A DNA stretch of 63,192 bases, the filler included, from Olpidium bornovanus S191 (Eukaryota; Fungi; Olpidiomycota), in assembly GCA_017911155.1 (NCBI GenBank). It is 29 parts of 29 records of this genome, joined end to end, with 100 filler letters (N's around TTAATTAATTAA, not from the genome) between each part and the next. Parts side by side here need not be neighbours in the genome. Positions count along the whole stretch, not along the records: positions 48,069 to 51,994 come from JAEFCI010005457.1; 28 more parts are not named here. One strand, written 5' to 3'. Position numbers and translations under genes: made by a program. Each line of letters starts with the position of its first letter. Positions within the stretch are counted from its first letter, which is position 1. Shown piece after piece: positions 1 through 63,192 of the stretch. The notes under the pieces were generated by a model. It was given only the letters and a program-made list of their open reading frames with translations, searched no databases and was not told where the DNA came from.

Positions 1-149
1 GATTTGACGGATAATTGTCAGGAAACCGAATTGTCAGGAAACCGAAAGCGTTCGGGAGCCCGATGCCGGCGGCACAGTCGGAAACAGACGCAAAAGCGGC
101 AGCGTCCAGGCCGCCGACATGTTGTACGGTCGAAATAAAGAGGAACGGA

Positions 150-2301
150 CCCGCATGCTTCTTAAAGAACTCGACAAACGCGTAGTCGAACCACAGGTCT
201 GGCAAACCGTGTGTGTCCCTCTCGGGGCCGATCTGGTAAAACGGCGCCGTTTGCTGGAGCTGCCGGCTGTCCCGCAGCCGGTTGATACGGTTCGAGAATT
301 GGTCTGCGCCAACGCGGGTGAGGCTCAGGTGCCGGAGCTGCGCATCTGGTATCGGGGATTGCGGATCCTGGTTGAACTCAAGGACCACGCCAAGGAGGAA
401 AGCGGCCATGCCCTGAACCAGCGGGTCCACGTTCGAGGACTTGGTGATTATTTCAATGATCTGCGTTGGAACGAGACGCGAGGTTTCATCGGTATGCGCG
501 CCATCTACGTTTCGTTGGCGCGGCTGGAAATAATGTAAAAATGATTTACCAGCTGTAGGTTTGACCCTTCGCCAAGGAAACTCGTCACAGACGGTTCGTG
601 CTCGTACAGCCACACGCTGAGCTGGCACATGAGGGCAACTAGGACGCGGGCATCACCGCCCGTGCGAAATAGTACCTGTAGCTTGTGGCCAAGAGTGTCC
701 AGGAGAGAAACGGGCTCCTCTCCGGAGCTGACGTCGCCGAAGCTAGTGCCGAGAGCAAGGTCCTTGCACTGCTCGTTGTCCCAGATCATGTGCGCGAACA
801 TGGTTGCTGCGAACCAAGCGCGATAGGGGTCCTTACGCGACGTGTCGGCGTGCAGGAGGGCCGAAAGGATGATGCTCCCGACGGAAGAAGGGAGGCCTGG
901 ATGCCGTGTTTGGGGCTAAATCAGCGACTGGCCGTGATTTTCCTACTGCGTGCGTACCGCAGAGCAGGTAATTGAGGGACGAGTCGAAGACCTTCGTGCC
1001 CCACGTTCGGGTTATCTTCCGGGGTGGCGTTAAGCGTGCTCGTCAAAGCGATTTGTGCGTCCGCATTTTGAAGGACATAACACTGGCAATTTCCCGCCAA
1101 CAGCCGCACAAGGGAGAACACCGATGTTAGACCGCCGATTCTGACGGAACGTTAACCCCTATAACAAATAAAGCACTGCCTCAGGGCTTCACGCACCTCA
1201 AACGCGTAGGCGGCTGCCGCCCGGGTGGTGATCTCGTCGCGGTGATCACCGGTGGCAACCGACACCAGCGTTAGAAAAGCAGGCTCGAACGTGGCAGGTT
1301 CACCGCCAGGTGGCGGACCGGCGGCGGACGACCGCCGCATATCTGACGCACTGTTCAAGGGACTGGAACCGCCGATCGCGCCCGCCGTGCGCAGCTTGAC
1401 GCCTGTCCGCGCGAATTGCTCCTGATTCTGCAAATTGCTCCGCATTACGTCCGCTATGGCAAACAGTGCCTTGTTTAAAGTTGATAATAGCCGACCGTGA
1501 GCGTCGTGGCCCACCATAGAGTTTCAAGGAAGTCCTCTAAAAGCGAATCAAACAAACGGGTTTGGATATTTGCAATTCACATTTACCTCGCATTTTACGA
1601 TTTGGGGACACGGCGTGGAGAGCCCAAGGTGTACGACTTTTGGGATAACGTCACACTGGTGCATCACGTCCTGGGGGCCGAAAGCCCAAAACGTCAGCTA
1701 CCGCGATCGCATCACCATCTGCACGCCCGTCAAGACGCCAGATACATCCCAAGAGCTTTTGCCAAACCTGGTTCGCCACGGTGGTCGTGTTCCCGGGCAC
1801 GACGAGCACACGGATGAGCCGCAGGAGGTGAACGGCGTTGTACACTTTCTGTTCTGGCCAATCGTCGTTCATGGTGGGAAGTATAACGGGAATTCTCTGG
1901 ATGCAGTTGGTTTCTCTAAAGAAATTCTGCACGGTCGGACGTAGAAGAAGCAACAGTGGAGGGGGGGGGAGTTCCAGAGTGGGGAAAACCAAGTCCAACG
2001 TCCCAACCCTCACAGATTCGCTCCGGGCAACACCGATCCCCACCTGATTGGACACGTTATAGCGCAGGAGATTGTGGATGAGCTGCAGGCAATCCTGGAC
2101 AATGATGTCGCCATCCGCGCCACCCTGCTCCGCAATGATGGCCAGCAGGCGCTCAAACGCATTCTCGAAAGCAATGATCTTCTGGATGTCCGCGTTTGAG
2201 TGCGTGAGGGAGATGAGCAAGAGAAGGCCCTCTGACAAACGGCGACGGGTGAGACAGGACATCGGTGAGTGGATGCAAATACCCAGCGATGTCTCTGGCA
2301 A
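150..2301 (-). CDS. USO1: Uso1/p115 vesicle-tethering protein, head domain, partial, multi-exon
   Basis: Exon peptides EGLLLLISLTHSNADIQKIIAFENAFERLLAII...GDIIVQDCLQLIHNLLRYNVSNQ, NFFRETNCIQRIP, LSVWLYEHEPSVTSFLGEGSNLQL, LVQGMAAFLLGVVLEF, LPDLWFDYAFVEFFKKH match the Uso1 armadillo head; GT-AG introns between them. Confidence 0.88.
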
Positions 2302-5300
2302 TGGTGATTTCGGTCGGATAGCCTCGCCGGTATACAGAATAAACCTGCCCGTTGCAACAATCTAACATACAACCGTCCCCTTAACCGCCATTTATTTTCC
2401 NNNNNNNNNNNNNNNNNNNNNNNNNNNNNNNNNNNNNNNNNNNNTTAATTAATTAANNNNNNNNNNNNNNNNNNNNNNNNNNNNNNNNNNNNNNNNNNNN
2501 ACTCCATCATTTCGACAATCGGACGGACGGAAGGTAGTCTTGATACCGATACACTAGGAATGAGTAGGCCCTGCTATCAGGGACCAAGGTGTCGGTCTGA
2601 GCACTTGACAGGAGGCCCATGTGCGTCCTCAGCCAGCGCCCGGCGAGAGAATCGAAACGCTGCAGAAAGCGGGAGACCTGTTGAAACGCTCATCGGACAG
2701 TAACGTGAAGCCACCCATCGACCGATCCCCCACCGGTGAGACATGCCAGCCGATCGAGCTGCTCTTGGTTCCACGCCGACAGCGCATGGGGGCTGGTGGC
2801 GGGGTTAACTCGAAGGAGGACGACCATGGTGAACTGGTGGAGTGCCGGACAGAGGTTACGAGGCTGTCGAGTGGGCGGGGGAAGCTAGGAGGAGTTTCAC
2901 CGGCCACCCCAACTCCATTCATACACTGTCGGCTACTAAAACGACGAGCGGAGCCCAAATAACTTCTGCATTCCGCCCGCGGGTTCACCCTCGGAATTAT
3001 CACTTGTCGATTCGCTACACTACTCGACGAGAAGGGGCGGGGGTGGAGCGGCTTTCACCCTAGCGGGCGGACGCCCGTCGCATGCGTTCGACGGGCCCCA
3101 CTGAGAAATCGCGTGCCAGTCGAGCAAAAACGGGAATTAATCAAAACGTGTCCCCCGGAAACCGCTCGCTGGTCTGCACCCGTCGCGCCGCAGACCCCTC
3201 CCCCCACCCCCAGTTAAAAAGGGACCCCCCTTTGGGTGCCCCTCCCTTCTTGGTCCCCGCCCCCCCCCCACTGATACTCTGCACCCCTATGTGTTCCCAT
3301 CGATAGCCGCCGTCCCACGTGTACCGATACCTTAGCAATACACGTTCAGACGCCGGTAGGACCACATCCCCCTGCGGGCGCCGATACACTGCCGATAATA
3401 CCTCCACACCGCTCTACAACGTGCGCCGTAGCAAGTGACTCGCGGGGCGCATGGGTTAAGAAGACGTGGGGGCCTGGTGGGGGACGCGCTGCGTAGCGAA
3501 GGTTAGACATAGAGGTAGTGCGGCCTGTCGTCTCAACACCCGTTGCCTTAATACCATATCTTAAGAGCTTTTTTTTTGAAGAGCCTGTTGAAGTGCTTTT
3601 GAAGGACGGGCTGGTGACAATCCACACGTTCTCCGTAGCACCTGTATCACCCGTACCAACCTTATTCCAATGTGCTCTCTGTAGCGCCCATAACGACTTC
3701 GCTCTGATGCGTCCATCAAAGCGCCCACCTTGGGGGCCTGGACGGCTTCTCCGGGGGGGTATAAAAACCCCCTCGGGGAGTGTGCCCACAGGTGAATTCG
3801 TGCTTCGCCTTTACATGAACACAACAACAAGAAACAAATGCTTCCCGTCATGCTCCACCTGTTGCTCCGCGCTCCTGCTCCGCGCTCCCGCTCCCTGCTC
3901 CCGCTCGTACGCTTCCGGCTCCGCTTCTGCAGCTATGGGCTTTACCAATTGGGGCACAGGTCAAAAAATGTTGAGTCTAGTGTGAGGGCACCATACCCTG
4001 GAAAATGTTTTATATATCCTGTGGTCATCTGGCGGGCTAACCTTTTTTTCACCGATGCAAATTCAAACGCAGAATACGGTAAGATTTAAATGCAGAAAAT
4101 GACGCAGATTCCGATTCAAAATACGACACCAATTCAGAGGCATAATCTGTCGTGGATCAGATGCAGAATCATACACAGATTTGTGGAAGTTAAAGCAGAT
4201 TCAGTCTCAAGATTTGACGCAAAATACAAGTAGATTCAAAAGCAGCATTTATCGAAAATCCCGGATGCAGAAATAAACGCAGATTCCGACAGAAAATACA
4301 ACACAATTTGGAAGGGAAAGCTGACGCAGATTCAGAAGCAGATGCCGATGCGGGCGCATATGTAGGACTCGATGCAAATTTAAACGCAAATCCGACGCAG
4401 ATTCAGACTCAGAATTTGATGCGGGGAGGGGGAGGGGAACCGCGCGCCGCGCCGGCCGGGAACTCCGGCGAGCACCCCCCCGCGCTCGCCGCGCGGTGAT
4501 GAGCTCGGCGGCGCTCTCCGGCGGCGCTCTCGCGGCTCCGTCAGACACAACCAGGGCCCGCGCCCCGTTTGCCGTGCCGCCGAAGCGCAGCGCGGACGTC
4601 GGCGAATTTGACAGCGGGTGTGCCAGGAAAGGCGTCTCGCTCGCCGAGAGGGAGGGTGCTTTCCGGCAGCCCGTAGCACGGTGACCTCGTCGGCCCCGGC
4701 GGACACGCGGGCGGGAACCGGCGGCGCAAGGCGGCCGAAGAAAATTTTTTTCTTTTTTTTTGAACGGGCCCGGTCCGCGAGAGGCAGAGGAAATCGGTTT
4801 CCGGCGCTGGCCCCCCGCGGCGTAAAACAGAAAATAGAAGGGAACTCAGGCAAGCGGTGGCGGGTGCGGACGAAAAAAGTCAAAACACGAGACGACTCCC
4901 CGAAACAAGTTTGTCACGATCGTCAAAAGCCACCCGAAGAGTTCACCGGCAGAAAAAAAGGGGCGCGGGGGGGGGGAGAACACGAAATGGACGCAAGCAC
5001 CTCGTTTCCCCTTGATGCCGTCGCGCGCAGACGCGTATCAGTTTCATGTCGCCCGTAGATCGCCCGTAGATTCCCCCTTTCTGTTGTATTCGTGAGCGGC
5101 GTATAGTGTACGTACAAAGTGGGGGGGGGGATCAGGGGGAGTAGCTGTGGTAGAACATTGCGGGGCTCTGACTAACCGCCCGACCTCCAAACGAGAAGTA
5201 CCTTCAAGAGCCTTCCGGGGTTCCGACCAAGGGACTGAGAGGCAGTGTGCGGAACTACATAGAGGATTTGCATAGGCACTTGGATAATCTACCGAGCTCC

Positions 5301-5620
5301 GCGGCGGATGCACATCCAACATTTTATTTCTTTCTTACGCCCTTGAGCACTTTCCTTCCCGCTATTTAGCAAGTCCTGAAACGTTTCACTGCGGGATATT
5401 CACTCCGATTTCGGATGCCAATGCAGCTACGGAGCCGACAACCCTGCTACTCGGTCAAGGACCGAGCCCCTCGATTTGACACGGCATGTTCCACCCGAGA
5501 ATCAAACTAGCGACTCATCGGCTGGTGACGACACACCATGCCAGTCAGCAGTCCAACAAAGTGCTTCAGAAAACCTTTGAGGAGACGGAAGCGCGGCTTT
5601 GAAAGGCTGGGCTGAAGCGC

Positions 5621-5686
5621 AGGCAGACAGGCCGCGACAGGCAGACAGGCCGCGACAGGCAGACAGGCCGCGACAGGCAGACAGGC
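5621..5686. repeat. 18-bp tandem repeat (GACAGGCCGCGACAGGCA), about 3.5 copies
   Basis: Directly visible tandem units. Confidence 0.9.
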
Positions 5687-5992
5687 CAAGAGTGCCGGCC
5701 ACATGAGAGAACCAGGAGAGCACCAAGTGACGGCCTCTTTACGACAAGGGAACCGAGGAAAACCCGTGCAATCAAAAACAAGATATAAAAAGTGTAGCTC
5801 TGGACCAATTCGGGTAGCATAGTCAACAATTCCCACGCGATAAGCAAAAAAATTTTAAACCTGCGTTTATCAGACGTCTGGTTTTCTTTTACGCTGCAAC
5901 TACCAAATCTGGATGAGGTTATAAAAAGAAGAAAAAACATCATCGAGCACTACGCGCAACTGAGTTTCGGAAAGGGACCTGCGAGAATTCAG

Positions 5993-6118
5993 ATTCTTGG
6001 TAGAGCTGTGAAATAACTGTGGGATGATTGAATTCAAATTCTTGGTAGAGCTGTGAAATAATTGAGGGATGGTTGAATTCAAATTCTTGGTAGAGCTGTG
6101 AAATAACTGTGGGATGGT
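5993..6118. repeat. 45-bp tandem repeat, about 3 copies
   Basis: ATTCTTGGTAGAGCTGTGAAATAA recurs at 5993, 6038 and 6083. Confidence 0.92.
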
Positions 6119-6366
6119 GTTGCACTATTTCCAAAGGTTTTCCCCCCATACTATGAACGTTCCGTGCAATCGTGCCAGATTGTTCACCAAGATGTGTTTA
6201 GTGTCGCCTTCGTCATATGCGAATTGCTGCCGATTTGCGAAAGAAATAATGTTAGTTTAGTTCATGNNNNNNNNNNNNNNNNNNNNNNNNNNNNNNNNNN
6301 NNNNNNNNNNTTAATTAATTAANNNNNNNNNNNNNNNNNNNNNNNNNNNNNNNNNNNNNNNNNNNN

Positions 6367-7708
6367 GCCATGTGTTGTCTGCGGGATTGTAGTACCACAA
6401 GTCATTGAAGCAGTGCTCTTCGTCATTACCACCAAAAACTAGAATGCGGTCTTCGAATACGACGGCCGAGTGGCCGGCCCGGCGCCTGGGGAGGTTGCTA
6501 TTGGTGGCGGTAAGGTATCCCCATTGAAGATTTTGCGATACTGCAGCGAACAGAAAATCGAGTTGTAGGCAACTTTCGTCAACGTTAGATTTATTAATAC
6601 ACCAACAGCAAAAGATACCATACAATTTGCGGTATCCAAGATGACCATGTCGTTAAGATAATAGTTTTCGGTGAGCCCCCCAAAGATGTACATCCGCGTC
6701 CCGACGACGGAAGCGGTGTGGCGCGTCCGCCCGACCGGTAGGTTGCCGATAAGTACTGGCTTGCGCCACTGGTTCCTTCCTGCGCGGATATCCCACGATC
6801 CCGCCGAAAACCAATCGAAACGAAGCACGTTGTCGGCAAAGAGTTGAACTCCGCATTTCATAAAAAATTTCCAATGTACTTAGCACTAAACAACAATCAC
6901 ATACAGCCTTTTGAAGCGCATTACCTATGCTATACACGTATAGCGCCTCATCGGGCTTGGCGTCGTTGTCAAGACCTCCAAACACTTGACGGACACCGAC
7001 GATGGGAGAAATCGTGACGTGCAATTCTTCAGGATGTCAACCACAACCAGACGCACGCGGGTTGCTTGATGGACTCCGCCATAAAGACTGTTAACGGCCG
7101 GCAGACGTACAATAAATGTGGCCGTTAACGACGGCCATGGAGTGGCCACTCCTCACGGAGGGTATGTCACCGGAAGATCGGACTGACCGGCAGTCCAACG
7201 TGGCTATTAACATGCGCACAGCGAGATTCGCAGAGAGTAAGGCAAGAGCACAAGCATGCAGTTAGCGACACGGCGATCACTATTTTTCCGCTGCTGCTCC
7301 TTGATCCGATTTTTCGTTCCAGAAGGCGGTCAAGCCCAAGGTGGTCCAGTCCACTCAATAACGCACAACGCGATCTTCCTAACCTGCATCAATAAGGAAA
7401 AAGCTGCCTGACCTTTCGGCAGCGCTCTGCGCCGGCATTTTGCCTCCAAAGAGGAACACGCCGGCGGCCAGCGAGTTCTTGAGTTGATAATTGTACGTGG
7501 CCGACGCGTGGTCGCATCTCGGAAAAATCGGCAGCGTAAGCTTCAGCCTGGACCACGGGTACGCTGACGTTGGGGACTTGACCGGTGGGGGCGGACCCTG
7601 CTGCTGCTGCTGCTGTTGCTGCGGCAAGCTCGGCGGGGGCACGGCGCCCTGTGCCTGCTGCGGCTGCATGGTTGCAGCCGAGGGCCTAGGCGGCTCTGCG
7701 TAACCCAA
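6367..7708 (-). CDS. Kelch-repeat polarity protein (Kel1/Kel2/Tea1-like), N-terminal part, multi-exon
   Basis: Q/P-rich N-terminus then YPWSRLKL..FPRCDHAS..VFLFGG; kelch blades GRTRHTASVVGTRMYIFGG..YLNDM and RRAGHSAVVFEDRILVFGG..CFNDLWYY. Confidence 0.85.
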
Positions 7709-8282
7709 ACGCCGGCTTCACCGCCTCCAGCGCTCTTGCATGCAGGTCAGCGTGTGTTGCCGCCAACGTGAAACGGCCCACCAGGGCGGCGGACCGCGGG
7801 ACGGACGGAGTGGGTTTCCACCACCGCGGAGCCAGGTCTCTGCGCTGCGGCGATTAGGTGAAGCGGGAGGCGCTTGCCGGCGTATGGCGCTCCCTTTCTC
7901 GCTCTTTCTCTCTCTCGCTCTCTCGCTCTCTCGCTCGCTCAGCGGGTTTTCCCCGTCCGCCTCGTGGATTCGGGGGCAGCAGCAGGGAGGCGTCTCTTAT
8001 TCCTCTTCTGTGCGAAAACCCGGCAGTTTCCGCTTAGGCCGACTCTTTTGAGGCGGGGAAGGGCAAGAAGGGGCGGGAGGAGCGGGCACGCACGGTCGGG
8101 CGGGCCCTTCTTTGCCAACAACATCTCTCCCTCTCCCTCCCGCCGCCTTCCCCCCCCCCAACCAACCGTCCTCTTTCTCTCCCTGGGGGACCGGGGCGGA
8201 AAAAGAGATGCGGAGACGCTCCGAAATGCGCATAATTTCCCTCTTTCTCCACTTTCTCTCGCTCTGAGGGAAAACGTGGGCT

Positions 8283-8283
<1 letters not shown>

Positions 8284-8346
<63 letters not shown>

Positions 8347-8376
8347 ACCCACCACCCCCCCCCCCCCCCCCCCCCC
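8284..8376. repeat. Long poly-C tract at contig end, one of many homopolymer tracts
   Basis: Near-pure C run; length probably unreliable. Confidence 0.8.
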
Positions 8377-8476
8377 NNNNNNNNNNNNNNNNNNNNNNNN
8401 NNNNNNNNNNNNNNNNNNNNTTAATTAATTAANNNNNNNNNNNNNNNNNNNNNNNNNNNNNNNNNNNNNNNNNNNN

Positions 8477-9962
8477 CATGATGCTGCGGTAGAAAGTCGC
8501 CAGCTGCTCTGATACGTCCGCCACCTTCTGATACTGGAACACCTTAGTTTCGTACTGATTTATCAGCTCCTTGCAGGCTTGGATCGCCATCTCCCAGCCT
8601 TTGCCCTCGTTGAAATGGTTTGTCATCTGCTTAAAAAGGTGCTCCTTTCGGTCGAACGCGGTCTGCGCGGGCAGCGCCAATTCCGGAACAGCCGTCAGCT
8701 GCTCGTCCGGGTCCCAGGCCAGCAGGTTGGAGTGCATCTTCAGGGTCTGGGCAGCCTCCAGGTAGTTCTGGTTTCTCAGCTGCATCTGCGCCAGGAGGTG
8801 GACGTACTTCACGTACACGACGTCCTGCTGGATGTGCGAGATGAATCTCATCACCTTTAGCGTGCCGACCATCCGCTCCTCGTCGTACTCCTCCGTCTCC
8901 GGGAGGCTCCGGACGTCGAGCAGGAGCTGGAAGAGCTGGTCGACTGAAGCAACGAAGCGGAACCCGGCGGGACACACGCCGGAGTCGATCCCCTGCTGTT
9001 CTCTGAATTTGCGGGTTAGCTCCGAGATCAGGTGCCTGCGTATGGTGTCGTCTCCCTTAAGCCCGGACATGACGGCCTTGTCGAGCTTGGCGATGAAGAC
9101 GGCCTCGAAGTCGGCGACGTTGCCGTCCCTGATATACCTGTTGCAGAACATGTCGTAGAGGATCTGGATGGCGCACTTCCGGACGGCCTCGTGGTCAACC
9201 ATCGCCAGGTCCAGGATATAGCCAACCAGTTGAAAGCCAAACACCCCCTGGTAGTTGGGCTTTCCCTGCTGGGATTCCGCGGGCCGCAACTCCGCGAGGG
9301 CGCTCCACATGGCCAGCACGAGGTCCGCCATGTCGCCCCGAATGTTGTCGTTCATGGCCTCAACCACCGAACGCTTCTGCGCACCGAACCTCTCAACCTG
9401 CACGTGCGGGCTGGCGATGAGCGCGTGCGCCGCTTCGAAGAACGACTCCCACAAATCAACGCGGAAGGAAGCGGCCTCGACGGGGTTGTATTCGGCCTGC
9501 ATGAGGCCGGCTACCGACTTGAGGGTTTTCGCAGCGGCCTTGTGGGCGAGCTGGATGATGTTGAGCCAGCCGGTCGGGTACGCGGTCTCCACCATGGAGA
9601 CGAACGCTCTGTTCATCTTGACGAGGAACTCGGCGCGGTCGTCCGGAGACCGGCCGGCCAGGGGGCCCCGGAGGAACTTTCCCAGCTGCTGCTCCGAAAC
9701 GAGCAGGAGCATCGCGGTGATCGTGGCCACGAGCTCGCTGACCCCGTCGAAAACCGACATGGACATGTGCTCTGTCACATGCACGGCGGCTGGGACGGTG
9801 AAATCCCGCGCGTCCTCCAGGCGCGGCGCGTGGCTGGCGGACATGGGCGTGGTCGGCGGCAGCTGGATCTTCGACGCCGCCCGGTAGGCGGAGAGCAGCG
9901 TCGGCAGCAGGCTGAGGAGGGCGACGATGTTCTGTCGCTCTACCCCTTCGCCGGAGTCGCCA
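8477..9962 (-). CDS. DOCK-family (dedicator of cytokinesis) GEF, internal fragment leading into DHR2
   Basis: Frame open across the whole contig; ERMVGTLKVMRF...YVKYVHLLAQMQLRNQNYLEAAQTLKMHSNLLAWD...RKEHLFKQMTNHFNEGKGWEMAIQACKEL is typical of DOCK1-5/Dck1 proteins. Confidence 0.9.
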
Positions 9963-10218
9963 NNNNNNNNNNNNNNNNNNNNNNNNNNNNNNNNNNNNNN
10001 NNNNNNTTAATTAATTAANNNNNNNNNNNNNNNNNNNNNNNNNNNNNNNNNNNNNNNNNNNNTTCCTTTTTTAAAAGAAAAAGAAAATTTCAAAAGGGAA
10101 ATAAAACGCCCAGGAGAACGAGGTGTGGATCAGCCAAGTGATATATACATTATATATATACCTTGCCCCTCCGCGGGCACATGAAGGTAAAGCACTGACC
10201 CAGGGCCTTCTACTTCAG

Positions 10219-11629
10219 GGGCGGTTGCCACCACGGGAGTGTCTCTGAACATCAGGAACGGTACAGACAGCAATCTTGCGGCGAAATGCAGTCAAAATGG
10301 ACTTTGCTGACGCCTCCTGCACCCGACACAGCATACGAGGATTCGCGTTTCAACAGGGAAGTGGACCTCAAGTCTGGATACCGCACCCGGACGATCCTGG
10401 CGTACCCGCTCCGTAACTCGAAAAGCGAGGTAAACGACCGGAGCAAGTTTTTTTCCCCCGCACGCGTCCTCAGGGCTGGGTTCCGCGGCCAAAACTAAGA
10501 CGAAGAGTCCCGTCCGCTGGAAGGTCATAGGGGTGATGCAGGTCATCAACAAGTTGCCAAAGGAGCGCAAGTTTATCCGAGAGGACGAGCTTCTGCTCTC
10601 GGCGTTCTCCGCCCTCGGTTCGTTTTTTTGTTACCTTTTTTTTTCTGCCTCTTCTTTTCTTTCATTTTGACATGCGCGCGACGCGCGCAAGGCTTTTGCC
10701 GATTTGCGTGAATGAAATTTCGAAACCTTAAACGGCCGTTGTCCACTTCAGCCTCCGTTACCATCGAAAAGTCGGTCCACTTTGGCATCTTGCAGGCAAA
10801 ACTGGGAGCTGCGGAGACACAGAAAGTAATTTCGCGTGCACAATATTGGGGGGGGGGGGGGGAGGGAGGGGGACGGGGGAGGGGAAAAAGATGATCGAAA
10901 TCAATCTCACGCCCGTCCGTTTTGTTCTAGGAAAAATTGGCCGGAACTCTCAACAGTACGTCCCGTCACCTTTGGAGTCTTCATTATTTTCGCCCTTTCA
11001 GGACATCGCCGAAAAGAACCATTCCCCGTTTTCCGTTGGCACCGAAGGTATCGACAGCGTCATTATCGGGATCGCTCGGAATGGGCAAGTGGTACGTGCG
11101 CCCCCCGCGCCTCTTGATGGAGCTTTTGGTTTCATTCACGTCCTTTCACGTGTATCAGAAACGCACGCCGCCACACAGACAGAAGCTGACGGAGGCTTGT
11201 CCAGGAACACGTCAACCACCCGGAAATATTGGGTGTTTCGGCCCAAAGCCTTCCCGCAAAGACGTATGCCGAATTGCTCTGCCCGCAGGACGGTTCCAAC
11301 GCGAAGCTGATTGCCGCGGCGGAGCGATCGAGGCGCACCGGAGTCGCCACTTTCCTCTTTGAATACGAGATGGACGTCGGCGCCGACAAGCCGAACCTGC
11401 TCGTCAACTTTTCGTGCTACCCGTTTTCCGGGGCGGAAGGCGGCGGCGAGCAGGACTCCGCCCGGGCGCTCACCGTGGTGCTGGAAGTAATACGCCCGGC
11501 CGAGCGGTTAAGGAGGTGCCTGGCGCGCAAGGCGTCGCCCGAAATCGCGGAAGCGGCCGTCTCGAACGACCACCCGTCCGTCTTGGCCGGGGCGGTCCAC
11601 GGCGTCACGTTGTTGTACGCCGATCTGAG
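10219..11629 (+). CDS. GAF-PAS-class III adenylate/guanylate cyclase (CyaB-like architecture), internal fragment, multi-exon
   Basis: Spliced GAF: [13 protein letters not shown]|[33 protein letters not shown]|[11 protein letters not shown]...DELLLSAFS; PAS-like linker; then [17 protein letters not shown]...[16 protein letters not shown], the first class III cyclase strand with its catalytic Asp. Confidence 0.78.
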
Positions 11630-11720
11630 GTAATGTACCGCACCGCGCGTTTTGCTTTTGGTTTGTTTTTTATTTTTTTTTTTCTTTCTGTTTTTCTTTT
11701 TTAGTTTTTTTCCTTTTTTT

Positions 11721-11763
<43 letters not shown>

Positions 11764-11952
11764 CCCCCCGCTTTTTTTTTTTTTTTTTTTTCCGCGCGCG
11801 CGTTTGAGCTCGAAACCGGGAGCGGAGACGGGCTGGCGGCCAGGGCGAACAANNNNNNNNNNNNNNNNNNNNNNNNNNNNNNNNNNNNNNNNNNNNTTAA
11901 TTAATTAANNNNNNNNNNNNNNNNNNNNNNNNNNNNNNNNNNNNNNNNNNNN

Positions 11953-13222
11953 CATGCTATCGTCGACACCTGGTTTCAATAACCGCCCTCATTATAGTGA
12001 CAATACTCTCCGAATATGGGATACAGAGACTGCAGCCCCGGTTGATGTCTTACACGGCCACACCAGCCGGATATGGGATGTTGCCAGCGACCGTTCCGGC
12101 TCGATGGTCGCAAGTGCCAGCGGAGATGGCACTGTCAAGGTTAGAGGTTCAATACCTAATCTCGTTTGAGTCTGACCCAAGAGCTTTTATTAAGACATTC
12201 TTTCCGTTGGCTTTGTGGTCTTCCTTTGCTGTCAGATCTGGAATTTGAAAGAAAAGAACAGTTGTGGTTTTACTCTGGCGTGCCATGATAGCGACGTCTA
12301 CACCGTCCAATATCATCCTGGAGAGGTTTGCGTTGGATAATGTTTCTCACTGTGCTTGATGGTTCTTTAGCGCTTGATACCATTGACGGATTTTGTTACT
12401 GTTTGGCTGAAAGATCCATGTTGTCACTGGAGGTTACGACAAGACAGTTCGACTGCTTGATATCAACACCGGCCAGGTAATAAAATCATTCACAGGACAT
12501 CAGCTCTCTGTCTCCAAGTGCATTTTCAACCCGCTTGGAAACCTAATTATATCAGGGTGGGCCATGCGGTAGAGTTTTCCCATTTCGTACGTTTAAAGTC
12601 ATCAGCTCATTTTTGTTCGTCTCTGAATCAAACAGAAGCAAAGACAGCACCATAAAATTTTGGGACATTGTCTCCGGCTTGTGCATCCGGACGATCACTT
12701 CGCATCTAGGGGAGGTGACTTCAGTCGAGATGTCTGCGGACGGATCCAAGCTACTCAGTTCGTCCAAGGATAACTCTAATAGGCTGTGGGACGTCCGGAC
12801 GACCCGGCCCATCCGGCGACTAAAGGGGCACCAGAACACCAGCCGCAACTTCGTGCGCTCTGGGTTCGCAGGCAAGATGGTCGTTGGAGGCAGCGAAGTG
12901 CGTGAGACGGTTGAAACAGCCAAGAAGGGTGAAGCGATCGTTTAACGCGACGGCTCTTAAACGCGTCACTGACATTCTTTTTTTGACTTAGGACGGCATC
13001 GTTTACCTGTGGGACCAGGTGACCGGTGAAATTCTTCAACGACTTCGCGGACACAGGGGCATCGTCTATAACGCCGCGTGGTCGGCGAAGCAGTCTCTTT
13101 TTGTATCGTGCTCTGACGACCGTACCGTCAAAACCTGGTGGTACGATGCGGACATGCCGCTGTTCTCCAAAGGCATCCCCGGTCGGAGAGGTGAAGCATG
13201 TCCCGAGCGCAACGCACGATAG
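11953..13222 (+). CDS. WD40-repeat protein, C-terminal part, multi-exon
   Basis: Successive GH..WD repeats: LHGHTSRIWDVA..SASGDGTVK, FTGHQLSVSKCIFNPLGNLIISG|SKDSTIKFWD, LRGHRGIVYNAAWS..SCSDDRTVKTW. Confidence 0.9.
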
Positions 13223-15407
13223 CATAGCGCCATGTGCTTTCATTCGATTGGTTCCTCGGGGACAGTTTTCTCGGCGTTTTGCGCTGCCCAAAGGACACTG
13301 ATTGTCGCGATGTTCAGGGAAGGGGCCCATGCCCACTGGGTTTCCGCAGGGACTCTTCCAGACAACGAAACCCCGGCCCCGCCACACAGCGCACTACAGG
13401 AAATTGGTTTGCGGCTGGGTGCAGTCGCGCGCTCCTGCCGTCTATTTGTCAATGGCAGCCGTGGGGTGGTTTGGCTTCCACCGGTGTATTCGACGGCGCA
13501 TCTGCAACAGGGGTCGAGGCTCGGGTAGGGAGTGAAACTCCTGGTTAACTACCGTGGGCCTCGCAAAATGTCTGCTGCGGAAACACGATGACCGGCCTTT
13601 TACCCGGCGAGAGAGCCAGCCCATTCCGACGACCGTGCCGTAGTTTTTTTTTCTTTCAGCCGGCACGGGCTTCGAAAAGGGTCGTGAAATCTATGCCCTG
13701 TGGAAAGTCGGCGACGAATTGAGCAAAAAACCGGGCGGCAGGTAGATCTTGCTCCATCTTTGGCCACGTGGGGCGTTATACAACTGCGCTCCGACTTTGT
13801 GGTAGCGCAGCGCACGCGCGATCCTTCGCGGCAGCGGGGCCTACCCCCCACTGACGACAAACCAGTTTTGTCTGAAACCGGGGAAGGGCGAAGGCAGATT
13901 TTGAAAAGAGCCGCAAGCAGCGGCGAACGCCACGGGAGGGTTCACTTCCGCAGAGAACCGCCGGTCCGCAATTGGCCGGTCCCCGGTCGTTTCAACCGCC
14001 AGTCGACCGGCAGAAAAAAAATCGGCGGCGACCCAGGAGCGGCGGAAGTTTCTTGGCCAGATCGGGGATGAGACGGCGTTTCTTTTTCGAGTACCCCGTC
14101 AGCTTTTCTGCATTCTCCCAGTACCGATGTCACTGTTGACGCTTGCCGGATCTCCCTTCCCCACGCCGTTGCTAGGGCTTTTTTTTGTATTTTTTTTAAC
14201 ACGCCGCGCTATCCCGCCGAAGGTCCATTCGCGCGAAAATCCCGGGGATCCCGGCGGAAATAGCCCCGAACCGAACTCAAAAAGGAAACAGGCCGGTGTG
14301 TGCGGCCCCCCGAGCCCCCAAAAACGCAAAAAGGGCGCCAAAAAAATTATTCTTTGCGACCGGCCGCGTTCTCAAAAATTTTTCGCCAAAAAGAAAAAAT
14401 CCTGGTAACCCACGCTCCGCTACGTTCCTTCCTTCGCTTCCCGGCATTGCGCCATGNNNNNNNNNNNNNNNNNNNNNNNNNNNNNNNNNNNNNNNNNNNN
14501 TTAATTAATTAANNNNNNNNNNNNNNNNNNNNNNNNNNNNNNNNNNNNNNNNNNNNCCGCGGCAGGCCACGACGGACTGTCGGCGCGCTCCTTGGACCGG
14601 GACGAAACGACGGTGCTCGGCTTCTTGAGGTCAGTTCGGTGCGCGTCGACGGAACGTTCGAAGAGGACGTCGAAGGCAAGTGCAGTCCCGCGTCCAGTGT
14701 CGTGTACCTCCTCTTATTTCCTCGGGGAAGAACCGCCTGCCGCGAGAGCACCACCGCGCAGCAAGTGCCCCCGCCATCCTGTCTCCCCTGCCATCCCTAC
14801 CGAGAGGGGCTTGTACTCTCGACATCGGCGACGAAGGCGACGCGCAAGCAGATCGAGTCCAAGCAGCAGAGAAGGCAAGATCGGCTTCGGGCCTGCAGGG
14901 GGCTCCGGGCGATCCGGTCGGTAGGCGGGCTTGTGTGTCACACTCGGGCCGACGTCGATAGCGCTACGACACGGCCTCAAACTCCTCCGCAGCCAGCGCT
15001 GCGTGCGAAAGAACGAGGAAAGAAGGAAAACAGAGAGCAGCCGACGCTGCTCGACCCGTAGCGGCGGCCGACGCCTCCGCTCAAACGGGACCAAAGGTGA
15101 TCACGACGCTCGAACAAGCCCGACGGCTTTGTTTCTTTCGGACGAGCGGATCGGCTATGGTAGGGTTTTTGGGTGTTTAGCATTGCGTTCGACGTCGATG
15201 TAATTGCGTTGGGAAGAAAAAAAGGGGGTGGCAAAACCAAAACACTTCAAACAAGTGGGCGGCGTCGTCGCACATGACCCCGATAGGCAAAGAAAAGGCG
15301 GGCGCAGGCGAGCAAAATAATGCAAGATGAGCAAAAGGTGCAAAGGGGCGAAGCCGGAGGGAAGTCGAGGAAAACGGGGTTCGAAGCTAGAGTAATCGAA
15401 GTCGGGG

Positions 15408-16245
15408 TCAATGCCCGCCAAAGGCCATTTTGGGCGCCGACAGCGAGTCTGACTCTTTTTCGTCCCCGTAAGCTGCCCGGCTGAGCATGTCGGCCACCCG
15501 GTTCTCCTCCCCGGGGATGTGGACGATTTCGAACCCGTACTCTTTCAAATCGGCCATCCAACGACGGCTCGGCGCGTCAGCCGTGTAGTTTGCCAGCATG
15601 CCTATCAACAGCCGGCAATCGGTCTCGACCACCAGGCGAGCGCCCAAGACGTAGCGTCTTTTTTCTCTCATGGCGAGCCATAGCACGTACAGCTCCCGCT
15701 TTGTCTGTCCGTAGGCCTTCTGTGCGTCGTTGAAAGTCTTGGCCCCAAAGCGTGCAGGGCGTCTCTTGTCACCTTCCCCTTGAGATAGGACCCACCCGGC
15801 TGCATGCGGGCCGGCATCCACCGTAAGATAAATTGGGTAGGCATCCATTCCGTAGACGAGCTCGTGAAGCGTGGGCGCTTGATCCAGGGAGGCCTTCAGC
15901 TTCTCCATGGCGGACTCGCATTCTTCGTCCCAGGACCACGCCGCACCTTTCCGTAACAATCGATACAACGGCTCTGCGCATTCTCCGAAGTGAGGTAAGA
16001 ACGTTCTGTACACGCCAACCGCCCCCAGGAACCGGCGCACTTCCCGCCCCGACCGGCATGACTGCATGTCTCGTATGGACAACGCCGTTTTCCCATCAAC
16101 CCTCTTCCCATATGGCCCGCACATAAACCCCAGCAGCGGGATCTCTCGCACCCCGAACGCAGACTTGGCCCCAGAAAAAGTAAAACCTACCTCTTCTGCC
16201 CGCTCCAACACGCGTTCGACGTCACGGATGTGATCCCGGACAAAT
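15408..16245 (-). mobile_element. Ty3/gypsy LTR retrotransposon pol fragment (RT C-terminus + RNase H)
   Basis: VRRFLGAVGVYRTF...AEPLYRLLRKGAAWSW; LTVDAGPHAAGWVL; YGQTKRELY; VETDCRLL; HIPGEENRVADMLSR. Confidence 0.93.
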
Positions 16246-16344
16246 TGTAGTGAACCGTCCTTGATCCTCTATATCAACCCCCCACCCGGCTCTCTCTCAC
16301 TCTCTCCCTCTGTCTCGCGGTCTCTCTTCTTAATACACACAACA
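16246..16344 (+). mobile_element. Short LTR-like segment (TGTAGTG...ACAACA) abutting the truncated RT
   Basis: Begins TG and ends CA; CT-rich middle and ends resemble 54760-54847; no primer site or TSD recognised here. Confidence 0.45.
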
Positions 16345-16471
16345 ACCTCGACGTTCCTCTACAAAGTGAGAAATCCGAGGAAGAACCATCCTTTGCCCGC
16401 CTTCGCTCTACCGCCCTCCGCCGCCGCCGCGCGCCCGCCAGCCCCGCCACCCGGCAGCCCTCCGCCGCCCC

Positions 16472-16999
16472 GCCCTCCGCTGCGCCGCGCCATCCGGCAG
16501 CTTCCGCCTTGCCGTCACGCCCGCGCTAAGTGTCGCGCGCGCCGCCCCGCGCCACCCGGCAGCCTTCCGCCGCGCCGTCCTCCGCCGCGCCGCCGCCATC
16601 CGGCAGCCCCTCGCCGCCGCCGCGCCACCCGGCAGCCTTGCCACGAGGCCGCCCTCCGCTGCGCCGCGCCATCCGGTAGCTTCCGCCTTGCCGTCACGCC
16701 CGCGCTAAGTGTCGCGCGCACCGCCCCGCGCCACCCGGCAGCCTTCCGCCGCGCCGTCCTCCGCCGCGCCGCCGCCATCCGGCAGCCCTTCGCCGCCGCC
16801 GCGCCACCCGGCAGCCCTCACCACCAGGCAGCCCTCCGCTGCGCCGCGCCATCCGGTAGCTTCCGCCTTGCCGTCACACCCGCGCTAAGTGTCGCGCGCG
16901 CCGCCCCGCGCCACCCGGCAGCCTTCCGCCGCGCCGTCCTCCGCCGCGCCGCCGCCATCCGGCAGCCCTTCGCCGCCGCCGCGCCACCCGGCAGCCCTC
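16472..16999. repeat. ~180-bp GC-rich tandem repeat, about 3 copies, truncated by gap
   Basis: GCCCTCCGCTGCGCCGCGCCATCCGG recurs at 16472, 16651 and 16831. Confidence 0.92.
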
Positions 17000-18888
17000 N
17001 NNNNNNNNNNNNNNNNNNNNNNNNNNNNNNNNNNNNNNNNNNNTTAATTAATTAANNNNNNNNNNNNNNNNNNNNNNNNNNNNNNNNNNNNNNNNNNNNC
17101 ATGCCTATTAATCTTTTTACGAAATGTGCCTTAATGCTGTAACTTCTCGTTCTGCCATTATAAATTTTGCATTTCGAATCCGTCTTCTGAATCTACCGTC
17201 TGTTCCGAGTCTCCCTTTGAAACCAGCCTTTCGAATTCGCCGCTTTCCTAAAACCTTCCGTTATATCTGAATTCTTTCTCGGACAGAGATTCGGATTTGC
17301 GGAATTGCAGATTCAGGTGCTCGCAGATTCGTGGCGTTCGCAAAGTCCAATGGGTAGGGGAGAGAGGGGGGTTCGCATATTCGCGGAATCCGCAGGTTCG
17401 CGGGTTCGCAAGTTCCCGACACATAAGAAATGAAATTTAGCTTGTTGGAAATGTCATGTAAGGCGGTATACATCTGCGGAGCGCGATAAATGATTCGTCG
17501 TCAGTCTGATTTTTTGCTGATAAGATCAGTGCAAGAAGGACTTGTTATTTCCCTCGTTTGCTTTCAACAGAGTACAAACATTTTGGTGTAATGTGTCCCA
17601 GGCCACGTTTCGGCAGATCTCGGTATCGTGTAAAAGTCACATTTTGCGTGGTATATTCTGCCAAATTTCGTAAAGAACTATCGGACATTGTCTCTTTGGC
17701 ATTAAAACGGAAGGAACCAGTGTATTATGTACGGCTGCGGATTATGTACGACTACGGAGGGGCTTCCGCGGCCTCGGCGGCACCTGCCAGGCCGTTTGAC
17801 TTTCGTTTTCATTCTCCCTTTGCTTTTTTTGGCGGCGGCGAAAATCCCGTCCCTTACGGAGAACCATCAAGATTTGGCGGAATCTCGATGAATCTCGGGA
17901 GGGGATGCCGGGTGGGGCAGAGGAGAAGGGAGACGTGTGGGGAGGTTAGACAAGCTGTGCGCCAGAATGGGGCGTGTCCCTCTTAAACGGACGTTGAGAT
18001 CTGGCAAGAGGTTGGTACAGGGGCAGGGGAGAGGCGGGGGCGCGTTTGCAAGCCGCCGGGTGGTTATTGAGTTCCCTGTGGGCTTAGGGGGAAGGGAAGA
18101 ACTGGCTTTGGACCAATGAAATCACAGGCGTATTTCCTTTTCAGAGATAACGCTGGACATTTGCGGCCTTCGCGGTTTCAAGTTCCTGGGATATGCGGGC
18201 TCCCGCAGCTTCCCTTCGGCCGACCGCGGAAAAGGAACCATCGCCCTTCCGTTTTGCCAGCTTCCGCACCCTGCGTTGGGCGACGGAAGAAACAAGAATC
18301 GCAGTGCCGCGCGGCGCGAAGAGGTAAAATTTGCCGCATATTCTCTTTTCGGAAAAAGATTCCAGGAAGCTGAGATCTGAAGTTTGCTGCAGCGCGGATC
18401 CGGGAGGCTGGGGAAGGGGGGGCTAGAGGTAATGTCCGAGTTATGTCAGGAGGGATCTTACCGAACGCAAAAGCAAAAAAAAAGCCAGACAACCATTTTT
18501 TTTTTGGCCCGCCGCGGCGCTTCGTGCCCCCCCCCCCACCCCCTTGTTCCCAATTTTTCCTTTTTCCCGGCCTCTAAAAAGGCCAGTCCGACAATTGCAC
18601 GCCGTGCGCGGTTTCGCCGTTTTCCGGGGGAGCCTGCGAAAATTCGGTTTCGAGCCTTTTTGCGCGGGCGCCAAACAGTCCAGCGGAAACCCCCTCCCCT
18701 CCCCCACCCCCGCCGGCTTCCTGAACCCCGGCTTCTGACGGTTCACGTGCAAAAGTCGCGCCGGCTGCGCGTACGTGTGCAGCGCATGNNNNNNNNNNNN
18801 NNNNNNNNNNNNNNNNNNNNNNNNNNNNNNNNTTAATTAATTAANNNNNNNNNNNNNNNNNNNNNNNNNNNNNNNNNNNNNNNNNNNN

Positions 18889-20594
18889 CATGTACTTTGT
18901 CGAGCGACCGTTAGCATAGGCAGTCTGGACGACGCCGACGTTGACGTTGGGAATCTGAGCGGCGCGGACGAGGTCCGCAATGAACACGGCAGCCAAGCCC
19001 GCTATTTTGTCGCCGTCAAGGAGGCGGAACGCCTTGTCTAAAGAACAAGGCGACGACGCCGCACTAAGTCGATAGTCAGACCCGCGAGGGACGAGGTAAT
19101 ATTCAACAGAGTTTAGCGGACCTTCATCCAAATAGAAGTAAACGATGCGGTCGGCATCACCGTCCAAGGCGCAAGCCCGCTCGCCAGGCCTAAGGTCTTC
19201 GAGCCCTCTCGGAAGTTTGACGTTGACCTTCACAAAGTCGGCGCCGCACTGCGGCAAACGACATCGCAACGTAAACCGCCGGAATCACGCTACCGTCAAC
19301 TTCGGTGGTCCCAGAAGGAGCAAACCTGGTAGTTCAGCTGTCCTTTCACGCCAATACTGGAATTCTGCAGCTTAACTGACAGGTACTTCTCGCCGATGGT
19401 CTTTGCGAGCTCTTCCAGCTTAGGGGCGCCTACTCCATTAGCGCAGTCCACTCGGATGGTCGGCAGGCGCTCGCAACCGGACTACGATGCAATAAGGATC
19501 CGGATATGATCAGGAAAGAACAGGCAGCATCCAGAGTGGAGCCGGTTTGACAGCTAACGGCAGACAACAGTAACCACCAGCTGACCACAAGATCTCTGAA
19601 TGCGTTTGCCAATTTCTGGTAATAGCCCCGCTCGCTCGGTTCGCCGTAAGCTTCAGGAGTTCCCTGGGTGTTCAGACAGCGGGTGATGTAATGGAGCTGG
19701 GGGGTGGTCATAATTCCATAGTCCGACTCGACTCCAGAAGCTGCGACGATACCGTCTTTCAGAGCTGACACGAGAGCGGGGCCCGACGGACTGATCCGCA
19801 CGAAACGTTTTTTCGCGCGTCGAAGAGCGAGGAGGACAGCAGGAAGCCAGGAGGGGAAACCGTTTTATAGTAAAAAAAAAAAAAAAAAAAAAAAAAAGGC
19901 CGCATCTCTTTTAGCCAGTCGCCCCGAAAGTTGGTCACACCAAACTGCGTACCGTGTGTCCATAGCGTACACGACGCGGGACGGGGCGTCCCCCGTGATC
20001 TGCTCGTTCTTCACGACGGACTCGAGTGCCGCGACGAGCGCGTCCTCGTCGGCCGCGTTGGCGAGGAGGGTGGCGTGCTTCTCCCAGGACTGCTGGAGCA
20101 TCTCACCGCGGGGCTCCACGAGCTTCACGCCGTTGTCCTAGGACAAAACGCAGCCGGGACGTTCGTCAGACGCAGCGCCGCCACAACGGCGGACGTGGCA
20201 GGCGAGGCGGGATGGAGGAACCGATACCTCCTCGGGGTTGTGCGAGGCGGTCACCATCACACCGACGAAGGCGCCGTTCAGTTTCCGCGACCGGAGCGCG
20301 GCAAGCAGCCCCGAACGGAACATGACGGAGTCGAGAACCTCAGCCCTTTTGTGAACGCGAAGCAAAGCCGACGGGGGGCGCTAAGCCTGGTAACTTGCGC
20401 GCAAGGGCGGGTTGTCCCGGCCGGACAGAACCTGGACCCCGCCGTGAGCGAGCGCCAACGCGGCTGAAGCGCGGACGGGAAACCCACTTCGTCCTGAACC
20501 CGGCGGTTCCATACTGGAAGGAAAGCCCGGGAAGCTTGGGGTGCCTGCCCGACGCCTCCTTGACAGTCTGGCTGGAGAAGGCAGCGGTGACCAT
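18889..20594 (-). CDS. PCM1: Phosphoacetylglucosamine mutase, N-terminal two-thirds, multi-exon
   Basis: [24 protein letters not shown]|[71 protein letters not shown]. Confidence 0.96.
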
Positions 20595-20654
20595 GCTTGG
20601 AATTGCGCTGGTGGGTGAGGGCGGCGACGAAACCCTGCGCGACGTGTCGGGGGT

Positions 20655-20688
<34 letters not shown>

Positions 20689-22750
20689 GGCCCCTTAGCG
20701 CGCGCCTACTTCCCTTCGCTCCCCTCCATCCCCAATCCCGCCCGCCCGCCCGCCTGGACACGATAACCGCTGGCGAGATGCCGACGTAGGAAGACGGCGA
20801 GGCGCTTTGCTCGCCGTCGACTGTTCCGCGTACGGTGATGCTAATGCCGGCCGTACCGCCGAATACGGGGCGCACTGTGCTATTCTCCGCGGAGGACGTC
20901 AATTTCCGCCTACGAACGCATGGAAGCTGTCAAGCGCCGGTGTGTCAATGCCTACGGCACGAATCATGGCCGCAATACGCCCGTTATTGTTGTCACTGTC
21001 AACGGCGTTTCTGCCATTGCCGGGGTTGACGACGGGAGCGACAGCAACAATTCGTTCACCCCACCTCTGCCAACCTCTGCGGGCTGGATGTCGATCTGCA
21101 TGTCCGGAAGTCCCACCGCGGCGTGGGCGCCAGTGAGAACCACGTCGCCGGCACTGCCAGGGTCCTCCTTCGCACTGCATTCGAGGGCCACACGTTCGAC
21201 AGTTTTCCGCTGTTCGAGGGCAATTGGGACTGGAAAGGTACTGGCAACATGTCTGTTTGATCTCCTCCTGGGCCGCAATTGGCTTGTCGGCAACTCGGTG
21301 CTTGTTGGCGGCGTCACCAGCACGCGCGGAATGTACGCCATACCGCCCGAACAGGGCGGACATCCTCTCCCGGCGGCTGGCGTGCGCATCTCCGCCGCCT
21401 TTGCGACTTTACCGCCCGCAGCACCCACATGTCNNNNNNNNNNNNNNNNNNNNNNNNNNNNNNNNNNNNNNNNNNNNTTAATTAATTAANNNNNNNNNNN
21501 NNNNNNNNNNNNNNNNNNNNNNNNNNNNNNNNNCATGCGCTAAGTCTACAAGCTGTTTTCATAATTCGGTGCCCGCGCCGTTCGGCGTCGGCGTTTCGCC
21601 GATCCGTCCACGCGCGCGCCCTGCCAGAACTTCAAGCAGGAAGCAGAGCTTGCAAGTCTCCCGTAAGCCCGGGACGCTCACCGCGGCGGACGTGGACGGA
21701 CCGGCTGACCAACGTGATAGATAGATTGCGCGCCGCCGGAGGTTGGCCGGTTTTTGCCTTGGGGCGTTCTCTCGAGTTTTGTCCAGTTGCTTGAATGGCC
21801 GTTACAACCGCTCTTTCCGCCGCCGGCTCAGGGGCAAAAAAACCTTCGGTCCTTGGTTGCCGTTCTTCTTCAGTTCGGCGTTGCGTATCCTTGAGAGGTG
21901 GAGGAGGGGATGGGGGAGGGGGGATGGCCTTTTTTTCGGCGCGCCAGAGGAGCGCGAATTTAAAGCGTTGAAGCGCGGGGCCGGCCGTTCGCCGCCGATT
22001 TCTGACGAAAAAAAAAATGACTCGGAGAAGCCGCGGAAGAGCGCGAAGCCTTGAAGCCGTTCACTTCCCGTCTTCCCGACCGAGCGGCTGTGTCGGGACC
22101 CTGATACGAAAATAGTCCGAAAACTTCTTGGAAAAACTTCTCGGGCCTCCGCGCCGAGTTCGTTCCGCGCAGAGTCGAGGTCAGTCGAAGGCCGGGTGAC
22201 ATTGCAAAACGGAAAAGAGGAGGTGCTGGGTGCGGCCGGGCAAATTAGGAAATCCTGCCTGTCGCTCCGGCATAGCATTTACATTTTTGCTTTGAAAACA
22301 TGCTTGGGATTGTTTTTACGCGGTCGCGGTCGCGGGCGTTTCTGAGTGTAAGCAGGGCCTTGTTCGCCGCCACAGCCGGCTTCGTATCGAACGCCGGAGA
22401 TTACCCTTTGCTTATGAGGACTTGCGTTAAAAGCCTCAAGGTCGAAAAGGCGTTCGAGATCCACGGGCAACGAGATTCCCTGCAATCAAACCTAGTCACG
22501 TGAACTCGTACTGCGTGGGCGGGTTACGGCGGGGCTATCTACAGTGGGTGCTCGTTGCCTCGCTCCACACCCGCAGGACGTTTTGGAAACCTTGATTCAT
22601 GCGCGCAGCGGGATTGCGAGTTCCAAGGCGCGCTCGGGGAACCACATGACCGCATGAGATACGAAGGCTGGGACCGCCAACAGCGAACTGCATACTCTGA
22701 TGATGGAGCGTTGCGCGCAGGTTTGATGCGGCGGCGGGGAAAGGGGGGGT

Positions 22751-22796
<46 letters not shown>

Positions 22797-23741
22797 CGTG
22801 CGGCGGCAGTTTGACCGCGCCTTAGTTTTGGAAACGGGCTCGGGTTTTTATCCAGATTATTTCATTTGTCCCTGCACAACAAGGAAGTGGAGCGAGCTCT
22901 GAACCTCCAAGCGAAGTGACCAGTTGAATCGAGCATCCCGCAGCTGTGGTGTTCAGCTCTCATTACGGCATGCTCGAGCCGTAATGATTTATGGCGCGTA
23001 AGCGTTCGGTATCCCGTGCCAATATGAGAAGCGTGGAGTTCTACCCCGGCGCGGGACACGGCCGCTCCGTTGAATTTGCGTATCGACCAAACATGGACCA
23101 ATCTGCGCAGAAGCCGCGGCTTGTTTTTCAAAGGCACATCAACAACTGCGTGGCCAGCTCGGGAGCTTCGCCTCTAGCGGACGGCGCTACTTTTAACATC
23201 ACCCTTAACCACGCGGCTCTTCGCGGCCTGTTCTTGCACTCCGCCCAGAGGTTATTAATATTCCGCGTTCGATTAAGGAGCCAATCGACCGAGGACGTCC
23301 TCGTTGAAGACCGGCTGCTACTTGCCGTGACGAGGAAACCCCCCGCACGATCGCTCACGCGGGGCAGGGCCCGGTATGAAAGCCGAAAAAAATGCCGCGC
23401 CGCCTGCCGCCCTCGTCGCCGCCTCGCGAAAACGCCGACCGGGGATACCGTTGGCCGTTGCGCCACCCGTCCCCACCCCCCCCCCCCCCCCCCCCCACCC
23501 CCCCCCCCCCCCCCCCCCACCCCCCCTCCTCCCCCCCCCCCCCCCTCCCCAAATTTAGGACATTTTCGGCGGCGCAAATTTTGAGGATTATGTCAACGGG
23601 AGAAGGGGTCTGTCGAGAACTGCGAATGTTTCGAGACGGCANNNNNNNNNNNNNNNNNNNNNNNNNNNNNNNNNNNNNNNNNNNNTTAATTAATTAANNN
23701 NNNNNNNNNNNNNNNNNNNNNNNNNNNNNNNNNNNNNNNNN

Positions 23742-25046
23742 GCGGCCAAAATGGGTATCTGTCCGCAAGGAATCAGCGGAATTCTGAGTAACGTTCGTTA
23801 CAAAGTTTGCCGGGCGACGTACCGTAACTCTCGGGTGGTTTACTAGCCAGTTGAGAATCATGTTCGTTCGCGGAACAACATGATACGAGGCGGAAAGCCT
23901 TGTACTCCCGATGACATCTGCAGCAGGCCGCGCAGGGAATTAAAAAGCGTCCGCCGTTCAGAAAGTGAGAACGCGGGTGAGGCAAAAAAGCCCGTCATCG
24001 ACTTTTCTGACCGTTGTGTATACAGTTCAACGCCGCCGCCGCGGAGCGCACAAGGGCGAACTGTACGATGGCAAACCTTGGTGTTCCGTCTTTCGAAGGC
24101 GGCGGTATGCTGATGTCGGCCTGCGGAAACAATTTTTTTTTTTGTTCTTTTCGAATTGCGCTCCACTTCCGGCGCGCGTTTCAGAAGGCCGGGAACGCTA
24201 GGTGAAAACCGTACCAACTTCCCAAAAGGTCGCAGCTCATGATAGAGCGACTCCATTGTTAAGTCCGGTCCGAGGAACTCGATCTTCAAACGGCTTGACG
24301 ATCAACCGGGAATGGAAAAGTGGGGCAACGGCACACACAAAATGAACGTGTGTCGCAAACAATTTCATCCAGCGGACAACGGAGGCGCGAAAATACCTTG
24401 TCGGGTAGGTTGCTAACATGTCCTGCAGGAACGGTTTACCCTAAGAACAAAAAAAAAAAATTGCAGCGCCCGAATTTGCAGCATCAATTTGTCGCCTAGT
24501 CGCAATCAAATTTCGGGATGCGGTTGCGAGAATCGATGGCAGAGGCCGACCTTGACTTGGAAAACTCTCGTCCTCGCGGTCCTTTTGTACCACGGCCCGG
24601 TCGCCCGCAGATGCTTGGAGATGATGCTGGTGATCTCTTCCGCAGCTTTCGACGCGGGAGGAGCCTTTGTGGCGGGGTCTTTCGTCTCCTCGGTCCGCAA
24701 CGCGATCTTGTAATGGACGAAAAGCCCGCCGTCCTCCGCCCTGCGGAAAAATATGGCGTGGTGCCCGCCCACGGATGAGCGTCCTGTTCCTCACTCCGCA
24801 GAACCTCCCGCGGCTCGGACGGCCCGCGGACCTGGGTTCGGTACTTCTCACAGAGAAGTTGTACGGGAGTTTCTCCAGCGGCGGCAGATATTCGCGGAAC
24901 ACCACTTCCCGCAAGCGGTCTGGATGAGGCCGAAACAGAAAGGACCGCAAGTCCCACTTGAACCACTTGAGCGGGAACACGTTGTCGAAGTACAACGACT
25001 GGTTGACCTCGAAGGGCGGGTTGACCTTATCGCGCACCCCCAACAA
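23742..25046 (-). CDS. YME2: Mitochondrial escape protein 2, partial, multi-exon
   Basis: SLYFDNVFPLK, VRSTEPR, KIEFLGPDLTMESLYHELRPFGKL, RSAAAALNCIH, ILNWLVNHPRV match the Yme2 RRM region. Confidence 0.85.
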
Positions 25047-27321
25047 GGTCGTTTCCCCCCCCCCCCCAAAAAAAAAAAAAAAANNNNNNNNNNNNNNNNN
25101 NNNNNNNNNNNNNNNNNNNNNNNNNNNTTAATTAATTAANNNNNNNNNNNNNNNNNNNNNNNNNNNNNNNNNNNNNNNNNNNNGGCCGCCAGGGTGAGCG
25201 GGTTGCGCTTCCGTTCGCCCGCAGCGCTTTAACTCTACCTTTCCGTACCGACGCAAACTTTCTTATCTTATTGTTGCCGAAGCAGACATCACCTGGCATA
25301 CATGCCAACGAGGCTGGACCCCGCGCACATCCGTCCCCGTCCCCTCCCTGTCCCTCTCCTCCTTCCTCTTTCGTCTTCCGTCCCCATCCCCGTCCCCGTC
25401 CACTCCCCGTCCCCGTCCACTGCCCGCCCTTTCCTCCTTTCTTCTTCCGTCTCCGTCCCCTCCCTGCGCCTCTCTCCCTTTCCTCTTTCGTCTTCCTTGT
25501 TTCCTTGTCTCGCGCCCAAATTAAGCAACTCAAAATTAAACAACTCAAAACGCATGACCGCCCGCTCCGCCCCCAAAATAAAAGGGGAAAAGAAAAGGAA
25601 AAAAAAAAAAACGAAAAGCTACTTTTTTCCCGCCCTTTCCCCCTTCTCCCCTTCTCCTCCCCCCCCAAGCCACACAACGGACGCTCCCGCCCAGACTTTG
25701 ACTTTTTGACCCGCGCGCCTTTTCTCTTTTCTGTGAAAAAAAAAAAAAGAAAAAGACGGGCCCGCGGGCGAGCGGGTCATCGCCGGCGAGGCGGCCACTG
25801 CTGTGGTTTCTGCCAAGAGGGGGGTTTTTTTCTTCTTTCCCCCTCCCCCTCCCCCACGCCATTTGCCCTTGCGCAAAGCCCGCCGCCCGGGACGGACAAA
25901 AAGGCCTCGCCGCCGCTCGGTCGACCGGCGCATACCTTGGACGGCATTGGAACGACCCGGCTGTGGAGTTTTTGTCCCCGCCGGGGACTTCTGCGAGGCC
26001 CTGTTTGCCTTGCCCGGCGGCGCGGCCGCGACTTGGGCCTGCACGGCGGCCGCCGTGTGCGGTGACGGCGACGGCTGCGCGGGCCGCCCGCGACGACGGG
26101 GCCGCCGCCGCGGCCGTCGCGGAGCGATCTCCAGAAACTGCAGGTTTGCGACCCTGGTGAGGCTCCGGCGCCGCCCAGCCGCGTCGTCGGACGATCCCGC
26201 GATCTGCGGTCGCTCTGCGCGCAGCGGTTGCGGCCGCGACGGCGTCCTGGACGTGTTGCTCGTTGGCGCAGCCGACACGTGCCATGTCCCGCGGACTATG
26301 AGCAGGTGCTGGAGGAGAAAGCAGGCTGCGCCTTGCCTGCCTGCGCGCGCCCCCTCGTTGCCGCGCGACGTCCAAGCGGGCAGCGTTTGTTCGCACCTGG
26401 GTTTCCTCCCCCGACCCCGTTGCCGCGCGCGACCACGCCCTGCGCCCGCAACAACCTCTTGCCCACCCCACGTGCTTGTACCACAATATCTTTATAAGAG
26501 TGCAATTAAGATATCACCAGGTTACATTTATCACTAATCCAGGCGCGGGCGCCATCATCGTAGTAGCAGAAACCGGTATCGCGGATGGCTGTGAGCATCG
26601 TAGGCAGTGACACGTGTCTGCCTTCGCCCGTTGCAGCGCGACTCGGCGGCCTTCCCCGGACCGTCCTTCGCCCGTTGCCGGCGTCGCTCGCTGGATCGTC
26701 TGCCCTTCCTCCGGCATCAAAAGACACACCCCACTCGGATGAACGTTCGAAATTACCCCGCTGAAGGTTGCCAGTAGCCAAACTTCTCGGTGTCGCCCTT
26801 TCTAACACGAGGACGAAGACGAAAACCGCGCACCGCCGCGGTGTTCGCAGGTCGGAGGCTCTTAGGCCAGGAGGCAAAAACACTGGGGCTTCGGCAACGG
26901 GGGTTGCCAAGGTGCACAGCACATCGCGTCGCACTCCTCGTACTTTTCTTGCCGACATGCGCGGAAAGCCAAGGCGCGCGCCGATGCGATGCGTGCGGCC
27001 CGTGGCCGGGAGCAGCTCGCCCGAAGCTGGTGCTGCACCAGACGTCGGACCCGGTCGGGCGGCCCGTGGTTCCACGGGCTTGTCAACGGTGAAGCTGCGG
27101 GAGAATAGGGGGGCGCTGGGGAAGGCCGTGTTTGCTGTAGGGATCCATGTCTTGTCCGGGTTTCTGGAGGGCCCGCACCTTGGTGGGAGAAAGGAAACCG
27201 GGCACCGGCGGCCGACGTGTTGTTGTGGTTGTTCGGGGCGGGTGCGAGATGTGTGTGTCCGGTGTCGTTCCGCGTGCGGCGAAAGAGCGAGAAGCGAGAC
27301 AGCCGTGTGAATTTCCCGGCA

Positions 27322-27443
27322 GGCAAAAAAAAAAGGCAAAAAAAAGGCAAAAAAAGGCAAAAAAAAGGCAAAAAAAAGGCAAAAAAAAGGCAAAAAAAAG
27401 GCAAAAAAAAGGCAAAAAAAAGGCAAAAAAAAGGCAAAAAAAA
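27322..27443. repeat. (GGCAAAAAAA)n ~10-11 bp satellite at contig end
   Basis: About 11 consecutive units running into the gap. Confidence 0.9.
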
Positions 27444-27543
27444 NNNNNNNNNNNNNNNNNNNNNNNNNNNNNNNNNNNNNNNNNNNNTTAATTAATTAAN
27501 NNNNNNNNNNNNNNNNNNNNNNNNNNNNNNNNNNNNNNNNNNN

Positions 27544-28750
27544 TAGTATGTGGACCCCAACGGGCATCCAAAGCTGCGAACCAGGCGGGGTGCAGCTTCC
27601 AATCAGTAGTGTGCGAACGTGAAGCGAGGAACGACGAAGCGTCGTCAGGGAGAGGCGGGCGATAAGCCACTGAAGAGACAAGAGGCTCCGGCATTGAAAC
27701 AACACTTCCATCAGGGGGGCGAAGCCCGCCCTTGATGTCATCACTTAGCGGCAAAAGAACTTTGTCCTTGAGGTCGTTTCCGTGTCCTTCTTCGAAGGCG
27801 TCGTCGAGCAAGCGATCCGACATAAAACGATATGCCAAACGATATAACGACGCGGGCAAACGATCCAACGCGGCGCTGTTGTTGTTGAGGCCGCAAAGAA
27901 CCTTGTCCTCGATGCCGTCATCGAGCAAACGATCCAAACGATCCAACGCGGCGACATCCAAATGATCCGACGCGGCGGCATCCTTGGCATCCTCCTCCCC
28001 CTCCTGCTTGGCGACGAGGCGGGAAAGTGCATCTGCATCACGGTGGCGAGCTGCACTGCGTTGACGACATTCGAAGGGAAAGTCGGCGAAAAACATGACC
28101 CAACGGGCAAACTTGCCGGAGAGGTCAGGCTTCTTGATCAAATCAACGATCGCCGTACAGTCGGTCCACAAAACAAAAAGAGAGTGTAAAAGAAACGGGC
28201 GGTATTCGCGACAGGAACGGACAACTGTGAAACATTGTCGTTCTGGCTGACTGTAGTTCTGCTCCGTCCGCGAGAGCTTCCAACTGCCATAGTAGCACAC
28301 CCTGTGGTGGACCACACGTTCCCGATTTCATTACGTGTCATGCACTCTCCCGGCGCTATCCAGTTCTGGTAATACAGGGGTCGTCGCGTTGACACAGGTT
28401 GCCGGAAATCGCGCGTGGACCGGCATCGACTGCGAGCTCGAAGGTGCGCGACGGATCGGGGTGAGTAACGACAGGAGCAGAGGCCAAGAACGCTTTCAAA
28501 GAACAGAAGCTCTCTTCTTCAACAGAGGTCCAGCGCCAGGGCGTCGATTTGCGCATAAGATCCGTGAGCGGGGCAGTAATGGCGGCGAAGTCGACCAGCA
28601 GGCAGCGGAAGTACTGCGCAAGTCCGACAAATTCGTGCACGGCACGGATCGTGGTCGGGCGGGGAATTGCAACTAGCTTTTCGACTTTGGCGGGGTCGGC
28701 AGCGACGGAATCCCCCGAGACCTGCCATCCCCACACCACCAAGTCGCCAA
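27544..28750 (-). mobile_element. Decayed Ty3/gypsy pol fragment (RT end + RNase H) followed by a DIRS-like peptide
   Basis: ADPAKVEKLVAIPRPTTIRAVHEFVGLAQYFR..AAITAPLTDLMRK; frameshift; EQNYSQPERQCF..LWTDC..GKFARW..HRDADALSRL; ends LASRSHTTDWKLHPAWFAALDARWGPHT. Confidence 0.88.
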
Positions 28751-28879
28751 NNNNNNNNNNNNNNNNNNNNNNNNNNNNNNNNNNNNNNNNNNNNTTAATT
28801 AATTAANNNNNNNNNNNNNNNNNNNNNNNNNNNNNNNNNNNNNNNNNNNNCACTGACCCGCGCGCGCCCCCCCCCCCCC

Positions 28880-28915
<36 letters not shown>

Positions 28916-29931
28916 CCTCCGCGGGACGCGCCTTTGTCCACCCCGCCCGCCCGCGGAAACCTAGCAACGCCCCCGCCCCCGACCCCACCCCGAATAAAAA
29001 CAACCCCGCGCGGCTGGCTGCTACGCAGCAAAATCCCGCACACCCCCCACCTAACCCCATCGGGAAGGATGGCCCGGCCGGGCGGTGGGCGGGGGGCGGG
29101 GGGGGCGAGGGGGAAGGTGCGGAGCGGGGGTGGGGACGAAAGGACGCGACGGCCCTGATCAAGCAACCGCTGCGCCCCAGCACATTGAACAAGCTTCGAC
29201 AAATTTTATTTTTTCTTTTCCATCTTCTCCACAAGATACGATCTGCCGCGGTGCGTCCGCAGACGCAGACGCCGGGCATGTATCTCAATTCTTTCGAACG
29301 CTGTGATATTTTCCGCTCGTCCAGATGCCGATGCGGACCGATCTCGACGAACGGCCGAACAAGAAGAGAAAAAAACATGCCCCGTCACGCGTTGATAAAA
29401 CTCCGAGCCTAAAGCCAGGCAGCAAAAGAAAGGGGGGGGGGGAAAGCAAATCCCTCTCTGCAACGGAGCAGCCAGGCCAGACCGTTTTGTATAAGTGAAC
29501 GAGGATGTTGCCCGTGGAGTTCGGTTGTGGGCCGTTCGACACGTGCGCGCCACCGACGGCACCCTCGCCCAAGTCTGCAATCCGCCTTTTCCGCCAAGGA
29601 GCCGGTTCCTGGCAGTTTTCTCGAGATTCTTCCGTCTTCATTATTGGGATTAAAGGTTGAAAAGCCAGGGAAAGAAAAAAACCCGCTCTGCTTGCTTTCT
29701 TCGTCGCCGTTCTTCCCCCTGCGGCGCCGGCGAAGAATGGCTTTTTTTTTTTTTTTTTTTGGTTATTTTCGAAAGCAGAGAGCCGCGCGAGAGTGGCGCC
29801 CCGAGGCCGCGGTAGATGAGGAGGAAAAAACAACAAAAAAAAATATTTCTTTCCCGCCCTGGCCGCCCGTCCCCGCCCGCCGCGCGCGGTTTAGGCTTTT
29901 CCCACCCGCGGCAGCAGCAAAATAACACGGA

Positions 29932-32177
29932 ATGTCGGGAACGCCGCCGCGCGCGCGCGGCGCGGCGAACGGCGAAGCCGGCGCGGCAAGGGCGGCCGGC
30001 GCTCCCAAGTCGCCGGCGCAGGCGAGCCTGAAGCTGCCCCCAACGTCTCTGAGCCGCCCGAAGCATGCCGGAACTTCGCAAGGCTTGCCGTCGGGCGCGT
30101 CGGCGGGAACCACTCAGTCGGCTGGGCGGGGCCTGGTCTTGCCCCCTTCGTCCCTGTCCAAAGTCGTCCCTCCGCCACCGCCGCCGCCGCCGCCGCCACC
30201 GAACCCCGCGAACGACAGCAGCGGCCGGAGCAGCGCGGACTCCAGCGCGAGTAACAGTCCCCTGATCTCGTCCTTGGGCCTGGGTTCCATACCGAACGTA
30301 CCTGGGAATTCGCCGGAGGCGGTGAACTGGGGTCCCCCTCTGCCGAACAGCGATGCGAACGCGACGCCCGCGTTGGACGCGCTGATTTCCGGCGAGCTCG
30401 CCGCCCTGCTCGCGGCCGGCTCGTCGCCGCCGGCCCCGCCTGTACCGGCCACCGTCTCGCCGAGCCAACTTTTGCTTGCGCCCAAGGCGGAGCGGATGCC
30501 GAGCAAAGTCGGGTCTGAAGTGCCACGATGCTCGGGATTACCGCCGGCGCAGAAAGCGCAAAAGCGCCAACGTCTCCAGTTGCCGCAGCAACAGCAGAAG
30601 GTGCGTTGGTTCGTGCTGCTTCGTGGCCACGATGTGGGGTGAAGGGGGAGGCGGGGCGGGGGGGGGAAAAGAGGGGGAGCGAAGGGTGCCCCGCCCGTCT
30701 GCACCGTTCTGTGCGGAGCTGATTCGACGCGGCCGTACGGTTTCAGAAGCGGCCGGGTAGTGCCGAAGGCGGCGCAGATTTAGGGCTGCCGGGACCGGCC
30801 AGGACGGATAAGCCCGCGAAGCTGCGAAAAGAGCGGAACGGTGATGCCGGAAATCGGTGCGAACCCGCTGGAACGCGTTCGGCACCGAGTGCCGAGGACC
30901 TTCCAAACGCCGGTCGCAAAAAGTCGCGACAGCATCCCGCCGGTTCTGGGAGCAACAGGGAGATTGCGCTGCTGCCGATCGCCGTTTCCGGAGCGGAGGA
31001 TGCGAACAGCGTCGCAGCTCAGGCCGGTCCACCACCCGCAGTCGGAGTCGGCCCGATTCCGGCGCCAGCGGCGGGGGAACCTCCGCCTAATCTACCTGGC
31101 GCTGTTCCTTCCGCCGTTCCAGCCGCTGCCGTGACGGCGCCCAGTGGTGCAACGTTATTGGCGGGTTCTTCCGGCGGACCTCCCCTCCAGAGACAGCGGG
31201 CGCCCCGCACTGGCCTCCCCGTCGAGGCGATGACGATTCCAGTTGTGGATCAGGCGACAGGAGCAAAGCGTATGGCTCCGGAAGCCGGCACAGACGACAA
31301 GCAGCGCTCCCAGCCTTCACTTTCCTACGTCGGCAAGAGGACGATGCACGAGATTCTCGAGCAGGTCGACCCGAACGAGCGAATGGAAGATGACCTCGAG
31401 GAGGTGAGCGCTGAGCTCCGGTAACTCGGGCGTGATATCAGACTTTTCCACCCGCATCAAATCCAAGGAGTTCCGCTTGCAACAGTCCAAGTGGCACTAC
31501 CGCCGCCCATGGTTTCTGTCCGATCCGATTAGGTCCTATGCGAAGTTGTTGCTGATGGTCACTTCGCCCTTTGCACGGGTTACCGGTTGCCCTGCCTACT
31601 GGTTTTTTTATTTTACTGTCCTGACTCTGCTGCTGACCGTCACGTTTCGTTCTCGTACTTGATATCCATGGAGATTTTGCTGGAGATTGCAGATGAATTT
31701 ATTGAATCCGTGACCCGATTCGCCTGCGATCTGGCGAAGCACAGAAAGTGCAATACTGTCGAGGTGAAGGACTTGCAGCTCCATCTTGGTACGTTTCTGA
31801 TTATTCTCTCCCTCCCCCTCCGGCCGCCCGTACCCCCACATCCTCCCGGCCGCCGGATGCTCTGTTTGCAGCAGCAGGGTGTTGCTTTTCTGCCCGCTTA
31901 TAACGTGCCGTGTTCCCCAGACCAGAACTGGAACATCAGGATCCCGGGCTTCGCCAGCGACGAGATCCGGTATCATCGCAAACCCGTAATTTTTCCGGGG
32001 TACGCACAACAGGCGGCCGCAGTCCGGAAAGCGCGGGCGGCCGACAAAGCGAAGGTGGCCTCTGCTGACCCCCCGGCGACAACGGCCGCTTCCGCTGCGC
32101 CGCTGTCTGGCGCAGCCAGTGCCGGATCTGGCCGCATGCCGACGCCTGGTGGATTGCCACCCGCTTCTGCAACGTGA
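29932..32177 (+). CDS. TAF12: TFIID/SAGA subunit TAF12 with long low-complexity N-terminus, multi-exon
   Basis: [23 protein letters not shown]|[38 protein letters not shown]|[11 protein letters not shown] histone fold; the start and first exon are less certain. Confidence 0.92.
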
Positions 32178-32859
32178 TTTCGTTTTCGCATCTCTATTCT
32201 CTCATCTTCAGATTGTAAATATCCGCATTTTAGACCATGTAGGCACCGCAAAAAAAAATGTCCAAATCCACGCGAGCCCGCCCTAACCTTGGTGCAGTCC
32301 GACACGCACTGGCTAGTGAGAATATCTCCCGCCACGTTATTCTGTATACCGACTCCGGCATTCGAGTAAAGCTGACGGAAAAATGACCGGGCCAGGGCAG
32401 AGACCATCAATCAGTCCGGTTCGCGCTCCATCAATTCCGGACTCGCTCGACCAACTCCTCGCGTCTCCAGCCCGTGGCACCTGCGTTGCCCTTGCCGACC
32501 ACTGCACCTCGCGGCGAGGCTCACCGGCGCGCGTCTGCGCGTCGCTGGCGGCGGGCGGAGGTCCGCAGGGAGGTGAACCAACGTGCTTCTCGACTTTTTT
32601 TTTTTGTCCTGCCCGTCCGCGCGCGCACGTCTCGGTTATTGCGTCTTTTCTGTTCATCCGCCCGCGGGTGGAGGGTGGGTTGAGATTTCATCCCCCGCAT
32701 TTCGCGCCGAATCCGTGTCGCAGCCGCGCGCAGGGAAAAAACGAAAAAGAAAAAAAAAAGAAAAAAGAAAAAGTTCCCCGTCCGGTTTCTCCCGGATTGG
32801 ACGGCCGGCAGAAACGGGGCGGGAAACGGCCGATTGGTGCAGCATTTTTCCTCCTGGGC

Positions 32860-32902
<43 letters not shown>

Positions 32903-33218
32903 NNNNNNNNNNNNNNNNNNNNNNNNNNNNNNNNNNNNNNNNNNNNTTAATTAATTAANNNNNNNNNNNNNNNNNNNNNNNNNNNNNNNNNNNNNNNNNN
33001 NNCCCCCCCCCCCCCCCACACACACACACACGGGCGCGCGCGCGCAAAGGGAGCGCTGACTGCCGCCTCGTCCTCCCCACGCAAAACTCTGAACGGCGGC
33101 AGAATCGGCGAAACTCCAATCAAGCGGGTTTTTGTTTTAATGTCCCCGACGCCCGCTTTTTCCCCCCTCCGCATCCCCCCCCCCCCCCCCCCTCCTCTTC
33201 CCCCCCCCCCCCCCCCCC

Positions 33219-33256
<38 letters not shown>

Positions 33257-33456
33257 CCTGCGGCTGCCAGAAGGAAGGAGGGGGTGGCGGCGGAGAGTCT
33301 TGGGACTTGGGCAGCCGGGACCGTCCCGCCCCCCTCCCGTTCCCTCCCCCGCGTTTTCGCTCCCTCGGCGTTCCTCCCCGTTCCTCCCCCGTTCCCGCCG
33401 CGCGCGCCTCGTCAAAAACCGAAAGTCGAAAAAAAAAAGAAAAAAAAATTTAGAAA

Positions 33457-34872
33457 ATGGCCGCGACCTCGGAGACCGACGGCTTCCGGCTGAACCACAC
33501 GATGATACGCGTGAAGGTACGGCGGTTCGGAAAAGACGGGGCTCTCTCTTTCTCTCTCTCTCTCTCTCTTTTTCCACCGCTCCCCCCTCTGTTCTGCTCT
33601 CTCGCTCGCCCACGTCCTACCGCTGCGTCCGTCGCCGCCCCGCCCTCCGTTCGCCCCCCACGTTCGCCGCGGCATGTGGCGTCGCTTTATCTGACTCGTA
33701 AACCGGGTCTTCCCCCGCCTCCCTCGCCGCCGAATGCCTTCCCGCCCGCTCACCTCCCCAACCCTCCCCGCGGCAACTAGGACTTGGAGGCTTCCCTGGA
33801 CTTTTACGAACGGGTCCTGGGCATGACGTCGGTTTTTTTAGCGGGGCGCTCAAAAAAGGAAAACGGAGGCGTAAAAATAAAAAAAACGCTGTATGTCCGC
33901 TTACCCGTGTTAACAAGAAAAACGCGACTTCGCGGACCCGTGGACTTCCCAGGAAGATCACTCAAGTACGAAAAAACGCTGCGTTTGTGCGCGCGCGAAA
34001 CCGGAATACCGTGGTTTCCAGACTCCTTACTGTTCGCCCCCGCCGCCCTGTCCCCGCCCCTCTCCTCCTCCTCCTCCTCCTCCTCTTTTTTTGGCCCCCG
34101 TCTTTCCCCTTCCCCGTGCGAAAAGTGGGACTTCGAAAGCGGCAAATTTTCCTTGTGCTTCCTGGGATACGTCGATGCGAGCAGCATCCCGAAAGGCGGG
34201 GACACTCCGGAGATGAGGCGCTTCATCTTCAGCCATAGTGGCCTCGTGGAGCTTTGTCACAGTAATGATTTCTCTGTTTAGAACGGGGACGGTATTTTTT
34301 TTTTTTTTTTTTTTTGCAGGCCGAAATTGGCTTATTATATGTTCTGTGCGCATTTCTTGTTTCCGCCGGTTCGCAGATTGGGGCACCGAGTCCGACGCAA
34401 AGTAGGCCCCCGGCAAACTGCTGTCCTCCAAAGTTTTACGCTTCGTCTAATAACAAGGTCGTTGCCAGCTTCCAAGGTTACCACTCCGGGAACGTTGAGG
34501 TGCGCTCGACCGGTCTCGGGTTCCCGACGGTGCCGCCTGTGGCTGCGGGTCTTGGCTGCTGACACACGAATTCTCCTTCTACCGGCTGGGTGGTGACCTA
34601 GCCAAGAGGTTTCGGCCACCTGGCTGTCAGTGTTCCTGATGTTCAGAAGGCGTGCGAGCGGTTTGAGCGCCTCGGGTGCAAGTTCGTAAAGAAGCTAGAC
34701 GAGGGAAAAATGAAGGACATAGCGTTTTTGGCGGTAAGCTTCAAATCGCGAGTTTCCGAGAATCACCTTTTTTTCCCGCAGTCATCTGCTCAGAAGCGAA
34801 AATAGACGCCTAACAAAAATTCCGGACAAATACCGCCAGGACCCCGATGGCTACTGGGTCGAGATCGTCTGA
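33457..34872 (+). CDS. GLO1: Glyoxalase I (lactoylglutathione lyase), single-domain type, multi-exon
   Basis: [11 protein letters not shown]|[63 protein letters not shown]|[10 protein letters not shown]. Confidence 0.95.
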
Positions 34873-35158
34873 CCGAAGCGCGTCGCAGTTCACATCAGTC
34901 GAAAATTTTTTGCTGCAACACGTACTTCAGATTGCAAAAAACACGTTCGCAAATACACCCTGATCTGGGTTGAAAATCCAACAACCCCTCCAACGTTTTG
35001 TGCAAGACGGCGGATTTGCCGTCTTCGCCTTCATTGGAATCCTGAACATGGACTGAACACCCACCATGTGTGGTTCGCATCACAGTCGCCGTCAATCACC
35101 GCCCGCAACTGCAAAGTAACAACTTGATTTGGACGGGCAACTGCCGAGGTTGTTTACT

Positions 35159-37488
35159 TTATGGAGGTGCTTTGAGGCCGGATAAGCACCCAGGACAATT
35201 GTGGAGGACCTGGAAGGAGTAATGAAGAAGCGTTCAGTCCGAGTCTCAAAAGTCACCACAAAAGAGCCAGAGAGACGAACCTCGTGGATGAAAATATCGC
35301 AGTCGAAACAGAACTGCTGACGGCAGTTGGGGCACCTGAACCTTCCGGTGCTCAGTGCAGGCGACACCAGCGCCCCGGCTGCGGCGCCGCCCGCGCCCCG
35401 GCGCCCGGCTGGCGGCGGCGGTTGCGGATCGGAGACTGGCGGCGAATTCTCGAAGCGGACCAGGCACGAGCTGCAGTGTGTCGTCGTTGCCCTTTCCGAG
35501 TGACGTTCACAGACATACACAAAACGTCAGCCATCCGCGAGTTCGGCGCGTTAGGTGCGAGACCAAGCAACCGCGAGCGGGTGCGCGGAGGCAGCCAAGG
35601 CCAGCGACATACTCGGCCCAAGGAACCTCCGAGTAGTTCTCGACGGGAAAAAGATGGTGATAGGACCTCGCAAGGTGCGGCGAGCTCACGAGCGTCAAGG
35701 AACACACGTCGCATTTTGTCGGCAGCTCGCAGATTTTGGATGCGCACCGCGGACACCGGTACCCTCCCTGCGTGAGCTTTTGGTGGCTACAGAATGGTAA
35801 ATCTCTCGCTCTTTTCACCACAGGAGAGCCCACCAGTCCCGCAGCAGGCCAGCATTTGATTCCCACCATGCACACAGGGTAGCCGCGTCGTCGGTGATCC
35901 GTTTTGGGAAGCCCATTACAACCAAGTTAGTTGCATCTGAGGCGGCCGTCACCGCAGGCGGCGGGATCAACTCGAAGAGAATCTCCTTGAAATGCGGCTC
36001 ATTCAAAGGAACGGCATAAGTTCCTGCGCCGCAGGGTTCCAGCAGAGTGCAAGGGACGAAAAAGAAAAAAGCGGCGGTAAGGTGAACTGTGGACGGCGTT
36101 CGCAAGTCGTTATACAAAAAAAAGAAAAACAAAAGGCCGCGGGTGGCCCAAGTTTTCCGGCCTCACAAACCCAAAACGAAGAAGAAGAAATAAATTTTGG
36201 AATTGAGGAGCCACCTTTGGTTTCCTTGCACAAAACTTTACAGATCTGGACTTCGGCGGCCAGGGCAATGACGGATGCACGAATATTGTCCTTCTTTACC
36301 TGCATAATGGTTCCGCTGAGGTCCCCGGGATCGCAGGTCGTCAGCGATGCCAGAATCACCAAGATCTCGCGTGACCCGTGGGCGGGTATGTGTCTGGATG
36401 TAAAGGAAAACGTGAGCAGCAGCGAGAGGGACGCCAAATAATGCGCCCCTCGATCCCATGTGGTTCCAGGCGACCACCGGCGCTTTGGGGACTGGGCAGC
36501 CCACGTACGTTAGAGATGACCTGGCAAGTTCCAACGCGTTCTGCAACGACGGCTCGCCAACTGCTTCCTGGTTTGCCCTATTCTGCAGGGTCCGGATGTG
36601 ATCCATGGGGTTGCCTTTTTGGTGAAAACGTTGCGGGCTTCACTTGTCAGCGGTATCTCATCTTCCGACGTGACAGCCCCTCGGCTACGCCCGTGTCCCG
36701 ATCCCCTACCCGACAGCTCCGTCAGCTTCTCCGCCACGCCGTCACGGGTCGTTATTATTCCGAGCTGCGATATTGGGTTCTGGTCAAAATACTCTTGGAC
36801 GAACTCGTACGCGTACTGGAACGTCAGCTCGAGTCGCGACGGCCGCAGATCCTTCTCCAGCATTGCGGTCGAGAGGTCAATAATCAGGAACAGGTGGCGG
36901 ATAATTCCGCGGTGGATCGTCGAGGTGTCACGGAGCAGTCTAGGGGGGAAAAGGGGGTGACGGGGGGGGGCGGAGGGGTAGAAGACGGTAACGCGGACGG
37001 GGGATACGCAGTTTCCCCGCTTTAGAGAGCCTTTACCCTGGCGTTCCACTCGCTCCGCCCTTTCTTCTTTTCACCGCGCTGGGGATGTGCGGTCACGCAC
37101 AAACGCACCGTTTCCGCTTCTGCTGCTGCAGCAGGTTCTGCACGACGCTGCCGAGGCTCCCGGTCTCGTCCTCCTGCAGGACGTCCCAGCTCCGCTTGTA
37201 CTCCTCCTCCCAGCTGTACCCCGGCGCGGCGGAGGCGGCCTCCGCGCGCTCGCCTCCCGGGAGCGCGCCCGCGGCGCCCCCGCGAGACCTCCTCCTCTTG
37301 CTCCTCCGCGACCTTCCCCGCGGGTCGTACGTGTCGTCGTCGTCGTCGTCGTCGGCGCCGCCGCCGTCGCCGTCGCCGTCGCCGTCCCCGTCCACGTCCA
37401 CCTCGCTCGAGCTGTCCGCGGCGGCCGGCGGACCTCCGCCGGCGGCTCGCCGTCGCTCCGCGGCGGCCGCCGCCGCCCTCGCTGACAT
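35159..37488 (-). CDS. SSL1: TFIIH p44 subunit, apparently complete, multi-exon
   Basis: [130 protein letters not shown]|VLHNCPGC. Confidence 0.97.
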
Positions 37489-37868
37489 TGTCTTTTTTTT
37501 TTTTTTTTTTTTTTGTCCTTGTGTCAATTTCTTTCTACCCTCCCCGATGACGGGGCGGAACGGCAGAACGGCGGCAGGTGGGGAGGGGAAGGGATGCTCT
37601 CCCCTTCCGTTCCCCGTCCGTCCCGAGCAGGGAAAGCGGGGGGGGGGGGGGGGGAAAAAGGAAGGGGGGGGGGGGGGGGGGCCCCCCGGCCGNNNNNNNN
37701 NNNNNNNNNNNNNNNNNNNNNNNNNNNNNNNNNNNNTTAATTAATTAANNNNNNNNNNNNNNNNNNNNNNNNNNNNNNNNNNNNNNNNNNNNAATTCCCG
37801 CGGCGCCGTTTCGTGCGAGTTCTGGCTGCCATTTTTTGCCTTCGGTTTAACCCGGGCGAGGGGGGGGG

Positions 37869-37913
<45 letters not shown>

Positions 37914-37935
37914 GAAAAAGAAAAAGAAAAGGAAA

Positions 37936-39413
37936 ATGAACGTCGACTTCCTGTTTCCGCAGGAGCGCGTGTTCTCCAGCGACGAGGCCGCCCTCGCAAA
38001 GGTGGTTACCCCGGGGGAGCATGTCACCTCGGACACGGCCTTCATGCGGTGAGTGGGCGCCGAAGGAGTAGTCGTCTTCCCTAGACCCTGCGGAAAACAC
38101 ACCGCCGGACAGGGTGCTCGGCCCGCTCTTCACGCTTTATCTTTTCTTTTTTTTTCTCTCTCTTTCTGCCTTTGGGTCCTTTGCGCTGATTTTTTGGGTT
38201 TCACGCAGGGGCCACGGTACATATGCGGACGGGGAGCGCGTCATCGCGTCGGTGGCTGGAACCGTCGAACGGGTCAACAAGTTGCTCTCCGTCAGACCAG
38301 TTCGCTCAAGGCACGCCTTCGAACCTGCTGGTGATTGTGCTTTGCTCGCGAACGGAGACTCAGAACCAGTCGGTCGAGACGCGCCGGTCCTCAAGCGATT
38401 TACCCCTTCTCTCTAAATGCGATTGCAGGTATGTTGGGGAGATTGGCGACGTCGTCGTTGGACGAGTAGCAGAGGTCCAGCAGAAGCGGTGGAAGGTGGA
38501 CATCAACCACCGCTGTGATGCAGTGCTGTTGCTGTCGTCGATAAACCTACCGGGCGGAGTCCAGGTGCGGAGTGGCTGATGTATCTTTACGCCATTTCCT
38601 TCCCTCCATGCGACGACGTTGAAACGAAGTTGGCTTACTCATAGTTTCTTGCCTCATTTTCAGCGACGGAAGTCTGAGTCGGACGAGTTACAGATGAGAA
38701 CATTCTTCGCTGAGGGTGACCTCGTTGTTGTATCCTTTGTGTATCGTTCAGCGCGCGCGGCACTTGGGGCGATTGTAGGAAACGGCGCATAAAAGACACA
38801 TCATCGTTTGCAATTTCGACGTTGTTCTTCGACATTTGCTGCCACTATTTTGCTTTATTATTGGTGCTGCAGGCTGAGATACAAGGATTCTTCAATGACG
38901 GCTCGGCGAGTCTTCACACGCGAAGTCTGAAATACGGCAAGGTGTGCGACCTGTAACTCTGTTGTGGCGGCTCGACCGTGACTCCATCTACCGTACGCCG
39001 CAAACTAACTGCGGTCCGGACCCTCGCTTTAGCTCCGCACCGGAACGTTCGTGACAGTTCCACCGGCGCTTGTGCGGCGCTGTAAGTCCCACTTCCACAG
39101 ACTGTCGATAGGTGTGGACGTAATCCTCGGCCTGAACGGGTACATATGGGTTAGCAAGCACATGGAACCGGTGGAGACCCTGGACCCGGCGGCGATCTAT
39201 TCCAACCAAAACGAGGTGCGAATTGCCGGCCGCCTTTATCCTTCCCGCTTCCCGCGTCTGCAGTTTTAGTACTGTTTGTCGGCCCGCCTGCCTGCCGCTG
39301 ATTTGTTCTAACGACCCGTCGCCTGGCTAAATACCTAGTATATCGAGCCTTCCCTGCGTTCCACCATAGCGCGCGTGTGTAACTGCATCCAAGTGCTGAG
39401 CCGGCAATTCATG
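37936..39413 (+). CDS. RRP4: Exosome subunit Rrp4, 3' truncated, multi-exon
   Basis: VVTPGEHVTSDTAFMR|GHGTY..IASVAGTVERVNKLLSV, YVGEIGDVVVGRV..QQKRWKVDIN, RRKSESDELQMR, SLHTRSLKYGK, ILGLNGYIWVSK. Confidence 0.96.
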
Positions 39414-39626
39414 NNNNNNNNNNNNNNNNNNNNNNNNNNNNNNNNNNNNNNNNNNNNTTAATTAATTAANNNNNNNNNNNNNNNNNNNNNNNNNNNNNNN
39501 NNNNNNNNNNNNNAAAAAAGAAAATTGGAAGAGTCGTAGCTCAGCCGTGCCATTTTGATAATTGCGACTGTCGTTTATTCGCCCCGTTTGAAAATACTAC
39601 TAACGGGAAACAATAAAAAAAATTAG

Positions 39627-40818
39627 GAACGAAGAGCTCGAAGAGCTGTACGTCAAATGCCTCAAATCGTTCATGAACAACCGGGTGGGCCTTTCCGCCG
39701 TACTTGAATGCCCTGGGTCGCTGCTGACAATCGCCATGGCTCTCCGCGCGAGGTCGCTGCGGACGAGGATGTTGGTGCTGGAAATGCTCTCGGCCGTATG
39801 CCTTATCCCCGGCGGACACCGTCCCGTGGTGCAGGCAATGTCAGACCTGGTCGGCTGCCTCGGCGAGCGCGCCAGATTCGAGACCGTCATCAACTGCCTC
39901 AATCTTTACGGGGGCGTCCGCGGCTGGCCCGGACCCAACGAGAGGACGGTCGAGGTTCAGGCTGCGTGCCTTTCTTTTCTTAACTCGCTCATATACGGCG
40001 GGCCCGGAGGCACCAGCCTCGAGTTTCGAATGCACCTGAGGTTTGAGTTCACGATCCTTGGGATTGAAAGCTTACTGCAGGTCAGCAGGTATATGTCACT
40101 GGTGATGTTCCGTCTGATGCCGTTGATGCAGAACCGCAGGCCACGACGATCCTACATGTCATTTGATGCTCGCTTGACAAAACCCCCTCACAGCGTCTTC
40201 GCTCCGTGGTGAATGAGTACCTTGAGACCCAGCTCCACATATACGAGTCCAGGGCGCTGGCAGACGAGGAAGAGGTTGCGGCGAGGGCGGGACTGCCGCT
40301 CGGGGGGTTGCAGCCGTCCGTTTCGACCGAGGCGGGTGTCGCGCCCGTGACGCTCCATGACCCGGAAAAGATCGCGGGGATGTTGATGTCCAGTCTCAGG
40401 CAGACGCGAAGCTGGATACCGTTCGTCAATACTCTGGCGCACGCGCTGCTCCTGCCCTCGAACCCGATCAAGAAGTAAGTGCCCCGGCACTAACTCGCGT
40501 TACCAGGTTGGTGATTCGTTACTCTCACGGCTTTCGCATTCCTCGCCGTTAACTCCCTCCGTAAATTTGCACGCCCAGGCAGAAGTACTGGTGCCTCATC
40601 GAGTCCCTAGTGGTTCAATTGGTGCTTCAGCAAAACGGGAGTGACCCCGACCCCAATTATTCGAAGCTCAAGGTCGACGCCGAGTCCGTCATCGCGCAGA
40701 CGATCGAGGCGGACAGGTTGAAAGAAGTCGAAGAGCGGTTACAGAAGCAGCTGGAAAAGAACGCCCGGATGGAGAGGGAACTCGAAACGAGGAAAGAGGC
40801 GCCGGGCAAGCACGCCCG
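39627..40818 (+). CDS. Formin (diaphanous/SepA-type), GBD/FH3 region fragment, multi-exon
   Basis: LYVKCLKSFMNNRVGL..RTRMLVLEMLSAVCLIPGGHRPVVQAM..ERARFETV; ACLSFLNSL; LEFRMHLRFEFTILG; KYWCLIESLVVQLVLQQNGSDPD followed by coiled coil. Confidence 0.9.
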
Positions 40819-41098
40819 TGAGTGTTGTCTCTTTCGGGTTTTGCCAGGCCTGCGGCGGCCGCCTACTCTGGATGCTGCAATCCACACCACTCGCAAGTTT
40901 GACGCGGGCGCGCTCTTCCCATTTTTTCAGCCGACCTCGAGATAAAACTGACACGGCACCCGCCGTCCGCAAAGCATGNNNNNNNNNNNNNNNNNNNNNN
41001 NNNNNNNNNNNNNNNNNNNNNNTTAATTAATTAANNNNNNNNNNNNNNNNNNNNNNNNNNNNNNNNNNNNNNNNNNNNCCCTGCAACGCATGCATCAT

Positions 41099-42062
41099 TT
41101 ACAACGATTTGATCAAGTTGTTTATGTTCAGGTCGAAGTTTTCGCTCCTTATCGGCATTTCCATGGCATGGAACGGGTTCTAGGATTACGAACCGCGGAG
41201 AAGCGCAAAAAGAAAAGAATAAGCGGCCGGGGCCCGGATTTCCTGCTGCGCTCGCCGTCAAGCGGAAAGTTCCAAGGTTCCGGCTCGCCCTACCTTCATG
41301 ACGTAGTCGGCGTATATCTCGTATATTCGTTGCATTATGCCGCCGATGTTCCCATGCGACGGGGCCGTCACCAGTATGAACTTTGTTCCTAACCGGGTAG
41401 AGGGGTGGGTCGTTCAGTGTCCTTGAACCCGACTCTTCTCACCACCCGCGCACCGACATGATCGAAATGCGGACTTCTGCGCAAGTCGCGACCCCGTTCC
41501 TCACCCGTCAGCGTCTGAAAGTTGTACATCGTGAAAGTGTCTGCTTCTAGCACTTCGATGCCCGTCGACGTGCCAGAAGTCGGGGATATCTTGGAGGTGA
41601 TCGCGTGGACGCTTGGCGCCGCCCGCATAAAGTATTATCAGGCGGTCATCGCGCGCGTAGTCCCCGGCGGACGCTTACGGCAGGAGCGTCCGAGGGGCGT
41701 CCCCCCAAAAAACACTAACCTATGGAAGGTGCCAGCCAGGACGAGGTACTCGTTGCTAGTTAGCCTTGCGAGGCCCTGGGTGTAGTCCTTCTGGTAGGCC
41801 AGCCCTCCGGCCTGGGGGTTTCCGGGGGAAGCGACGCCCGGGGAACCGGGACCGGTCGCATTTTTGTCGGTCAACCTGTCAGCCTAGAGGAATACCCTGG
41901 GGGCGGAAACGTGCGTGGGGTGCCAAATCGCACGGCACGGCGCGCCCACTTTGCCGCCCGTTGTTTCCGCCGGGGAGGGGCGAGGGGCCCGCGATTTTTT
42001 TTTTTTTTTTTTTTTTTTTTTTCTGTCACCTTGTTGATGATGTACAGGGAATAGACCGTCAT
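41099..42062 (-). CDS. TRS23: TRAPP complex subunit Trs23/TRAPPC4, complete, multi-exon
   Basis: MTVYSLYIINK|AGGLAYQKDY..LTSNEYLVLAGTFH|SVHAITSKISP..GIEVLEADTF..FQTLTG|TKFILV..IYEIYADYVMK|NPFHAMEMPIRSENFD. Confidence 0.95.
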
Positions 42063-44112
42063 TTTCCGGTTTGCCGTTCCACGCCAAGCGCCAGCGCCGC
42101 GAAGCTCCGCGCGCGCGGGCCGGTGGCTCGCTCGCCTGCGGTTCCGCAGCGGCCCGCGCTGTGCTGCGAGCGGTCCTGCTGCTCCACGGGAAGAGGCGTT
42201 CCTTGTCGCAGTGCGCGGCGGTGTCGCGGCACAGTCCGCCGGCCCGCAGCAAGTCAAAACCGGGTCCGCCTTCTCTCCCCCGCGCGCGTCACGGTACAAA
42301 GAGATCCTTCCTGACGAAACGGCATTTACGCACGCACACACAACTCCGCCGCCCTCTCTTCTCTCTGGTCTCTCCCTCTTGCGCTCTGCTGCGCTCTTGC
42401 GGGCAAGGGCGCCGGGCGCGCGCTTCGGGCGCGCGGGAGGGCTGGGCGTGCAAATGGGTTCTTAAACAGCAAAAAGATAAGAAACGCGTTGTTGCTTCCT
42501 CGACGAAAACGCCCCCGCGGAGACAAAACTTTCGTTAAGAAAAACAATGAGTAGTTTCGACACGCTGCCAACGGCAATACCGTCAGGCTTTATTGCCACA
42601 ACGACCAACGGCCGAAAGCGGCCCTGGCACCCTTCGTGTTCAGTCCACATCGTCTGGCACAAAGAAATCTGCCAACCAAACGTGTTTCGTCAATCGTCGC
42701 GAGAGCCCATGTGCGTTTGAAATTCGCTCTAATTGGGGCGATCCTTCGCCCCAAGGGCAACCGCGCTGGCAAAGCCCCTTGTTGGATTAGTCTCAATGTT
42801 CTCGTTGGTATCACTGTCCATGGAATCGACCTAAACCATCACACGGTCAGGCGTTTCCCGGCACTCATACACAAAATGAGGTAAGATGTCATATTGTAGG
42901 AATTATATCCACGCTGTTTACTGGTAGAGTTCCCACTAATCTTAAACTGTTGCCTGGTTTTTTGCCATCTGCTTGTGCTTTTTGTAGGATTTTAACCTCT
43001 TTCAACACAAACACTATGGCCACCTTTTTCTGATCCGCACGTGTTTCCACACTGACTCAAACTTTCACCTTGTCGCCTTTTCCTATCTTGGAAAACTTTG
43101 TGAGTTCCCCTGAAGGATTGGAAACTTTAGGGTCCAGGCAGGTGTCGGTGACATGGTACCTGGCACGACGGAGGAGCTCCTCTGGGTCTGCTCTTGGAAA
43201 GACGGCACTGGGAAGAGTACGCATCCCCTGGACTTCCTGAAAATATGCCTTGTGGTATATTTTTGGGAACATGCCTGAGTATTCTAACCTGAGGGGATGG
43301 AGCCGAGGCAGGCTAAAAAGAACTCAAAAGCAGATTCAGTAAAATATAACAAGCGCTCCAAGTCCCTGCAGATGGTTCAATACTTACCCTCCGACAAAAA
43401 TTCTAGCCTTGTTCAAATCGGAGGAAACGTCAACAATCAGGGCTTCCAGTCTACCCAGGTGAGTGGTGGTCACCAGCAGACTGCGACCTGCCTGGTGGAG
43501 GGACATGGTGCCGATATTGGTTCCTTGAAAGCTATGGGGGTAAAACGATTGTGTGAGACGTCAGGGGTTTAGAATCAAGAGGTAAGACACATGTTTATTG
43601 CAAGTAAAACTTACATTTCCTCACCTGAAGCACCGATGTAATTGCCATACAGCCCAGAGATCAGACGAACAAGAATTTCGGCAGGGAAGCAAATTTCGAA
43701 AGGTCGGTAGCCGCCGTCGATTTTTCTAAGTATTTTGACTGGCATGAGATTTCGAAGACGGACGGAGGACCCCACCAGCTCGAAGGCAGGTGTTCCGTCT
43801 GATGATTTTGCCAAGGAATCCGGAGACAGAAGCTCACCGTCCTCTATGGAGGACTGGGAGAACACGTCAGAGGACCGAGGGAATGCGTCGGAAAAGCCTT
43901 CAACATCTTGTACAGACGACGTGTCCATGGGAGAGTAAGGCAGAGAAAGGGAGGAGGCCATGGGAGACTCGGAGGAAAAAAAAAAATAAACAGGNNNNNN
44001 NNNNNNNNNNNNNNNNNNNNNNNNNNNNNNNNNNNNNNTTAATTAATTAANNNNNNNNNNNNNNNNNNNNNNNNNNNNNNNNNNNNNNNNNNNNGGGGGG
44101 CCCCCCCCCGGG

Positions 44113-44150
<38 letters not shown>

Positions 44151-44214
44151 AGAGGCCGAGCCCCGTCCGCCTCGCCAGGAAAAAAAGAAACGCCACCCCG
44201 CGCACGCAGCACAC

Positions 44215-45210
44215 ATGGCGCCGTACGTCAAAGTCCTGTCGACAGACGGGAAGTTTCACGGGCCGATCAGCGCGGCCGTGACGCTGGAGCAGGTCGCCAG
44301 GTGGCTCCGGCTGCCCGGAACGATCTCGCTGCGTTCGCTGGTCCTGCGCGAACCCGGCGAGGACCCCGAGGTCATCGAGGACCCCGACTTCCTCGTGCCG
44401 CCGGGCGTCTACGAGGTCGTCCGCGGCGACTGCAGCGACGACCCCGGAGTCGGCCGCGGGCGAAAGAAGAAGACGAAAGCGGAGGAAGTGAGGCTCCAGG
44501 CGAGGATCAGGAGGGAGGTCTCGCAGTTTGAGCGGAAGAGTGCGCAACCGACGCGGCCGCACGAGGAAGCCGGCGGCGGCGGGGGCGAGGAGGCGACGCG
44601 CAGGGCTGCGGTGGTCTCCGCGGAGACGCCGAACCTGGGCGAGCGCGAAGTCCGGCGCAAGTTGGAAGATGCTCTGCGTGCGGTCTACCAGCAGGTGGCC
44701 TTAAAGACAGAAGCTGCGTTGAGTGGCAGCTCTGCCGGCCCTGACGATTTAACGCCTTTGCTTCGAGAGGTGGAGTATTGCTTCCTCGACCTCGTCGACC
44801 TGATCGAAGAGGCAGCTTGCATTGCAGGTCCTGGGAGCCGGCCGCTCGTGGAGCACATTACCAGTGAATCTGTGCGAAGAACGCTCAAGTTCCTGTATAT
44901 TAAGCTGGTGGAGATCCACAGGATGCTGGAAACGGCTTCCTGCACTGTTTTGGACGAGGGATCCAAAGATCCTTCCGGGAAAAAGGGTACGATGATGTTA
45001 ATTGCCACGATGACACATTTCTGTTTTGTATCCCATGTCCAACCGATCGAGGATGCCGCCTACCCGATCAAGTCAAACAACCGGACAGCACGTCTACGCT
45101 GCAAACAACGCATCGACCCGGGCACCGCCTGCCCAATCCCTGGCGCATCGATAAGATCGACCACAAGAAACAGTCATCCGTTGAAGGTCTCAATTTTGCC
45201 AGCTTCCTGA
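44215..45210 (+). CDS. Hypothetical protein, 331-codon uninterrupted ORF
   Basis: Long ORF with protein-like composition and GC3 bias in its first two-thirds; no family recognised; the last ~70 codons may be intron. Confidence 0.5.
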   Translation: MAPYVKVLSTDGKFHGPISAAVTLEQVARWLRLPGTISLRSLVLREPGEDPEVIEDPDFLVPPGVYEVVRGDCSDDPGVGRGRKKKTKAEEVRLQARIRREVSQFERKSAQPTRPHEEAGGGGGEEATRRAAVVSAETPNLGEREVRRKLEDALRAVYQQVALKTEAALSGSSAGPDDLTPLLREVEYCFLDLVDLIEEAACIAGPGSRPLVEHITSESVRRTLKFLYIKLVEIHRMLETASCTVLDEGSKDPSGKKGTMMLIATMTHFCFVSHVQPIEDAAYPIKSNNRTARLRCKQRIDPGTACPIPGASIRSTTRNSHPLKVSILPAS

Positions 45211-45212
45211 AC

Positions 45213-45659
45213 ATGCTGACATCGTGGAGAGACGATTACCTTTCTCGAGAACCCACGCGGTACAACCATCCCACAGACTACATGAACCCGGAAGCCCAGA
45301 AGCGCGGCGCGCACTTTGCAGACAGGGTGCACTCGATCAGAAGAGTGATCGCCATCACGACGTCGTCGCGCGAGCGGCGCAAGTCGCCTGTCCACAGCCA
45401 CCGCGTCCAGCCCGTCTACCTTTTCCGCCACGTGGCCGCGCCGTCGGCGTTTCCGCCGGTTCGGGACCCGTCGTTCGGGACCTACCATCTGGACACCGGC
45501 CATTGCCTGCGGGAAGCCCGCAAGCGCTTCGTGGACGCCATGGTCGCCACCGGCAGCCACCGTGACGAGGAACTCACCGCCCTGATCAACGTCGTCACGG
45601 ACCTGGAAGCGGCCGCCGCGCGGCGCCGATGCCATAGAGATGTTGTTTACCCGTCGCAA
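45213..45659 (+). CDS. Hypothetical protein fragment, possibly a further exon of the upstream ORF
   Basis: Open to the contig end, strong GC3 bias; no family recognised. Confidence 0.45.
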
Positions 45660-45976
45660 NNNNNNNNNNNNNNNNNNNNNNNNNNNNNNNNNNNNNNNNN
45701 NNNTTAATTAATTAANNNNNNNNNNNNNNNNNNNNNNNNNNNNNNNNNNNNNNNNNNNNCGCAGCGGTGTTCGGTTGCTGCGCGGCGGCGCAGGAAATGG
45801 CGCGGCGGGCAAACAGCGGCGATGGGCGACGGGGTTGCGCTCTTCAGGAGCGTTTTTGGAAGGATGGCGCGGCGGCGCCGAGGGTGCGCTCTTCGGGAGC
45901 GCTGTTTTTTGTTTTTTTTTTTTTTTTTTTTTTTTTTTCGCCCCCCCGGCCCCCCCCCTTTTTTCCCCCCCCTTTT

Positions 45977-46013
<37 letters not shown>

Positions 46014-46131
46014 CTCTTCTGTCCGCGTCGGGGGCGGGGGAAGGGGGGGATTCTCCTTCACCGGGCGAGGAGGGAATGAGGAAACCGGGGGCGCGAGAGC
46101 GCGCGCGGGGGCGGGAGAGAGACGGTCTCAC

Positions 46132-46167
<36 letters not shown>

Positions 46168-47166
46168 TTTTTTCTTCTTTCCCCCGGCCGTCCTTTCCTC
46201 CCCCCCCGCCCCCCTTTTCCACGCGAGAAACTCCAAAAAAAAAAAATCATTATTATAAGGGGTAAAAACAGCTGCAACACAGCCACAACTTCCCCGGCAG
46301 GGGACAGGCCCGAAAGCGACGACGTTATGCCCGCCACGCGGCGCCCGCGCGCGCGCACCGGCCGCCACGCGGCGGTTCAGGCGGCAGCCCCTTGCGCCCC
46401 CCGCGAAGCGTCAAACGCGGGCTCTTTCTGTCTCTCTCTCTCTCTCTTACTCTTTCTCTCTTCTCTCCCTCTTTCTCTCTGGTCGCCGCGCTCCCGTTCG
46501 CAAACGGACGAAAAAAAAAAAACCAAATCGAAAATCGCGGTCGAAACCAAATCGAAAATCGCGGTCGAGCCGGCCGTGTCGAGCGGCGGGCACTGTCCTT
46601 TTTCTTCTTCTTTTTCTCTTCTCTGTGCCGTTTTTTTGTTTTTTTTTTTTTTTGAGGAAGGGGGTTTTGCACTGCGCGAGAAATGATTCATTTCAACCCT
46701 CCCCGCTGACAAATGTTCAAAAAAAAAAATAATGGGGGGGGGCAGAAAAGTCAAAAAAAAAACCATTCCTGAAAAACGACGCCTGCCCGTTGGCGCCGGA
46801 ATGAGTAATGATAGAAGCCCGATTGCTCTCCCGACTTGCGCTTCGAGCAAAAAAGGTCCGTTGGCCTTTGCCGGCGAAGAAGAGGAGGTGGGGGGGAAGA
46901 GGGGGGGGGGCTTCTTCAGCTTCTCGGAACATTTCCCCGTTAGCAGCGAAAACCAAAATCGTGGCCTTCGGCCGGTCCTTGGTCAGGTGAGCTTTTTTTT
47001 TTTTTTTTTTGAACGGAATGGCCAGAAAAACGCGGGACGTTTTCGCCGCCTCTCCTCCTTTGAGCCCCCCTCTGCTGCGCGGTCGTTTCCCTCGTCGGGA
47101 GCCACCTCCATAATGTCAGAATTCAGACTAGCCAATCACGTGACCTCCCTTCGGCTGTTGTAACCG

Positions 47167-47968
47167 TGTAGTCGCAGTACTTCCCTCTTATTCCCGTAGT
47201 CCCGAATAAACCACAAAGGCTTTTCTCACAGGTTATGAGCCCAAGGGCACCCTACCCGTGAGCAGCCCAGCCCCGCCGCGCCATCGCCGTGCGCGCAGAA
47301 GAGGAGCAGCAGAAGGAGCGCCACCGCCGCGCACCCGCCGCGCGCCGTTGCCGCCGTCGTCGCGCAAGGACCTCGCCGCACCGCTGCTTCCCGCCATCCC
47401 GGCGACACGCAGCGCGCCGTTGCCACCGTCGTCGCGCAAGGACCTCGCCGCACCGCTGCTTCCCGCCATCCCGGCGACACGCAGCGCGCCGTTGCCACCG
47501 TCGTCGCGCAAGGACCTCGCCGCTCCGCTGCTTCCCGCCATCCCGGCGACACGCAGCACCGCCGTCGCGCAACCGCCTCGCAACCACCGCCGCGCAACCG
47601 CCGCGCGCCGCCGCACGTCATCGCCGCGCAATCGCCGCGCGCCATCGCCGCGCAACCGCCGCGCGCCATCGCCGCGCAACAACCGCGCGCCACCACGGCC
47701 ACCGGCTCGCCACCGCCGCTGCTTCTCGCCATCTCGGCGACACGCAGTACGCCGACCGCCACGCCACCGCCGCTGCTTCTCGCCATCTCGGTGACACGCA
47801 GCACACCTCCAGGCGCCACCAAGAACTCTGAGAAGTTGTCTCCATCTCACCCCCGTTCTTCTTTACGAAGAGAACGAGGCAGCGGACAAGTGCTGACGAA
47901 AACGAAAGCCATCAAAATTGATATTCCCTGACTTCAGAACACTAAGCCGTCAACCATGTCTAACCGCC
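47167..47968 (+). mobile_element. 5' end of a Ty1/copia (Ty5-like) element: short LTR-like segment, half-tRNAiMet PBS, repeat-rich leader
   Basis: ...CTCACA at 47230 directly followed by GGTTATGAGCCC (47231-47242), the complement of the tRNAiMet anticodon stem-loop used by Ty5/copia; left LTR boundary uncertain (47156-47167). Confidence 0.7.
47341..47556. repeat. 72-bp GC-rich tandem repeat, 3 copies
   Basis: CGCGCCGTTGCC recurs at 47341, 47413 and 47485. Confidence 0.92.
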
Positions 47969-48132
47969 NNNNNNNNNNNNNNNNNNNNNNNNNNNNNNNN
48001 NNNNNNNNNNNNTTAATTAATTAANNNNNNNNNNNNNNNNNNNNNNNNNNNNNNNNNNNNNNNNNNNNCATGTCTTGCGGTGGGATTTACGCGCGGTGGG
48101 ATTTACGCGATTTTCCCGTCTTCTCTCCGCAG

Positions 48133-51100
48133 TTCGGATTCTGGACGACGCGGTCACGGTGTTGCGCCCGTGCCTCGTAACCCCTTGGTGGGAGCGCAAC
48201 GTCTCCGCGACGTTCCTAGCGGAGCAGTTTTTGCAGCAAGACATTCCCCCAATGGAACCGAGGTTCGCCTGGTGGACGATGGAGAAGCGGCTTTGGAGAA
48301 CATGGGCATCACAACGACGCGTATCAATAAGCAGTACATTGAGCCGACAGATTACCTACCCCCCCGCTCGGAGTGGGTGTCATTCGGCGGGCCTGCATCG
48401 AGTCGGGGGAATGTTATCTGGTTTGCGTAAGGAGCAATATGGAGACCGGAAAGTCAGAAGCTTTGAGGGAATTAGTTGGCGACTCGCGGGACCAGGACCT
48501 TGCGCTGGTAGGAGGCGGCATCGGGCGACGTCTCGCGGAGCGCACCGCCGCCGTACGGCGGGATCTCAACTGCTTTCTAGATTGTGGGGACGCAGCGCAA
48601 CGTCCAACGGTCCTCGCCGTGACGGCGAGGATTTTGTTTGCGGACTGGCAGTACGGTGGCACCTGCAGGACTACCGGCTACTTGCGGCCGCAGCAGACAG
48701 GGACAACGCGAGGTGCGCACAGCTTTTTCTCCCGTAACTTCTACTCCTAATCGCTGGTATTATCTAACCCGCTGCCGCCCCCTTCAGGTGGTTGCGCGGG
48801 GGTCGTCGCGGGCCGGAACCCCCGAACGCGTCCGCTCGCATGGCTTCGGCCCCTCACCTCGCCATTTGCTCCACCTCCCTCTCCAACCTGAATCCCACGG
48901 AGCACAATTGGGAGATCGTCGCTATTGATGAACGTAGGTTGGGCAGTGGGGTCGGAGGTTACGTTCTCTAACAGCTCTTAACAGCAACGTCCCCGACACG
49001 TGGTTCCCCTACGATTTAGGTCGGCAAGTCGCCGACCACAATGTGTCGGAAATCGTAATCGGCGAGCTGCACAAAGTCTCGAAGACAATGCGGTCCCTGG
49101 TGAAAACCGCAAAACTCACCATTGTTGCTGCAGCTGACCTGGATGCCGAGTCGTTGCGCGTAATGTTTCCCGGGAGGGACTGGAAGGACCCGGCGAAGGT
49201 GAACTCGGTTCGATCGCGTGTAGTGTTGCTTACGTGTGCTCACGCTTTTGCTCGCCCGGCGATCATCAAGGCGCGGCTAGTGATAAACGAGGGCCGCGCG
49301 GGGGCGCTGCAGGGACACCTCTGTGTGACGATACCTTCGCTTGAACCCGCAGTCCGGGCGCTTGACGCGTTGCTACAGGCGGGGAAGCGGGGGTTCGTCC
49401 CCTGTGGGACTGTCGCGGTCCAGCAGGCCGTGGTCTCCTACGTGCAGCGGTGGTTTCCACAAGTTCGGGTGCTCGGCGTAAACAAGTCGAGTCCCGCAGA
49501 CGTCAAGGCAAACCTCGCGAGTGACGACCCGACGCAGTGGATTCGCGATGTAAGTTATAGCACCCGCTCGACGGTCGGAAGTTGTAGCCCTATAACTCCC
49601 GCTCCGGCGCGTTTAGGAGGAAATCCAAGTTCTCGTCGTGACACCGGTAATCTCGACGGGGTTCAGCATCGATGGGGGATGGTTTGACATTCTGGTCGCT
49701 TTTTTCCCGACGCTGCCCGCCATCCCGGCGACAAAGTTACAGTTCGTTGCGCGAGTGCGTGGATTCCCATCGAAAGTAGGTTGTAGTGGGTTGTAGTGGG
49801 CGCTCGGCCCGAAGTGTCCGGTTACTAAGTACCGTGCTATTGCGCGCAGGTGATCTTCGTGTGGTACGAAGAATGGGTGCCGTGCGCCACGGAACGTCTG
49901 CGGTCCGGCTCCAGCTTGGCGTTCACGGCGCGCCAATTCGTGGAGGCCGCCGACGCGTATGACGAGTCGGTGGAGGACCTTCTCGGCGGGCTCATCGACG
50001 AAATTCGCGACGTTGGCTGGCGCAGGTAAGGCACGGCAGGATTCACGAGCGGGAAAATGCTATGCCTTACATACAAATAATTCATTGTTATTCCTAACGC
50101 TAGATTCGCCGCCGTACGCGCCGCCGAGGAGCGTTAAATGAGAACGCTGGGGCCGGGCAAGTTCTACGTCGGAATAGAGGAGAAGACTGGTAGACAACCG
50201 ATGCCTCTTTCGGGGTACCTCGCACATCCAACCGGCCGCTGGCTGAGGACCGCGCTCGCATCCCAACTTTGGAGGGACGGGCGGGGCACGCTGGCCCTCC
50301 GCCAGGAGCAAATGCAGCTCTCCGCGGCTCGCAGAGATGACGTGCGAGCGTTCCGCACGGAGGACGACCTACGCGCTCGGGAAGCACGAGATGAGAGAAC
50401 TCCCGCGGCTGCGTTGGCGCTCGCCATTTTCCGCGTAAGAGCCCGGCTAGTCTGTGACGTTATAGCGCGATAACGTGCGTGGCTGACGATTTTAATTTTA
50501 ACGGGGTTCAGGACACGTCCTTTCCACCAGGGGTGTTGTCAGCAAAGGAGGCCCAGTCGGCCTCCTTCCGGCGCACCATTCGGACGCTGGCGGACAGCCT
50601 CCTCGTTCTGCTTGACGCAGACCTTGCGGCGCGGTCGTTAGCTGAACACGACCGGAGACTCGCAATTGGTACAATGGGGGCCGCCGTGGCAACAAGCAAG
50701 CGGCGCCTCTTTTTGACAGAATTGGATAAGCTCGTGGCCAAGCTGGTCCTGGTGGGCGTCGGTGCGCCGGAGGCTGGTCCTCCTGACGAGCGGAACAAGC
50801 TCCTTTGCCTGCTGTGTCGAGCCTATGATGAGGCGCGCGACACCACTGAATTCGAGGTAGACAGCAACGGGTTCACCGTTGCTGATGAGATCCGACTGTA
50901 TCTCGCCTTACCATTCCAACGGGAGCTCATCAGCTCGCTGGATGCGCTAGACATCGGCGAAGCCTCGATCAAGTTCCTGCGCCACATGGCGGCATCGAAC
51001 GACGAGCGCGTCCACCCGAAGGATTACCGAAGTGCGGTGACATACGTTTTTGGGCCGCGTCGCCAGGGAATGGCGCCAGGGAATGGTGTGTACTGATGCT

Positions 51101-51540
51101 ATTGGAATGCATCAGATATCGTCAGGCGAGGCATGAGAGTGTACGGCGATGTCGCGCAGCCGGCGTTGCGGTTCGCCCTGCGGAAACGCGGGGCATCGGC
51201 GCTGGAGGATGACGAAGGCGCCTTCGTAGTCCGCGTCCACGGCCTTCGCCGGAAACTCCTACTCGCTATCGGCCTTTTCTGCACAACGGAGGCTCGGTAT
51301 AACGAAATCGCCACTCGTTTGCGAGCCTTTCCCTGGCTCAGGCGGTTCGTGTGTAGCTGGGACCAGATACGCCGGCTTCGTGGGGAGCAAACTACGATGA
51401 CGGAATTTCTCGCCGCGGCGCGCGCGATTGTCCCGCCCCGCCCCCCCGCTCGCACTGAACACTTTCCCCTCGCCCAAACCCCAGAAGCCATTATTGCCGC
51501 AGTCACCGAGGAGGAACTTGCCCGCGGTGCGGGTTATTGA
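48133..51540 (+). pseudogene. Spliced, disrupted UL9/origin-binding-protein-like superfamily 2 helicase (~1000 codons, 5' truncated)
   Basis: Exons 48133-48712, 48788-48933, 48975-49549, 49617-49775, 49850-50025, 50104-50434, 50512-51540 joined by GT-AG introns. Motifs in order: VRSNMETGKS (I), TVLAVTARILF (Ia), LAICSTSLSNL..WEIVAIDE (II), AKLTIVAAADLD (III), FVPCGT (IV), VLVVTPVISTGFSID..WFD (V), LQFVARVR (VI). Frameshifts near 48359-48365 and 48657; stops at 50135-50137 and 51094-51096. Confidence 0.8.
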
Positions 51541-51633
51541 CAGCAAGTTGTTGTGCAACAACGTCCATGCTACGCTACGGAACGTTAAGGCATTTTAGTT
51601 ACGCTACGGAGGTGCGCGCTGGGTGTCCGTTCG

Positions 51634-51994
51634 TCACGCGGCCGGTCCGCGTGACCTCGTCACGCGGCCGCTTTGCTCCACGACGGCGCGCAGGGTGTTT
51701 TCCGTTACCCCGATGGATTCGGCGTCGGTGCTTCTTATGCGCTTCTTGCGCTTAGGTTTCTTTGGGCTCTTCGCTCTTTTTGGGCTAGAAAGGGGCGGAA
51801 GGGGTGCCCAGTCTACCGGCGGGATCCCAACGAGGACGTCGGGCATTTCCGCGTTTTGTGGCTCCGTAGATGACATGGCGGGCATTTCCGCGTCGGGCAT
51901 TTCCGCGTCCCGGGGCTGTCCAGATTCGCAAACCGCCTCGCGGGAGTACTCTGCCGCCTCGTCCTGCTGGTCCTGACGGCAGGGCGAGTGGGGA
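51634..51994 (-). CDS. Hypothetical protein C-terminus convergent on the helicase gene
   Basis: Frame open from the contig end; three AEMP repeats and a basic NLS-like stretch PKRAKSPKKPKRKKRIR. Confidence 0.35.
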
Positions 51995-53833
51995 NNNNNN
52001 NNNNNNNNNNNNNNNNNNNNNNNNNNNNNNNNNNNNNNTTAATTAATTAANNNNNNNNNNNNNNNNNNNNNNNNNNNNNNNNNNNNNNNNNNNNCATGGC
52101 GGCCAGGGTCCTGTAGAAACATTGTCTGAGAATAACCGTATGTTAAATCTCTGCCGCCGTCCTGTATCCCGCAGTTGGCTGTTCCATCGGGCTCAGCCTA
52201 ATCACGATAGTGCTGGCGTGGGGGGTATACAAGAACTTCGGCAAGGGACTTCTGGCGCATCGTAAGCCCGGGCGGGGACGCTCCTCCGCTGATTCGCGTC
52301 GGGAAGGGTGCGGGGATAATTTTTTTCCGTTCTTTTTGTGTAACTGACCAATTTCAACTTTCTTCTTCTGATCCACCAGTGGAAGCGCGGCGGGCGAGCG
52401 TCAGCCGAAAGGTGCCCAGCGCGCCAAGCACCTTGGACGACATCCCGCTGAAGGAACCCGCGTTTCCAGAGAGCAAACGTTGGTCGATCGACTAGAGGCC
52501 CGGGCTGTCCGCGCGGGACCCCCCCCCCATTTTTCACTTCCCTCTTCGTTTTTCTTTTTTTTCTTTGTTCTTCCGGCCTTTTCGTTCCTTCCTCGTTCAT
52601 CCCCTCTCGACCCCCCTCTTTTCTCCTCTCTCCAACCCCTTTTTTTCTCCCGGCCGCAGCCGGGCGGGCCGCCATGTATACCCCACCCCGCCATCGTTTT
52701 TTTCTTTTCCCGCGGAAAAAAAAAAAAACAAAAACGGAAAATGTGCTCATCTCGGTTTAATATTAAACCGCCCTTTTATACCCCCCCCCTTTTCCGTTCT
52801 CGGCCGCGCGGTGACTTCGCTGCGAAACCAAACGATCGATTGACGCCGCGCGGCGCTCACTGGTTCGGGGTCGTCGAAGGGGGGCGGACACGGGCGAGCG
52901 CAGCTAGGGGAGCGACGCTGCCGGGAGGCCGAATGCGCGCTGGGGCGGTAATTGCGTTGGGGTTTGGGGGGGGAGGAAAGCGCGCCCGTCCGGCCATTTT
53001 AACTCCCGAGTTCTGCTGCCGGTTAAAATAAAAAGGACAAAAAAAATTTGCGCAAGGGCCCCGTTAGTTTGCGGCGGGGCCCGCCGGGCGGGATCCCGAG
53101 GTCGGTTGGAAAGCGACCGCGCGGGTTTGTCCGCGAACGGGGGACTGGCGGAGCGCGCACCGGCGCGCCGACTTTTTAGGCGCGGGGTAAACAAGCAACG
53201 ATGTTTCCAAACGTCCGCGGGCCCGGCCGCAGGGCGCGAACGTATGGGAAGTGGATCCGCACCAGCAGCAGCGGGGAGCCGGGGACGGCGGCTCACGGAG
53301 CGGGTGGCGGCGGTGCCGGGGTCCGCCGGAAACGCAAGCCGCGGGGGGGGAAGGGGGAGGGGGGGGGGGGGGCGGGAGGCCCCCCNNNNNNNNNNNNNNN
53401 NNNNNNNNNNNNNNNNNNNNNNNNNNNNNTTAATTAATTAANNNNNNNNNNNNNNNNNNNNNNNNNNNNNNNNNNNNNNNNNNNNAACTTGCATATATAT
53501 AAATTCTCCGTGACTCTCCCCGAATTGAATGCAAATCAGACAATCGCAAACTCGACAATTAAACACAACACAACAAAGAAAACAGAACCAAAACAAAAAA
53601 CCATGCCGCCTATCAACGCTATCAAGGTCAAATGGGACACCCTCACCGGCGATGTAATGCAAACCTACATGAACGGCGGAACATCTCAAAAAGGTTTGCC
53701 ATCTCTTCTGAGATTTCGAATTCAAAACATTTCCACCATTTGGCTGTCTTGTACTGGACAGCTGCTATCTGTTGGAATGGCTTCGCTCGTGTTTCGGGGC
53801 AGATCGAACCGGAAAAATCCGTCGTCGGGGCGT

Positions 53834-53891
<58 letters not shown>

Positions 53892-54204
53892 CCCCCCACC
53901 GCACGCAAGAGCTCGGAGCCCCGCGTGGTGACCGTGCGAGAAGGGACCGGACGCACCGCGTCGACGGACGCGACGTCGAAGAACGGCTTTGCCGTCGAAC
54001 TGCCATCTGCTCAACATCGACGGGCATAAATAGCGTCCCTTCCGCTCCGTAGCTCGACGTCGAACACAAAGACAACCTCCCCTCTTAACTGCACTGTCAG
54101 CCCTAGTCACCTTACCTGTAACACTCTGCTCAGACCTGACGAGGAAGAGGAATACAACGCTGTGAACCTTGCCGCAGTACAGGGGAGAGCGGGTACTTGT
54201 TCGA

Positions 54205-54759
54205 ACCCAGGTCGCCTCCTCTACCAGGGGCGCCTGTATGTGCCGGATGGCTAATTGTTTCCTTTTGAGGTGATCCAGACGGCCGCACGATCCGATCCAC
54301 GCCGGCGCAACCCGTGCCTTCGAGGCCCTCTGATGACAATACAACTGGCGGGGCTCTCGTAAGGACATCACTGAGTGGATTGGAACCTGCGACACCTGCC
54401 AACGGCACAAGCCCAGGTAACGACCAATGGGACTCCTGCGCCCGCTAACCGGCCGGAACAACGCTTCATTAACTTGGCCATGGACTTCTTCGCGCCCCTT
54501 CGGGAAACCATGGCTCCGACTCAGTGCTCCTCGTCGTTTACCGACTAAGGAAATATCTGACCCTGGTCCCGTGCTCCACGACCAATACAGCAGCGCAAAC
54601 CGCGCAGCGTATTGTGGAGCATGTGGTCTAACATTAGGGGATGCCTCATAGCATTGTCGTAGACCGGGACTCGCGTTGGACGAGCAAATTCTGGACGGCT
54701 TTGGCCACCCGCCTTGGAATCAAGGTGAACGTCGCCACCGCCAGGCATCAACAAACCGT
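54205..54759 (+). mobile_element. Decayed Ty3/gypsy integrase (HHCC zinc finger + start of catalytic core)
   Basis: GRLYVP..HAGATR..WIGTCDTCQRHK..MGLLRPL..LAMDF..VLLVVYRLRKY..GMPHSIVVDRDSRWTSKFWTAL..LGIKVNVATARHQQT with several stops and frameshifts. Confidence 0.92.
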
Positions 54760-55271
54760 TGTAGTGCAGGATTGCTAGTACGCTACTTCATCTCTCTCTC
54801 TCTACCACCAAACGCTCACGCGCGCTCAATACACTCTACACACAACGGGTTATGAGCCCAAGGCGATTCCTCTGACCGCTGTCGCCGCTCGTCGCCGTCG
54901 CAGCGCAGCGCAGCCATCCAGCCATCGCCGCGCGCAGCCGCCGCTGCCGCGCGCCCCCCTTCCGCCGCCGCAGCTGCACTCCCGGTGGCAGAGTGCGGCT
55001 CCATCCGCAGCTGCCGCCGCCATGCGCCCGCCATCGCCGCGGGCCCGTCATCCCCGCCGCCGCAGCTGCGCTCCCGCCGCGCCCCCACCGCCGCGCGTCC
55101 CCCTCCGCGAAACCGCCGAGCCGCAGCGTCACTAACCGTTACCCGAGACACATGGCTGGGGTGACAAGAAACAAGGCCCCTCTTCTCCGAGAAGTAGGCA
55201 GCCTTCACAAACAAATTGAAAAGATACGAAATGCTGCAGAGAAAACAGCCTCAGACAACAAAAGGACCAGC
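54760..55271 (+). mobile_element. 5' end of a Ty1/copia-like element: 88-bp LTR-like segment, half-tRNAiMet PBS, GC-rich leader, putative gag start
   Basis: TGTAGTG at 54760 interrupts the integrase; GGTTATGAGCCC at 54848-54859; ORF MAGVTRNKAPLLREVG... from 55152 runs to the gap. Confidence 0.72.
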
Positions 55272-57096
55272 NNNNNNNNNNNNNNNNNNNNNNNNNNNNN
55301 NNNNNNNNNNNNNNNTTAATTAATTAANNNNNNNNNNNNNNNNNNNNNNNNNNNNNNNNNNNNNNNNNNNNCATGGAGGAAGGCAATTTGGAAAGAAAAA
55401 AAAAGTGTCCCCACATTTATGGCATTTTCCACACAAGTTTCGAGCAATTGCAGTTGGCCAGCGGGCCCAATCACACACGCCACTCGGCGAGAAAATAAAA
55501 AGCGCATACCGAGATAACGGGATGGAGGGAACGCTAGGGCTCGAAAACTGCTCTCTTCCCCTCTATTCCTGCCCCAAAAATCATTCGGTGGACACCAAGC
55601 TAAGTGGCCGTAGCTGACGATCGCAGATCATCAAGTCGTCGGTTTAGCTCCATTATATTTATCCTGTATTATTTTATTCTTATTTAGGCGGGCTTTTTGG
55701 GTTTTCGGTGCGTCTTGCCAACTCACATTCGTGAAATATAACCCGGGCTTGCCAAACCCCCTTCACCTCCATTGCAAAAAAAAACTTTTCTGTTTCGTTT
55801 TTACTTGGAAGAATCGCCCTACGCGGCGGGCGTGTCGCGCGCCATTGGAAACGCTGAAGCCATAGAATGTTCTCGGTGGCATTCCTCACTCCGCGGACAT
55901 CATTGCTGAAAAGATGCAGTTTCTTCTGACGAGTGCGGAAGCATCAACGCGGGAGCTGGCCGTAAAGTTCGGGCCCAACGCCCGGCTTTCCCACAACTTA
56001 TCTCGCGCACGCCGCCGCGCTCATCCAGGTGGAAACGGAGAAACTTAACCGGCAGTCGGTCGAAGTGAACAAGCGCGAGGCAGATCCGCGGAACCCCCTT
56101 TTCCTCCCGCCTGCCGGTGCTATTTTATTTTGCGCGTCGCCGGACTTTCCTGTGATGCGTCTCATATCTCGGCGTTTTTGAATGTGCACAGATTATCCAG
56201 TATTTTCCAGCCAATTGGGGCCTGCTCAATACGCTGGGAGTGAGGAGTAGAACAAGTTGATTGGGTTTACCTTGCGGACGAACTGGGCGTGCGCTGTGCT
56301 AGAAGCGGATGTCGCGCAATTGAGCGCCCGGCGAGAGGAGTTCGGGGTGAATCAGTGGAGCAACACTGCGTGTCTTTCGTAAATCTGGTCTTTTTTGTTT
56401 GGAGCTGGTTGATTGCCGTGACCGAAAAATTGGCCGAAAGTCGCAGTTCGGTCTCCTTTTCGGCTCGCGGGCCATCCGCGACCGGCCGGAGAAACGGGAC
56501 GATGCTGCTTTACGCTAGATACTAGCAGTTGCCATCTTTAGGGCAGTCGTAGTCGCGAGACCGGATGGTTTAGCAGACAGCACCTTTGATCAAGGAACAT
56601 CGACGGTGCACGACACTTAAAGCCAACTACCCCCCCCCCCCAGAAACGGCCAAATTTCAAAAAAAAAAAAATTTAAAAAAAAAAGCTAGAAGACTCCCGT
56701 AGAACGCATCCAGTAACCATGCCTCCTCCAAAGAGGCAAGCAAGGCACCTTGAACGCGCTCGACAAGCAAAAAAACGCGAAATGGCACGCTGATTTCCAG
56801 TAGTGAGTCTCATGCAACCTGGCTACCAGTGGACGAAGAGGAAGAGGAAGAGGAAGAGGAAGAGGAAGAACATATTTTTTCAGAGGACGAAGACAACGCA
56901 GCCGAGGAGGTCAACGAAAACAGCAGTGCAACTGGGCTTGATGCTGTCATGGAGAGACTTGAGCACTTGTCAGACGTTGAAAGTTCACGGCGGCCGNNNN
57001 NNNNNNNNNNNNNNNNNNNNNNNNNNNNNNNNNNNNNNNNTTAATTAATTAANNNNNNNNNNNNNNNNNNNNNNNNNNNNNNNNNNNNNNNNNNNN

Positions 57097-58094
57097 CATG
57101 AATTCCATTGGGCGAGTCTGCTCGTACTACTTCTTTCAGAGGTACTGAGCCGTTTGGGTTTCAACGTCGAAATCTGGCGGCGTTCGCATCGATTCAGACT
57201 TTGTTTGCGTTTGCGTAGATCAATTCCCTTGGCCGTCACAAGTTTTCTGCGTAGGCTGGCAGGATCGTGCATTCTGTGCATGGCGGCGTCAATCCTTTCG
57301 GCTCTGCTTTTCGTCGTCTTGCGAGGTGCCACGACGGAAAACTGCGTGAGCGCTCTAATGGGCATTGCGTACTCAATGGCGTTCGTGCTGTATATACTTT
57401 TCTTCTCCGGTATCGTGTGCTTCCGAGATGAAGAGGAGCATATTTTCGAGTCGGCCGGGCCTCTGGCGATTCTGCAGAGCCTAGTTATCCTTGTGCTGCC
57501 CGTCCCGATCGTCTGCTTGGTGACACTGCCGCCTTTTCTAGGTGCGTCGGCTGGCTGTCCCGCGAGCGGCCGTCGGCGGCCCAACACATTTTGGCGCGGT
57601 CGCGAACTCCCTTCTAAGTCCACCCGCGACGGCGTTTTTGCTTTCCCTTTCCTTCGCCAGTGGCGACAATTTACGTTGGATCGCTCACTCTTGGATGGAT
57701 ATGGCTTGCCTGCGCCTACTACCGGGCGTCGCAGTCGTACATAGCCTGGCCCGAAGTCGTCAAGCTCCCATCCGACGCCCAAGTCCATGCCGACTACCAA
57801 AAAGTCAGGCCTCGGCCTCAGCTGAAGCCGTCCGAGCATACCCGGAAGTACGAGAAGCGCGTCAAGCTGTGGGAGCGTGCCGCGCGGCAGCACCACATGA
57901 ATAAAATGAACCAGGCGGTTACGAGCACGACTAGGGTTGCCTTCTCGGAGTTGGTCACGGAAAGGAGGGCGCAGTACCGCCGCGAACGGCTGCTTATGAA
58001 ATACTTTTTCGAGAGGAACAGCGTCACCGACCCGCCGCCGAGATTCAGCAGAGAATGGGACATGATGCTAAAACAGGCCATCGCAGAATTGTGA
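57097..58094 (+). CDS. Multi-pass membrane protein, C-terminal fragment, unknown family
   Basis: Several hydrophobic helices (57154-57540), probable intron ending CCAG at 57660, then a final helix and a cytoplasmic tail to a stop at 58094. Confidence 0.55.
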
Positions 58095-58758
58095 GTCTGG
58101 CAAAACGCGCTTCGTCGCCGGTACCGCCCGGGGCAAAAAACCAGGGGGAAAAAAAACTGATCCTGGGGTTCTGGAACNNNNNNNNNNNNNNNNNNNNNNN
58201 NNNNNNNNNNNNNNNNNNNNNTTAATTAATTAANNNNNNNNNNNNNNNNNNNNNNNNNNNNNNNNNNNNNNNNNNNNCATGAATCACCTCCCGCCTGGCG
58301 GAGAGGAACCACGAACTCTGGCTCACCAACGCGGAACGCAGTTCTGCAGGGACGGCGGTTCCGAGGGAGGCTCACCGTACTGCTGAATGCAAAAAAAAAG
58401 CAAAGGAAGTGCAAAAAGAAGAAGGGAAAAGCACATTGACAGCCAAAAAAAAAAGTTTATACCTGCAAAAAATAAACTTCAGGCTAAAGTTGGTTTATAT
58501 CGGTTTATTAACACTGGTAAAAAAAAAAAAAATAGAGGTACGCTGGCATCCGCAAAAAACAACACAAAAAAAAAAGAAAAAAAAAACAAGGTACGTTGGC
58601 GTTCGCCATAATAGAAAAAAAAGGGGTTACGCCAGCAAATCGCAACCAAAAACTTAGGGTCGCCTCTCTGAAGGGACGATGCTCGCCGAGGTGTAGTAAG
58701 GGAGGTGGCCGGAGGGGGAACAGACGTGGAAGAGGCCCGAGCTGCGCAGTCCTGCAAG

Positions 58759-58878
58759 ATCGGGCGCCGGTTCCGCGGACTTTCGAATTTTGAGACGCGT
58801 TCTGAGGGGCAGGTCTGGTATCGGGCGCTGGCTCCGTAGACTTCGAATTTCGAGCCGCGTTCTGAGGAGGCAGGTCTG
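58759..58878. repeat. ~61-bp diverged tandem duplication
   Basis: ATCGGGCGC..GAC.TTCGAATTT.GAG.CGCGTTCTGAGG..CAGGTCTGG at 58759 and 58820. Confidence 0.8.
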
Positions 58879-59127
58879 GCAGCGGGACTTCGGCGTTCTC
58901 TGGTGCGCGTATGTAACGGGCATACCTGAAGCCGCCCCCGACCGGGGTTGAGTGCCGATTGGGTCAGAACCCCGGGGGGGGGCTTGAGGTGGGGGAAGGG
59001 AGGAAGGACAGAAGAAAAAAGTGCCATTGGAACCCTGTGGGAGAAATAGCGGGCCGAGTGGACGAACGCATTGTTATATTCCGGATTTGTCCGGAAACGA
59101 TTCGCTTAAAGCGCAGGAGGCGGCGCT

Positions 59128-59215
<88 letters not shown>

Positions 59216-59514
59216 TGTTCGCGGCCCGGGCTGCGCCACCCCCCACCCCCACCCGGGTTTCGGAAAACGGTCCGCTCTCCTCCCCTCCCTGCCTCCACGG
59301 TGGTGGCCGAGAACGAAGAATAAACGAACGAGACTATAACTTTCGGGCGGAAAAGCCGCCCGCCTTCGCATCCCGAGCGAGCGCACCCCCGCAAGCGCGC
59401 CCACGGGCCGCAGCACGGCCGCAGGGGAAAAAAAAAACCCGCGCTACGTGCGGGGGCGTCGTTTCGGCGACTGCCGGTTGGCGCTTCTGACGATCGCTTT
59501 CGGAAGGGAGAAGG

Positions 59515-59558
<44 letters not shown>

Positions 59559-59670
59559 NNNNNNNNNNNNNNNNNNNNNNNNNNNNNNNNNNNNNNNNNN
59601 NNTTAATTAATTAANNNNNNNNNNNNNNNNNNNNNNNNNNNNNNNNNNNNNNNNNNNNCGTAGCCTCTCC

Positions 59671-59713
<43 letters not shown>

Positions 59714-59822
59714 GAAGGGGCGGCGAAACGCGCGGTAAATGGTTTTTTCCAGCAAAAGCCGGCGAGAGACCGAGGCGGACGAATGGGGGCGGACGGGACG
59801 GGGTCTCTCTATCTCTCTCTCT

Positions 59823-60873
59823 CTATTTATCTCTCTCTCCCTCTCTCCCTCTCACGGGCGCCGGCGGCACAGCCTCGTCGCTCTCCGCGCGTTCGATGAT
59901 GTCGACGGTGACGTGCCTGGCGTCGCCCGCTCTTGCTCCCGCTCCAGCTCCAGCTCCCGCCCCCGCGGCGGCGGCGGCGGCGGCGGCTGCGGCCTCGCCC
60001 GGCGGCGGCGGCGGCGGCGGGGGCCCCCGGCGGGCGTCGGGCACCGCGACGGCCGCGGAGACGTTCCCGGGGAAAAGGCACACGTGCACGACGGCCTTCG
60101 CAGGGCGCTGCTGCTGCTGCTGCCGCCGCCGGACCGCGCGGAAGCACGGCTCCCAGGAGCCGCCCCCGAGCGCCGGCGCCGCCTCCCCCTCCCCAGGCGC
60201 CGGCTGCCGCTGCCGCGGGCCCCCGTCCGCGCCGGACCCGAAGTTGAGGTAGATCAGGTGTGAGAGGATGTTGAACGAGAAGAACCTGGTTGCGAAGAGC
60301 GCGCGCGCGGGGGGGTGGGCGGGGGCCAAGAGAACGGAAGGGGGTCCGGGAAGCGCGGTTTGCGAACGAAAAAAAAAGCAAAGCAAACAAAACAAAGCGA
60401 TGAAACAAAAGCCAAAGAAACCAGAAAGCAAAAAAAAGTAGAAAACAAAAATAAAACAGCAAGAAATACAAACGAAACGAGCGAAAAAAAATCGAAAGAA
60501 AAAACAACAAAAACAAAAAAGCAAACACAACAAATCAAAAAAAAACAGAAAACACAAAAAACAAAGAAAGCAAACACACAAACATACACAAACAGGCCGC
60601 GATTCCGTCTCCTTCACTCCCCTCTTCTCTCTTCTGCCCACTTCCCCCATTTTCGTCTTTCATTTTTATCTTTGGTTTGTCCGTTTACCATGTTATCAGC
60701 AAAAAGCACACCACCGTCCTGTAGTCCAGCAGCAGCAGGTGGCGTATCCGGTTGCGGAACCCCAGCATCGTCTGGCTGGTGAACAGCGTGTACATGAACG
60801 CGAGCACGAACGTGATGGCCGAGGTCAAGACGGCGATCTTCAGGATCAGCAGGGCGTCGTCCGTCGCCTCTGG
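59823..60873 (-). CDS. Multi-pass membrane protein, C-terminal fragment, two exons, unknown family
   Basis: ATDDALLILKIAVLTSAITFVLAFMYTLFTSQTMLGFRNRIRHLLLLDYRTVVCFLLITW|FFSFNILSHLIYLNFG splices in frame across a GT-AG intron; A/G/P-rich tail. Confidence 0.6.
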
Positions 60874-61066
60874 GGCGCGGGGGGGAATGGTGGGGGGGAA
60901 AGGGAAGGANNNNNNNNNNNNNNNNNNNNNNNNNNNNNNNNNNNNNNNNNNNNTTAATTAATTAANNNNNNNNNNNNNNNNNNNNNNNNNNNNNNNNNNN
61001 NNNNNNNNNCATGCCGCTTCGGATACGTAATGGATATTGAGTTCCGGTAGTTCCTGCGCTTGCCAG

Positions 61067-61489
61067 ATGGCGATCTCGCTGGTGACTTCAGATCTCGGCA
61101 AAGTTTACGAGATCGCCGGAGGTACGTGATTCAATATCTGAGTGCGTCTTTGACTGGTTTTTTTTTGCACCTGTGGCCTGCTCACCTTCATCGCGTCCGC
61201 TGTTGCGTGATGCAATCCCTGCGCAGCGGTCTGTGCGTCCACTATGTCCTACATCGTCCCGGGCGCAATGTACATCGCCACGTTTTGGGATCGGTTCGCA
61301 GCCGGACGGCCGGACGCCGATCCAGCTGAGGAAGGGGCAGCCGACGCGTTGCTCGGCGGATCCCGAGTGCGACCGCCGACCGCGGCGTGGAGGGATGTTT
61401 CCGCCGTCGTGCTCGTCGTTTTCGGGGTCGTTGCCCTCGTCGCCGGCACGGGCGGCGCCGTCGCCGAGATCATTTTTAGTTTTATATAG
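61067..61489 (+). CDS. Amino-acid transporter (AAAP/SLC38, Avt2-like), C-terminal fragment
   Basis: MAISLVTSDLGKVYEIAG|AVCASTMSYIVPGAMYI and last helix SAVVLVVFGVVALVAG. Confidence 0.75.
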
Positions 61490-62116
61490 ATCCGTTTTCT
61501 TGGAGACGGCAATCACGCGGCATGCCGCGCAAGGCCTTCGATCGCTCTCCGCTAGGTTTAAAGGCGGCCTTCTGTAACATAAACGACCGCTTTCGCAACA
61601 TGCTGCCGGAGGACACGAGAAATATGGCGCTCTAGAGATGTCGTTTTTGCACGCATTCCGGGCCCTGCCTACGTTCAACAGTGGGCATATACCGCCTGTC
61701 GTAGTTTTACTCGAAGTTGTGAGGGGGGGTGTGCCTGGGATGGTCCGGGATCACGCATATGATGCAGCTAGTTGTGAGAAAACTGCGTCGACGGAACGTG
61801 TGTGCGCCAGGCGTTCCGGCGTAAACCATGAAAACGCATTTCGTGCGAGGAGCACGAAGGACCTCGCGAAGCCTTAATCGCCTCGGTTTGCGGGCCGTCC
61901 CGCGCCGCCATGTTTTTTTTTTTTTGTTTTTCCAACCGTTTTCCATAAAAAAAAAAAAAAAAAAAAAAAAACGGGGGCCCCCGGGTTTGCCGGGGGCGGA
62001 AAAAACCACAAACCCGNNNNNNNNNNNNNNNNNNNNNNNNNNNNNNNNNNNNNNNNNNNNTTAATTAATTAANNNNNNNNNNNNNNNNNNNNNNNNNNNN
62101 NNNNNNNNNNNNNNNN

Positions 62117-62666
62117 GCAGCTGCTGTCGATCGAGTCCGACACCGCGTCCTACAGCTCGTGGGTGTGCACGGCAATGTAGGCGTTTTCCTTCCACATCAA
62201 GTAGTTTGTCCCGTTAGCATCAAGCTGAACAAAATAGCAGGTTTTGAAGTTAAGCTGTAGGCACTGCTGCCGCCTCCCTTACAATCGCCATTGAAACTGG
62301 CGATTTTAAGGGAGGCCGCAGCAGTAAGGGCTCGTCGAGAACGGGACGGAGCAGCGAACGGATGCCGAGCGGCGAGCGGCGAGCGCCGAAAACGAGATGG
62401 GTTCAGCGAGGAGGACGGCAGGGAGGCAAAACCTCCCTCGACGCTGGCTAATGGCGGCAGGCGGGTGACGCCTCACGACGATGGCGAGCGTTGGGAGGCG
62501 GCTCTCGACGGCTGCAGACAGCGGTAAGGCAGGCAAACCCTCTCGACGACCTCGAACGGCGCATTAAAACTGCGAAAAGCAACGGGAAGCAGCGAACGGC
62601 GACGACGACGGCAGGAGGGGAGGAGGGTCGACGGGAGCGTCGAGAGCAGCCGGGGCTGATAACATG
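62117..62666 (-). mobile_element. Decayed Ty1/copia-like gag N-terminus with GC-rich leader
   Basis: FVQLDANGTNYLMWKENAYIAVHTHEL*DAV resembles the copia gag L..G.NY..W motif; possible degenerate primer site CA-TGTTATCAGCCC at 62666-62653. Confidence 0.5.
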
Positions 62667-63192
62667 TTCGGTTTGATGATTTCTGTTTTAAAAGCGGGGA
62701 AAGAAGGCCGGACCGAAGCCGTCCGTGGATATGCTGCAAAACCTTTTTTCCAATGCTTTTTTTTTTTTTTCGAGCGAGGACTGCTTGCTGTGTGTGGGTC
62801 CCAAGCGGGACGGTGGAAATCGGAAAATTCCGCAGCGAACGCCGCCCGGGTTTTCCCTGGTTACGCCGCCGCTTTCACCCTGCAACAGCAACAGCGGCCC
62901 TGGGGGGGAGGAGGAGGAGGAGGAGGAGGGGATTGCGGCGGCTGCGCCCACCACCCCCCCTGCCAAAACCCCCCAAAATCCCTACGCCCCCGATTTATTC
63001 CCGCCTCGAACCGCCCGCAGCTCCGCCCCTCCAAAGCCTGCACGCTTTTTTTGTCCTCCCCGCAGCTCGTGGCGTCGCGCGCATTTCGACGCAAAACACA
63101 AACCGGGCGTCGGCAAAAAGTCAGGTGGCCGAAGGGCGAGGGAAAGTCGGGGGAAACAGCCGCTTTTTGCGCGTCAGCCCGTAGCCGGCAGC

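Follow-up and report, generated by a model that had tools for sequence, protein, structure and literature searches.

Helicases of the OBP class are known to initiate replication in viruses, phages and plasmids, and several such systems have been described. The motifs that define the class are shared by herpesvirus UL9, a protein for which solved structures exist, and the corresponding profile (Herpes_ori_bp, PF02399) has been treated as a herpes domain (PMC7000910). Similar proteins are found in giant viruses, where mimivirus R1- and R8-like OBPs combine Prim-Pol, PriCT-2 and PF02399, and in bacterial replicons, where the RepA of phage N15 and of Vibrio linear plasmid-prophages (PHROG 4913) places an OBP-class helicase within a primase-helicase initiator. 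CyRepA1 (NF042913; Slr7037 of pSYSA) likewise has both a primase and a helicase domain; the autonomous replication of pSYSA depends on it (PMC9978351; 10.1101/2023.10.09.561360), and it is described as essential for that process (PMC9978351). In the literature searched, most of it outside subscription journals, no fungal OBP family with introns was found, and a host screen for mirusviruses left out fungi (10.1101/2024.01.18.576163).

The window examined here, a stretch of 63,192 nucleotides from Olpidium bornovanus S191 (GCA_017911155.1), consists of 29 short contigs separated by artificial linkers (N44-TTAATTAATTAA-N44). One contig of 3.9 kb (48069-51994) is taken up by a gene that the original prediction described as a virus-type helicase hidden in a fungal contig. 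The gene is a real, spliced and divergent OBP-class helicase, broken in the window copy, and on the tests run it belongs neither to UL9, nor to CyRepA1, nor to Mycodnaviridae-type insertions. The description of its setting was loosely worded, as the contig carries nothing beyond the helicase gene except the cut end of a single convergent ORF; because the flanks are artificial linkers, no other sequence in the window is its proven neighbour. The features are listed below, where X1 and X2 are contigs from two public runs and P0001 to P0004 are related proteins.

48069-51994, no strand assigned: whole helicase contig, with N44-TTAATTAATTAA-N44 linkers at both ends
48069-48132, plus strand: likely 3' end of an upstream intron, suggested by a pyrimidine tract and CAG
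48133-48712, plus strand: first coding segment on the contig, frame-broken, with Walker A RSNMETGKS (48430-48456) and motif Ia (48610-48642)
48713-48787, plus strand: intron 1, 75 nt, GT..CAG, CTAAC at -24
48788-48933, plus strand: exon with AICSTSL (48861-48881) and Walker B IDE (to 48932), placed by alignment
48934-49019, plus strand: intron 2, 86 nt, its acceptor moved from 48974
49020-49198, plus strand: exon with motif III AAADLD (49127-49144), placed by alignment
49199-49270, plus strand: likely intron, 72 nt, in frame, GT..AAG, CTCAC at -32, coinciding with a 24-residue gap against P0003 and P0004
49271-49549, plus strand: exon with the start of the second RecA-like domain and motif IV, 61% identical to P0001 and 39% to P0002 and P0003
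49550-49616, plus strand: intron, 67 nt, with an X1 loose end; P0001-P0003 contiguous
49617-49775, plus strand: exon with motif V TPVISTGFSI (49641-49670) and motif VI QFVARVR (49740-49760), matching CyRepA1 and PHROG 4913
49776-49849, plus strand: intron, 74 nt, with splice signals; P0002 continues across the site
49850-50025, plus strand: exon, start of the C-terminal half, matching P0003
50026-50103, plus strand: intron, 78 nt, CTAAC at -10, with splice signals; contiguous in the P0003 gene model
50104-50434, plus strand: exon with a premature stop (50135-50137) in the window copy; no stop at this codon in X2
50435-50511, plus strand: intron, 77 nt, with a GT..AG joint 50434->50512 in X2
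50512-51031, plus strand: exon, C-terminal half, no family match
51032-51115, plus strand: intron, 84 nt, CTGAT at -23, containing a TGA at 51094; X2 has a joint of 84 nt here and X1 a loose end
51116-51540, plus strand: final exon, ending in a stop codon (51538-51540), within the coverage of both X1 and X2
51634-51993, minus strand: 3' end of a convergent ORF cut at the contig edge, low complexity, with 15-nt repeats

In the revised model, eight introns of 67-86 nt interrupt a gene that extends over 3.4 kb and encodes approximately 930 codons on the contig. The original prediction of one gene of about 1000 codons with six introns holds as to the single gene, the length being revised and the 5' end probably lying past the contig edge, where a 16-nt tandem repeat (48077-48108) is located inside the putative end of the upstream intron. 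GT..AG ends are present in all six of the introns first proposed. Two of them (49550-49616 and 50435-50511) were recovered unchanged in the run contigs, the former from an X1 loose end at 49550 at which 11 letters are identical to the start of the next exon; two more (49776-49849 and 50026-50103) are supported by homologues, and intron 1 (48713-48787), which is outside the coverage of the run contigs, was called from its signals and internal stops alone. The remaining one, intron 2, was redrawn: its 41-nt version (48934-48974) was rejected, as a joint 48932->49020 in X2 places its end at 49019 and the 86-nt version gives a better profile score. The set also proved incomplete, with two stops (50135 and 51094) still in frame. 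An additional intron (51032-51115), which removes the latter stop, was established by a skip of 84 nt near 51030-51115; the skip was first placed two bases to the left, and its GT-AG placement is our own reading, which requires one base difference. A further intron at 49199-49270 was likely missed, and the start of the X1 contig at 49268 is compatible with it without being proof. The stop at 50135 persists in the revised model. With these successive revisions, the profile score climbed from 57 to 68 and then to 73 bits.

All of the motifs quoted in the original prediction were found in the sequence. An alignment with 27 references, nine of which were displayed, demonstrated that motifs I (S.M.TGK[ST]), Ia, xIxxxSL, II (DE), III, V (TP..S.G.S) and VI (QxxxRxR) are kept in order and spacing, and that motifs I-VI line up with those of CyRepA1, viral OBPs and UL9. 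Since every class motif is present in the alignment, the assignment to the UL9/OBP class of SF2 helicases was upheld, and matches to profiles of member families agree with it. Motif II reads IDE rather than DEAD or DEAH, and the DEAD, Helicase_C and RecQ profiles matched neither the window pieces nor the relatives; nothing identified the product as a conserved single-copy cellular helicase or showed the introns to be unused, the two outcomes that had been named in advance as contrary.

The adjective 'virus-type', in turn, was not borne out. The Herpes_ori_bp profile, which had been proposed as the check, matched none of nine window pieces at E<=1 and none of the four true relatives at E<=0.1, and no window piece had a Pfam match at a useful level. 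The best profile match was instead to the plasmid initiator CyRepA1, which is matched by the motif V-VI exon (49617-49775; NCBIfam, E=1e-6) and by all four relatives (E from 3e-16 to 1e-6). The same exon matched PHROG 4913, annotated as 'replication' (E=0.0011), and so did all four relatives, P0002 with E=9.7e-11. The two families matched mostly carry PF02399 themselves (two of three CyRepA1 proteins and both phage proteins scanned). Because the introns split the protein, no piece matches Pfam, and gene finders and virus screens would miss such a replicon. The C-terminal half had no family match and resembled nothing in the reference panel. Searches of the PDB with a window exon, an alignment (A2) and P0004 returned threonine dehydratase matches that were judged to be chance, and nothing else relevant; a single-sequence AlphaFold model of P0004 had a mean pLDDT of 34.

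A HMMER search with one exon recovered seven proteins among 1.84 billion representatives, four of which are true relatives; the other three (P0005-P0007) were dropped as repetitive or unrelated. Identities are 61% for P0001, 39% for P0002 and P0003, and 31% for P0004 (672 aa), and one relative is 67% identical across 150 residues. The nearest named relative, P0003, is itself from O. bornovanus (KAG5456433.1), and its gene model is without motif VI, which suggests that divergent and decaying copies exist. Matches by tblastn were to N15-type RepA and CyRepA1, and the named non-eukaryotic relatives are all replication proteins of plasmids, phages or viruses. A word-index protein search retained none of 3092 candidates with the exon as query, recovered only P0004 itself when P0004 was used, and only P0003 with alignment A2. 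A scan of prokaryote genomes gave no relative (0 of 91), and neither did three direct scans of IMG/VR viral contigs, comprising tblastn-confirmed scans and a motif scan, the four motif matches among viral contigs all being unrelated ORFs. One of 273 stretches passed in a metagenome scan and was judged to be chance, as it spans only 22 residues in a frame without other motifs.

The gene has features in common with each of the described systems and also differs from each. It shares with CyRepA1 the colinear motifs I-VI, an ADL in motif III and, in the motif that precedes Walker B, a Cys; it differs in that its fragments score 28-59 bits, below the 200-bit cut-off of that family, in that no DUF3854/Toprim domain was found in P0004, and in that the clade formed by the product and its relatives is eukaryotic, spliced and on a long separate branch. 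Identity to N15-type RepA is approximately 22-27% and confined to the second RecA-like domain, and the RepA primase is of the Toprim type. Giant-virus OBPs have the same order and spacing of motifs, whereas they score at most 14 bits per sequence, form a separate branch and are encoded by genes that are intron-free in the 12 contigs read. UL9 shares the class-defining motifs, yet there is no PF02399 match, the score is 4-6 bits, the C-terminal half is unmatched and the two do not group in the tree.

A primase-like region may lie upstream of the helicase in P0004, in which 335 residues containing a Cys/His cluster precede it. These resemble RepB_primase/BT4734-like clusters of the ESM Atlas with a score of 0.84, below the lead threshold of 0.9, and nine of the ten best Atlas matches belong to a common family or clan; there was no Pfam match to this region, and the resemblance is a weak lead. 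If it holds, a primase-helicase layout would be common to the clade and the giant-virus OBPs. The top look-alike of P0004 as a whole (0.93; 204 of 256 features) is an Atlas cluster ('7009_t:CDS:1') that is mostly from Mucoromycota, so that OBP-class genes exist in other fungal assemblies. The cluster differs from the clade in that 88% of it matches PF02399 and the clade has no such match. The clade also offers a starting point for explaining the PF02399 genes that are annotated, so far without explanation, in assemblies of Mucoromycota.

The relative affinity to plasmid and viral proteins was assessed with a panel of reference ORFs (7 CyRepA1-like, 3 phage RepA, 12 viral OBP and 10 herpes UL9). 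Local profiles built from them scored 65, 13, 15 and 4 bits, respectively, against the window product, with overall ranges of 65-73 (CyRepA1), 15-18 (viral OBP) and 4-6 bits (herpes); one by one, each of the seven CyRepA1-like references scored higher against the revised core (19-29 bits) than any of the remaining 25 (1-14 bits). As similarity to the query guided the choice of the bacterial panel, and known motifs that of the viral panel, the CyRepA1 values in both comparisons are inflated. The contrast among library profiles, in which CyRepA1 matches and PF02399 does not, is the fairer test and agrees with the local profiles. By these scores, the gene appears to have its nearer kin among replication proteins of bacterial plasmids, and herpesvirus UL9 to be more distant.

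In the corresponding tree, built without four near-identical herpes rows, the window product and its four relatives group as a single long-branched clade (100/100), and a branch uniting herpes and viral OBPs excludes that clade with support of 100/98, or 95/94 in a reduced tree from which 13 further long, gappy or redundant rows were removed. Approximately unbiased (AU) tests gave p=0.057 (full set) and p=0.043 (reduced set) for grouping with viral OBPs, and p=0.103 for grouping with herpes UL9, so a viral home for the clade is only half excluded. The tree is unrooted and knowingly includes no mirusvirus, Mycodnaviridae, Glomeromycotina or other fungal, or polinton-like OBPs, and it therefore names no donor.

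A close copy of the gene was recovered from the two public runs, which come from one sample and have a depth of 2-5; that they represent RNA is a guess, and there is no library record. The X1 and X2 contigs are 90-99% alike to the window gene and skip four of its introns, and this relative is without the two window lesions that it fully covers: X2 reads through the stop codon at 50135-50137 and has extra bases at the frameshift near 48642-48657. The latter, already noted in the original prediction, was upheld, and two further frame changes upstream of motif I are inferred, near 48246-48262 and at a run of C residues (48359-48365); a loose end of a run contig at 48151 suggests one more indel. 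Some of the lesions may be assembly errors. Among the 59 substitutions listed between the window copy and the run contigs (40 of 64, plus 19 more), 18 were synonymous and 30 non-synonymous in the main frame (pN/pS 0.58, p=0.053), and in the motif I stretch one was synonymous and five were non-synonymous, while at 48150-48250 all five differences were synonymous in one frame. The pattern, a weak signal, would fit a decaying copy compared with a constrained one. The gene is apparently expressed in the close copy, subject to the guess as to RNA. Because that copy is spliced and without the two lesions, the term 'relic', originally applied to the gene, holds for the window copy and not for the family.

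That the helicase motifs were joined by chance, or that the joined form is an intron-free DNA copy (a retrocopy or free replicon), is very unlikely. The status of the runs would allow a DNA copy; the four skips, on the other hand, fall on GT..AG segments, three of which contain branch-like words, 20 shuffled controls scored at most 3.3 bits against 65, and a relative retains 67% identity over 150 residues. Descent from an endogenous large DNA virus (a nucleocytovirus, mirusvirus or polinton-like virus) that replicated in the nucleus and gained spliceosomal introns was one of two origins first proposed, and is rather improbable. OBP genes are common in such viruses; an OBP pseudogene is reported in viral DNA integrated in Ectocarpus (PMC2373305), Herpes_ori_bp is described as a core gene of skiaviruses, one gene of which has a spliceosomal intron (10.64898/2026.07.28.741200), and giant viruses are integrated in zoosporic fungi (PMC13533422), in a report whose main text mentions neither UL9 nor Olpidium. 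The AU tests also did not reject grouping with viral OBPs in the full set (p=0.057) or with herpes UL9 (p=0.103), in a tree that knowingly included no mirusvirus, Mycodnaviridae or Glomeromycotina OBP. Set against it are the branch that excludes the clade, the AU result with the reduced set, the disparity in profile scores and the lack of any relative in IMG/VR. In addition, Mycodnaviridae contigs are defined by an intron density unlike that of the host (PMC13533422), namely below it, whereas here eight introns occupy 3.4 kb, and a GC content within the range of the other window contigs likewise argues against an insertion of that type.

Acquisition of a replicon-derived helicase on a single occasion, followed by intron gain and use as a DNA helicase of the host, with the window copy being a dead paralogue, a dead allele or one partly damaged in assembly, is unlikely but credible. 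It would account for a host-like intron density, intron length and GC content, for the spliced copy without the two lesions, and for a contig without element genes; the two inferred frame changes fall at C runs, and the assembly has many contig ends at homopolymers. It accounts poorly for the fact that two close copies diverge by about 5% and differ in several indels and at many non-synonymous sites, or for the incomplete model of a relative 39% identical. No cellular helicase of the OBP class is known to serve the host.

That the window holds a broken copy of an intron-rich OBP-class helicase gene, which likely initiates replication of a multi-copy mobile element, as yet undescribed, in an early-branching fungus, has about an even chance of being correct. 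The finding of a spliced close copy in a likely RNA sample, together with scores nearer to plasmid proteins, makes the likely source a self-replicating element, not described before, that relies on the splicing machinery of its host, and of the two origins first proposed this appears to fit better than a viral relic. The four joints and the absence of two lesions from a copy 90-99% similar are evidence for such an element. Against it, an active element would be expected to have more than four true relatives among seven matches in 1.84 billion representatives, an old host gene would explain eight introns and host-like GC just as well, and the primase is absent from the contig, its lead in P0004 being below threshold. 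A more specific proposal, that a class of nuclear DNA elements took its primase-helicase initiator from a bacterial plasmid or plasmid-prophage RepA, gained introns, is still expressed and has left decayed copies in early-branching fungi, is tentative.

As a replicon initiator, the intact protein would, by analogy with its family, bind the element's own origin via its C-terminal half and unwind it with ATP, and a primase-like N-terminus, if present, would prime synthesis for host polymerases, as do N15 RepA and CyRepA1. Its gene would be transcribed by RNA polymerase II of the host and its transcript spliced by the host spliceosome, from which a nuclear location of the element is proposed; the window would represent a decayed copy, and the close copy in another sample a working one. 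A spliced, intron-dense and expressed fungus-like branch of this class would represent either an overlooked nuclear replicon or a plasmid initiator in host use.

Within the 3.9 kb contig, no capsid, integrase, terminal repeat, element end or second element gene was found, and the window holds no second copy of the helicase gene. The convergent ORF (51634-51993) has a lysine/arginine-rich stretch and no family match. The window has 187 ORFs of at least 125 aa, and no MCP, A32 or PolB hallmark was detected in the 150 that were scanned, on contigs that are not proven neighbours. Other window contigs encode eukaryotic housekeeping proteins (Uso1, DOCK, TAF12, Ssl1, Rrp4, formin and AGM1), and pieces of retroelement RNase H are also present. 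Three housekeeping fragments had best PDB matches that were in part fungal and in part human; the short GT-AG introns and the nearest named relative point to an early-branching fungus as the probable host. An alien composition of the helicase contig was rejected: its GC content is 0.60, compared with 0.51-0.65 in the other window contigs, and its trinucleotide distance (0.038) is inside their range (0.012-0.107). No CpG or RIP-like bias was evident among the differences between the window copy and the run-contig copy, and the TpA value of the helicase contig (0.78) is the highest among the 29 contigs.

The protein relative P0001 begins right at the site of window intron 49199-49270, runs continuously across that of intron 49550-49616, and ends two residues past that of intron 49776-49849; the start of a second relative, P0002, likewise lies close to the site of intron 49199-49270. 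These boundaries may reflect partly spliced transcripts, or gain and loss of introns within the helicase family. Further features of the helicase contig and of other window contigs are as follows:

48077-48108: exact 16-nt tandem repeat, within a likely upstream intron of the helicase gene
51032-51115: helicase-gene intron containing a 13-nt tandem repeat
51634-51993, minus strand: 3' terminal part of a convergent ORF; it includes three 15-nt repeats plus a stretch rich in lysine and arginine
15411-16268 and 27545-28748 (-): stretches of two contigs that hold fragments of retroelement RT/RNase H

The convergent ORF, located at the contig end, could be a second gene of the proposed mobile element. 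The contig preceding that of the helicase in the window carries a 72-nt tandem repeat (47386-47551), and a 22-nt word common to that repeat and to helicase exon 49617-49775 (21/22 identical, E=0.005) is probably a chance match.

The viral OBPs L035, L039 and L041, two of which come from giant-virus bins, group as a separate branch and have in common a herpes-like RLIxQVESLHR motif; L035 additionally displays a weak AEP_C962R match.

CATG or a long homopolymer run marks the start or end of many window contigs, suggesting that the assembly is fragmented and of low quality.
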